NCBI RefSeq assembly: GCF_036365525.1
Contig: NC_090399.1
Location: forward strand, 14,941,558-15,005,557
Direction of reading: 5' to 3'
Length of the DNA: 64,000 nt
Origin: Heterodontus francisci
Taxonomy: Eukaryota
Shown here: positions 1 to 64,000 of the stretch, piece after piece
Position numbering within the stretch: position 1 is the first letter of the stretch
Layout of the letters: every line of letters begins with the position of its first letter
Notes under the pieces: model-generated
The model's input: only the letters and a program-made list of their open reading frames with translations
What the model was told of the DNA's origin: nothing
The model's database searches: none
Made by a program: the position numbers and the translations under genes

Positions 1-1329
1 TGATGTGTGGGCGGCCCTCCTGCTTGGAGTGATGCAGCTTCTTTGGTTTGAGTCTAACCTTGCTGCACACCAGTGGTCGGGTGGTCAGTGTCGCAGTCTG
101 CACTGTGGAAACTGCGTGTGATTTGGACACTGTTTATAGAGGTTCGCCTTGTGACGATGAGGTCCAGCTGCTGCCAACGACGTGATCTTGGGTGCCTCCA
201 AGAAACCTGGTGACAGGGTTTAGTATGAAAGAACGAGTTGGTGATGCAGAGGTTGTGATAGGTACACAACTCAAGCAGTCTCTGTCCATTCTCATTCATC
301 CTTCCAATGCCATAGCGCCCAAGGCAGGAGGGCCATGAGTCATGGTCGGCCCCAACCCTGGCATTAAAGTCTCCCAGCAGGAGCAATGTTCGGTATTAGG
401 AATGCTAATAATGATATTATGGAGTTCCTTATCAAACTGGTCTTTAACTTCATGTGGGGAGCAGAGTGTTGGAGCATAGATGCTGAGTAGGTGTACTGGA
501 CCAGAGACGGTGAGCAGTCGGATGGACAGTATGCATTCCGAGCCATTTGAAGGTGGCTCTATCATGCTGAGCAAAGAGTTTCTGATGGCGAAGCCCACTC
601 CATGCTGTCTTGGTTCTTCAGGATCCCTACCCTGCCAGAAGAAGGTGTAGTCTTGCTCTCTTAGAGATCCGCTCACAGGGAGGCGAGTCTCCTGAACTGC
701 TGCAATTTCGACATTGAGTCTACTGAGCTCGTTGTTAATAATGGCAGTCTTCCGAGAGTCGTTGAATTGTGTAAGGTCTTCCGACAGGCCAGAACACATA
801 GTTCTGACGTTCCAGCTTGCAAAACGAAGCGCTTCTTTCCTTTTTTGTCGTTTGGTTCAGCGTTACAGTCCACTTGTCGGGCAATGACCCTGAGCTCCAA
901 GCACCCTGAAGCAGATGGACTGTGGTGGGACAGAAGCTTTCTGACTGGGGGCTGCCCAGTTTGAGGAGGGTGGTAGCTGTCCAGTGAGATGCGATGACCT
1001 CTCCTACCAACAAAGGCAACCTGTGGTGCCCAATCTTTACACCAGTTGAGCTGGACATATAACCTGTAACTGCTGCCTTCGGTGTTGTTTTGGTCGCTGT
1101 GAGGCAACTATGGACTGACCTCTCCATGGTGCATGCCTGGGTGGATGTATAGAGGTTGTGAGTTGCCCACGCGTCAAACCCCCCCCCCCCCCCCCCTCTC
1201 GGCCTTCGTAGTGGGGTCCAAAGGAGTGCAGAGCACAACGAATGGCACCGGTATGGCTGCAGGAACTGCTAGAAACATGCCAAAGGTGACACATTAAGGG
1301 TTCTGCTCTGGATTTTCTGTAGGATTTAC
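1..1329 (-). mobile_element. RTE-clade LINE, 5' part (5' UTR + APE endonuclease), frameshifted; runs off the window start
   Basis: ORFs 296-799 and 54-386 encode an APE domain (AAVQETRL, GVGFAI, IYAPT, LLGDFNARVG, SADCDTDH), near-identical to the RTE at 19180-21109. The UTR matches the RTE-derived element at 5250-5840 up to about 1329. Confidence 0.92.
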
Positions 1330-1351
1330 AATACAGGAACAAAAAGGATTA

Positions 1352-1403
1352 ATGTTTGTATACGGGAGGAGTCTCAGCTGGCTTGTAGCGATGATATTTG
1401 TAG
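1352..1403 (+). CDS. Leader exon of receptor 1 (MFVYGRSLSWLVAMIFV-)
   Basis: ATG at 1352 lies 15 nt after an acceptor (atacag, ends 1336), the same layout as the receptor 2 leader. The phase-1 donor AG/gtctac joins the V exon to give the signal peptide MFVYGRSLSWLVAMIFVATTA. The donor is weak. Confidence 0.55.
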
Positions 1404-3551
1404 GTCTACCGACGTTCTTTAGAATTGGGAACGTGAGTGTGTGTTAATGGATGGAGATGATTGCGCACCTAAGAATCTCCTGAGGGCTCACAGTAGATAA
1501 GGAAATGAAGTCGTGAAGGACAGTGAAGAGTGTTATCATGTAAGGCTTGTACTTTTATTTCTCTATGATATATTACAATTAGAATGAAGGTTTTTTGAAA
1601 ATAATGTTTGTGATTCCCAGATCACTGTGAAGCAATGAAACCCGCTGCCCTGCTGTGGACCTGGATGCTACTCTTTAGTAAGCTATTTGTTTTCTTACTA
1701 CACTTCACTGTTGTGTAGTCTGAGAAAGTTAAGTAACTGGTGGTCTTGAAGTATATGGGGAAATGGAAACAAATTTGGCATAATGATGTTATCCCAGCTG
1801 TTGTAGTAGCCCATACAAGGAAGAATGATGTCACTTTGAACATCTAATTGCCACGAGCATTTGTCTTACAGCGACAACTGCTAGGAAGATCAAAGTGTTT
1901 CAAACACCACCTTCCATTGAGGCGAGCGAGGGAGAGACTGTCCATCTTCTCTGCACCTACAGCACATCTCACGGTCAACGGATCGGGGCTTTCTCTTGGT
2001 ACAAAAACGTAAAAAACGGAACAGGAGATACCAGAGTAACTAATACATCCGAAAAATACTCGGGTAGGATAATGGAGGCGGACAGACCCTCTTTCAAAGC
2101 CAATCGAAACGCTTCTATCGCGATCACAAATGTGAAACAGGATGACTCAGGTGTTTATTACTGTCAGGTGGAGATAGTATTGGTCGCGAAAGAGTGTGGA
2201 CCAGGAACCATGTTAACAGTTAAACGTAAGTCTTATACGGAGAGAAAAGAGAGTAAGAATGAGAATGTGTATGTGTGTGAGAGAGATAGACGATATATAG
2301 GCAGATAGAGCGAGAGAACGAGAGAGATGGATGATAGACAGATAGATAGATCGATGGATAGACAAACAGATCGATAGATAGATCGATAGAGAGTCAGACA
2401 GTTATACGATTAGACAGACAGACTTATAGATAGATAGACAGATCGATAGATAGATAGATAAACAGACATACAGAAAAATAGACAGATAGATAGATGATAG
2501 ATAAATAGACATACGGAGTGATCGACAGATCGATTTGAAAAACTCCATAGTTATTCCATCTCTTTTTCACATTAGAAAATGTTTACTGGTTTAAACATTT
2601 CAACTTAATGCATGAGGATGACTATCTTGCAAACTGCTGCATTTCATGAAATAATCTCCATCTTAACATCATAGCTTTCAATGAATGAACGAAGACAAGC
2701 ATGTCACAAGACACACAGCTGCCAAAGTATTCAGTGCAACTAGTAGCCAACCTGCATGTAAAATAATCAGCCCAATAAATGGCCCCCACTGGCCATATGT
2801 ACTTGATAGTGAATATATAATCTTCATTACATTTCATGGTCCAATGGTACATGACCGGATTGTAAAAAAAATTCTAGCCATAATTCTGAACATGTTCATT
2901 TATCAAATCAGAAGGTAACATCACTCAACGTTTTTGAAAAGATATATGGCACTGAATGGATGGGTAAATTATTAATGCAAAAAACATGAACAGGAATTGT
3001 ACAAGCGAATGAAGACATTGCATTAAGTAAAGCATTTTGTGAATATATAGTAAATAATGGGTATCTCTAATTACATTGAGAATAGCAAGCTAAAATCTAG
3101 GGCGAAATAGATATCTGCCTTTATTGAGAGATAACAGAGGAAGATAACACTCGGATTCAAGACGAACTAACAAGAGGAATCATTAGTACAAAGCTGGAAT
3201 ACCACTCTGAATACAGGGAGACCTGGTCTGAACAAATGAGTGCAGGGCTGTTAAAGGAAATGGGTACCAAGCTGAGTAAATATTGCAATGAGCCGCTGGA
3301 GTAAACTAAAGGAAGTAATTGCTGATTTGACTGTTTCATTCTCCATAGAGCAAAAACAACCGGATAACAGTGGAAGTTCTCTGCTTTGGCAGCTGATGGT
3401 CGTAGGAGTGAAACTTGCAGTGTTTGTTGTGATCATCATTCTAACAATTTCCCTCGTACATTTCTGCGGATCTGGAGGTTCTCCTGTGACAATCACTGCA
3501 AAGAGAGAGGGAATTGAGCGAAGCGGCAAGTGTGCGATGGAAAACGGTTAA
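1352..3551 (+). CDS. NCR3: NKp30/NCR3-like VJ-type Ig receptor, activating type; join(1352..1403,1872..2225,3349..3551), about 202 aa
   Basis: Three phase-1-compatible exons sum to 609 nt: signal peptide, V domain resembling human NKp30 along its length, and a TM with Lys. The symbol means NCR3-family, not proven orthology. The 3' end of the model is uncertain. Confidence 0.75.
1872..2225 (+). CDS. VJ-type Ig V-domain exon of receptor 1
   Basis: Acceptor ttacag ends 1871 and donor gtaagt starts 2226. The exon has B-strand Cys (LLC), WYK, DSGVYYC and a J-like GPGTMLTVK in one exon. IGAFSWYK, RVTNTSEKYSGRI and CQVEI parallel NKp30 IGSVTWFR, EVRNGTPEFRGRL and CRVEV. Confidence 0.93.
2325..2533 (+). 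repeat. Imperfect (GATA/GACA)n microsatellite in receptor 1 intron
   Basis: Directly visible tagata/tagaca tandem repeats. Confidence 0.9.
3349..3551 (+). CDS. Stalk/transmembrane/short tail exon of receptor 1 (TM contains Lys)
   Basis: Acceptor ttcattctccatag ends 3348, phase 1. Translates QQKQPDNSGSSLLWQLMVVGVKLAVFVVIIILTISLVHFCGSG... and reads through to TAA at 3549-3551. The HFC at the TM end is shared with receptor 2. Confidence 0.82.
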
Positions 3552-3847
3552 ACTAAACCCATTGGCATTTTGGACAGTTTGTATTTTCAGTTGGATTATG
3601 AGGTGAAATTATAAGCGAAATGATTCTAATTGTTAAATGCAAACGCAAAAAGAAAATGTATATTGTATCGTAACGTAAATTGCGCTCGGGTATGTTTATA
3701 TGGCACACGTGATCTTCGTGTTGCTTTTATTGGATTGTTTTACCATTAACACATTGAGTTGTTCAAGTAATGAAACCGGTTGCGTGAAAGATTTTAGTAA
3801 ATTTGATTTGACCTGGGTCCCCACTTTAAATAGTTTTAACTCATTAG

Positions 3848-3925
3848 GTGGTGACACAATAAAAGTGCCGTCGACCGGTGTGCTGAGATATTTACACCAC
3901 GTTACCTCCTCCTTCTGGGAACCAG
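3848..3925 (+). CDS. Candidate alternative cytoplasmic exon of receptor 1
   Basis: Acceptor ttaactcattag, strong donor CAG/gtgagt, 78 nt, open in phase 1-1 (GGDTIKVPSTGVLRYLHHVTSSFWEP). No homology support. Confidence 0.3.
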
Positions 3926-4116
3926 GTGAGTGGTAACAGGAAAGATGTAATATCAATGGAATTAAAAACAGGAAAGCACTGTGAACACGCAACTAGAACA
4001 CCTATAATATTAAGCGACCTTTTATTACCTTATATCCTTCATACCCCTGGGTTATTGGGGGTTTCGATCCATGGGTTAGTGGGGGAGTTTGATCCCTCGC
4101 TTATTGGGGTTTTGAT

Positions 4117-5211
4117 AAACATAGCAACGTAGAAAATAGGAGCAGGAGTTGGCCATTCGGCCCTTCGGGCCTGCTCCACCATTCAAAATAGATCATGGCT
4201 GATCGTCTAATTCAATACCCTGTTCCTGCTTTCTCCCCATTACCTTTGATCCCCTTGGTATTAAGAAATATATCTATCTCCTTCTTGAATATATTTAATG
4301 ACTTGGCCTGCACTACCTTCTGGCGTAAAGAATTCCACAGGTTCACCACCGCCTGCCTGAAGAAATTGCCCTCATCTTGGTTCTAAATGACATACCCCGT
4401 ATCCTGAGACTTTGATCCCTGGTTCGGGACTCCCCAGCCATCGGGAACATTCTCCCTGCATCTAGCCTGTCTAGTCCTGTTAGAATTTTATATGATTCTA
4501 TGAGATTCCCTCTCATTCTTCTAAACTCTAGTGAATATAGGCCTAGTCGACCCAATCTCTCCTCATACATCAATCCTGACATCCCAAGAATCAGGTTAGT
4601 AAATTTTCTTTGCACTCCCTCCATGGCAAGAACATCCTTCCTCAAGTAAGGAGAACAAAACGGCACATGACACTCCAGATGTGGTCTCACCAAAGCCCTG
4701 TATAACTGCAGTAAGACATCCTTGCTCCTGCACTCAAATCCTCTTGCAATGAAGGCCAACATACCTCTCGCCTTCCTAACTGCTTGCTGCACCTGAATGC
4801 TTGCTTTCAGCGACTGATGTACAAGGACACCCAGGTCTCGTTGTACCTCCCCATTTCCCAATCTATCACCATTCAGATAATAATCTGCCTTTCTGTTTTA
4901 CAACCAAAGTGGATAACCTCTCATTTATCCACACGTTATACAGCATCTGCCAAGCATTTGCCTACTCACCCAACTTGTCCAAATCACATTGGAGCCTCTT
5001 TGCATCCTCCTCACAGCTCACATTCCACCCCCACCCTCCCCCACCCCCACCCCCACCCCCAGCTTTGTGTCATCTGCAAACTTGGAAATGTTACATTTAG
5101 TTCCCTCACCCAAGTCATTAATATATATTGTGAATAACTGGGGGCCAAGCACTCATCCCTGCAGTACCCCCCTAGTCACTGCCTGCCACCTGGAAAAAGA
5201 TCCATTTATTC
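4117..5211 (-). mobile_element. CR1 LINE 3' fragment
   Basis: ORF 4343-4861 (QRDLGVLV, LYRALVRPHLE, RRMRGNLIE) plus the CR1 3' UTR hairpin/tail. It interrupts a local cccctgggttattgggg degenerate repeat. Confidence 0.9.
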
Positions 5212-5249
5212 CTGGATTATTGGGGGAGGGGGTGTTGACCCCTGGGTTA

Positions 5250-5840
5250 TTGAGAGTTAATGGGAGGTATGACAAGCAGACACGTGGCATACAGGCCCAC
5301 TTCCATGTGGTTCCGCCCTGGTGCCAAGAAACAGACACCCAGCTATGAGTAAATAGCCTCACTGCCTTGTTTGGGGACAGAAGAAGGCTTAAGGAGTAAA
5401 CTGCGACAGAAAATCCAGAGTGGTGCCCCAGTAGGAGGTTACCTGTTACTTATCTAGCAGTTTTGTGGCAATTTCTGCAGCAGAGCTGGTACCAAACACT
5501 AGATTTTTTTTCCTTTTCCTTTGGACAATACTAGCGATGCCAAGAGATGGGGCCCTGATGCTTGGACAGTTCAGGGTCTCCATACTATTTTCCCAGGCCT
5601 GCACTCTGGAGAGGACACTCCAGCTTCATGATTGGCACAACATGTTAGCAAACAGTTAAAAACATCAGTCAACCTCAGGCAAATTATATTCATCTGTGCC
5701 AGCTGTGGAAGGGATTGACAGAGACAATTCAGCCTCCACAGCCACGACAACAATGTTCAACTCAGAAGTGATATACACCCCGGACGCAGTCCATCATCTT
5801 CTGAGAGGGATGGATGCCTCCTGTTACTACTGCTGCTACT
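5250..5840 (+). mobile_element. Internally deleted (bipartite) RTE derivative: 5' UTR joined to 3' end
   Basis: acagaaaatccagag...gcagcagagctggtacc matches the reverse complement of the RTE UTR at 1245-1329. 5685-5840 encodes a degenerate FICASCGRD zinc-knuckle end like the RTE at 22450-22590, followed by a (tac/tgc)n tail. Confidence 0.65.
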
Positions 5841-6206
5841 GTCCTTCATAATGATTAACAGCTAATCGGTGCTGCATATTCACAGATGTTTATGTACCTC
5901 TGGACCTCAAATTGCTATTTTAATACATTGATGAAGTTTGCTTCATTGAGAAATGTTCCATTTAAAGGCAAATATTCCCCGTAAACTCTAATCACAATCA
6001 CATGACTGACAGGGAATGTTTTAAATTAACAAAGAAGTATGTGCATTCACTGTGCACATCAAGCATTCTCATGTGAGGGGTAGCACAGCCTATGATAGCG
6101 AGAGGCTTCCTCTACAGTTACCCAACAATCGGTCTTAACAACACCTGTGAAAGTAACCAAACTCTTTTAAGGTAATCGTTTTATGTATTGCAATGATGTA
6201 TTGCAA

Positions 6207-6828
6207 TGATAGGGTTGTTAAGAAGGCGTATGGGGTGTTGGCTTTCAATAAAAGAAGGATTGGGTTTAAGAGCCACGAGGTTATGCTGCAGCTCTACAAA
6301 GCCCTGGTTAGACGACACTTGGAATATTGTGTTCAGTTCTGGTCGCCTCATTATAGGAAGGATGTGGGAGCTTTAGAGAGGGTGCAGTGGAGATTTACCA
6401 GGATGCTGCCTGTACTGGAGGGCATGTCTTATGAAGGAAGGTTGAAGGAGCTAGGGCTTTTATCATTGGAGCAAAGAAGGATGAGAGGTGACTTGATAGA
6501 GGTGCACAAGATGATGAGAGGCATAGATAGAGTGGATAGCCAGAGTCATTTTCCCAGGGCGGAAAGGGCTATCACCAGGAGGCATAATTTTAAGGTGATT
6601 GGAGGAAGGTTTTGGGGAGATGTCAGAGGTAGGTTCTTTACACAGAGAGTGGTGGCTGCGTGGAAAGCAGATACATTAGGGACATTTAAGTGACTCTTGG
6701 ATAGGTACATGGATGATAGTAGAATGAAGGGTATGTAGGTAGTTTGATCTTAGAGTAGGTTAAAGGCTCGGCACAACATCGTGGGCCGAAGGGCCTGTAC
6801 TGTGCTGCACTGTTCTATGTTCTATGTT
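6207..6828 (+). mobile_element. CR1 (HER1-like) LINE 3' fragment
   Basis: ORF 6193-6693 (LYKALVRRHLEYCVQFWSPH, RRMRGDLIE) and the tail gggccgaagggcctgt...(ttctatg)n. Confidence 0.92.
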
Positions 6829-7087
6829 TTATGATGTGATTCGGTACAGTCACCTTCTTGTAATAATTATGGCCATTGCTCTGCATTTCTTCTCATATTG
6901 ACTTTCGTAGAGGACATTGCTTGCAAGGGAGCCTCTTCAAAATATGGGAGATATTTTATCAGGCAACACAAAGGCACAGACGTGCACAGCATGCACAATC
7001 AGTAGCATAGATCAGATCTAAACTAAACATGAGGCTAATATTGACCTGAACCATATGGCTTATACATTTTTAAGTAAATCAATATTA

Positions 7088-7562
7088 AAGCTAAATAATG
7101 GTTTAATGAGTATTGCTGAAAATAGAGACATGTTGGCAAAGCTTTTTTGTCTTGCACTCATCGGGACAATCCACAAGAATACCAATGAAAGGGAAAACAA
7201 CAACTTTGTACTGTTTGAGACGAGAGTGCTGATTGGTTGGCAAATGAACTCTGATTGGTAGAGGCGTCACCATGGAGAACGCACCAGTTTATGGTGACTG
7301 AAAGTTAAATGCCAAGCTTTGTTTGAAATTTAAACTAGGCAGATTGACTCTGATTGGTCAAAGCATTGCCCTGAGGAATGAACCAGCTAATGACTGTCAC
7401 CTATTTTGTTTAGCTGAAAAAGGCGCAATGTGTGTACATGTTCTTTCTGACTGCAAAGAACAGGGCCCTGTATATTAACACATGTAGCTTCCAGTACAGG
7501 CAAATGCACCACAGTGCCAGCTGGACTGATAATCTTAAATTGGTTGTCAGTGTAATTCTTAA
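7088..7562 (-). mobile_element. Penelope-like element 3' fragment (second family)
   Basis: The minus strand translates VLEATCVNIQGPVLCSQKEHVH (C-terminus of a GIY-YIG domain). A degenerate hammerhead-like motif lies near 7135-7170. Confidence 0.65.
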
Positions 7563-8341
7563 TGATTCGAACTCTTCAACTACAGGCAAAGAAATGCTGA
7601 AAATAAAATAAAATGCTGCGAAGAATATGGAATCAACGAATGTCTCAGTTGTACATCACCTTCTGATAACGTTTACATTTGCTTTTGGGATCTGGCCACA
7701 ACACCGGTGATTTTTTTCCCTCGTATTTTTCGCCCATGTCGAGTTATCCCAGTCTCCCGAGGGCCTTAGATGAATGTAAGTTGTTTTTTGCTGCTAGGAA
7801 TCAAGATACGTTGAGGCCAAACTGAGCAACGGTGGCTCTTTACTCGCCCTGATGTGTTTTTATGCAATGTGAAAGCTTTCATGGTCGTTATCTCTGATGT
7901 CAGCCCGAAAATTATCAGATTTTCTCTTTCCAATCTCAAAGTTCCCCTGCCGGAATAGAGAACTTTTTTTTTATCTCGAGGTCACAAATCCGATATTGCC
8001 GGATCCTTGTGATAAATGCTTCAGTTCTGATCATCAAGACTTTTTTTTATTTAGCATTTTAACTTGCTGCAGTTGCTCCACACTGTTGATGTCAACAACT
8101 GAAAAAAGTATGAAACATATCTTGATCTTAAAACGTGTCTGTGAGCGATAATATTTTCGCGTTGGGCCATGTAGCAGATATCTCAGAGTCTTGTTCACAA
8201 CAGACCTCAAAAATTATCATCGCAATCCTCCATTCATTTACCCTGCACGCTTTTGATGAACCAGTTATGCAGGACAGTCACTAACCATAGGCCGATGTTA
8301 TCTTGTCAAATTGTACAACCATCCGGTTTTAACGTTACAAT

Positions 8342-8476
8342 AAATGCAAAATACCGCAGATGCTGGAAATCTGAAATAAAAACAGAAAGTGCGAGAATTA
8401 CTCAGCAGGTCAGGTAGCATCTGTGGAGAGAGAAGCAGAGTTAACGTTTCCGGTCTGTGACCTTTTATCAGAACTG
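8342..8476 (-). mobile_element. Penelope terminal (pLTR) fragment with minimal hammerhead-like motif
   Basis: Same sequence as the ends of the Penelope elements at 26557-26645, 43230-43330 and 46133-46275. Confidence 0.8.
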
Positions 8477-8904
8477 TTCATCATCTGTTTGTGGGATCTT
8501 ATGATGTATCCTTAAAATGCCAAAGTGTTTCAGAGTAAGTAGTTGTTACAGAAAGTCAGTCATTGGCTAAAAAGTATTTTTCACACTGCGCGAAATTCCC
8601 CTTAATAGTTGTGTTTCATTTCAAGTATTTTCATCCAGTTACTAATAGGGTAGTAAAACTAAATCATGAGGAAGTCTGGTCAGTATAAAAATGAATCATC
8701 ATTTCGTGGCATGATCTATGTTCTGCTCACTGGTAAGTTACAGAAAAGTACGTCATTGCCTTGCCATTTCACAATCTGCTTTTTTAACCGCAAATCGATC
8801 AAAATGTCCTGGGAATAAATTTGGACAGAAATTTTTCATCTCCTTTTCTCTAGTAACTGAATTATTCGTAATAAGCCCTTAAACAAAATAAAATTTATAA
8901 ATTA

Positions 8905-11225
8905 TATGTTGCATGGTGGCATTGTCTTCACCAATCTGGTACCGCAGATGCATCTGTCCATGACAGTGTTGGGAGGAGTAACCGCCACACGGTCCTTGTG
9001 GAGACAAAGTCCTGTCTTCACATTGAGGATACCCTCCATCATGTTGTGTGGCACTACCACCGTGGTAAATGGGATAGTTTTCGAACAGATCTAGCAATGC
9101 AAAACTGGACATCCATGAGGCGCTGTGGGCCATCAGCAGCAGCAGAATTGTACTCAACCACAATCTGTAACCTCATAGCCTGACATATCCCCCACTCTAC
9201 CATTACCATCAAGCCAGGAGACCAACCCTGGTTCAATGTAGAGTGCAGGAGGGCATGCCAGGAGCAGCACCAGGCACACCTCAAAATGAGGTTTCACCCT
9301 GGTGAAGTTACAACCCAGGACTATATGCATGCCAAACTGTGGAAGCAGCATACGATAGACAGAGCTAGGCAATCCCATAACCAATGGATCAGATCTAAGC
9401 TCTGCAATCCTGCCATATCCAGTCGTGTATGGTGGTGGACAATTAAACAACTAACTGGAGGAGGTGGCTCCACAAATATCCCCATCCTCAATGATGGGGG
9501 AGCCCAGCACATCGGTGAGAAAGAAAAGGCTGAAGCCTTTGCAAAAGGCTTCAGCCAGAAGTGCCGAGTCATTGAGTCATCTCGGCCTCCTCCTGAGGTA
9601 CCCAGCATCACAGATGCTAGACTTCAGCCAATTCGATTCACTCCACGTGATATCAAGAAATGACTGAAGGCACTGGATACTGCAAAGGCTATGGGCCCTG
9701 ACAACATTCCGGCAATAGTACAGAGACCTGTGCTCCAGAACCTGCTGCACCCCTAGCCAAGCTGTTCCAGTACAGCTACAACACTAACATCTACCCGGCA
9801 ATGTAAATAATTGCCCAGGTATTTCCAGTGCACAAAAAGGAGAAGCCCAACCCAGCCAATTACTGCCCCATCAGTCTACTCTCAATCATCAGTAAGGTGA
9901 TGGAAGGTGTTGTTGACAGTGCCATCAAGCAACACTTGCTTAGCAATAACCTGCTCACTGGTGCTCAGTTTGACTTCTGCCAGGGCCACTCAGCTCCAGA
10001 CCTCATTACAGCCTTGGTTCAAACATGGATAAAAGAGCTGAACTCAAGAGGTGAGGTGAGAGTGACTGCCCTTGACATCAAGACAGCATTTGACTGGGTA
10101 TGGCATCAAGGAGCCCTAGCAAAACTGGAATCAATGGGAATCAGGGGGAAAACTCTCCGCTGGCTGGAGTCAGCACAAAGGAAGATGGTTGTGCTTGTTG
10201 GAGGTTAATCATCTCAGATCCAGGACATGACTGCAGGAGTTCCTCAGAGCAATGTACTCGGCCCATCCATCTTCAGCTGCTTCATCAATGACCTTTCTTC
10301 AATCATAAGGTCAGAAGTGGGGATGTTTGCTGATGATTGCACAATGATCAGCACCATTTGTGACTCCTCAGACACGGAAGCAGTCTGTGTAGAAATGCAG
10401 CAAGACCTGGACAATATCCAGGTTTGGGCTGATTAGTTGCAAGTAACATTCGCACCACACAAGTGCCAGGCAATGACTATCTCCAACAAGAGAGATTCTA
10501 ACCATCTCCCCTTGACATTCAATGGCATTACCATCGCTGAATCCCCCACTATCAACATCCTGGGGATTGCTATTGACCAGGATCTGAACTGGAGTAGCCC
10601 TATTAACACCGTGGCTACAAGAACAGGTCAGAAGCTAGGAATCCTGCAGTGAGTAACTCACCTCCTGACTCCCCAAAGCCTGTCCACCAACTGCAAGGCA
10701 CAAGTCAGGAGTGTGATGGAATACTGTCCACTTGCCTGGATGGGTGCTGCTCCAACAACACTCAAGAAGCTCAACACCATCCAGGACAAAGCAGCCCGCT
10801 TGATTGGCACCCCATCTACAAACATTCACTCCCTCCACCACCGACGCACAGTGGCAGCAATGTGTACCATCTACAAGATGCACTGCAGCAAAACACCAAC
10901 GCTCCTTCGACAGTACCTTCCAAACCTAAAAACTCTACCAACTAGAAGGACAAGGGCAGCAGACGCATGGGCACATCACCATCTGCAGGTTCCCCTCCAA
11001 GCCACTCACCATCCTGACTTAGAACTATATCACTGTTTCTTCACTGTCGTTGGGTCAAAATCCTGGAACCCCCCTTCCTAATAGCCCTGTCAGTGTACCT
11101 ACCCTACATGGACTGCAGCAGTTCAAGAAGGCAGCTCACCACCACCTTCTCAAGGGCAATTAGGGATGGGCAATAAATGTTGACCTAGCCACTGATGCCC
11201 ACATCCCAGGAATGAATGAAAAAGA
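8905..11225 (+). mobile_element. CR1-group LINE (second family), 5'-truncated, degenerate RT
   Basis: ORF pieces ALDIKTAFDWVWHQG, AGVPQSNVLGP, MFADDC and MEYCPLAW. 3' tail aagggcaattagggatgggcaataaatg...gaatgaaaaa. Confidence 0.9.
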
Positions 11226-11750
11226 AATTGAACAATTGTGTGATCTTCAGTGACTTAGGATCTACTTACACAGTTTTTTTAAGTGATGGCCCTTAGCACT
11301 CCTTAAAGCCTTAGTTTGAACTTAATCGTTTTCCCCAGAGATGTGACTGTGAGCTGCATGTGGATTGTGCAGAATGGGCATATACATTGCATCTAACGTC
11401 TCCAAGACTACTACTGCCAGTTAGTTATTGGACCAGACAAACAAAACAGGGAAATGTCAAAGATTCTGTTCTTGCAAAGGTTTATATTGAGAATTATTTT
11501 GTTATGAAATAGAGGTGGAGTGATTTGTGTGCGGGTGACAATGAGAGAAATTGCCATCAAATTACACAGTAACGTTTGATTTGTGTTCTAGACATTTCAG
11601 AAAGTGTATTAAGCTGAACTGAAAAGGAAAGGAAACACATTGCTCTGCAACCAAATGCTATAACGATTCTTATTTTTGTTCAACATTGATCAACCTGACC
11701 AAAGTAAGTTTATTGGAATTTATTTGGAGGAATGCTTTCCTTCAAGAACT

Positions 11751-12062
11751 TTTTTTTATTTGTTCATGGGATGTGGGCATCGCTGGCTAGGTCAGCATTT
11801 ATTGCCCATCCGTAATTGCCCTTGAAAAGGTAGTGGTCAGCTGCCTTCTTGAACCGCTGCAGTCCATGTGGGGTTGGTGCACCCATAGTCCTGTTAGGAA
11901 GGAGGTTGCAGGATTTTGACCCAGCGACAGTGAAGGAACAGCGATATAGTTCCAAGTCAGGATGGTGTGTGGCTTGGAGGGGAACTTGCAAGGTGGTGAT
12001 GTTCCCATGCATCTGCTGCCCTTATTCTATGTGGAAGAGGATGCGGGTTTGGAAGTTGCTCT
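11751..12062 (-). mobile_element. 3' fragment of the same LINE family as 8905-11225
   Basis: Reverse complement of the 10940-11225 tail with a poly-T end. Confidence 0.88.
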
Positions 12063-13289
12063 CCAAGTAAAGTCTGGCCACCCGACCCGAACCCATCAAG
12101 ACCCGACTACATGTGTCGGGTTCGGGTCAGGTCGGGCTGGACACTGCTGCTTCCGGGAAGTCACAGGATCAGGCTTACCTAATTAAAATAATGTCCCAGA
12201 TTTTGCAGACAGCAACCAATGAACTATTGCACTCACACTTGTCCACAGATGTGCTATGGGTCTTTGCACTGGAACTTGCAGTGATTAGAATTGGAAAACA
12301 GCAGTTCCACTTACTGCTGATCGTGGACTTTTGTGAACAGGGAAAGCGATTGTGTACCTCCTTAATCAATCAGTTTCAAGAATCTTACTGAGACACAAAG
12401 GAAGTGTCAATTGCAATATTTAATTCAATGCCTTAGTAGGTACAGAATGTGAAACAAAGAGAGAGAAAGACGAATAGGATTAAGAGAGAAAGAGATAAAG
12501 AGGCAGAAAGACAAAGTAAAACTAACTTTTAAATGTGGTCTTTTTAAAAAAAAACAAATTCAACAATAATCAAAACCAGAAGGGATGAGACTCCACATTT
12601 GTAAAAGTAAATTTTCAGTGCCGGCAAGGTTGTTTGACAATAATTAAGACGTATCATACTGTTAAAATGAAATAAATAAAATGGACAAGCTTTAGTTTAT
12701 TCTGACATGTTTAGTGGGTATCTAGTGAGTAATTCCCCAACTCACCTTAATCTGTACATTTGAATGTGATCTGTATTTTTGTTCAACATTGACAGATATT
12801 AACAAATTAATTACATTGGAATCAATACTTCACTCCAAGTCCTTGTACTGATTCTTCATGTGATTAGTTTGCAATGTTAAATATAACATCAACATACATT
12901 ATTTCCTAGTCTTGATTTTATTTATGTATCTATTAGCTGGTGCAGTTGTAAAGTATGAAGTTTCCCCCATCGTCTGAAAACCAGATTTCACAAAGGAATT
13001 CTCTAAAACTCATGCTGCCCCTCATATAATACACAGCCAATCTCCGCCCCCACCCCATCCCTCATCTTGTGGACCTATATTTGCTCCTGATTTCCCAACA
13101 TCTCCAATTTAAAAATCTTGTTTTTTTATCTCATCTAATTTTGTTGAAATTACAATTCAATTGTGTTCTGGTGAGAACATCACAAGGGTAACCAAGCACT
13201 GGGAGAGAGTTTGCCAGATTTTCACTGCCCTTTGTGTGTGAAATGTTTCCGAACATCAAACTGAACAGATTAGTTCTCTTTTCTCTAGA

Positions 13290-13660
13290 CCTGATAGAGG
13301 ACTTTATGATAATGAACAGGCTTTATAGATTAGACATAGAGAAAACATTTCCATTTGTAGGGTAGACTAAAAATAAAGGTTATCAATCGAAGATAGTCAC
13401 AAATCCTATAATGAACTCAGCCGAAACTTTTTTTCAGAGAGTGGTGAAAATGTGGAACTCACTACCACATAGAATAGTTAAGGCAAATAGCATAGATGCA
13501 TTTAAGGGGAAGATAGATAAGTACATGAGGGAGAAAGGAATAGAAGGTATGTCAATGAGGTGAGATGAAGAGAGGCAGGAGGAGGTTCATGTGGAGCATA
13601 AACACCAGCATGGATCAGCTGGGCCGAATGGCCTGTTTCTGTGCTGCAGACCATGTAACT
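13290..13660 (+). mobile_element. Degenerate CR1 3' fragment
   Basis: cagagagtggtgaaaatgtggaactcactacc and the gggccgaatggcctgtttctgtgctg tail. Confidence 0.75.
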
Positions 13661-13714
13661 TGATGCACATTCAATCAAATCACTTCAAATGTAACCTGCT
13701 TATTTATGAACTGA

Positions 13715-16700
13715 ATCACGGAATCATAGAAATTTACAGTTTGAAAGGAGACTATTCAGCCCATCATGTACATGCTGGCTGACAAGCTGCCATCCAGCCT
13801 AATTCCACTTTCTGGCTCTTGGTCCATAATCCTGTAGGTTACAGCACTTCAAGTGCATGTGCAAGTACATTTTTAAATGCCTCTACCACCTTTTCAGGCA
13901 GTGAGTTCCAGATCCCAAACACCCACTGGGTGAAAACATTTGCTCTCGAATCCCCTCTAAACATCCTATCTTTTACCCTAAATTTATGCCCCTAGTTATG
14001 GACCCCTCAACCAAGCAGAAATAGGGCTTGCCCATCCACTCTATCTAGATCCCTCATTATTTTATACACTTCAGTTAAATCTCCCCTCATCCTTCTCTGT
14101 TCCAAAGAAAACAGCCCTAGCCTAACCAATCATTCCTCATAACTAAAATTCCCCAATCCAGGCAACAGCCTCATATATCTCCTCTGTACCCTCTCAGGTG
14201 CAATCACATCTTTCCAATAGTGCGGTACTCTAGCTGTGGACTAACTAGTGTTTTATACAGTTTCAGCAAAACCTCCCAGCTCTTTTATTCTATGTCTTGG
14301 CTAATAAAGGCAAGTATCCTATATGCCTTCTTGACCGCCTTATCTACCTGTCCAGCCACCTTCAGGAATCTGTGAACACACTCTACAAGGCCTCTCTGTT
14401 CATCTACACTTCTCAGTATCCGACCATTTATTGTGTACCCCCTTGCCTAATTAGCCTTCCTCAAATGCATAACCTCACACTTCTCAGTATTGAACTCCAT
14501 TTGCCACTGCTCCGCCCACCTGATTGGACCATTGATATCATCCTGCAGTCTACAGCTTTATTCTTCATTATCAAGCACAAGGCCAATTTTTGTATCACCT
14601 GCAAACTCCTTAATCATACCCCCTGTATTCATGTACAAATCATTGACATTTAGCACAAAAAGCAAGGGACTCAGTATTGAGCCCTGCAGAACCCCACTGG
14701 AAATATCCTTCCAGTCAGGAAAAACACTCTGAGCAAATTTTGGATCTAACTTGCCACTTGACCTTGGATCCTTTGGGCTTTTATTTCGTGACCAGTCTGC
14801 CATGTGTCACTTCATCAAAAGTCTTGCTAAAATCCATACAGACCACATCAAATGCACACCCTTCTTTGACGTTCCTTGTTACCACCGCAAAAAACAGTCA
14901 GACACAACCTTCCCTGAACAAATCCGTGCTGTCTTTGATTAATCCACCTCTATCTAAATGAAGATTTATCCTGTCCCTCATATTTTTTTCCAATAATTTT
15001 CCCAGCACCAAGGTTAGACTGACTGGACTGTAATTACTCTATCCCTTTATCACTTTTCAAACAATGCCACAGCATTAGCTGTCCCCCAGGCCTTTGGTGC
15101 CACACCTGCTGCCAGAGAGAATTGGACGATGATGGTGAGAGCCACTGTTATTTCTTCTCTTGCAATGTTTACCAGCCTGGGAATCATTTCATCCAAGCCT
15201 GGGGATTTCCAAAATACTTAATACTTCCTCTCTCATTATGTTAACTTCATCCTTCATCTAATATTTCACACTCCTCCCTGATTGCAATGTCAGTAGTGCC
15301 CCTCCCTTTGTGAAAACAGATGCACAGTATTCATTAAGAATCATACCAGGTCCTCTGCCTCCACACTTGGGTTACCCTGATGGTTCCTAATTGAACCTAC
15401 TCTTTCTTTAGTTACCCTTTGGCTCTTCATGTCTTTATCTTTAAAAAAAACATGTTTTCCTTGATTTTACTTGCCAATGTTTTTTATGCCCTTTCTTTGC
15501 TCCCTAATTTCCTTTATAATTTCACCCTACACTTTTTAATAGTCCTCTAGGTTTTCTGAGGTATTGAGCCCTGGATATTTGTAATGTTATTTCCCTTTTG
15601 TTCTTTATCCTCTCCTTTAAGCTACTTGACAGCCATGGGACTTTGGATTTATGAGACGCACCCCTTTCCTTTAAGGGAAAATACTTGCTATAAACCCTCA
15701 CTATTTTTTTTGTTCACCAGTTCAAAACATATGGCCCCATTTGGTGATCCTTCTACCATATCATCCCTCCTCAGAGCTATGATTTCATCAATATTGCGAT
15801 CCCCTCCATTTTTAACCCCCTCTCTATTTTGTCTGAAATCCCTGCAACCAGGAATGTTGAGCTACCGTTCCTGCCCTTCTTTCAGTCATGTCTCAGTAAT
15901 CACTACAACACTATGCTCCCATGTGCCAATCTGTGCTCTAAGCTCATCTGCCTTATTTCCTAGGCTTCTTGCATTGAAGTAAAAACCATTCAGCACTGCC
16001 ATACTCTTGTTAGCGGGAATGAATCTGGAAGAATCACTCGACACTCAGGTCTGCTCCAATGTCAAATAGTTTATTTAGTTACACCAGCGGGGAGCAGGTC
16101 ACTGGTCTGTCCAGATGCCTCTCCACCGAACAAAGGAAAATCATGCATACTTATACATTTTTCAAACAGTTACTCAGCCCATCCTGGCTGGACATGATCC
16201 AATCGTAACGGTTATTGATTACATACATTACACATATGATATTTACTGCAGGTGCCTCTGCGCTTGGGAATACCCTACAACATTCTCTTGTTCTCTGTTT
16301 TCTAGCCTTTGTTTCCTCTGATTTCCAAACACACTTACTAACTTTCTGCCTTCCATTTCCAACTCTTCTTTTCTCTCTCCTGAATCTACTCTCAGTTTCC
16401 CATCCCCAAGCCATTTAAACCCTCCCCAACAACACTAGCAAAACCCCCTGTGAGGATATTAGTCCCGGCCCTGTTGAGGTGCAACTCATCTGGCTTGCAC
16501 AGGTCACACTTTCCCTAGAAGCGGTCCCAATGCCTCAGAAATCTAAAGCCCTTCCTCCTGCACCATCTCTCAAGTCATGTATTCACCAGCTCTCTCTTCC
16601 TATTTCTGTACCTTGGAGCACATGGAACCTAGAATACTCCAGAGACTTCTACCTTTGAGGTCCTGCTTTTCACTCTCTCCTAGCTCCCTAAACCCTGCTT

Positions 16701-17070
16701 GTAGACCTCATCCCTCTTTCTGCCTAAACGCTGCCTGCGGGACCTCATCCCTCTTTCTGCCTTGTCATTGATGCCAATATGAACCACGACCTCTGGCTAT
16801 TTACCCTCCCCCCTCAGAATGTCCTGCAGCCGCTCAATGATATTGCTGACCCTGGCACCAGGGAGTAAACATAATACCCTGGAGTCACGTCTGCGGCCGC
16901 AGAAGCTCCTGCCTGTTCCCATCACTGTCGAGTCCCCTACCACTATTGCTCTTCCACTGATCTTCCTCCCCCCAACCCCACGCTGTGCAGCTGAGCCACC
17001 CATGGTGCCATGGACTTGGCACTGCCTGCACTCCCCAGATGAACCATCACTCTCACCAGTATTCCGAAAT
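13715..17070 (-). mobile_element. Old fragmented CR1 LINE (RT pieces, APE piece, ORF1 esterase), interrupted by an LTR-like insert
   Basis: Minus-strand ORFs SGVLQGSILSPLLF...FAGDTKIG (14558-14803) and AIVVGDS...LPGARV (16797-17186, SGNH-type ORF1). Confidence 0.8.
16008..16282 (-). mobile_element. Short solo-LTR-like insert
   Basis: Starts tgttagcggg and ends ccctacaaca (TG...CA, imperfect inverted ends). Minus-strand AATAAA near 16070, and ctct on both sides. It interrupts CR1 sequence. Confidence 0.5.
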
Positions 17071-17437
17071 GATAATCCTGGGGAGGGATTGGGTGGGGGA
17101 GGGCGTTCCTTGCCAATGTTATGCTGGAAATAGACAGAAACCCTTTGGAACATCAAGGCCGAGGATTTAATTTTATCCATTTTCATAAGCTATCATTACA
17201 CAGCTTTTACTTCTGATGGAGGCCTCAGTTTCAGTCACAACATCTGGCTGTGTTGGTCAGTTCACAAGCATTTCACAAATCTTTGTTTTACCCAAGTCCT
17301 GAGTGGATGTGGGAATTTCAATGGGAATGACATTTTACTTTGCAATTCTCTGTAAATGGGCAGGCATGTATATATCCTGCTGGGAGAGGATGAAGCAACT
17401 GATGACAAATTTACCAAAAATAAGCATGGTTCTTTTG

Positions 17438-20400
17438 CAAGGAAAGGACACGAGAAGTCATTGGCGGATAGGATCAAAGAAAACCCTAAGGCTTTCTATA
17501 GGTATATCAGGAATAAAAGAATGACTAGAGATAGGTTAGGGCCAATCAAGGATAGTAGTGGGAAGTTGTGTGTGGAATCGGAGGAGATAGGGGAAGTGTT
17601 AAATGAATATTTTTCGTCAGTATTTACAGTGGAGGAAGAAAATGTTGTCGAGGAGAATACTGAGATACAGACTACTAGGCTAGATGGGATTGAGGTCCAC
17701 AAGGAGGAGGTGTTAGCAATTTTGGAAAGTGTGAAAATAGTTAAGTCCCCTGGGCCAGATGGGATTTATCCTAGGATTCTCTGGGAAGCCAGGGAGGAGA
17801 TTGCAGAGCCTTTGTCCTTGATTTTTATGTCGTCATTGTCGACAGGAATAGTGCCGGAAGACTGGAGGATAGCAAATGTTGTCCCCTTGTTCAAGAAGGG
17901 GAGTAGAGACAGCCCTGGTAATTATAGACCTGTGAGCCTTACTTCGGTTGTGGGTAAAATGTTGGAAAAGGTTATAAGAGATAGGATTTATAATCATCTT
18001 GAAAAGAATAAGTTCATTAGAGGTAGTCAGCACGGTTTTGTGAAGGGCAGGTCGTGCCTCACAAACCTTATTGAGTTTTTCGAGAAGGTGACCAAACAGG
18101 TGGATGAGGGTAAAGCCGTGGATGTGGTCTATATGGATTTCAGTAAGGCGTTTGATAAAGTTCCCCACGGTAGGCTATTGCAGAAAATATAGAAGTATGG
18201 GATTGAAGGTGAATTAGTGCTTTGGATCAGAAATTGGCTAGCTGAAAGAAGACAGAGGGTGGTGGTTGATGGTAAATGTTCATCCTGGAATATAGTTTCT
18301 AGTGGTGTACCGCAAGGATCTGTTTTGGGGCCACTGCTGTTTGTCACTTTTATAAATGACCTGGATGAGGGTGTAGAAGGGTGGGTTAGTAAATTTGCGG
18401 ATGACACGAAGGTCGGTGGAGTTGTGGATAGTGCCGAAGGATGTCGTAGGTTACAGAGGGACATAGATAGGCTGCAGAGCTGGGCTGAGAGATGGCAAAT
18501 GGAATTTAATGCGGAAAAGTGTGAGGTGATTCACTTCGGAAGGAGTAACAGGATTGCAGAATACTGGGCTAATGGGAAGATTCTTGGTAGTGTAGATGAG
18601 CAGAGAGATCTTGGTGTCCAGGTACATAAATCCCTGAAAGTTGCCACCCAGGTTAATAGAGCTGTTAAGAAGGCAAATGGTGTGTTAGCTTTTATTAGTA
18701 GGGGGATCGAGTTTAGGAGCCACGAGGTCATGCTGCAGCTGTACAGAACTCTGGTGCGGCCGCACCTGGAGTATTGCGTGCAGTTCTGGTCACCGCATTA
18801 TAGGAAGGATGTGGAAGCTTTGGAAAAGGTGCAGAGGAGATTTACTAGGATGTTGCCTGGTATGGAGGGAAGGTCTTACGAGGAAAGGCTGAGGGACTTG
18901 AGGTTGTTTTTGTTGGAGAGAAGGAGGAGAAGAGGTGACTTAATAGAGACAGATAAGATAATCAGAGGGTTGGACAGGGTGGATAGTGAGAGCCTTTTTC
19001 CTCGGATGGTGATGGCAAACACGAGGGGACATAGCTTTAAGTTGAGGGGTGATAGATATAGGACAGATGTCAGAGGTAGTTTCTTTACACAGAGAGTAGT
19101 AGGGGCGTGGAACGCCCTGCCTGCAACAGTAGTAGACTCGCCAACTTTACGGGCATTTAAGTGGTCATTGGATAGACATCAGGGTAGACGCGCTCGGCCA
19201 GCTTCTGGAGCCTGTTCAGAGCGACTCGAGCAAAGACTTTCCCCACTATGCTGAGCAGGGAGATTCCACGGTAGTTGTTGCAGTCACCGCGGTCACCTTT
19301 GTTTTTATAGAGGGTGATGATGTTGGCATCGCGCATGTCCTGGGGTACTGCTCCCTCGTCCCAGCACAGGCATAGCAGTTCATGTAGTGCTGAGAGTATA
19401 GCAGGCTTGGCACTCTTGATTATTTCAGGGGTAATGCTGTCCTTCCCAGGGGCTTTTCTGCTGGCTAGGGAATCAATGGCATCACTGAGTTCCGATTTGG
19501 TTGGCTGTATGTCCAGCTCATCCATGACTGGTAGAGGCTGGGCTGCATTGAGGGCAGTCTCAGTGACAGCATTCTCCCTGGAGTACAGTTCTAGGTAGTG
19601 CTCAACCCAGCGGTCCATCTGTTTGCGTTGGTCAGTGATTATGTCCCCCGATTTAGATTTGAGGGGGGTGATCTTCTTGATGGTTGGCCCAAGAGCTCTC
19701 TTCATGCCATCATACATTCCTCTGATGTTTCCGGTGTCTGAGGCCAGCTGAATATGACTGCATAGGTGTTGCCAGTAGTCGTTTGCGCAACGCCTAGCTG
19801 TTCTTTGTGCAGTACTTCTGGCTGCTTTAAGTGCTGCGGATGTTAAATCGCTGGGGGCTTTCTTGTAGTTCAAAAGTGCAATGCGCTTAGCGGCTATGAC
19901 AGGTTCCAGCTCTTCATTATGAGATTGAAACCAGTCTGCATTTCTCTTCGCACTTTTGCCGTAGGTGGTCAAAGCTGACTCATAGATGGCGTCTCTGATG
20001 TGGGCCCACTTGGTCTCAGCATCCCCTGTGGGAGTGTTTTGAAGGGCTGTTACAAGTGAATTTAGAAATTTTTGTAACAGCTGTGGGTGAGAAATTCTGC
20101 TCGTGTTGATGCACGGGTGGCCCTTCTGCTTGGAATGATGCAACTTCTTTGGTCTGAGTCTAACCTTGCTGCACACCAGGGAGTGGTCGGTGTCGCAGTC
20201 CGCACTGTGGAAGCTGCGTGTGATTTGAACACTGTTTATGGCGGCTCGCCTTGTGACAATGAGGTCTAGCTGGTGCCAACGACGTGATCTTGGGTGCCTC
20301 CATGAAACCTGGTGACAGGGTTTAGTGTGAAAGAACGAGTTGGTGATGCAGAGGTTATGATAGGTACACAACTCAAGCAGTCTCTGCCCGTTCTCATTCA

Positions 20401-22706
20401 TCCTTCCAACGCCATAGCGCCCAAGGCAGGAGGGCCATGAGTCATGGTCGGCCCCAACCCTGGCATTAAAGTCCCCCAGCAGGAATAGGTGTTCGGTGTT
20501 GGGGATGCTGCTAATGATGTTATGGAGTTGTTCAGAGAACTGGTCTTTAGCTTCAGGTGCGGAACAGAGTGTTGGAGCATAGATGCTGAGTAGGTGTACT
20601 GGACCAGAGGTGGTGAGCAGTCGGATGGACAGTATGCGTTCCGAGCCATTTGAGGGAGGCTCTATCATGCTGAGCAAGGAGTTTCTGATGGCGAAGCCCA
20701 CTCCATGCTGTCTTGGTTCTTCAGGATCCCTGCCCTGCCAGAAGAAGGTGTAGTCTTGCTCTGCTAGAGAGCCACTCGCGGGGAGGCGAGTCTCCTGAAG
20801 TGCTGCAATGTCCACATTGAGTCTACTGAGCTCGTTGTTAATGATGGCGGTCTTCCGAGAATCGTTGATTTGTGTAAGGTCTTCCGACAGGCCAGGACAC
20901 ATAGTTCTGACGTTCCAGCTTGCAAAGCGAAGGGCTGGTACCTTCTTTCCTTTTTTCATGTTGTTTGGTGCGGTGTATCAGTCCACCTTTCGGGCAATGA
21001 CCCTGAGCTCCAAGCACCCATTGAAGCAGGCAGACTGTGGCGGGACAGAACCTTATTGACCGGGGGCTGCCCGGTTTGAGGCGGGCGGTAGCTGTCCAGT
21101 GAGGTGCAACTGAGGCGTCTACCCTGAGGCACAGTGTGGCTTTCGTGCAGAGAGATCGACTATTGACATGCTGTTCTCCCTTCGTCAGATACAGGAGAAA
21201 TGCCGTGAACAACAGATGCCCCTCTACATTGCTTTCATTGATCTCACCAAAGCCTTTGACCTCGTCAGCAGACGTGGTCTCTTCAGACTACTAGAAAAGA
21301 TCGGATGTCCACCAAAGCTACTAAGTATCATCACCTCATTCCATGACAATATGAAAGGCACAATTCAACATGGTGGCTCCTCATCAGAGCCCTTTCCTAT
21401 CCTGAGTGGTGTGAAACAGGGCTGTGTTCTCGCACCCACACTTTTTGGGATTTTCTTCTCCCTGCTGCTTTCACATGCGTTCAAATCCTCTGAAGAAGGA
21501 ATTTTCCTCCACACAAGATCAGGGGGCAGGTTGTTCAACCTTGCCCGTCTAAGAGCGAAGTCCAAAGTACGGAAAGTCCTCATCAGAGAACTCCTCTTTG
21601 CTGACGATGCTGCTTTAACATCTCACACTGAAGAATGCCTGCAGAGTCTCATCGACAGGTTTGCGTCTGCCTGCAATGAATTTGGCCTAACCATCAGCCT
21701 CAAGAAAACGAACATCATGGGGCAGGATGTCAGAAATGCTCCATCCATCAATATTGGCGACCACGCTCTGGAAGTGGTTCAAGAGTTCACCTACCTAGGC
21801 TCAACTATCACCAGTAACCTGTCTCTAGATGCAGAAATCAACAAGCGCATGGGTAAGGCTTCCACTGCTATGTTCAGACTGGCCAAGAGAGTGTGGGAAA
21901 ATGGCGCACTGACACGGAACACAAAAGTCCGAGTGTATCAGGCCTGAGTCCTCAGTACCTTGCTCTACGGCAGCGAGGCCTGGACAACGTATGCCAGCCA
22001 AGAGCGACGTCTCAATTCATTCCATCTTCGCTGCCTTCGGAGAATACTTGGCATCAGGTGGCAGGACTATATCTCCAACACAGAAGTCCTTGAAGTGGCC
22101 AACATCCCCAGCTTATACACACTACTGAGTCAGCGGCGCTTGAGATGGCTTGGCCATGTGAGCCGCATGGAAGATGGCAGGATCCCCAAAGACACATTGT
22201 ACAGCGAGCTCGCCACTGGTATCAGACCCACCGGCCGTCCATGTCTCCGTTATAAAGACGTCTGCAAACGCGACATGAAATCGTGTGACATTGATCACAA
22301 GTCGTGGGAGTCAGTTGCCAGCATTCGCCAGAGCTGGCGGGCAGCCATAAAGACAGGGCTAAATTGTGGCGAGTCGAAGAGACTTAGTAGTTGGCAGGAA
22401 AAAAGACAGAGGCGCAAGGGGAGAGCCAACTGTGCAACAGCCCCAACAAACAAATTTCTCTGCAGCACCTGTGGAAGAGCCTGTCACTCCAGAATTGGCC
22501 TTTATAGCCACTCCAGGCGCTGCTTCACAAACCACTGACCACCTCCAGGCGCGTATCCATTGTCTCTCGAGATAAGGAGGCCCAAAAGAAGGATAGACAT
22601 ATGGATGAAAATGGAATAGTGTAGGTCAGATGGTTTCACAGGTCGGCGCAACATTGAGGGCTGAAGGGCCTGTACTGCGCTGTAATGTTCTATGTTCTAT
22701 GTTCTA
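17438..22706 (+). mobile_element. Young 5'-truncated CR1 (HER1-like) LINE, split by an RTE insertion (CR1 parts 17438-19179 and 22591-22706)
   Basis: ORFs 17356-18192 and 18217-19254 carry RT motifs (YMDFSKAFDKVPH, GVPQGSVLGP, FADD) with one stop. The 3' UTR and (ttctatg)n tail resume after 22591. Confidence 0.95.
19180..22590 (+). mobile_element. Near-complete RTE-clade LINE with 5' inversion (19180-21109 on -, 21115-22590 on +), TSD GGATAGACAT
   Basis: The minus ORF from ATG 20959 (APE + linker) ends at ...LAERVYP. The plus segment resumes VYPEAQCGFR...RT (DLTKAFD, GVKQGC, FADD)...CSTCGRACHSRIGLYSH. The TSD is at 19170-19179 and 22591-22600. Confidence 0.95.
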
Positions 22707-23664
22707 TCTATTCACTGGGAGTCAGTGCCCACTTTCAATGATTTTTCATAAGAAGACAGTCTGCTGCGGTAACTGCATATGATGTGGATTTCAGTTTCCA
22801 AACCTATTCTTGGCTTCTCCAAGAAAATTGCTGACAGATCTCTTTCAATAGTGATCAACAGTTTTGCTGTCATTGGTTTTGCCAACTGTGTTTCACAAGC
22901 TGAGAGCAGCGATTTCACTGTCAGTGCCACACTTCACTGGCAAGTTAAAGTAAGTGGATTTTTCTAGTTCTACTTTCTAGTAAAAGTAGGGATCATATTC
23001 TAGAATGTCTCTGCATAATTTTCCACTGATCTTAGGATTTTGAAGTTACAAGACTTTATTTCTTGCTTCTCGGTAAAGTAGTAAAAATTGTTCTGGAGAA
23101 GTGGAAGATTGATTGATATATTTCTGCAAATAGTGATTTGGTTTAGTCGACTGTTAATCTGTGTTGTAAACCAGTCCTGATTTGAGGACACAAGCACATT
23201 CGACCGAAAGTAAATTAACAGTATATTCAGCCGCAATTTTTCACCGAGACCGCTGGGATTCCGGCCTCTGTTCACTTGCATTGACTCTCGATCCGCCAAT
23301 GATCCACCTTCTGAGTTTCCTCTCCTTGTCTTTAAAATCTCTCCATAGTTCCATTCCGCCTGAGCTCCCCTTAACTTTACATGGCCATCAGTTCCCCCCC
23401 GTTACTCTGTCTGAGGTCTGCTCTGTACCTCACCACAACACACCCCACCTTTCCCCCAGCATTGGCTCCCACTTTCCTGCCTTGGTCCCCGTTTTAGAAA
23501 TTTGCTTCTGAAACTCCTCCGCCTCTTCCAACATTTTTTTTCTTCCTTTCAAACCGCTCCACAAACTTAACCTCTTTTCTCAAGACTTTGATCAGCCCAC
23601 TGATTGCTCTGAGTTTGGTTTGAAGTCCATTTCACTGACCCTCTGTAAAGCGCCCTTGGACATC

Positions 23665-24145
23665 TCAGAATCACAGCATTGTTACAGCACAGAAGGAGGC
23701 CATTCAGCCCATCGTGTCTGCACCAGCTCTCCGAGTGAGCAATTCACTTAGTGCCATTCCCCTACCTTCTCCCCACAATCCTGCAAATTCTTCCTTTTCA
23801 GATAACTGTCTAATTCCCTTTTCAATGCCTCGATTGAACCTGCCTCCACCACACTCTCAGGCAGTGCATTCCAGATCCTAACCACTCACTGCCTGAAAAT
23901 CTTTTTCCTATTGTTCTCGATCCTTTCCTGAGTGGGAACAGTTTCTCTCTGTCTACTCTGTCCAGACCCCTCATGATTTTGAAGAACTCGATCAAATCAC
24001 CTCTCAGCCTTCTCTTCTCCAAGGAAAACAGTCCTAACTTCTCCCATCTATCTTCATAACTGAAGTTCCTCATCCCTGGAACCATTTTCGTGAATCTTTT
24101 CTGCACTCTCTCTAACACCTTCACATCCATCCTAAAGTGTGGCAC
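23665..24145 (-). mobile_element. CR1 3' fragment, following an L2-like 3' fragment (about 23330-23660, +)
   Basis: ORF 23822-24145 (LERVQKRFTKM, RRLRGDLIE) and the CR1 tail. Confidence 0.85.
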
Positions 24146-24309
24146 TACACTAAGGATATCAGGCGGAAATTGTCAATGGGTGGGGGACGCAAAACAAACG
24201 GAATTACATTTGTCCAGTGGTATACGGACAGACATGATAGTTCACTGAAATCACGAGAACCGAATATCTAGCCCAGGTTCTGATGTATGCTCAGTCCTTC
24301 TGTTCAGAG

Positions 24310-24648
24310 CCCTCTCGCTGCTGAGTCAGAAGATTATGGGTTCAAGTCCCACTCCAGTACAATACTGAGGGCCTGCTGCAGAGTCAGAGGTGCCAACTTT
24401 TGAAAAAGATGTTAAACCAAGGCCCCGTCTGCCCTTTCAAGCGGATTAAAATATTCCATGACACCTTTCGAAGCTATTCCTTGTGTCCTGGCCTAGTTAT
24501 CCCTCAATCAACAACACATTATCTGATCATTATTGCATTGCCACCTTTCTTACATTACAACAGTGAATGCATTTCAAAACGTGCTTCATTGGCTATAAAG
24601 CACTTTGGGGCATCTTGTGGACGTGAAAGGCACCATATAAATGCAAGC
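24310..24648 (+). mobile_element. DeuSINE-like (SacSINE1-like) tRNA-derived SINE
   Basis: B-box gggttcaagtccc, core agaggtgcc...gttaaaccaaggccccgtctgccct, and L2-type tail gaaaggcaccatataaatgcaag. Confidence 0.7.
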
Positions 24649-26645
24649 TCCTCTCACTTCCTCCAAATAAAAGCTGTTGCTATGGGTACCCGCATGGGTC
24701 CTCCTAGTTATGTCTCTTTTTGTGGGGTATGTCGAACATACGAGCATATGAATTAGGAGCAGGAGTAGGCCATTCGGCCCCTCAAGCCTGCTATGCCATT
24801 TAAGAAAAAACATGACTGATCTGATTGTGGCCTCAACTCCACTTTCCTGTCTGTCCCCCATAACACTTGACTCCCTTGTCTATCAAGAATCTATCTAACT
24901 CAGCCTTGCATATATTCAATGACACAGCATCTATTGCTCTCTGGGGAAGAGAATTCCACAGACTAATGACCCTCTGAGAGAAAACAATTCTCCTCATCTC
25001 TGTCTTAAATGGGAGACTCTTATTTTAAAACTGTGTCCCCTGGTTCGAGTTTCTCACAGAAGTGGAAACATCCTTCCAGCATCCACCCTGTCAAGACCCC
25101 TCAGGATCTTATATGTTTCATTAAAATCACCTCTCATTCTTCTAAACTCCAATGGGCAAAGGCCCAACTTGTTCAATCTTTCCTCATCAAACATTCGTAG
25201 TTCCAGTCCTCCTCAGTCCCGCACCCCAAATCTTTTTACGGTACATTGATAACTGTATTGGTGCCATTTCCTGCTCACACCTGGAACTGGAAAACTTCAT
25301 CAACTTTACTTCCAATTTCCACCTTTTTCTCACTATCATATGGTCCATCTCCAACACTTCCCTTCCGAGACTTCCCTGTCTCCATCTCTGGGGATAGACT
25401 GTCCACTAATATTCATTAAAAGCCCACTGACGCCCACAGCTACCTTGACTACACTTCCTCATACCCTGCCTCCTGTAAAGGACTCCATCCCATTCTCCCA
25501 GTTTCTCCATCTCTGTCACATCTGCTCTGATGACATAACTTTCCACAACAGCACTTCTGACATGTCTTCCTTTTTCCTCAACCGGGAATCTCCCCCACTG
25601 TGGTTGACAAGGCCCTCAATCGTGTCTGACCCATTTCCCGCATTTATGCCCTCACCCCTTCCCCTCCCTCCCAGAACCATGACAGGGTTCCCCTTGTCCT
25701 CACTTTCCACCCCACCAGCCTCCACATCCAAAGGATCATCCTCTGCCATTTCCGTCATGTCCAGCGTGATGCCACTAACAAACACATCTTCCCCTCCCCT
25801 CCCCTGTCAGCATTCCGATGGGATCATTCCCTCCCCGACACTGTGGTCCATTTCTCCATCAGCCCCAACACCTCGTCCCCTTCCCACGGCACCTTCCCAT
25901 GCAATCGCAGGAGGTGTAACACCTGCCCTTTTGCCTCCTCCCTCCTCACCATCTAAGGCCCCAAACACTCCTTCCAAGTGAAGCAGCGATTTATTTGTAC
26001 TTCTTTCAATTTAGTATCCTGTATTCGCTGCTCACAATATGGTTGCCTCTACATTGGGGAGACCAAACGCAGATTGGGTGATGGCTTTGCAGAACACCTC
26101 CACTCAGTCTGCAAGCATGACCCTGAGCTTCCGGTTGCTCGTTATTTTAATTCACCACCTTGCTCTCATGCCCATATTTCTGTCCTTGACCTACTGCAGT
26201 GTTCCAGTGAAGCTCAACAGAAGCTCGAGGTGCAGCACTTCATCTTCCAATTCGGCATTTTACAGCCCTCTGGACTCAACATTGAGTTCAACAGTTTCAG
26301 ACCCATGGCCCAGTCTTAAACTTGATTTTCTTGTTTTTCTTTTGACAGAGCTATTCTTTATTTTGCCATTAACACTGTCTCTGGAAAATGCTTTGTCTTT
26401 TACGAAAACTATTATCACTCCTTTTGCCTTTTATTCCATGACATCTTTGTCATTTAATCTCTCCTGCCCTCTGCCCCATCATGGACCTTCCCTTTTGTTT
26501 TTTTTTTACCCTCCCCCTTCCACTTGTTCAAAACCTATTCCATTTCTGACCTTTGCCAGTTCTGAAGAAAGATCATCGACCTGAAACATTAACTGTTTCT
26601 CTCTCCACAGACCTGCTGAGCATTTCCAGCACTTTTTATTTTTAC
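24645..26645 (+). mobile_element. Penelope-like element (RT C-terminus + GIY-YIG), with nested CR1 3' fragment (24740-25190, -)
   Basis: AVAMGTRMGP, FLRYIDNCIG and CLYIGETKRRLGDGFAEH...PSGLNIEF, plus a terminal pLTR with a hammerhead-like motif at 26557-26595. Confidence 0.9.
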
Positions 26646-27157
26646 TTTATATAAATATTACTCTTTTTTTGCTTTTGACTCATTCTATAGTTCCTGCTTT
26701 TCATTATCGGCCATATTCAATCTTAACCCCACAACATGGATAAATGTTATTAAATTTAACAGTATAAACCATAACAATAAATGCTATTTTAATGAAGCCT
26801 ACAATAATTTAAGTAATGGTAAATTTAAAAGCGTATCCACTGAAAGCAAAATCTATTTTGACTGTGGGGTCCAAGTGCAGGATAATCTGGTTCACAAGGG
26901 GAAGTTAACACAGGCGTGCATTTCGAATGCAATGGTTCTATGTATGAAGAAACACTCACCCTCCGTATTTATATCTCATTACAGCCCCCTGTATAATATC
27001 GCTTCCATTTGTAATGCCTGTTAAATAAGTAATGAGATTTCTGATCAATAATCTGTTAAATGAATGGGGTTCTTCCATTCTTCATCACAACTGCATCAGA
27101 AGTCCCAGAAAATGCAGTTTCGCACCAAATACATAGAAGTTATGACATGCACACAGA

Positions 27158-27347
27158 TGTTATGGCCACGTGGTGAGGGATATGGATGGTTCAACTCCCA
27201 CCTGACCGCAGCAAGCGTTACTTGTTATTAGGGTTTAACCCCTTGGTGGTTTATTTGTCAAAGAAATAAACAGCGACGGGTTTTCTTGTCGGTTTAAAAA
27301 AGAAAATCAATTGTTTATTGAGCAATAAGCCTTATCCTGAAATTGTC

Positions 27348-27428
<81 letters not shown>

Positions 27429-28195
27429 GAAGAGACAGATAGAGAGGGAAAGGGGTAAGTGATTTTAAGCGTCGTAGGTTTCAGGGTCATGGTAAACATA
27501 TTGAATTCTCTCAGAAGTCAAGTTCTCATTGGTTGCAGGCCTGAGCTGTTTGTAGGTTTCTCTCTTAGTTTAAAGTTTCGGCGAATAAAGTGAATCACTT
27601 CTAATTCGCTGTTGCAGAAGTAAAGATGTACTATTTTACAGTAGGTGCTTCCTTTCTGGTTTGCTGGATTTCTCCCGGCCCCTTAGCTGGAAACAAGCTT
27701 CTTTCTGGGTGTCTCTCTTTCTCTCTCTCCCTCTCTCCACAACACCCCCACCCCACCCCATCTTTCAGGGAACTACCTTTACGGTCAAAAATCATTTCAC
27801 ACCTTTGCCTCCGGTGGGGGATGTGGCTCTCCCTCTCTGCCATGCCCAACAATGGCCCAGAATGTGGTAACTTCACACCTTCTTTTTTTTAAGAAGAACT
27901 CATTCAATTCAAAAGTGTCTCTTGATGGGTTCAGGATGAGAATAATCTGGTGATCATGTTTCCATTTTATGCCTTCTTTGTTTCAGAAGAACCTATTCAG
28001 TTCAGGAATGTTTCAGGATGGGTGTAATTGACCCCTCCCAGCTCAAACAGTATTCCTTTGTCCCTGTCAGGCATTTATCTTCAGTGGCCAATTTTAGCAA
28101 CATTGTCCATTTTCTTAAAAAGGGAAAGTCAACTTTTGTAACTCTTCTATTTTGGTCCATAATTTTTAATCATCACACTTCTCATAAGCATAACA
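27158..28195 (-). mobile_element. Solo LTR (about 1 kb) containing a (CA)37 tract
   Basis: Perfect 7-bp inverted ends tgttatg...cataaca with flanks caga/cagg, interrupting a CR1 tail fragment. Its minus-strand aataaac...aagaaaacc...tttctttg block resembles the U5 side of the LTR at 62098-62918. Confidence 0.72.
27352..27426 (+). repeat. (CA)37 microsatellite
   Basis: Perfect dinucleotide run. Confidence 0.98.
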
Positions 28196-28541
28196 CAGGC
28201 CATTCGGCCCAACCAGTTCATGTAGGCCTTTGCCCTCTAGGCATGGTTCTGCCTTTATCAAGGTTTCCACAGCTTTTCCCTAAACCTGTGGCAGAAGAAT
28301 GGTGTAACCCATTGGAATTTTACCTCCATATATCTATGAAATCGGCATACAGTGGAGTGATCAAATTCAAGACCTATCACTTAGTAACAGATTGCTTTTT
28401 CAATATACTGAGCAGCACATCCAAGAAGGTAAAATGGCGGGTGTAAAGAAGTTTCACCAAAGGTTATGAAATTCCATCCCATTTAAACTTGCTGTTGTAA
28501 ATCTTTTCTTTTTTATTTCGTTCACAGACAATAATAAAAAA

Positions 28542-28581
28542 ATGCCTCGAGGTACTTTAATTGGTGTATTGCTGATCTCTG
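28542..28581 (+). CDS. Leader exon of receptor 2 (MPRGTLIGVLLIS-)
   Basis: Strong acceptor ending 28527, ATG at 28542 and phase-1 donor G/gtgagt. Splices to give the signal MPRGTLIGVLLISAAALA followed by DIKVTQS. Confidence 0.85.
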
Positions 28582-31500
28582 GTGAGTCTTGAATTTGTTT
28601 GCTACATTTTTTCCATATTTGCTCATGGGATGTGAACATCGGTGTCTAGGCCAGCATTTATTGCCCATCCCTAATTGCCCTTGAGAAGGTGGTGGTGAGC
28701 CGCTTTCTTGAACTGCTGCGGTCCTTGTCATGTAGGTACACCCACAGTGCTGTTAGGGATGCAGTCCCAGGTTTTTGACCCAGTGACACTGAAGGAACAG
28801 TGATATAGTTCCAAGTGACTTGGAGGGGAACTTGCAGGTGATGAGGTTCCCATGCATCTGCCGCCCTCGTCCTTCTAGGTAGTAGAGGTTGTGTGTTTGG
28901 AACATACTGTCGATGGAGCCTTGGTAAGTTGTGGCAACGCATCTTATACATGGTAGACACTGCTGCCACTGTGTATCAGTGGTAGAGGGAATGAAAGTTT
29001 AAGCTGCTGGATAGAGTGCCAAACAAAGCGGGCTCCTTTGTTCTGGATGCTGTCGAACTACTTGAGTGTTGTTGGAGCTGCACTCATCAGGCAAGTGGAG
29101 AGTATTTCATCACAGTCCTGACTTGTACCTGGTAGAAAGATGGTGGACAGGCTTTGTAGAGTCAGGAGGTGAGTTACTCATTGCAGTATCCCTACCCTTC
29201 GTCTGCTCTTGTAGCCACAGTATGTATATGGCTGGTCCAATTAAGATTCTGGTCAATGATAACCCCTAGGGTGTTGATGGTGGGTGATTCTGTGATTGTA
29301 ACGCCATTGAATGTCAAGGAGAGATGGCTAGATTTTCTCTTGTTGGAAATGGTCATTGCCTGACACTTTTTGTTGCACGAATGTTACGTGCCACTTATCA
29401 GCCCAAGCCTGGGTATTGTCCAGGTCTTGTTGCATATGGACACAGGCTGCTTCAGTATCTGAAGAGTTGTGAATGGTGCAGAGCATTGTGCAATCATCAG
29501 CGAACATCTCCACTTCTGACCTTATGATTGAAGGAAGGTTTTTGAAGAAGCAGCTGAAGATGGTTGGGCCTGGGACACTACCCTGAGGAACCCCTGCAGT
29601 GATGTCCTGGAGCTCAGATGATTGACCTCCAACAACCACAAAAATCTTCCTTTGTGCTAAGTATGACTCCAACCAGCAGAGTGTTTTCCCCTTATTCCAA
29701 TTGACTTCAATTTTACTAGGGCTCCTTGATGCCATACTCAGTTAAATGCTGCCTTGAGGCCACAGGCCATCACTCTCACCTCACCTCTGGAGTTCAGCTC
29801 TTTCGTCCATGTTTGTACCAAGGCTGTAATGAGGTCAGGAGCTGAGTGGATCTGATGGAATCTACACTGAGCATCAGCAAGAGGGTTACTGCTCAGTAAG
29901 TGCTGCTTGATAGCACTGTCGATGACACATTCCATCACTTTGCTGATGATTGAGAGTAGACTGATTGAGTGGTAACTGGCCAGATTCGATTGCTGGGTTG
30001 ATGCCAATTTTGAAGCTGTACTAGCACAGCTTGGGTAGGAGCATGGCTAGTTCAGGAGCACAAGCCGTAGAACCATAGAAAAACTACGGCACAGAAGGAG
30101 GCCATTCAGCCTATCATGTCCGTGCCAGCTGAACAAACTAGCCACCCAGTCTAATCCTACCTTCTAGCACCTGGGCCACAGCCTTGCAGGTTACATCACT
30201 TCAATTGCATGTCCAGGTACCTTTTAAAAGAATTGAGTGTTTCTGCATCCACCACCATTCCTGACAGTGAATTCCAGACACCCACCACCCTCTGGGCGAA
30301 AATGTTTTTCCTCATGTCCCCTCTAATCCTTCTCCCAATCACCTTAAATCTGTGTCCCCTGGTTATTGACCTCTCCGCTAGGGGAAACAGGTCCTTCCCG
30401 TCTGCTCTATCTAGGACCCTCATAGTTTTATACACCTCAATTAAGTCACCCCTCAGCCTCCTCTGTTCTAGGGAAAACAACCCTAGCCTATTGAATCTTT
30501 CCCCATAGCTGCAACTTTCAATCCTTGGTAACATTCTTGTCAATCTCCTCTGTTCTCTCTCCAGAGCAATTATGTCCTTCCTGTAATGTGGTGACCAGAA
30601 CAGTATGCAATAGTCCAGCTGTGGTCTAACCAGTTTTTTATACAGTTCCAGCATTACATCTCTGCTTTTGTATTCTATACCTCATCCAATAAAGGAAAGC
30701 ATTCCATATGCCTTCTTCACCACTCTATCTACCTGTCCTGTCACCTTCAGGGACCTCTGGACAAACACTCCAAGGTCTCTCACTTCTTCTACCCCTCTGA
30801 ATATCCTCCCATTTATTGTGTATTCCCTCGCTTTATTTACCCTCCCCAAATGCATTACCTTACACTTCTCTGGATTGAGGGCTGCAGCTAAGATATTATC
30901 AGAGCCCATAGCCTTTGCTGTATCCAATACATTCAGCCATTTCTGATATCACGTGGAGTGAATCGAATTGGCTGAAGACTGGCATCTGTGATGCTGGAAA
31001 CCTCAGGAGGAGACCGAGATGGATCATCCACTCTGCACATCTGGCTGAAGATGGTCGCAAAGGCTTCAGCTTTGTGATTTTGCACTGACGTTGCTGGGCT
31101 CCGCCATCAATCAGGATGGAGATGTTAGTGGAGCCTCCTCCTCCCCTGGTTAGTTAAGTGTCATGCCACCATTCATGACTGGATGTGGCAGGGCTGCAGC
31201 GCTTTGATCTGATTTGTTGGTTGTGGGTCTGTTAGCTCTACTTATAACATGCTGCTTCCATTGTTTTGCATGCATGTAGTCCTGTGTGTATCTTCACCAG
31301 ATTGGCACCTCATTTTGAAGTATACCTGGTGCTGTTCCTGGCATGCTCTCCTATGCTCTGCATTGAACTGGTAAAGTAATGCCGGACCTTCTCTATAATC
31401 AACCGCAGTCCTTACTGTTTTCGGACTTGCAAGCATATTGACCCAGCCAGCATCAAGGAGCAGGCAATATACAATGTGCAACTTGGATGGGAACTCGGAG

Positions 31501-34500
31501 GTAATGCTGCACCCTCAAAATTGCTGCCCAGTATTAGGTGTTGCAGCAGAAGAAAATGCTGGTCACCCCAAGACGTTAATGGTCAGAGCTTCAACAGTAA
31601 TGTTACTGCTGATGGTCAGGGGGTAGAGGTGGGATTTCTTTGTTTGAATTGATCATTACCTTCATTTGAAATATCTGCAAGTTGTCACACCAAATAGTTT
31701 AAAGTCCCGGGTCTATTTGTCTAACAAGAATACTTAGCATCTATGTCTTTCAGCTGCTGCTCTTGCCGACATCAAAGTAACTCAAAGCCCACAGAATATC
31801 GAAGTAAGGGCAGGAATGAAGATCCATCTCTCCTGCAGTTTTAATAGGTTTGCAGAGTTCCGAATTTTTTCCCACCACTGGTACAAGCAAGGATTAGGTC
31901 GTGAAAAGTCAGCAGTTACAAACACGTCTGCAGAATTTATTGGTCGAGTTTTGAAGGAAACTCAAGGCTCTAAAACCAACATTACAATCTTGGATGCAAA
32001 ACAGAATGATTCGGGGACGTATTATTGTGAAGTGGAAATATTTAATTTTGCCAGAGGAACTGGAATAGGAACACGGGTAACAGTAAAAGGTATGCTTCTA
32101 TTCTGCTACTAGTATCTCACTTTACATATATTCTTTTCAAAAAACAAATCCAACTACTTACACCTCAAACACTGACTCTATAATTTTGGAATAAGAATGA
32201 TGAAGAACATTTATAAATCTCGAGACCCTGGAAATGAATGGTGCTTTACAAAATTTTATAGTTAAATACACTGCTGTATAAAAGTATAAATTTCCACATT
32301 CATTCTAAATTAACCTGGAGCATAGGATTAAATGTGTAAATTGATTAATCAGAGCTTAATCTATCTGAGATTTTGATTTTTTTTCTGGCCAGATTGTCCT
32401 TTTTTATATATTTGTCAGAATGTATTATATTTTGACAGTATAACTCAGCTGTTATTTAGTTACCTTATATCTCTCTGATTTTTGTTTGACTACTGAATCC
32501 GAATTCGGTAAGATTATCCGCATGTATGACCTTTCCACTCAGCCCTATCTCACCATCACCTCCTGGGACCTCTCAACTGCCTCGGATTCATTTCAATGCT
32601 TATCTATCAGCCAATATTGGTTGAACAGAAATTTCCTTCGACTAAATATTGGAAAGACTGAACCCACAAACCACAATCCATCTCCACAGTTTCCATCCCT
32701 GGGAATTGTCTTCAATTGAGTCGGACATTTCACAACCCTGGTGCTGTGTCTGACCCTGAGTTGAGTTTCTGACCAACATCACCAAGACTGCCTACTTCCA
32801 CCTCCATAACATCGCTCAACTCCACCCACACCTCAGCTTATCTGCTGCTGAAATCCTCTTCCATGTCTTTGTTACATCTAGACTTGACTATTCCAATACT
32901 CTCCTGGTCAACCTCCCATCTTTCACCCGACATAATCTTGTGCTCATCCTCAACTCTATTGCCCATAAGTTAACTCACTCCAAATCTCATTCACCAGGAT
33001 CCTTGTACTTGGTGATCTTCACCGGCACCCTGTCCGATAGCACCTCAATTTAAAAATCCGCATCCTTGTATTCAAATCCCTCCATGGCTTCCCCCTCCCT
33101 ATCTACCTCGCCTCCTCCAGCCAGATAGCCTTCCCAGATACTTTCCCTCCTGCAATTCTGGCCTGCTAATGTTAACCGTTCGACCATAGCCTTCATCTGA
33201 CAAGACCCTAAGATCTGGAATTCCTTCCCTCAGCCTCTCCATCTCTCTTCTTTTAAGGTGTTCCTAAAAATCTACCTCTTTGATCAATCATTTGGTCATC
33301 TTTCCTTGTGTCTCCTTCTTTGGCTCAGTGTCAACAAATGGCACTGAGCCAAATACGCACACAGATAGTTACACACACTCAGATAGATTTATTAACGTGA
33401 ACTTGTGTAACTGGGCAGAACCCAAAAGGGCCCCAGAAAATATAATTGATTGAAAGAGAAAGTAAATTTTTATTTCCTAAAAAAATGATTTAAAAGTGGT
33501 AATTTTCCAAAGACCCAAACACTTGGAATTGGTGAAGAGAACTTGGATGTCATTAATAGTAATCATTTCATTTTCCACAGTGGGACCTGACAATACCATG
33601 GACAGTCATTCTAGTGTTCGAAAGAAGAATTTGATCATTCTGGCTTCAGTGCTGGGGGGCATTGTATTGATCCTGTCCTCAATGGCACTTCTTGTGGTCT
33701 TGCACTTCTGCAAGCATCGAGGTAATTCTACTGAATGTATCACGGTGGCGATTAGTGAACAAATGTGTTTAGGGTCAAAAGCAGCCTTGGCTTTCAATGC
33801 ATGTGGTACCTTTAGCCAGTGAACGCATCATTTCCAAAAGTGTACCATGATAGGCCGAATAGCCTACTGCTGTGCTATATCATTCTAGATAGAACAGATC
33901 AGGACCTGCTGACATCACAAGGTAACTTACAACCAAAGTAATGTAGCTTTGAAGCATACACACTGTCGTCCTTTAGTAAACTCAGCATAGCAAGGTGCTA
34001 CAGACAGGAACACGTGACTCCTGACAACGCAGCCCAGCGCTGACATCATCAGAGCACTCCCCGCTTCGCACATGTGCAGAATGGACTCTTGCTGTCAGTA
34101 TGGCGCTGCGCATGAGCAGCCTACATCAGCACCCAGCTTGCCAGGACTAATTTGCGCATGCGTGCAAAACACGGCATCATGTACTGCGACGCCTGCTCAC
34201 CGCTCGCTCCCCATCACGCCTCGCCACTTCTCCTCCCTCGGTCGCTCGCTCCCCCTTTCACCCCCTCTCTCCCCCACCTACCTGTGGGCCACTCGCTCCC
34301 AGCCTAGCCACTTCCTCCCCTCTGCTCTCTCGATCTGTCCCACTTCTGGATCCCACACCCTCCTGCCTCTGGGCCCCGCCTTTCTTCCCCACACAGGGGA
34401 AGCAGGGCAGAGAGAGAGAGAGTGACAAGATGGGCAGGGGAGGGGAGGGAGACTGTGAGCAGGACAGAGCAGGGAGTAGAAGCAGGAGGGAGTGGGAAGC

Positions 34501-36856
34501 AGAGGCAGAGCAGAGGGGATGAAATGGCGAGGCCAGGGACGAGTGGCCCGCAGATGGGGTTTGAGGGTGGGGGGGGGTTGAAGCGGGGAGCGAGTGATCG
34601 AGGGGGGAGAAGGGGCGAGGCGAGAAGCAAACGGCGAGCAGACGGGTGCGGGCAGCAGTGGAGGAGAGAGGCGCGATGGCAGGAGGGAGTGGGGTACAGT
34701 TGGGGGCAGGATGGAGGCAGCAATTGCAGCCACCATGGGCATTTGGATTTCATTTGTTTTTGTTATTGTGATAAGCTGAGCAGCGCCATCTTTATTACTG
34801 GCAGCTGCCAAAAAATGTCACCGACAGTGACATTTCGGTGCATGAGGCTTCATTTGCGCATGTGCAAGTACTGCGCCACCTAGTGGTTGAGTTTTCAGCA
34901 AACGCAGCCACCAGATAAATTGTTCCCGTGTTGGTGGTTGAGGGATAAACATTGGCTGCAGCACTGAGGAGAACTCACTCACTCGTCCTCCAGTAGTGGT
35001 GTGTGATTGTTTACATTGACAGTAAAAGATCCCAAGGTGAGAGGGCAGACAGGGCCTTGGTTCCGTCTCTCCTCAGACAGCACCTCCAACACTGCAGCAC
35101 TTGTTCAGCACTGAAGGATTTTGTGTTCAAGGTTTTGGAGTGGGACTTGAACCCACAATCTTTCAACTCTCAGTGCTCCAATTGAGCATATGTCAAGGTT
35201 TGTAACATGACACAGTGAAATGCTGTTCTAACTCTAGTACTATAAATAAAGTATAACTTTTCCCAATGATAGAAGTTAGGTAAACTGGCCTATAGTTTCC
35301 TGCTTCCGTTTACCTCCTTTCTTGAATAGGGGCATTATATTTGAGTATTTTCAAATCTGCTAGGACCGTTCAAGATTTCAAGGAATTTTGGAAGAATGCA
35401 TTCTCCATTTCTCCATTTCTACAGCCACTTCTTTTAAATCCCTCGGATGCAGGCCATCAGGACCAGGAGACTTGCCAACCTTTAGTCCCATCAGTCCCAT
35501 TAGTTTTGCCAGTACTTTTTCTCCCGTGATAGTGCTTATTTTATGTTCTGCCCTCCCTTTTGCCCAATATTATGTTTTAATAGTATCACGCAAAATCATC
35601 TTATTCTGAAAATGATAATCTGTCCATAATGATCTTTTTTGTCGCACTGAATTTCTTCACCGAATATATGTAACATGTTTATCTGAAATATTTTATAGAT
35701 AGAACACCAGCAGCTCAAACACAAGAACAGGTAAGAATGTAATTCCAAATTATAATTATAGTCAGCTTTATTCCTTAACAGACTGTTGCTTCTGGTTAAA
35801 GTCAAGGGCACGATCTCGGCATTTATGAAAGCATGGGTTAGCAACACAGATTACCAGCTCCATCAGTCAATCCTCCGAATTACTGATTATCGTTCTCCTT
35901 AGCTTTAAGACAGCGTCAATTTCAAACGATCTGGTTGCTTCTCCATCATTGTCTAGTGTCTGAAAATGAGCATTTTCGTTGGCAAGATTAGTAAAATAAT
36001 CATATTAACTGAAAATCACAAACTTGAAGCCATTGCCGTGCAATATTTCGGTAATGACTGAGATTTTGTATCTGAATTCCATTTCGGTCTGCAATGCACA
36101 GGAGATGGTGGCATTGTGGTAATGGCACTAGATTAGTAATCCAGAGGCCCAGGCTAATGCGGGTTCAAATCCACCACAGCAGCTGGCGGAATTTAAATCC
36201 AATTAATTAGCAATAATCTGGAATTGAAAGCTAGTCTCAGTGATGGTAATCACAAAACTATCATCGATTATCATAGAAACCCATCTGGTTCGCTAATGTC
36301 TTTCAGGGAAGGAAATCTGCCGTCCTTACCTGGTCTGGCCTACATGTGACTCCAGACCCGCAGCAATGTGGCTGACTCTTAACTGTCCTCTGAAATGGCC
36401 TAGCAAGCCACTCAGTTGTCAAGGGCAGTTAGGGACCGGCAACAAATGCCCGCCTTGCCCGCATCCCAAGAAAGAATTAAAAAGGAATTGTTGACGCAAA
36501 AAAATACTTCCTGTGGTGTTGTTACGGGAGTAACCATAGCATTGTAATTTCATTTTTTTCTTTAAAAATGTGTTTCATTTGAGGGCGTTACATCGAATAA
36601 TATCGTTTATGCTGACCTGCACATCAACAAACCCAAAACGCATGGTCCTGGGAGTCTCAGGAAGGATCGACTTGCGAGCCCTCCCTCACGGGCGTTTGAA
36701 CAGGAAGACGCAGTTGTATATGCGACAGTGAGGCCGGTTATTAGAAAAAAGAATAAACAACGGGCGCCGGTGAGGCCTCCAAATGAGATGGAAGAAGCTG
36801 TGGTGTATGGGAGAATTCGGACTCCAGTCCACAATGATGTCTCAGGCATGGAGTAG
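28542..36856 (+). CDS. NCR3: NKp30/NCR3-like VJ-type Ig receptor, inhibitory type with three ITIM-like motifs; join(28542..28581,31754..32089,33581..33721,35699..35730,36584..36856), 273 aa
   Basis: Five GT-AG-bounded exons with compatible phases (1,1,1,0) sum to 822 nt with no internal stop: signal peptide, V domain, neutral TM and a tail with IVYADL, VVYATV and VVYGRI. The symbol means NCR3-family. Confidence 0.82.
28615..31370 (-). mobile_element. CR1-group LINE (second family) in receptor 2 intron, with nested CR1 3' fragment at about 30067-30878
   Basis: Minus ORFs AGVPQGSVPGP...MFADDC and SLLSIISKVME. The nested ORF 30196-30654 reads LYKKLVRPQLDYC. Confidence 0.88.
31754..32089 (+). 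CDS. VJ-type Ig V-domain exon of receptor 2
   Basis: Acceptor gtctttcag ends 31753 and the donor is G/gtatgc. Translates DIKVTQSP...LSC...WYK...VTNTSAEFIGRV...DSGTYYCEVEIFNFARGTGIGTRVTVK, close to NKp30 CRVEVLGLGVGTGNGTRLVVE. Confidence 0.93.
32505..33335 (+). mobile_element. L2 LINE 3' fragment
   Basis: WLNRNFLRLNIGKTE, catcaccaagactgcctacttccacctc and agacttgactattccaat (SRLDYSN) are L2 C-terminal motifs. Confidence 0.8.
33581..33721 (+). CDS. Stalk/transmembrane exon of receptor 2 (no charged TM residue)
   Basis: Acceptor ttttccacag and donor G/gtaatt. Translates VGPDNTMDSHSSVRKKNLIILASVLGGIVLILSSMALLVVLHFCKHR. Confidence 0.9.
34008..34909. repeat. GC/CpG-rich unclassified foldback insertion inside a minus-strand DeuSINE-like element (33915-35190)
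   Basis: 34215-34328 is the imperfect reverse complement of 34508-34622. tgcgcatg motifs occur near both ends, and SINE sequence resumes on either side. Confidence 0.6.
34873..34886 (-). promoter_or_regulatory. CTCF-like motif
   Basis: GCGCCACCTAGTGG is the reverse complement of CCACTAGGTGGCGC, matching the CTCF core consensus. Occupancy is unknown. Confidence 0.4.
35699..35730 (+). CDS. 32-nt cytoplasmic mini-exon of receptor 2 (DRTPAAQTQEQ)
   Basis: Acceptor ttttatag and strong donor CAG/gtaaga. The phase 1-to-0 change is exactly what links the TM exon to the ITIM exon. Confidence 0.75.
36101..36483 (+). mobile_element. tRNA-derived SINE sharing its 3' tail with the LINE family at 8905-11225
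   Basis: A/B-box-like head (ggtggcattgtggtaatg, gggttcaaatcc) and tail aagggcagttagggaccggcaacaaatg. A second copy lies at 59041-59456. Confidence 0.8.
36584..36856 (+). CDS. Terminal cytoplasmic exon of receptor 2 with three ITIM-like motifs
   Basis: 90 open codons after tgtttcatttgag: GVTSNNIVYADLHINKPKTHGPGSLRKDRLASPPSRAFEQEDAVVYATVRPVIRKKNKQRAPVRPPNEMEEAVVYGRIRTPVHNDVSGME*. Confidence 0.85.
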   Translation, partial: GVTSNNIVYADLHINKPKTHGPGSLRKDRLASPPSRAFEQEDAVVYATVRPVIRKKNKQRAPVRPPNEMEEAVVYGRIRTPVHNDVSGME

Positions 36857-37091
36857 GCAGTTTTAGAATTCAGGTGCTGACTTGAAGGTATTGAAGAATG
36901 GATTCCCTTTCTGGCTTATCCATCCCCTGAGAAAGATGACCATTGAATATGTCTGTACTTCACTTATAGTATGGCATTGACTTCATTATCGTCCTTTACT
37001 CGCAGTCTTTACTCAGAGAAATATTTGCAAGTGGATGTGTGCTCGGGCAGTAAGGGTGGGAAAAGTTATTATCTGACTCATTGTTATGAAG

Positions 37092-37097
37092 AATAAA
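37092..37097 (+). terminator. Candidate polyadenylation signal of receptor 2
   Basis: First AATAAA after the stop codon (about 235 nt downstream). Confidence 0.4.
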
Positions 37098-37574
37098 AAT
37101 GTTGCCAGATTATGCTGTACTTGTAACGGTGAGGCCAATGGCATTCAAGGTTATTTATGTACAACTGGGGCCAGTCATTTCCCTCGATAGCTTTTGCAGA
37201 GTTAAATGCGGAAAACGGGACGTTCCTGCCCCAGATGCCTCCGCCTCCAAAAAAGCTTCCAGCATCTCGCCGTCTTGCTGAACATTCAAATGTGTTGAAC
37301 ACCTGAACAGCTTGAAGATCCTGCACTTACCTCAGAGATGCAGACCAAACTCACCAAGAAATTTAGGAGCTGTCTGCTCCAGTCTTTTAACGGTATGATC
37401 GGTCTTAATTACTGCCAAACAACCGCTCTAGCACAGGAAATTAACTTTTACAAGTGTAGAGTCTCATTCCTTCAGAATGTAATCACTATTGGAGACTTAG
37501 ACCCGAATTTTGCTGTCATAAGGGCAGCTCTATCAGAGCTCACACTTACTGCAGGGGAACAATGTCTGGAAAAG

Positions 37575-37767
37575 TAAAATACTGCAGATGCTGGAAAGAA
37601 CAGAAAATTTTGGAAATACTCAGTGGATCCGGCAGCGTCTGTGGCGAGAGAAAAACAGAGTTAACATTACAGATCGATGACCCTTCCCAAGAACGTAAAC
37701 TCTGCTTCTCTCTCCACCGATGCTGCCAGACCTGCTGAGTATTCCCAGCACTTTCTGTTTTCATTTA
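37575..37767. repeat. Inverted pair of Penelope terminal fragments (hairpin)
   Basis: 37600-37668 is the approximate reverse complement of 37692-37765. A more degenerate example lies at 50560-50770. Confidence 0.7.
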
Positions 37768-38075
37768 AGCAACTTCTGGAGTATGCAGGTGCACAATTAA
37801 ACACAGAAATCCTGACATTGCTGTGAGATAATCTGCAGCTCCACAGGGTCCACGTGAGTATACTCTGCGTTGAAGTGAAAGAAAGGAAGACTTGCATTTA
37901 TACAGTGCCTATGATGCCCTCAGGACATCCCAAAGGACCTTACAGCCAAAGTTGGAAGAGCAGCCACTGCTGTAATGTTGGAAATGTGGCAGTTGATTTG
38001 GGTACAGCAGTGTGACAAAGACCAGGTATTCTGTTTCAGTGATGTTGGCCAGGACACTGGGCATAGCTCCCTGCC

Positions 38076-41000
38076 AAAGAACAAAGTACAGTACAGCACA
38101 GAAACAGGCCATTCGGCCCTCCAAGACTGCGCCGATCCTGATGCCTGCCTAAACTAAAACCTTCTGCACTTCCAGGGACCGTATCCCTCTATTTCCATCC
38201 TATTCATGTATTTGTCAAGATGCCTCTTAAAACATCGCTATCTTATCTGCTTCCACCACCTCCCCCGGCAGCAAGTTCCAGGCACTCACCACCCTCTGTG
38301 CAAAGAAATTGCCTCGCACATCCCCTCTAAACTTTGCCCCGCTCACCTTAAACCTATGTCCCCTAGTAACTTCCACCCTGGGAAAAAGCTTCTGACTATC
38401 CACTCTGTCCATGCCACTCATAACTTTGTAAACCTCTATCATGTCGCCCCTCCACCTCCGTCGTTCCAGTGAAAACAATCCGAGTTTATCCAACCTCTCC
38501 TCGTAGCTACTGCCCTCCAGACCAGGCAACATCCTGGTAAACCTCTTCTGTACCCTCTCCAAAGCTTCCATGTCCTTCTGGTAGTGTGGCAACCAGAATT
38601 GCACGCAATATTCTAAGTGTGGCCGAACTAAAGTTCTGTACAGCTGCAGCATGACTTGCCAATTTTTATACTCTACGCCCCGACCGATGAAGGCAAGCAT
38701 GCCGCATGCCTTCTTGACTACCTTATAGGGCGGCACAGTGGCGCAGTAGTTAGCACCGCAGCCTCACAGCTCCAGCGACCCGGGTTCAATTCTGTGTACT
38801 GTCTGTGTGGAGTTTGCAAGTTCTCCCTGTGTCTGCGTGGGTTTTCTCCGGGTGTTCCGGTTTCCTCCCACAAGCCAAAAGACTTGCAGGTTGGTAGGTA
38901 AATTGGCCATTATAAATTGCCCCAAGTATAGGTAGGTGGTAGGGAAATATAGGGACAGGTGGGGATGTGATAGAAATATGGGATTAGTGTAGGATTAGTA
39001 TAAATGGGTGGTTGATGGTCGGCACAGACTCGGTGGGCTGAAGGGCCTGTTTCAGTGCTGTATCTCTAAACTAAACTTATCCACCTGCATTGCCACTTTC
39101 AGTGACCTGTGGACCTGTATGCTCAGATCTCTCTGCCGGTCAATACTGCTAAGGGTTTTGCCATTTACTGTATACTTCTCACCTGCATTAGACCTTCCAA
39201 AATGCATTACCACACATTTGTCCGGATTAAAATCCATCTGCCATTTCTCCGCCCAAGTCTCCAACTGATCTATATCCTGCTGTATCCTCTCACAATCCTC
39301 ATCATTATCCGCAACTCCACCAACCTTTGTGTCGTCCGCAAACTTACTAATCAGACCAGCTACATTTTCCTCCAAATCATTTATATATACTACAAGGAGC
39401 AAAGGTCGCAGCACTGATCCCTGTGGAACACCACTAGTCACATCCTTCCATTCAGAAAAGCACCCTTCCACTGCTACCCTCTGTCTTCTATGACTGAGCC
39501 AGTTCTGTATCCATCTTGCCAGCTCACTTCTGCTCCCGTGTGACTTCACCTTTTGTACCAGTCTGCCATGAGGGACCTTGTCAAAGGCTTTACTGAAGTC
39601 CATATAGATAACATCCACTGCCCTTCCTTCATCAATCATCTTTGTCACTTCCTCAAAAAACCTCAATCAAATTAGTGAGACACGACCTCCCCTTCACAAA
39701 ACCATGCTGCCTCTCGCTAATAAGGTCGTTTGTTTCCAAATGGGAGTAAATCCTGTCCCGAAGAATCCTCTCTAATAATTTCCCCACCACTGACGTAAGG
39801 CTCACCGGCCTATAATTTCCTGGATTATCCTTGCCACCCTTCTTAAACAAAGGAACAACATTGGCTGTTCTCCAGTCCTCTGGGACCTCACCTGTCGCCA
39901 ATGAGGATGCAAAGATTTCTGTCAAGGCCCCAGCAATTTCTTCCCTTGCCTCCCTCAGTATTCTAGGGTAGATCCCATCAGGCCCTGGGGACTTATCGAC
40001 CTTAATGCTTTGCAAGACACCCAACACCTCCTCCTTTTTGATAATGAGATGACTGAGACTATCTACACTCCCTTCCCTAGGCTCATCATCCACCAAGTCC
40101 TTCACTTTGGTGAATACTGATGCAAAGTACTCATTTAGTACCTCGCTCATTTCCTCTGGCTGCACACATAGATTCCCTTCTCTGTCCTTGAGTGGGCCAA
40201 CCCTTTCCCTAGTTACCCTCTTACTCTTTATATACATATAAAAAGCCTTGGGATTTTCCTTAATCCTGTTTGCCAATGACTTTTCATGACCCCTTTTAGC
40301 CCTCCTGACTCCTTGCTTAAGTTCCTTCCTACTGTCTTTATATTCCTCAAGGGATTCGTCTGTTCCTAGCCTTCTAGCCCTTACGAATGCTTCCTTTTTC
40401 TTTTTGACCAGGCTCACAATATCCCGCGTTATCCAAGGTTCCCGAAACTTGCCAAACTTGTCCTTCTTCCTCACAGGAACATGCTGGTCCTGAATTCTAA
40501 TCAGCTGACGTTTGAAAGACTCCCACACGTCAGATGTTGATTTACCCTCAAACAGCCGCCCCCAATCTAAATTCTTCAGTTCCTGCCTAATATGGTTATA
40601 ATTAGCCTTCCCCCAATTTAGCACCTTCACCCGAGGACTAATCTTATCCTTATCCACAAGTACCTTAAAACTTATGGAATTATGGTCACTGTTCCCAAAA
40701 TGCTCCCCTACTGAAACTTCGACCACCTGGCCGGGCTCATTCCCTAATACCAGGTCCAGTACGGCCCCATCCCTAGTTGGACTATCTACATATTGTTTCA
40801 AGAAGCCCTCCTGGATGCTCCTTACAAATTCTGCCCCTTCCAAGCCCCTAGCACTAAGTGAGTCCCAGTCAATGTAGGAGAAGTTAAAATCACCCACCCA
40901 CACAACCCTGTTACCTTTACATCTTTCCAAAATCTGTCTACATATCTGCTCTTCTACCTCCCGCTGGCTGTTGGGAGGCCTGTAGTAAACCCCCAGCATC

Positions 41001-42860
41001 GTGTCTGCACCCTTCCTATTCCTGGGCTCCACCCATATTGCCTCGCTGCATGACCCCTCCGAGGCGTCCTCCCGCAGTACAGCTGTGATATTCTCCTTAA
41101 CAAGTAATGCAACTTCCCCACCCCTTTTACATCCCCCTCTATCCCGCCTGAAGCTTCTAAATCCTGGAACATTTAGCTGCCAATCCTGTCCTTCCCTCAA
41201 CCAAGTCTCTGTAATAGCAACAACATCATATTTCCAAGTACTAATCCAAGCTCTAAGTTCATCTGCCTTACCTGTTATACTTCTCACATTGAAACAAATG
41301 CACTTTAGACCACCAGTCCCGCTGTGCTCCGCAACATCTCCCTGCCTGCTTTTCCTCTTAGTCTTACTGGCCTTATTTACTAGTTCCCCCTCATTTATTT
41401 CACCTGCTTCCTACTGCTCTGGTTCCCACCCCCCTGCCACACTAGTTTAAACCCTCAGGAGTGACGCTAGCAAAACACGCAGCCAGGATATTTGTGCCCC
41501 TCCAGTTTAGACGGAACCCGTCCTTCTTGTACAGGTCCCATCTGTCCCTGAAGAGATCCCAATGGTCCAGATATCTCAAATCCTCCCTTCTCCACCAGCT
41601 GTTCAGCCACGTGTTTAGCTGCACTATATTCCTATTTCTAGCCTCACTGGCACGTAGCACAGGGAGTAATCCCGAGATTACAACCCTGGAGGTTCTGTCT
41701 TTTAACTTTCTGCCTAACTCCCTAAACTCCCCCTGCAGGACCTCGCCACTCTTCCTGCCTATGTCGTTGGTACCGATGTGTACCACAACCTCTGGCTATT
41801 CACTCTCCCCCTTCAGAATGCCCCCTGTCCGTTCAGAGACATCCTTGACCCTGGCACCAGGGAGGCAACATACCATCCTGGAGTCTCTTTCACGTCCACA
41901 GAAATGCCTATCTGTGTCCCTGACTATAGAGTCCCCTATAACTATTGCTCTTCTGCACTTTGTCCCTCCCTGCTGAACAACAGTGCCAGCTGTGGTGCCA
42001 CTGCTCTGGCTGCTGCTGTTTTCCCCTGATAGGCCATCCCCCCCCAACAGTATCCAAAACGGTATACTTGTCACAGAGGGGGATAGCCACAGGGGATTCC
42101 GGCACTGACTGCCTGCCTCTTCTAGCGGTCACCCATCTATCTGCCTGCACCTTGGGTGTAACCACTTCTCTAAAACTCCTGTTTATGACGGTCTCTGCCA
42201 CCTGCATGCTCCTAAGTGCATCCAGTTGCCGCTCCAACCGATCCATGCAGTCTTAGAGGAGCTGCAACTGGGTACACTTCCTGCAGATGTAGTCCTCTGG
42301 AACGCTGGAAGCGTCACGGACCTCCCACATCTCACAGGTGAAGCACTTCACCCCTCTAACTGACATTTCTAGCACTAATTAATAAATTAATTTAAAATAA
42401 ATAAATACTTATTAAATCCTTACTAAATTGTTATAATTAACTATATGGTCCCTAGTGCTAGATTCCTACTATAAATATTAAATGCAAACTAAATACAGTA
42501 ATCTCCCCTCTGGTTTAGTTACTCTACTTATTAGTTAATTAGGGTTTTAATCAATTTTTATCAATGTTTTATTTTCAAATTCAGTAAAAAAAAAATTCCC
42601 TACCAGCCAATCAGGTCACAGCTTTCCTATGAGGTCACTTTCAGTTTTTATTTACCAGAGATAAGTTTTTTATACTTACCGGTCCAGAACTCCGCCCTCC
42701 GAGTCTTCTCCCAGTCAGCTGTGCTCTTTGGAAGCTCTCGGCTCCCCTCACTGAGGACAGGTAGGAAATGAAAGGAGCTCCTCTCTCCCTCCTTACCAAA
42801 CTTCCTCAGTTACCAAACTTCCACTGTAGCACTCAAATGCAACCCAAGTCAGCACTCCAG
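38076..42860 (-). mobile_element. Near full-length CR1 LINE (5' UTR, ORF1 esterase, ORF2 APE-RT), frameshifted, with nested SINE
   Basis: ORF1 pieces 41442-42246 (VIGDSIV, HIGTNDIG) and ORF2 39653-41287, 39052-39666 and 38227-38736 (ITETWL, GDFN, SDH, DFSKAFD, FADD). The CR1 tail is at 38076-38130. Confidence 0.95.
38727..39075 (+). mobile_element. HE1-like V-SINE inserted in CR1, TSD CTTAT
   Basis: tRNA-like head gggcggcacagtggcgcagt...gggttcaattc, V-core gtctgtgtggagtttgc...ccggtttcctcccaca, and CR1-type tail gggcctgtttcagtgctgtatctctaaactaaa. CTTAT is at 38722-38726 and 39076-39080. Confidence 0.88.
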
Positions 42861-43229
42861 TGTAAAAAACAGTGCCATTGGCTGACTGCAATACTGGGAA
42901 CTTTGGGGTACTTGACCATTAGTTCCACATTAAAAATGGTCTGGACAGATGCAGAAAATAATCTTAAAAGCTACTTGAATACTGGTTTGTATATCAAGAT
43001 AACTAGAATACAAGGGATTATAAGTAATGCTATAGCTGGGCCTGGTTGGGCCACACCTTGAGGACGGTGTTCAGTTCTTGGCACCACACCCCAGGAAGGA
43101 GATATTCACCTTGAATGGCTCTAGAAATTTGTAACTGTTTGTCACAAATGGCATTTGATGCTGGGACAATAAGTTAATTTTAAAACTGAGATTGATAGAT
43201 TTCTGTTAGCCAACGATCTATAAGATGGG

Positions 43230-45824
43230 ATAAAAACAAGAAATGCTGGAAATATTCAGCAGGTCTGGCAGCATCTGTGGAGAGAGAAGCAGAGTTAATG
43301 TTTCAGGTCAGTGACCCTTCTTCAGAACTGACAAATATTAGAAATGTAAAAGGTTATAAGCAAGTAAAGCAGGGGTGGGGCAAGAGATAACAAAGGAGAA
43401 GGTGTAGATAGGACAAGGTCACAGAATAGCTGACCAGAAGGTCACGGAGCAAAGGCAAACAATATGTTAATGGTGTGTTGAAAGACAAAGCATGAGTACA
43501 GATAGGGTGTTAACGGACTGAAAATTGAACAACCACAAGTACAAACATGAAAAAACAACAGTGGGTAAGCAAACTGAACAAACTAAGATGAAATAAAATA
43601 AACACAAAAAAAGGAAAAAGAAAAAATAACTACAAAGTAAAATGGGGGGCCTGTCATGCTCTGAAATTATTGAACTCAATGTTCAGTCCGGCAGGCTGTA
43701 GTGTGCCTAATCGATAAATGAGATGCTGTTCCTCGAGCTTGCGCTGATGTTCACTGGAACACTGCAGCAATCCCAGGACAGAGATTTGAGCATGAGAGCA
43801 GGGGGGAGTGTTGAAATGGCAAGCAACCAGAAGCTCGGATCCTGCTTGCAGACTGGGCGGAAGTGTTCCTCAAAGCGGTGTTCCATACTGCGTTTGGTCC
43901 CCCAATGTAGAGGAGACCACATTGTGAGCAGCGAATACAGTATACTACATTGAAAGAAGTACAAGTAAATCGCTGCTTCACCTGAAAGGAGCGATTGGGG
44001 CCTGGGATAGTGAGAAGAGAGGAGGTAAATGGGCAGGTATTACACCTCCTGAGAGTGCAGGGGAAGGTGCCATGGGAAAGGGACGAGTTGGTGGGGAAAT
44101 GGAGGGGTGGACCAGGGTGTCACAGAGGGAATGATCCCTTCAGAATGCTGACAGGGGAAGGGAGGGGAAGATCTGTTTGGTAGTGGCATCATTCTGGAGG
44201 TGGCGGAAATGGCGGAGGATGATCCTTTGGATATGGAGGTTGATGGTGTGGAAAGTGAGGACAAGGGGAACCCTGTCACGGTTCTGGGAGGGAGGGGAAG
44301 GGGTGAGGCTAGAGGTGCGGGAAATGGGCCGGATACGTTTGAGGGCCCTGTCAACAACAGTGGGGGGGAATCCTCGGTTGAGGAAAAAGGAAGACATATC
44401 AGAAACGCTGTCTTGGAAGGTAGCATCATCAGATGCTTCAGAGACGGAGAAACTGGGAGAATGGAATGGAGTCCTTACAGGAGGCAGGGTGTGAAGAAGT
44501 GTAGTCGAGGTAGCTGTGGGAGTCGGTGGGTTTATAATGGATATTAGTAGACAACCTATCCCCAGAGATGGAGACAGAGAAGTCGAGGAAGGGAAGGGAA
44601 GTGGCAGAGATGGACCATGTAAAGGTGAGAGAAGGGTGGAAATTGGAAGCAAAGTTGATAAAGTTTTCCAGTTCGGGGCGGGAGCAGGAATCGGCACCGA
44701 TACAATCATCAATGTACCGGAAAAAGAGTTGGCGGAGGGGGCCTGAGTAGGACTGGAAAAAGGAATGTTCAACATATCCCACAAAAAGACAGGCATAACT
44801 AGGACCCATGCGGGTACCCATAGCAACACCTTTTACTTGAAGGAAGTGAGTGGAGTTGAAGGAGAAGTTGTTCAATGTGAGAACAAGTTCAGCCAGGCAG
44901 AGGAGGATGGTGGTGGATGGGGACAAGTTGGGCCTCTGTTCAAGGAAGAAGCGGAGAGCCCTCAAACCGTCCTGGTGGGAGATGGAGGTGTAGAGAGATT
45001 GGACGTCCATAGTGAAGAGGAGGCGTTTGGGGCAAGGAAACTGGAAATTGTCAAAATGACGTAGGGTGTCAGAAGAGTCACGGGAAGAGACTGGACCAGC
45101 GGAGAAAAGATAGAGTCGAGATAGGAAGAAATAGGTTTAGTGGGGCAGGAGCAGGCTGACACAATGGGTCTGCCAGGACAATCCTGTTTGTGGATTTTGG
45201 GAAGGAGGTGGAAGCGGGCTGTCCGGGGTTGTGGGACTATGAGGTTGGAAGCTGTAGAGGGAAGATCTCCAGAGGAGATGAGGTCAGTGACAGTCCTGTG
45301 GACAGTAGTTGGATGTTCGGTGGTGGGGTCATGGTCCAGAGGGAAGTAGGAAGATGTGTCTGAGAGTCGGCGCTGAGCCGCTGAAGGTAGAGGTCGGTAC
45401 GCCATACAACAACAGCACCACCCTTGACCTCCATATCCAAAGGACCATTCTCCGCCATTTCCGCCACCTCCAGCGTGATGCCACTACCAAACGTATCTTC
45501 CCCTCCCTTCCCGTCAGCATTCCGAAGGGATCGTTCCCTCCACGACACCCTGGTCCCCTCCTCCATTTCCCCCACCACCTTGTCCCTTTCCCATGGCACC
45601 TTCCCCTGCAATCACAGGAGGTGTAATACCTGCTCATTTACCTCCTCTCTCCTCACTATCCCAGGCCCCAAACACTCCTTTTAGGTGAAGCAGCGATTAC
45701 TTGTACTTCTTTCAATGTAGTATACTGTATTCGCTGCTCACAATGTGGTCTCCTCTCCACTGGGGAGAACAAACACAGACTGGGTGACCACTTTGTGGGA
45801 CACCTCTGCTCAGACCGCAAGCAG
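43230..45824 (-). mobile_element. Penelope-like element (RT + GIY-YIG, degenerate) with an inverted partial duplication at its 5' end
   Basis: Minus ORFs MDVQSLYTSI, GVAMGTRMGPSYA, FRYIDD and CSQCGLLYIG. 45425-45824 is an inverted copy of 43842-44243. Confidence 0.92.
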
Positions 45825-46132
45825 TATTTTGCTTTTATTATCTATAAGATGGGTAGATGGAACTATGTCACAGATCAGCCAAAATCCCATTGAACCATGG
45901 AACAGGCTCAAAGGGGTTAATGGCCTCATCCTGTTCCCAAGTTCCTATTGCACTTGGTTCATCTGCTAAAGCATTTTATTGTTGTAAAAGGACACAATGT
46001 CACAGCATTCATTTATTAGTAGGTGTCAACGAGAATTAAGGAGTAAAATTCAATGGTTAAACCAAGCAGACATTTATTTCGGTAAAACTTATATGATCAC
46101 AATCAAATATCAAATCACTTGCTAAAATAAGC

Positions 46133-46639
46133 TAAAATAAAAGCAAAATACTGCGGATGCTGGAAATCTGAAATAAAAACAAGAAATGCTGGAAATGGTC
46201 AGCAGGTCTGGCAGCATCTGTGGAGAGAGAAGCAGAGTTAACGTTTCAGGACAGTGAATCTTCATCAGAACTGACAAATATTAGTGATGTAAAAGGTTTT
46301 AAGCAAGTAAAGCGGGGGTGGGGCAAGTGATAACAAAGGAGAAGGTGTAGATAGGACAAGGTCACAGAATAGCTGACCAGAAGGTCACGGAGCAAAGGCA
46401 AACAATATGTTAATGGTGTGTTGAAAGACAAAGCATGAGTACAGATAGGGTGTTAACGGACTGAAAATTGAACAACCACAAGTACAAACATGAAAAAACA
46501 ACAGTGGGTAAGCAAACTGAACAAACTAAGATGAAATAAAATAAACACAAAAAATAAAAATAGAAAAATAACTTAAAATAAAAGTAAAATGGGGGGGGGG
46601 GGCCGTCTCGCTCTGAAATTATTGAACTCGATGTTCAAA
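46133..46639 (-). mobile_element. Penelope 3'/pLTR fragment with 13-bp TSD TGCTAAAATAAGC
   Basis: Near-identical to 43230-43686. The TSD is at 46120-46132 and 46640-46652. Confidence 0.88.
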
Positions 46640-46682
46640 TGCTAAAATAAGCAGTTGGCAAAATCAAGAAACAAATTAACCC

Positions 46683-47175
46683 CACTCACCATCTCCATCT
46701 GCTGGTGTTCTGTCGTACTGCACCCACCTACTGCCCCCCCCCTCCCCCACTCCGCCCCACCCTTCACCATCTCAATCTGCTGGTTTCCCTGTCTCACTGC
46801 AGTAACTGTCCCCCTTTCACCATGTCAATCTGCTGGTTTCCCTGTCTCATTGCAATCAGCTGCCCCCTCACCATCTCCATCTGCTGGTGTCCCTCTCTCA
46901 TTGCAGTAACTGTCCCCCTTTCACCATCTCAACCTGCTGGTTTCCCTGTCTCACTGCAGTAACTGTCCCCATCTCACCATCTCCATCTGCTGGTGACCCC
47001 CTCTCACTGCACTCAGTTACCGCCACCACCACCCCCCCCACCCCCACCCCTCACCATCTCCATCCACTGATGTCCCTGTCTCACTGCACTCAGTTACTGC
47101 CCCCTCTCACCATCTCCATCTGCTGGTGTCCCTATCTCACTTGCACTCAGTTACCCCCTCTCACCATCTCCCTCG
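46683..47175 (+). repeat. Degenerate minisatellite, unit about 50 bp (tcaccatctccatctgctggtgtccctgtctcactgcagtaactgtcccc)
   Basis: About nine recurring tcaccatctc...ctgctgg units. Confidence 0.85.
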
Positions 47176-47184
47176 GCTGATGAT

Positions 47185-50155
47185 CCCGCTGTGCGTCCCT
47201 GGGAACAGCCCGTAGAGGCGGTGAGATTCCAGGTGTGCAGGAAGGATCTGACAGGGAGGGCCCTTCTCACCACCAGCCAAGATACATCTTGGTGCTTGTT
47301 TGAAAGTTCTGGCGATGAGGCATTCTGCCAAATGACTTTGACAGTCTGCTCGGGGAACCATCTGACAGGACACACCATCCCATCGGGCCTTGAGGACATT
47401 CTGTGCAGACCACTTCCTGATGGATTGGTGGTCAAAGGTGTTTTTCTGCACAAACTTTTCCACAAAGGATAGGTGGTACAGCATGGTCCAACTAAATAGA
47501 GCGTTCTACAGCAATGTGACCAGACACATCCTTCGCAACACCGGGGACAAATAGAACCTCAGCACGTAGAGACACTTGGTGTTTGCGTAATGGGCAGCTG
47601 CACATGAAGGTGGTCATCAGGATGAGGGCGATGTTGGGTACGTCTTTTCCCCCTTGATCCAGAGGTTTGAACATTGTGTCCCTCTGGACCCTGTCTATTT
47701 TTGATCTCCAGATAAAGCGGAAAATGGCTCGGGTGACCACCACGGCGCAGGAGTGGGGTATGGGCCAGACCTGCGCCACGTACAGTAACAACGTGAGTGC
47801 CTCACAGCTAATGACCAGGTTCTTACCCACAATGGAGAGAGATCGCTGCTCCCACATGCTCAACTTGTGTTGTACCTTGGCTACTCGCTCCTCCCAGGTT
47901 TTGGTGCCTGCCCCGGCCACACCAAACCATATCCCCAGCACCTTCAGGTAGTCTGACCTGACGGTGAAGGGGATAAAGGATCGGTCAGCCCAGTTCCCAA
48001 AGAACATGGCCACGCTCTTGCCATGGCTAACTTTGGCTCCCAAGGCCAGTTCGAACTGGTCGCAGATGCTCATCAGTCTGCGCACAGACAGCGGGTCTGA
48101 GCAGAAGACAGCGATGTCATCCATGTACAGGGAGGCTTTGACCTGAGTGCCTCCACTGCCTGGGATTGTCACCCCTCTTATACCCACATCCTTCCTAATG
48201 GACTCAGCAAAGGGTTCAATACAGCAAACAAACAAGACAGGGGAGAGAGGACAGCCCTGTCTGACTCCAGATTGGATCGGGAAACTTTCTGATTCCCACA
48301 CATGGATTGAGACTGCACTACCGATGTTTGTGTAGAGCAGTTTGATCCAATTGCAGATTCCCTCCCCAAACCCCATTTTGGAGAGCACGTCCATCATGTA
48401 GGTGTGTGATATTCTGTCAAAAGCCTTCTCCTGGTCCAAGCTGATGAGGCAGGTGTCCACCCTCCTGTCCCGTACGTAGGTGATCGTATCCCTGAGTAGC
48501 ACGAGACTATCAGAGATCTTCCTGCCGGGTACAGTACAGGTCTGGTCAGGGTGAATTACCAACTCCAGAGCAGACTTGACTCGACTGGCGATGACTTTGG
48601 ACGGAATAAGCAGTGAGATGGGCCGCCAATTTCTGATTTCTGCCCTCTCCCCCTTCCGCTTGAAGGGGAGGGTGACGATGCCTTTCCTCATGGATTCTGA
48701 CATGCTGCCGGCCAGGAGCATACTCTCGTATACTTCCAGCAGGTCTGGGCCGACCCAGTCCCACAGGGCCAAATACAACTCAACCGGGAAGCCGTCACTT
48801 CTGGGAGTTTTACTCATCTCGAAGGACCTGACGGCGTTTGTCAGTTCGTCTAGAGTTAGCGGCTTGTCCAGTCTCTCCCTCATGCTGTCACTAAGACCTC
48901 TGTGATAGATGACAGGAAGGACTGGGAGGCCGTGCTGTCTGTGGGCTTCATGTCGTACAGACCACCATAAAAGGATTTGCTGATCCTTAGTATGTTGGAC
49001 TGCGAAGACGTTACCGAGCCATCCTCTTCCTTCAGGCTGCTGATCACAGAGCTCTCTCTGTGTAACCTTTGGAAGAAGAAACACGAGCATGTCTCATCCT
49101 GCTCAACGGCTTCCATGGCAAAGAGCGAGACCTGCTGGCTCTTCATCTCGTGGAGATCCTCCTTGATCTCAACCGCCATCGAATGCAGCCGGAGCAGATT
49201 TTGCATTCTTTTCGGGAGTCGGGACATTTCTCTCTGTATCTCTCTCACTCTCTGAACATCTTTGAAGATAAAGAACCTCTTGATGTTCTCCTTAATCGCC
49301 TCCCACCAGTGAACTGGAGACTCAGAGAGGGGTTTCACGGTTCTCCAACCTTTGTAATCCCTTTTGAGTTCCTGAACATTCTCTGGGGTTAGCAGTGTAG
49401 CATTGAGCTTCCCTGTCCCCCTGCCAACCCGCTGGTCGTCCTGTAAGTGACAGTCGGCTAGTAAGAGGCAGTGGTCGGAGAAGAACACCGGCTTGACGTC
49501 GGTGGATCGGACCGTGACAGCACAGGACATAAACAGGAAGTCAATCCTGGAACGGGCAGACCCGTCCGTTCTTGACCATGTGTATCTACACTGTGCTCCG
49601 TCTGCAGGTTTGCTGAAGACGTCATGCAGATTGACATCTTTTACTGTTTCTATTAGGAATCTGGTCGTAGCGTCCAATTTGCTGTCGTCACTGCCGGATC
49701 GTCCAGCTGCATCGATGATGCAGTTGAAGTCACCGCCTAGAATGACCGGCCTGGACGTCTCCAACAGCAGTGGGAGCTGCTGGAAGACGGTCATCCGCTC
49801 GCTATATTGAACCGGGGCAGTCACGTGATTAACCAGAGCGCAGAATTGTTGTACATTACATCTGCTACGAGGAGGCGACCGCCCACTACTTCCTTAACTT
49901 CGGAGATGGTGAAGTTGCCTCCTCGCAGCAGAATACCCAGGCCGGAGGAACGGGAACCATTACCCCCCCCGACCAGATCGATAGCCCGTGGGTCCACCAT
50001 CACGACCACTGCCTGTAAGTGCTGAGTTGCGGTATCGCACACTCCTGCAAAAACAGCAGGCCAGCTTTAACATTGGCCAGGTAACCTAAGGTCGAAACTC
50101 CTTGCGTGGTGGACTTAATGCTACGCACATGAATAGAGGCAATTTTTAAACCCAT
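47185..50155 (-). mobile_element. Tx1-like (L1 clade) LINE ORF2, degenerate
   Basis: Starts MGLKIASIHVRSI...FLQEC at 50155. Carries ILGGDFNC, SRIDF, FSDH, SLDQEKAFDRISH, GVRQGCPLSP and YMDD, with several frameshifts. Confidence 0.9.
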
Positions 50156-50819
50156 TTTCAAGATTTTAGATTATACATCCAGAAATCTATACAAGTTTCA
50201 GCTCCTGGGCATGCCTGTGCATATCTGTGGCATGCATAACCTGTTCCACAGTCCTTGGACTGAGAAAAGTGCCCTGTTTAGTGTTGGGTACATGCATTCA
50301 AAAACCAAAAATAACACAGCGAACCCGGATGCTAATGGGAATCTGGGCTGAACACATTCATTTTCGAACACATCAGGGTTGCAGGTGACAAACTGCTATT
50401 TGTTCGATATAAATGCTCCATCTGCACGGAGGAATCCGGTAAAACCGGTTCTAGATGCCAGTTTCAGTTGTCAGACAAACTATTCTCAGCCTTTATTGTC
50501 TACCTGCCAAGCAGCCTTATCTCTTAAAACATCCAATTATCAAGCATTACAAAAACTGAAAATGCTAAGAGCCTCCCAGCATCTTTGCAGAAAGGGAAAA
50601 AGGTAATGGTCAGGTGTAAACCTTTGGTCAGAACTGGAATATATTACAGATCAACAGCTGAAATGTTAACCTTTCTACCTTCTGCCCTGTTTCACCCTCT
50701 CCAATGATGTTACCCAACCTGCTGATGGTTTCCTGCATTTTTCTGTTTGTTTCGGGTTTTCAGAATTTGCCATATACTCGAGACTTTTGAGCACATAATC
50801 CAATCTAAGCTTACACTCT

Positions 50820-51610
50820 GTTTAAAAATAAGGGGTCGCCCATTTAAGACAGAGACGAGGAGAAATCTTTTCCTCTCGGAAAGTCGTGAGTCTTTGGAAT
50901 TCTCTTCCTCAAAAGGCGGTTGAAGCAGAGTCTTTGAATATTTTTAAAACAGAGGTCGATATATTCTTGATAAGAAAGGGGGTGAAAGGTTATCGGGGGT
51001 AAGCGGGAACGTGGAGTCGAGGTTACAGTCAGATCAGCCGTGATCTTGTTGAATGGCGGAGTAGCTCGAGGGGCTGAGTGGCCTACTCCTGCTCCTAATT
51101 GGTATGTTCGTATATGTGTTCGTAAATACTTCAGTGCAGTACTGAGGGAATTCTGCACCGCCGGAGGTGACGACTTTCGGACGAGGTGTTAATCCGAGGC
51201 CCTGTCTGCCCTCTCAGGCCGTAGAAGATCTCATGGCAGTGCTTGGAAGAGGTGCTGGGGAGTTCTCCCTGGTGGCCGGACATCAATTACCCCTCAACCA
51301 ACATTACCAAAAAGTGATTTCAAACATTGCAGGTCACGGGACCTTACTGCACGCAAATTGGTTGCTAAAGTACAATAGTGATAACATGTCAAAAAAAGTA
51401 ATTTATTCAAAAATAGGAGCAGGAGGAGGCCATTCGGCCCCTCAAGCCCGTTCTACCATTCAATAAGATCACGGCTGACCTGTATCTCAACTCCACATCC
51501 TTTTATACCCTTGATGAGCATCTAATGCTTTTTGTGGGCCAGAGTTCCAAACTTGTCCTACCCTTTAGCTGTAAAGGCGCTATTTGAATACAAGTTCTTT
51601 TCTTTCTTTC
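50820..51610 (+). mobile_element. Cluster: CR1 3' end (50820-51122) followed by a DeuSINE-like element interrupted by a CR1 tail fragment
   Basis: CR1 tail gggctgagtggcctactcctgctcct, Deu core ggaggtgacgactttcggacgaggtgttaatccgaggccctgtctgccctctcagg, and tail aaaggcgctatttgaatacaag. Confidence 0.7.
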
Positions 51611-51959
51611 CCCTTCTATGTCCGCTATGGCAAAATGGGTAAGTTGGCGATTCGTGGAGGTAAGTTATGCATTTCAAGTCCTGCTATGGTGAACAGCAGT
51701 CCTTTAATGTCTACCTGGGGTGCTGCTCAGTCCCCAGTCGCATGTTACTCCGGCAATTTTCCACTATGGAAAAAACACACACATATTGTAACGAATTAAT
51801 CATTACCTTTAGATATTTCACCTTGTTTTTCTCCTTGGCCTGTGTTTTCCCAATCCCCTTAATATCCTGTTGGTTGGGATTGCTGAAGTTTTTCCTTGAG
51901 AAAAGGACAGTAATATTTAACAACAGGAACAAAAGAAGTCCTGTTTAAAACAGGCTTTT

Positions 51960-52842
51960 CACAACCTTGGAGTCATATTTGACCACGAGATGAGCTTCTG
52001 ATCACATGACTAAGACTGCCTATCCCCACCTTGGTAACATTGCCTGGTTCTGCCCCTGCCTCAGCTCATATACCGCCGAAACCCTCAGCCACGCCTTTAT
52101 TTTTATATTTTTTAATTATATTTAGAGATACAGCACTGAAACAGGCCCTTCGGCCCACCGAGTCTGTGCCGACGATCAACCACCCATTTATACTAATCCT
52201 ACACTAATTCCATATTCCTACCACATCCCCACCTGTCCCTATATTTCCCTACCACCTACCTATACTAGGGGCAATTTATAATGGCCAATTTACCTCTCGG
52301 CTTGACTATTCCAAAGCGCTCCTGGCCGGCTTCTCGGTTTCTACCCTCCGGAAGCATTAGGTCATGCAAAACCTCTGCCTCTGACCTAACTGGCGCCAAG
52401 TTCCGTGCATTCACCATTCCTGTGCTCACTGACCTACACTGTGCCGACATAAAGCAATGTCTCGATTTGAAAATTCTCATCCGTATTTTCAAACCCCTCC
52501 ATGGCCTCATCCTCCTTTGTTCTGTAATCTCCCACAGCCCAACAATCCCCTGAGATATCTGAGCGTCCCCTATTTTAATCGCTCCACCATTGGCGGCTTT
52601 TCCTTCAGCTGTATGAGCCTTGAACTCTGGAATTTTCCTCTCTAGACCTTTCCACCTTTCTTCCTCTCTTTCCTCCTTTCTGCTTCTTAAAACCTACCTC
52701 TTTGACCAAGCTTTTGGTCAGCTGCCCTAATATCTCCTTACGTGGCTGGGTGTCAAATTTTACTTGCTAACACTTTTGCGAAGCACCTTGGAATGTTTTA
52801 CTTCATGAAAGACACTATATAAATGTAAGTTGTTGTTGTTGT
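51960..52842 (+). mobile_element. L2 LINE 3' fragment with nested minus-strand HE1-like SINE tail (52121-52295)
   Basis: aagactgcctatccccacc, cggcttgactattccaa and an L2 tail ending (tgt)n. The nested piece is the reverse complement of 38895-39070. Confidence 0.8.
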
Positions 52843-55257
52843 AGTAAGCCTCCTGGATCAGCCTGGCCCTCTGGCCCTTATGCTCTTCTGCCAGTTGACA
52901 GACCAGGCAAATTGCCAGCAAGTCTTCTTTGCATTAGAGTTTGGGTCCTTTTGTCCATTTTCTTGGCAATGGAAGAAACGTCGTGAATCAAGAGGCTGAA
53001 GGTTCGGCTCCCAAAACCCTTCGACCATATTCACCAGTCGGGTATGAGGGCTGTTCCAGGAAGTGACTTTGAACACCAGAAGGCTCCTTGTTTAGATACA
53101 CACGCTCTGCAGAAGTTGGGCCTGCAGTCTTAACATGACTGGGCACTTATATAAAAGCAATTCCAAAGCAGATAGCACTGATTACTTCAGCCTCCAGGTT
53201 TCTTAGCTCAGTTCCACTGTCATTGACACAGGTAGACGCTGCCATTGACACAGGTAGACACAGGTAGACATTGTCCTTGACTCAGGTAGATTAGACCTGT
53301 TTATTCTTATCAGTTTTGCTTCCACTTCTTGCTCAATGTTTTTTGTCAGGACAGTTATGTCCTGTCTTTTATTTATTGTTAAGAAACAGGGTGGGGGTGG
53401 GGGTGGTGGTGGTGTTGAGTGTTTCGCATTTATTTTCATTTTGAAACTCGTCTGATGCACAGCTGAATTGAATTTTGTTCACAGGTTAACAATCTCTGCA
53501 CTGCTCCATTATTTTGGTGGACAATTCTTACTGTGCTCCCCTAAATATCAATTTGTTTTTTAAGTTTACATGATCAATACCAACTTAACTTCTTCGCTTT
53601 GAAACCTTTGAAATTGTGACAAGCTTGCAGACAAATTTCAACAACAGAAACCCTCTATTGTGGCTCTAACTGGAGGTAAAACATTGCAAGGCCCTTCACA
53701 GAAAGGGAATCAAACAAATATTTGATGAGCGCCACAGAAGGAGATTTTAGGAGTGTTGACTAAAAGCTTGATTAGAGAGGGCTTTATGGAAGGTTTTAAA
53801 AGGAAGAGGGGGAGGTGGAGGGGTTCAGGGAGAGAACTCTAGAGTGTGGTCTCTATATAGATATGAAGGCACAGCCACCAGAAATGGGGTGAAGGGAGCT
53901 GGGAATACGTACAGGCCATAGTTGGAGGAACACTGAGTCTTTAGATAGATGGGGAAAGGGTGAGGCTTCTTTATCCATTACCAACTGCCTCCTTAGGTCC
54001 TCTCCCTACTCCCTCCACCCTCACCTACCAGCATCTCTACCAATGGATTCTCTTTTTGACCCTGCACCGTTACCTCGAAGTGACCTATGACCCTCTCCTC
54101 AGCCTCATCTACAAGCTTCTCCTTGGCAACATCAACAACAGATCAACTTCCATGCATGCTGACAACATCCAACTCTATATCTACGAACCCCTCTCGCTGC
54201 CTCGATTGCCGACGTGTTGCCAGATACTTTTCTGACTAGGACGTGTAAAGCAGCACAAAGAGATTTGGGTGTAAAAGTACAGAAATCATGCCAAGCTAGT
54301 AAATTGGTACAAAGATCAGTCAACAGGCTCATTGAATTTCAAGGGGGCTCAAATACAAAAGGTTGGAAGCTAAGCTTGGAGTTGACCAGAGCCTTGGGCG
54401 GATCCTGTCTGGAGTTTGCATTCAGTTTGAGGTACTATGCAATAGGAAGGAAATATTGGCTTTGGAGAGATTCTGAATGAGACCAGGGCTTTGAGGGTTA
54501 AACTATAAGGACAGGCTGCAAACACTTGGCTTGGATTCCCTACAGTACGGAAGATTGAGGGACAATTTAAATCGTGGTGTTTAAACTGATAAAAGGATTC
54601 AATAAGGTAGATACAGAGAAATAATTTCCTCTGGTGGGGAAATCCTGAACAAAAGGGGCATAACGATCAGATTAGAACCTGACCATTCAGCAGCTTGACA
54701 CACAGTTGAAAAATCAGAAAACACTTTTGGTATTTACTACGCCAAAGAAAGCACAAAATTAACATTTCAGTGAGACTAAATGGAAGATTAAAAAGAACAA
54801 TTAACACAAAACATTTTCTTTGTACAATATAATTTCAACAATCACGTCTCTTAAAGTTTGAAGGCTGCAAGGTATTTCTGTAAAACACATCCGGAACATG
54901 AAAGAATAATCATAAGCTGATGATTTATTATGATGCAAATCCACTTCAGCAATGCCAATTTCGAATGCAGTGACTGGCACTTGGAATTAATTCAGAGCCG
55001 AATCAACATCATTCTCTTAAATATCAGGAATTATTAAAAGCTTATCATAGAGTCATACAGAAAGAGGCCATTCAGCCGATCATGTCCTTACTGGCTTTTT
55101 GAAAGACTAAACAAATTTGTCCCACTCCCCTTAGCCGTGTTAATTTCCCCCCCTGCATGACAGTGACAGGAATCCCATGTATTAGATCACACCATAGAGT
55201 CATAGACTGTTAGAGCACAGAAGGAAGCCACCATCGGCCTACCATTTCCATACCAGC

Positions 55258-55440
55258 TCTTTTTTTATATTCATTCTTGGGATGTGGGCATCGCTGGCTG
55301 GGCCAGCATTTATTGCCCATCCCTAATTGCCATTGAGAAAGTGGTGGTGAGCCGCCTTCTTGAACCGCTGCAGTCCATGTGGGGTAGGTACACCCACAGT
55401 GCTGTTGGGAAGGGAGTTCCAGGATTTTGACCCAGCGACA
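55258..55440 (-). mobile_element. 3' tail fragment of the second CR1-group LINE family
   Basis: Matches 11751-11930. Confidence 0.8.
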
Positions 55441-55839
55441 TCCCATTCTTCCCGCTTCATATTCAATCCCATTTATTTTCAATAGAACTGAATATCAGAC
55501 GGGGCGTAGAACAGAAGACCACTGTCTTGTCACTCCATTTAGCATCCCACCCAATTCGGATTTCTATCCAAATGTTTCTGGCAGAGCCAAGCTAACTATC
55601 CCTAGAATTTTGTAGGGTTGCTCCCAATTATCCTCCCTGCCTTCTGTGACAGATTTGATCTGGAGAATGTTGAAGAGGGTAATTTTAACTTTGGGACCTT
55701 AGTTCAAGATAGGCAATATCAAATTGGACACCAGTGGCTGACTTTTTCTTCCACTGACTTCAATTGAAATTAAAATCGATTTATCCGTACATGTGAGCTG
55801 CTGGTAAAAGCTGCCCCTTCTTAACAATTTAAATTTTTT

Positions 55840-56369
55840 TTACAATTCTAAGGAGATCAGTTTTAGTGAATCAGCCTTACAGCTAGTGCTGAAATAAGGG
55901 TAAAGTTTCTCACTGAACATATCAGTGAAAGTGTACAGATGGGACATGTCATCTGCATTGTAAAATACCAATTGACCCCTCTCATAGTCCAAATAGATCC
56001 CCAATTTCTTGGGTTTCGTACTGAGAGCAAGATGGGTAGGGGGCGAGCTAAGAGCTTTATAACCATCCTGCCAAGACAGACCAATAGCCCATACTCCAGC
56101 CTTGGGCTCCAGGGGGAAATCTTGCTTTCTTGGGATGGACTGTCTAGCCACACCTAAAACCCAGAAGGTGCTGCTCCCCACACCCACTTCCCAGTAGTGC
56201 CGCCCAGAAGTGAATCCCTCCGACCCCAGAATGGAACGTCGATTTCTGAATCTCTTCTGGTGATCAGGAATCATCGGTGCTGTCTCGCCGCGTTTTACTT
56301 GAGTCAAGTCCTCGGAAAGTTGAAGGGTCGGATGTGCAGTTATCGGATCCAGAGTGAGAGAACCAGGAG
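55840..56369 (-). CDS. B30.2 / PRY-SPRY terminal exon
   Basis: Acceptor ggcctttttag. Translates APGSLTLDPITAHPTLQLSED...LGSEGFTSGRHYWEV...GIYLDYERGQLVFYN...HLYTF...KLYPYF, then a stop. Confidence 0.93.
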
Positions 56370-59300
56370 CTAAAAAGGCCAAATATGGTACTGGTGAGAT
56401 TGAAAAAAGGTTGGATATGTTTCCTTTGTTTAAAAAAAAATTATTTTCAACTGTATATACAGCAAGATTCACAAAACAGGATAAAGTCCATTCACACTGC
56501 TTGACCTCCAATCTTGTTTGCACTGTTTGGGGGTAATTTTGATTTTGGGTGATAGATAAGTGATAATTTAACTGTTCATTATACACAACATGGAAATAGA
56601 GGTATAACGAGTTACTGAGTCCTTATTGCCTGCTTGACACTTTCACCCAAACTGTGGGATGGTGTAAAACTGGTGATAGCGAGTTGGCAGCTTGTTTATC
56701 AACTGTCCTGATTTTTTTAAATTTCCATTGAAGTCGACCAAAATAAAAATCGTAAGGAGGTCCAAAATGGGCGTCTGACTTGCTATGGCCCACTTTATCA
56801 ATATTGTCCAAAGTCATTACCTGCTTCTTTGGCTTGCTTGATCATACCTTTCATTGTCACATTTAAGGTATTTCTGTCCATTCCTGGGCACGCACACATG
56901 GATAGAACTGCCTCCCAATGCCCAAACATGGGCACACACAGGGATAGACTGTCTCCCAATAATGGGCAAACACAGGGATAGACTGCCTCCCAATGAGGGG
57001 CACACACATGGATAGTGCTGTCTCCCAATGCCCATGCATGGGTACACACAGGGATAGACTGTCTCCCAATAATGGGCAAACACAGGGATAGACTGTCTCC
57101 CAATGATGGGCGCACACAGGGATAGACTGTCTCCCAATGAAGGGCACACACAGGGATAGACTGCCTCCCAATGATGGGTGCACACAGGGATAGACTGTCT
57201 CCCAATGATGGGTGCACACAGGGATAGACTGTCTCCCAATAATGGGCACACACAGGGATAGACTGCCTCCCAATGATGGGCACACACAGGGATAGACTGC
57301 CTCCCAATGATGGGTGCACACAGGGATAGACTGTCTCCCAATGAAGGGCACACACAGGGATAGACTGCCTCCCAATGATGGGAAAACACAGGGATAGATT
57401 GCCTCCCAATGATGGGCACACACAGGGATAGACTGCCCCTCAATGATGGGCACACACAGGGATAGACTGCCTCCCAATGATGGGAAAACACAGGGATAGA
57501 TTGCCTCCCAATGATGGGCACACACAGGGATAGACTGCCCCTCAATGAAGGGCACACACAGGGATAGACTGTCTGCCAATAATGGGCAAACACAGGGATA
57601 GACTGCCTCCCAATAATGGGCAAACACAGGGATAGACTGCCTCCCAATAATGGGCACACACAGGGATAGACTGCCTCCCAATGAAGGGCACATACAGGGA
57701 TAGACTGTCTCCCAATGAAGGGCACATACAGGGATAGACTGCCTCCCAATGATGGGCACACACAGGGATAGACTGCCTCCCAATGAAGGGCACATACAGG
57801 GATAGACTGCCTCCCAATGATGGGCACACACATGGACAGAGCTGTCTCCCAATGGTTAGAAAAGGGTAGAAATTTGTCTTTGATTGTAGTGCTGAATGGG
57901 CTTTTATTGTATCGACCGCCTGCCATGCGCACTGACCCAATATTCAGTTCCATTGCAGAAAACGATGACTTTGATCCAATAAAGGGTGTTTTGCCCCACC
58001 ACACAAGAGAGATGCTGTAGGTTTCAGAATGCTTTGGCCTATCTCCTACAAGGGGTTCCATTCAACTTGACTCTTTAGTTCTTTGTGGCCTGAATTTACA
58101 CAGTCTGGTTTAGCGTTGTTGTGAATGGTAATTCTGTGGCACCCATGATAAACTAGCAGTAGTTTTCACCTTGTCACTGAAACTGGGATGGCTTTAGTAT
58201 GGTCACCGTCAATAGTAAATCCACTGACACCAATAGTAGTTCAGCTCGAATCTTTGCATTGTTAATTAATGCACTTATTGGCTACACCTTAAGTAGGAAC
58301 AGAGGAGTCCAAATTAATTTTACCTGGATCGATGAACCTGAGCATCCGTCTCCATGTGATATACTGCAGTGGTCCAATGAGTCCAGTCAGATTGAGGTCA
58401 ATGGAAACCTTGGTGGGTTCCTTGAATCTAACATCACACCTGTGCAAATAAACTAGATGTATATTTCTTACTGGCAACGGCAATAAGGGTAGTTTAATCC
58501 CCTTGCTGATAATTGCACCCTAGATGTTCACGAACGTCATAAATATATTTAAGAGTATACCCCTACACATCGAGCTTCCCTCTTTCATTCCCACTCATAT
58601 GTAGAAACTACTTAAAACCTTCTAATAGGTTTATAGTCGCTTTAGACTGCCTGTCCAATCGTTTGAAGCTAACTCCATATTATTTTTATTTAAGCATAAG
58701 TGAGACTTAATGCACGTAGTTATTTCAGCAGCAACTTACAACAACAGCTTATATTTATACAGCACCTTTGACATAATAACCCGTCCCAAGGAGTTCAGTA
58801 TAAAACAAAATTTGGCACCGAGCCACATAAGGAGATTTAAGGTCGGATGATCAAAAACATGGTCAAAGAGGTCGGTTTTAAGGAGTTTCTTAAAGGAGGA
58901 AAGCGAGATGGAATGGTGCAGATGTGTAGGGAGGGTATCCCAGAGCTGAGGGCAGAGGCTACTGAAGGCATGGCACTAATGGTGGCCTGATTCCAAGGAA
59001 AAGTTGAGAATTATAATACTCTGTTGATCCTTAGGTAAGGGTAGACGGTGGCATAGTGGTAATGTCACTGGGCTAGTAATCTAGGGGCCGAGGCTAATGG
59101 TCTGGCGACATGGGTTCGAATCCCACCGCGGCAGTTGGTGGAATTTAAATTCAATTAATCAATACATTCAATTAATTAAAAAAAAATCTGGAATTGAAAG
59201 CTAGTCTCAGTAATGGTGCCATGAAACTATCAACGACTGTCGTAAAAACCTGTCTGATTCACTAATGTCCTTTAGGGAAGGAAATCTGCCGTCCTTACCT

Positions 59301-61933
59301 GGTCTGGCCTACATGTGACTCCAACACAGCAATGTGGTTGACTCTTAACTGCCCTCTGAAATGGCCTAGCAAGCCACTCAGTTCAAGGGCAATTAGGGAT
59401 GGGCTACAAATGCTGGCTTTGACAGCGATGCACACATCCCAAGAAAGAATAAAAAAGGTTGTGTCTTTATTCATTGTACTCCCTCCAATTCATCCTCATC
59501 CACTTGCCTGGTGACCTTTGTTAAATCCATCACTCCGAAAAAGACACAAGCCCCTGCAATTATACGTCACGACTAAATTGCAGCACAATTCATCCAATCA
59601 TACATCATCCATACCCCCCCCAACCCCATTCCACCCAATCACGGGGTTGGCATGAATATGTCAAAGTAGAGCAGTCTGGGTCTCTCTTATATTTACTTTT
59701 AGCCTCCCTACAATCTTCCTTTGTTCAGCAATTAATGGCGACATTGGAATTAACAACCATTCTAACTATACAGAACTACCAACTTAAACATCATTCTCTT
59801 TACTTATTCTCATAAAGAAATAAAACTGTAGTCTAGCAAATGTAATAATAAATTGCAGCTAAGTAAACCTTTAATACTGAGGAACTATAAAAGGGGAGTA
59901 TATTTCATCATATTTCAACAAATAGCAAGCATTCTCTAATACGAGATAACAGTAGAGATGGATTCCTGTCTGAAACTGCCCTTGTCCCCTCCTCCTTAGC
60001 TGTGATAACAATCACCAGTCATCCTTTGCCTGCAACCAGCAAATTTGAAGGCCATAAAGCTGTTGGTTTTGAAGAACAGTAATTCCAGTTAAACCTTTAG
60101 TTATTTAACCCTTTCTAACCTAGTCCCTCTAAATATCCTCCTGAACCAATATTCTTACAACCAGTCACACCAGTGTGGGCACAAGCTTCCACATGCAACA
60201 TCTTTCTTCTGTAAATGTTTACTAACCCGGAATGGGATTTCCACTATCTCTATATCTACACATCTACACATCTGTCCATCCATCCACCTATCCGTTAGAG
60301 CAGTGACTACAGTACGGAGCTCTGAAACGCTCTGGGATGACCTGAGTATTGTAGACACATCACAAAATGCAAGTTATTTTCTATTCTTTCTCTAGCTAAT
60401 GGTATAATACATTTAGACATCTCACAGTTGCGGGGAAATCTTATTTCCCATTGTCACGATTTTCACACTTTTATGTCAGTACCTTTTCTATAATAAATTG
60501 TCTACTTAGCTTATGTACTTACAATGTCCTCGCACTGTGGAAGCCCATTCTGCTCCACTCCCTGACCCCCATTCACCTCCTGAACCTGGACTGCAATTAA
60601 CCTCCTACCCTCCAACCAGCTTTACACCTCGGCTTCTCAAACGGCCAACAGTTTTCCGATTTAACACTAAATAATCATATCAAATTAAAATTAAGGAAAG
60701 GATGCACAACTTTCAAACTGAGACTGAATTACCTCTGTGTGCTGTGCTCCAATTATTTCCAACCTGCAATCCCTCTTCTAAACATTACACTTGATCGGAC
60801 TTTCTTTGTGTAATGCCACATTGCCTGGTTTTCCTTTCATTTGATTTGCAAGGGGTCCTTCCCATCTCGCATGTTGTAGTATTTTCCAACAGCCCCATTA
60901 GGTTGCTGGGCTCCAGCTTTGTAAGGCATTTGGCTCTTACCTTACATTATAATCCAACGCTTCAAACTATACGCTGGCAGGAATCAGGATTTCCCAGCTA
61001 TACCCCGCCCATCCCAGAAATACGTTGGTGAAAACTTGTAGTTAAATAATAAACATGCAGTTTAAGATCATTCAGGATATGTTGACAATTTCACTTGAAA
61101 TACAGGCCAGAGGCAATTTTCAGCTCATTTAAAAGGTGCAGCTATGCATAGCAACCAAAAACATTTCTTATGCATTTAAGGGGAAGTTAGATAAATATGC
61201 TTCAATTGAACCTGCCTCCATCACACTCTCAGGCAGCGCATTCCAGACCTTAACCACTCGCTGCGTGAAAAAGTTTTCCCTCATGTCACTTTTGCTTCTC
61301 TTACCAAATACTTTAAATCTGTGCCCTCTCGTTCTCGATCCTTTCATGAGTGGGAACAGTTTCTCTCTATCTACTCTGTCCAGACCCCCCATGATTTTGA
61401 ATACCTCTATCAATCCATCTCTCAGCTTTCTCTTCACCAAGAAAAACAGTCCTAACTTCTCCAAATTCTCATGAATCTTTTCTGCCCTCTCTCCAATGCC
61501 CTCATGGCTTTCCTAAAGTGTGGTGCTCAGAACTGGACACAATACTCCAGCTGAGGCCAAACTAGTGTCTTATACAAGTTCAACATAACTTCCTCGCTCT
61601 TGTACTCTATGCCTCTATTAAAAAAGCCCAGGATACAGTATACTTTATTAACCACTCTCTCAACCTGTCCTGCCACCTTCAATGACTTATGCACATATAC
61701 ACCCAGGTCCCTCTGCTCCTGCACCCCCTTTAGAATCATACCCTTTATTTTATATTGTCTCTCCAAGTAAGTGAATAGGAAGTCAAAAACCTTGGATTTT
61801 TTTGTTAACAGCTATGTGGAAAACAAAACATTTTCATAAAAATTTGACCATAGTTAATTATGACTTCACATTCCACGTATAAATTTACAAAAATGATAAT
61901 AAAGTCATACCTTTCAGTGATGATTTTAGCAAT
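55840..61933 (-). CDS. TRIM-family E3 ligase with C-terminal B30.2 (TRIM27/39/35, A33-like), 3' exons only; complement(join(55840..56369,58324..58439,61911..61933)); RING/B-box/coiled-coil exons presumably beyond the window
   Basis: 23-nt, 116-nt and terminal exons are in phase (669 nt). The 23/116-nt exon pair preceding a single B30.2 exon is the typical class IV TRIM layout. Confidence 0.85.
56890..57853. repeat. 34-bp minisatellite, about 28 copies (cacacagggatagactgcctcccaatgatgggca), in the last TRIM intron
   Basis: Period of 34 nt (for example cacagg at 57081 and 57115). The translated ORFs repeat every 34 aa, i.e. three units. Confidence 0.97.
58324..58439 (-). CDS. TRIM 116-nt linker exon (RCDVRFKEPTKVSIDLNLTGLIGPLQYITWRRMLRFIDP)
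   Basis: Acceptor tatttgcacag and donor CAG/gtaaaa. The GPLQY..W..M motif is typical of fish/shark TRIM pre-B30.2 linkers. Confidence 0.9.
59041..59456 (+). mobile_element. tRNA-derived SINE (same family as 36101-36483)
   Basis: Head ggtggcatagtggtaatg...gggttcgaatccc, and tail identical to the LINE tail at 11150-11225. Confidence 0.85.
61195..61766 (-). mobile_element. CR1 3' fragment
   Basis: ORFs 61168-61464 and 61527-61766 (QRDLGVYV, LYKTLVWPQLEYCVQF). Confidence 0.88.
61911..61933 (-). CDS. TRIM 23-nt micro-exon (IAKIITER)
   Basis: Acceptor ttcacttcttttgtag and donor AAG/gtatga. Phase 0-to-2 matches the phase-2 start of the 116-nt exon. Confidence 0.8.
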
Positions 61934-62097
61934 CTACAAAAGAAGTGAAATGCAATCAACAAAACTGGTAAGTCGTTATAAATACATATAAAAATCTGGT
62001 GAAACCTGTGCCCATCCTGCCCATAAACATACTTCCTTTTGTCTGGACTTTTTAAAATCAGACTTTTGTGTAAACATTTGCTGTTATAAATTCCTAT

Positions 62098-62918
62098 TGT
62101 CATGAATACCCCACCTGCCAAGAACAAGGCATATTAATTTCATCATATGAACAGCAATCTTAAACTGTTGCTGGAATGAAGAAATGACTTGTTTAAAGAG
62201 ATCAGCAGTGGCTGGAAAACATTTGCATATTAAGAGACAGTGCCTGGAGGCAATAGAATATAATCCAATTAACCCAAATGAATTTTGATCACCAGACATT
62301 GAATATGTAAGAAAACCAGCATTCCAGGGTGTCTGCTAAGATGGGGAATCCACAAATGCAGGAGTTTGTTAAAACAGCTAGTCACATGTCTACCTGCTGG
62401 CCTAGGTTTTGTTTGAACTGCTCACAGCACAGTTAAGGTCAGATTGCAATTGAAATTGGAAGAAGAGAGCTTCTATCCTGGCTAGCTCTCTCTCTCTCTC
62501 ATGAATTTCCTGATCCACTGAAGTCACTTAAACCTCAAAGAAGAAAAGACTCCTATATTGAAACAAGTTTTAAAGCGTGCACTGGGCCCCAACGTAATGG
62601 CAAGACTTAACAGCAATCAAAGACTCTACATTGTACTCAAAGGACCGTAAATAAATCCAAGCTACTGCCTCAAACGTTTCCCTTTTATTCTTTCTACTTT
62701 TCTGTCTCTATCTAAGTGTGTGCTTATCGCGTATGCATGCTAGCGTGGTCGCATCATGCATTCATAGTCATTAACCAAATTAGAGTTTAAGATTAATAAA
62801 CTTCCATCTTTCTTGTTTAAATCTAAGAAAACCTGTCAGGTTAATTTCTTTGCCTTACAATTGGAGAGCAGTGAATAAGGAGGGAACCCCTAGACCCCTT
62901 TCTCACCTGGTCGTAACA
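62098..62918 (+). mobile_element. Solo LTR (821 bp) with 4-bp TSD CTAT
   Basis: tgtcatga...tcgtaaca termini, CTAT at 62094-62097 and 62919-62922, and AATAAA near 62795. Confidence 0.78.
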
Positions 62919-63184
62919 CTATGTTAACTTTTCCCATTTAAGTGTAATAATGTGAAGCTCTGGCCATTAGATGGCTCTGTATCGATCTATCTATCTAACA
63001 TATTTGTCAATGGGCCATGGGTAAACCATAGGTATATTTATGGTCATAGCCATCATATGTTGGGTGCAGATTATCATCCTGTCATATTATTTCAAATAAG
63101 ATGTATAACGCAATTACAATTAAATCCGAGTTAGACTAATACCTTGACTCCCATGCATGTTGTCCCAGAACTATTGCTATACAC

Positions 63185-64000
63185 CAGGGTGGTCCAACCT
63201 TTTTGCATGGGGGGGCCACAAGACAATTTTCTTCTTACATAGGGGGCCAGTGAGACAATTTTGGAAAGATAGAGACATTAAAAATTTATCGTACTATTAA
63301 TCAAAACAGCAACAAATGTACATTTTTGTGAAGAAGCTTTAAATGAGAAGACCAATTTGTTAACTTACTTTCTTGATCTCTCTCTCTCTCTCTTTGTCTG
63401 TATCCCTCCTCTGTCTCTGCTCCCTCCCTCTCCCTCTTTCTCTGTCCCCGTTTCCCCCTCCCTCCCTGTCTCCCACTCTGTCCCCCTCCCTTTCTGTCCC
63501 TCTCCCTCTCTGTTTGTCCCTCTCCCTCCCTGCCTGTCTCTCTCTCTCCCTCTTTCTCTCTCTCTCCCCCTGTCTCTCACTTCCCCCCCCCCCCCCCTCC
63601 CCTTTCTCACTCTCTCTCTGATAGTTGCAGAGAGCTCAGCAGATGGTTGATCAGATTTTTTTTAAAACATCGTACTTTCAGTTTCACAGCTGACAGCTGC
63701 TGACAGCGAGAACAGCCGTTCCCCAACTTCGGACAGATTCAGGGTTTTCCGGCGGGCTTTTACAAAAACCTCGAATCTGTCTGAAGTTGGGGAACTGCTG
63801 TTCCGCTGTCAGCAGCTGTCTGCTGTGAAAATGACAGCACTGTGTTTTTAAAAAGGCCTCTCTGTGAAAGAAGACAAAGGGAAATTTCCCATCTCCAGTC
63901 ACGGAGCCCAGGCAAAGATGAGGAATGGCTCTGGGTACAGTTTACACCCGTGGGCTGAATGGAAGTCTTTGGCAGGCCAGATCCTGGCCCAGGGGCTGTA
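63185..64000. mobile_element. hAT-like non-autonomous DNA transposon with CT-rich tract and internal palindrome; right end at or beyond the window edge
   Basis: Starts cagggtggtccaaccttttt...gggggccaca (Charlie-type terminus) and ends ggccagatcctggcccaggggctgta. Palindrome at 63682-63830. Confidence 0.6.

What the first reader, a model, noticed from the sequence alone, without database searches (positions are those of the whole stretch)
35699..36856. Hidden triple-ITIM tail, apparently built by internal duplication
Seen: a 90-codon exon absent from the ORF track encodes IVYADL (36602-36619), VVYATV (36713-36730) and VVYGRI (36800-36817). It is linked to the TM exon by a 32-nt phase 1-to-0 mini-exon with a strong donor. 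Motifs 2 and 3 sit in similar modules (PP...EQEDAVVYATVRPV versus PP.EMEEAVVYGRIRTPV), suggesting tandem duplication. Established: I/V/L/S-x-Y-x-x-L/V/I motifs recruit SHP-1/SHP-2/SHIP. Inference: a strongly inhibitory, checkpoint-like receptor built on an NKp30-type ectodomain.
Basis: partly seen in the sequence, partly recalled or inferred. Interest (0 to 1): 0.78.

Follow-up and report, generated by a model that had tools for sequence, protein, structure and literature searches.

The report
Shark NKp30-like receptor with ITIM tail
This is a real, spliced and expressed horn shark gene for a one-domain immune receptor whose tail carries tyrosine motifs of the kind that switch immune cells off, but the gene is already in the public annotation and belongs to a known shark receptor family.

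Summary
All introns are GT..AG, and the longest contig has no mismatches.

The tail has three tyrosines, each in an ITIM-consensus motif. Only 5 of 100,000 shuffles of the tail give three.

The exon is "hidden" only from an ORF list. The same 273-aa product is RefSeq XP_067865595.1, "uncharacterized protein", Heterodontus francisci.

Relatives in four other sharks, two of them named NCR3-like by NCBI, keep motifs 1 and 2 in 5 of 5 species. Motif 3 fits the consensus only in the horn shark. It is off-consensus in a sawshark and cut off in great white, basking shark and catshark.

Modules 2 and 3 are more alike than chance allows. If that reflects a duplication, it is ancient.

Inhibitory signalling is inferred, not shown.

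The scan had already noted other NKp30-like ITIM genes on other DNA of this genome (s1-873546, s1-872193, s1-873569).

Verdict: a new member of a known kind, of modest interest.

The parts
28542..28581 (+). Exon 1, coding part: ATG plus 13 codons of signal peptide plus 1 base (phase 1), donor G|GTGAGT
   Evidence: tblastn of P0001 residues 1-16 at 28542-28589. Sequence read. The X1 contig has 74 letters upstream of the V exon that do not lie in 31150-31753; 40 coding letters plus about 34 of 5' UTR is an inference.
31754..32089 (+). Exon 2: VJ-type V-set Ig domain, phase 1 to phase 1, 336 nt
   Evidence: Pfam V-set E 2.8e-13. Aligns over residues 4-111 to antibody V domains in the PDB. Contigs lie on it in X1, X2 and X3 with 0 other letters.
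33581..33721 (+). Exon 3: stalk plus uncharged transmembrane segment plus membrane-proximal CKHR, 141 nt, ends in phase 1
   Evidence: Joints 32089|33581 and 33721|35699 in X1, X2 and X3. Translation. No D/E/K/R in the hydrophobic run.
35699..35730 (+). Exon 4: 32-nt mini-exon (11 codons with the carried base), takes the frame from phase 1 to phase 0
   Evidence: Joints on both sides, with 32 letters between, in X1, X2 and X3. An 11-residue [DE]RT...EQ segment is present in all 5 species. Without it the tail exon is read in a frame that stops after 4 further codons.
36584..36856 (+). Exon 5, coding part: 90-aa cytoplasmic tail plus stop codon. The 3' UTR continues to at least 37140.
   Evidence: Translation. 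Contigs lie on 36582-37140 (X1), 36582-37077 (X2) and 36582-37061 (X3) with 0 other letters. 100% identical to P0001 residues 184-273.
36602..36619 (+). ITIM-consensus motif 1, IVYADL (Y192 of the protein)
   Evidence: Tyrosine invariant, and motif within consensus, in 5 of 5 species.
36713..36730 (+). ITIM-consensus motif 2, VVYATV (Y229)
   Evidence: Tyrosine invariant, and motif within consensus, in 5 of 5 species.
36800..36817 (+). ITIM-consensus motif 3, VVYGRI (Y258)
   Evidence: Within consensus only in the horn shark. AVYGKI in Pristiophorus. Absent from the Carcharodon, Cetorhinus and Scyliorhinus proteins.

Best explanation
The region holds the last two exons of a five-exon, expressed horn shark (Heterodontus francisci) gene. 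The gene encodes a 273-aa type I membrane receptor. Its parts are a signal peptide, one germline-joined VJ-type V domain of the shark NKp30/NCR3-like group, a short stalk, an uncharged transmembrane helix, and a cytoplasmic part of about 105 residues. The 32-nt mini-exon is needed to bring the tail exon into frame.

The conserved signalling core is a pair of ITIM-consensus tyrosines, Y192 and Y229. The horn shark also keeps a third, C-terminal one, Y258.

Inferred mechanism: ligand binding brings the receptor next to activating receptors. A Src-family kinase phosphorylates the tail tyrosines. SH2-domain phosphatases (SHP-1/SHP-2 type, possibly SHIP) dock on them and damp the activating signal.

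Shown here: gene structure, splicing, expression, motifs and their conservation. Inferred: phosphorylation, the phosphatase partner, the inhibitory outcome, the ligand and the cell type.
For: - Splicing and expression: spliced, mismatch-free contigs with three GT..AG joints in X1, X2 and X3, and empty non-repeat intron bins.
- Public model: the same 273-aa product is XP_067865595.1. tblastn puts its five pieces at 28542-, 31741-32088, 33580-, and 36581-36853.
- Ectodomain: V-set domain.
- No ITAM-like Y spacing: the tyrosines are 37 and 29 residues apart.
- Motifs beyond chance: 5 of 100,000 shuffles.
- Relatives: the tail has relatives only in shark proteins of the same architecture, 3 hits at E<=0.001 among 1.84 billion representatives.
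- Conservation: Y192 and Y229 are invariant across 7 aligned sequences and 12 isoforms from 5 species. Hexamers 1 and 2 have mean pairwise identity 0.69 against 0.53 for the rest of the cytoplasmic part; random block pairs reach this in 286 of about 20,000 draws. Substitutions inside the hexamers stay within the consensus.
- Literature: ITIMs recruiting SHP-1, SHP-2 or SHIP is stated in passages of PMC12272517.
Against: - No biochemical evidence exists.
- All RNA support comes from one sample, whose tissue is coded and whose RNA label is the tool's guess. It may be the same data that RefSeq used.
- All three motifs also fit YxxPhi endocytosis signals.
- Motif 3 is not conserved.
- In a related organism (X5, organism B), the one contig on the tail exon (depth 4.1) has an extra letter behind 36740. 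This gives a stop just after motif 2. The V-exon contig of that organism changes the canonical Trp and shows 17 non-synonymous to 2 synonymous differences among the 19 of 22 listed. That copy may be decaying, may be a paralogue, or the contig may be in error.
- The AlphaFold model was unusable (mean pLDDT 36).
Confidence: 0.72

Rival explanations
1. The tyrosine motifs work mainly as YxxPhi sorting or endocytosis signals (AP-2 binding) that control surface level. They are not phosphatase-recruiting ITIMs.
For: YADL, YATV and YGRI all fit Y-x-x-hydrophobic (by reading). Nothing here shows phosphorylation.
Against: The -2 position, which matters for ITIMs and not for YxxPhi signals, is I or V in every motif 1 and motif 2 of 5 species. 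Acidic residues precede motifs 2 and 3, as tyrosine kinases prefer (recalled knowledge). The two roles do not exclude each other.
Confidence: 0.1
2. The gene is transcribed but on its way out. It would be a fast-evolving birth-and-death family member with little or no function in this species.
For: - The family sits in a repeat-rich cluster with many copies (notes s1-873546, s1-872193 and s1-873873, unchecked).
- The organism B contigs show a frame change in the tail, a lost canonical Trp and 17:2 non-synonymous to synonymous differences.
- Three species have shortened tails.
Against: - In the horn shark all five exons are open with good splice sites.
- Contig depths are 43 to 410 in three runs.
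- Orthologue-like proteins with the same architecture and the same two motifs exist in both shark clades.
Confidence: 0.1
3. The three motifs are a recent, horn-shark-specific internal tandem duplication that built an unusually strong inhibitor.
For: Module 2 against module 3: score 40, 0 of 5000 shuffles. 25 of 5000 with the hexamer held in place. DNA 18 of 23 identical, reached by 18 of 5000 codon shuffles.
Against: - Module 3 with its tyrosine is present in Pristiophorus (Squalomorphii).
- Its first half (RPP.E.E...) is present in Carcharodon and Cetorhinus, so it is old.
- Module 1 is no more like modules 2 or 3 than shuffles are: 853 and 4073 of 5000 shuffles reach the score.
- Motif number does not by itself measure inhibitory strength.
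Confidence: 0.08

Closest known systems
Shark NCR3 (NKp30) family genes. Kinlein et al. 2021, Immunogenetics 73:333, and Flajnik et al. 2012, Immunogenetics 64:571. I saw both only as entries in reference lists; neither text is held.
   Same: - Single non-rearranging VJ-type V domain, TM segment and tail.
- The nearest named proteins are 'natural cytotoxicity triggering receptor 3-like' of Carcharodon carcharias (44-47% identity) and Scyliorhinus canicula (47%).
- The nearest Atlas structure cluster has the same name (TM 0.86).
   Different: I could not compare with the published nurse shark subtypes or read what those papers say about tails. Whether an ITIM tail of this type is already described there is therefore unknown to me. 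My recollection is that eight divergent subtypes were reported. The names on relatives are automatic.
Human NKp30 (NCR3)
   Same: [quoted passage not shown]
   Different: Human NKp30 has a TM arginine that couples to CD3-zeta or FcR-gamma, and its tail has no signalling capacity of its own (PMC6514059 passages). Here the TM segment has no charged residue and the tail carries its own ITIM-consensus motifs. The signalling logic is the opposite.
Multi-ITIM inhibitory IgSF receptors of mammals, such as KIR long-tail forms, LILRB, SIRP-alpha and CD22 (recalled, not from a call)
   Same: Ig ectodomain, uncharged TM segment, and two or more ITIMs some 25-40 residues apart, which suits tandem-SH2 phosphatases. 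Here the Y-Y distances are 37 and 29.
   Different: No sequence relationship of the tail to anything outside sharks: 3 hits in 1.84 billion representatives and no Pfam family. The resemblance is one of working principle, not of family.
PD-1 / CD28 family
   Same: A single V domain plus an inhibitory tyrosine tail. The Atlas feature search ranks a 'Programmed cell death protein 1 family' cluster first (0.94).
   Different: There is no ITSM (TxYxx[VI]) in the tail. The V domain keeps a J-like GxGTxVxV G strand, which passages of PMC11599192 say is generally not present in the CD28 family. The same paper found no conserved ITIM-related motifs in chondrichthyan PD-1.

Membership tests
ITIM-bearing inhibitory IgSF receptor (functional class) | Type I membrane protein with an Ig-type ectodomain | tested here: met
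   V-set E 2.8e-13. Signal peptide exon and TM exon are present.
ITIM-bearing inhibitory IgSF receptor (functional class) | No charged residue in the TM segment, so no adaptor coupling | tested here: met
   The hydrophobic run of the TM exon has no D, E, K or R.
ITIM-bearing inhibitory IgSF receptor (functional class) | At least one cytoplasmic [ILVS]xYxx[ILV] motif, conserved in relatives | tested here: met
   Three motifs are present. Motifs 1 and 2 are kept in 5 of 5 species, motif 3 in 1 of 5.
ITIM-bearing inhibitory IgSF receptor (functional class) | Tyrosine phosphorylation, recruitment of SHP-1/SHP-2/SHIP, and an inhibitory outcome | not testable with these tools
   Needs biochemistry.
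NKp30 / NCR3 family | Single non-rearranging VJ-type V domain encoded by one exon | tested here: met
   One exon, 31754-32089, runs from the mature N terminus through a J-like GIGTRVTVK. It aligns end to end with antibody V-J regions.
NKp30 / NCR3 family | Closer to bona fide NKp30 than to other V domains | tested here: inconclusive
   Only automatic names support it. PDB sequence hits are swamped by antibodies and NKp30 is not among the 60 shown. No reference NKp30 sequence could be brought in. The structure model was too poor for a fold search.
NKp30 / NCR3 family | TM arginine and signalling through CD3-zeta/FcR-gamma (mammalian definition, PMC6514059) | tested here: not met
   Uncharged TM segment. 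This is a feature of the mammalian gene and may not define the family in sharks.
NKp30 / NCR3 family | MHC linkage and binding of B7H6 | not tested
   The window holds no MHC marker that I identified. Binding needs experiments.
ITAM-bearing activating receptor | YxxL/I, then 6-8 residues, then YxxL/I | tested here: not met
   The tyrosines are 37 and 29 residues apart.
PD-1-type ITIM plus ITSM tail | A membrane-distal TxYxx[VI] switch motif | tested here: not met
   None of the three motifs has Thr at -2.

The most novel reading that the evidence does not exclude
A double-ITIM tail is the ancestral, conserved state of one NKp30-like lineage across modern sharks. If so, self-signalling inhibitory NKp30 relatives are as old as the shark crown group, and mammalian adaptor-coupled NKp30 is only one surviving mode.

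In this reading the C-terminal third ITIM is a tunable add-on whose presence is set by small changes in where the protein ends. It is kept in the horn shark and off-consensus in a sawshark. It is cut exactly before the tyrosine column in two lamniforms. It is possibly removed by a one-letter insertion in a close relative of the horn shark. Inhibitory strength would then be adjusted lineage by lineage.
Probability: 0.3. Interest if true: 0.5.

Novelty: new member of a known kind. Interest (0 to 1): 0.3.

Why it matters
The finding gives a checked, expressed example of an NKp30-like receptor that carries its own inhibitory motifs instead of coupling to an activating adaptor. Two of the motifs are conserved across both major shark clades.

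That is useful for the question of how paired activating and inhibitory receptor systems, and the NKp30/B7H6 axis, looked in early jawed vertebrates.

It is not a surprise to specialists. Shark NCR3 genes are published, the model is in RefSeq, and the scan has already met sister genes in the same cluster.

Tried and rejected
Tail exon against Pfam gave 0 families.

Tail exon in the word-indexed protein search gave no candidate. The tail region of P0001 in the same tool found only itself. These blanks reflect the tool's word and length limits. The exhaustive search did find relatives.

The genome-contig scan with the tail matched 133 patterns and none was confirmed. That collection holds only bacteria and archaea, so the call was ill chosen and says nothing.

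The structure prediction of P0001 with a 7-row alignment had mean pLDDT 36. I ran no fold search on it.

The leader exon first guessed at 31579-31622 was rejected because its donor phase does not fit (by reading). A pattern scan did not rank the true leader. tblastn with P0001 placed it at 28542.

A second three-motif segment, 53945-54232, shows no similarity to the tail by reading and was not reported by tblastn, so I took it for a chance hit.

Papers: Kinlein 2021 (PMC8273117 and by DOI), Flajnik 2012 (PMC3709836) and Ohta & Flajnik 2015 (PMC4594805) are not held. What they say on tails is unknown to me. Searches for shark/NKp30/NCR3/ITIM combinations and for Heterodontus plus NKp30 (0 papers) found no description of this gene in the searchable library. 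Author manuscripts are not searched there. Supplementary files were not consulted.
Full report
**What is there**

Reading 35400-37200 and 31300-33900 and translating confirms every coordinate of the finding.

- The stop-free stretch 36566-36856 has an AG acceptor at 36582-36583. From 36584 it encodes 90 residues and a stop.
- Its only three tyrosines sit in IVYADL (36602-36619), VVYATV (36713-36730) and VVYGRI (36800-36817). All three fit [ILVS]xYxx[ILV].
- The stretch has no start codon before the GTG at 36728, so the mechanical ORF list shows only a 42-aa piece. In that sense the exon is absent from an ORF track.
- The 32-nt exon 35699-35730 lies between an AG acceptor and a CAG|GTAAGA donor. 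With the base carried over from the TM exon it makes 11 codons and ends in phase 0.

**More than chance?**

Shuffling the 90 residues gives three or more motifs in 5 of 100,000 trials, and three motifs of the stricter [IV]VYxx[ILV] form in 0 of 100,000.

Of the 385 stop-free segments of 60 aa or more in all six frames of the window, 2 hold three motifs within 80 residues. One is this exon. The other (53945-54232) is tyrosine-rich, shows no similarity to the tail by reading, and was not reported by tblastn.

**Is it spliced and expressed?**

Eleven public runs hold part of 36584-37100. Three of them, from one sample of organism A, hold 90-100% of its words. I laid X1, X2, X3 and X5 on 31150-37140.

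- In X1 a single 1154-letter contig (depth 56.7) lies, with 0 other letters and 0 gaps, on 31753-32087, 33579-33719 and 36582-37140. It has 32 letters between the last two pieces.
- The three joints are 32089|33581, 33721|35699 and 35730|36584, all GT..AG after the tool's +2 shift. Each is seen in one contig in each of X1, X2 and X3.
- The non-repeat intron bins 32150-32549, 33750-33949 and 35750-35949 have depth 0 in all four runs. The deep intron bins are repeats laid at 90-95% likeness.
- The tool labels the runs 'RNA?' as a guess. Intron-free contigs with canonical joints and empty introns are what RNA gives.
- All three runs are one sample, so this is one biological source. It may be the very data behind the RefSeq model.
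- 74 letters of the X1 contig lie upstream of the V exon and outside 31150-31753.

**The whole gene**

An exhaustive phmmer search of the tail exon against 1.84 billion representatives gave 3 hits at E<=0.001.

| Protein | Length | Identity to tail | E-value |
|---|---|---|---|
| P0001 | 273 aa | 100% over residues 184-273 | 6e-52 |
| P0002 | 270 aa | 52% | 2.9e-15 |
| P0003 | 272 aa | 51% | 4.1e-11 |

P0001 is XP_067865595.1, 'uncharacterized protein', Heterodontus francisci.

tblastn of P0001 on the window places residues 1-16 at 28542-28589. There an ATG, 13 codons and one base precede a G|GTGAGT donor.

The coding exons are 40 + 336 + 141 + 32 + 273 = 822 nt, which is 273 codons plus the stop.

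I searched my own exon translations one at a time and did not join them. The whole-protein steps used the public P0001.

**Domains**

- The V exon is a V-set domain (Pfam E 2.8e-13).
- It aligns from residue 4 to residue 111 with antibody V-J regions and ends in a J-like GIGTRVTVK. It is thus a germline-joined VJ-type domain.
- The TM exon has a hydrophobic run without D, E, K or R.
- The tail matches no Pfam family.

**Relatives and conservation**

The full-length search added great white NCR3-like isoforms, a catshark NCR3-like protein and a basking shark protein, at 44-47% identity. Cluster look-ups gave 12 proteins from 5 species.

In the 7-row alignment, Y192 and Y229 are invariant, as are R174, T175, E182 and Q183 of the mini-exon segment.

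| Species | Motif 1 | Motif 2 | Motif 3 |
|---|---|---|---|
| Heterodontus | within consensus | within consensus | VVYGRI, within consensus |
| Pristiophorus | within consensus | within consensus | AVYGKI: tyrosine kept, Ala at -2 |
| Carcharodon | within consensus | within consensus | absent: protein ends ...LLV, immediately before the tyrosine column |
| Cetorhinus | within consensus | within consensus | absent: protein ends ...PVV, immediately before the tyrosine column |
| Scyliorhinus | within consensus | within consensus | absent: protein ends 11 residues after motif 2's tyrosine |

These rows come, which cover all 12 proteins.

The two conserved hexamers have mean pairwise identity 0.69, against 0.53 for the rest of the cytoplasmic part. 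Random pairs of 6-column blocks reach that in 286 of about 20,000 draws.

Heterodontus is a galeomorph and Pristiophorus a squalomorph. Module 3 therefore predates that split and was shortened in other lines.

A single-base change of a Tyr codon to a stop would explain the lamniform ends.

**A close relative**

In organism B (X5), one 308-letter contig (depth 4.1) lies on 36582-36887. It has 8 other letters and one extra letter behind 36740. In our frame that gives a stop one codon later, just after motif 2.

The V-exon contig of the same run differs at 22 of 290 letters. Of the 19 differences listed, 17 change the residue and 2 do not, and one turns the canonical Trp into Leu.

This may be a paralogue, a decaying copy, fast diversification, or contig error at low depth. 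It warns against treating motif 3, or even the gene, as stable among close relatives.

**Internal duplication**

Residues 31-60 compared with residues 61-90 give a local BLOSUM62 score of 40, against a shuffle mean of 17.4.

- 0 of 5000 shuffles reach that score.
- With the motif hexamer held in place and only the flanks shuffled, 25 of 5000 reach it.
- At the DNA level 18 of 23 letters agree, which 18 of 5000 codon shuffles reach.
- Module 1 is not more like modules 2 or 3 than shuffles are: 853 and 4073 of 5000 reach the score.

A duplication is plausible, but it would be ancient.

Convergence is a live alternative. Acidic residues upstream and a branched aliphatic residue before the tyrosine are, as I recall, what Src-family kinases prefer.

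**Mechanism**

Shown: an expressed type I receptor with a VJ-type V domain, an uncharged TM segment and two conserved ITIM-consensus tyrosines 33-38 residues apart. In the horn shark a third lies 29 residues further on.

Inferred: phosphorylation by a Src-family kinase, docking of tandem-SH2 phosphatases, and inhibition. Passages of PMC12272517 state that ITIMs recruit SHP-1, SHP-2 or SHIP.

The tail has no ITAM spacing and no ITSM.

Skipping the mini-exon would read the tail exon in a frame that stops after 4 codons. The 32-nt exon is therefore the gate to the signalling tail. No such skipped joint was among the joints shown; 92 joints were not shown.

**Comparison with the known**

Human NKp30 has one IgV domain, a TM arginine for CD3-zeta or FcR-gamma, and no signalling capacity in its tail (passages of PMC6514059). 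This protein has the opposite wiring.

Its NKp30 affiliation rests on automatic names of relatives and on the first row of the Atlas structure search. The Atlas feature search put a PD-1-family cluster first. The J-like strand and the missing ITSM argue against PD-1.

The papers that define shark NCR3 genes (Kinlein 2021, Flajnik 2012) were seen only as reference-list entries and could not be read.

Other notes of this scan report further NKp30-like inhibitory and activating genes 0.19-0.37 Mb and 16 Mb away on the same piece. They include an 'inhibitory-type' gene with three tail tyrosines. These are unchecked leads.

**Verdict**

- The gene is a new, already annotated but unnamed member of a known kind.
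- The new points here are the direct splice evidence, the conservation of two ITIMs across both shark clades, and the lineage-specific keeping or loss of the third.

Noticed in passing
window 1859-2224 and about 3360-3470 (+): A second VJ-type V exon, 38% identical to this gene's V domain (ORF). About 1.2 kb downstream lies a TM-like stretch with a lysine inside the hydrophobic run. Together they look like an activating-type NKp30-like gene in tandem, about 28 kb upstream of the inhibitory one. Note s1-872041 proposes a pair. At 38% V identity they are not a close matched pair.
   Followed up: partly
window 31800-32089 and 36582-36887, contigs of run X5 (organism B): The related organism's contigs differ at 22 of 290 V-exon letters. 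Of the 19 listed, 17 change the residue, and one turns the canonical Trp into Leu. They also carry a 3-letter insertion behind 31769 and a 1-letter insertion behind 36740 that ends the frame after motif 2. Paralogue, decaying copy or low-depth error is not resolved.
   Followed up: partly
window 36150-36550: The intron between the mini-exon and the tail exon holds a very abundant short repeat. Summed contig depth is 29,000-90,000 in all four runs, with many partial and rearranged contigs. It is probably a SINE-type element transcribed from many loci.
   Followed up: no
window 29738-31060 (-), 38227-38736 (-), 39052-41287 (-): Long ORFs with reverse-transcriptase and endonuclease-like translations (LINE fragments) flank and interrupt the gene's introns.
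   Followed up: no
window 33722-33822: Read-through past the TM exon's donor begins with residues similar to the extra segment of the longer Carcharodon and Cetorhinus isoforms (GN...). This suggests that an alternative downstream donor used in lamniforms is not usable here, because the horn shark frame runs into a stop.
   Followed up: no
window 53945-54232 (+): The only other stop-free segment in the window with three ITIM-consensus matches. It shows no similarity to the tail by reading and was not reported by tblastn, so I took it for a chance hit.
   Followed up: partly
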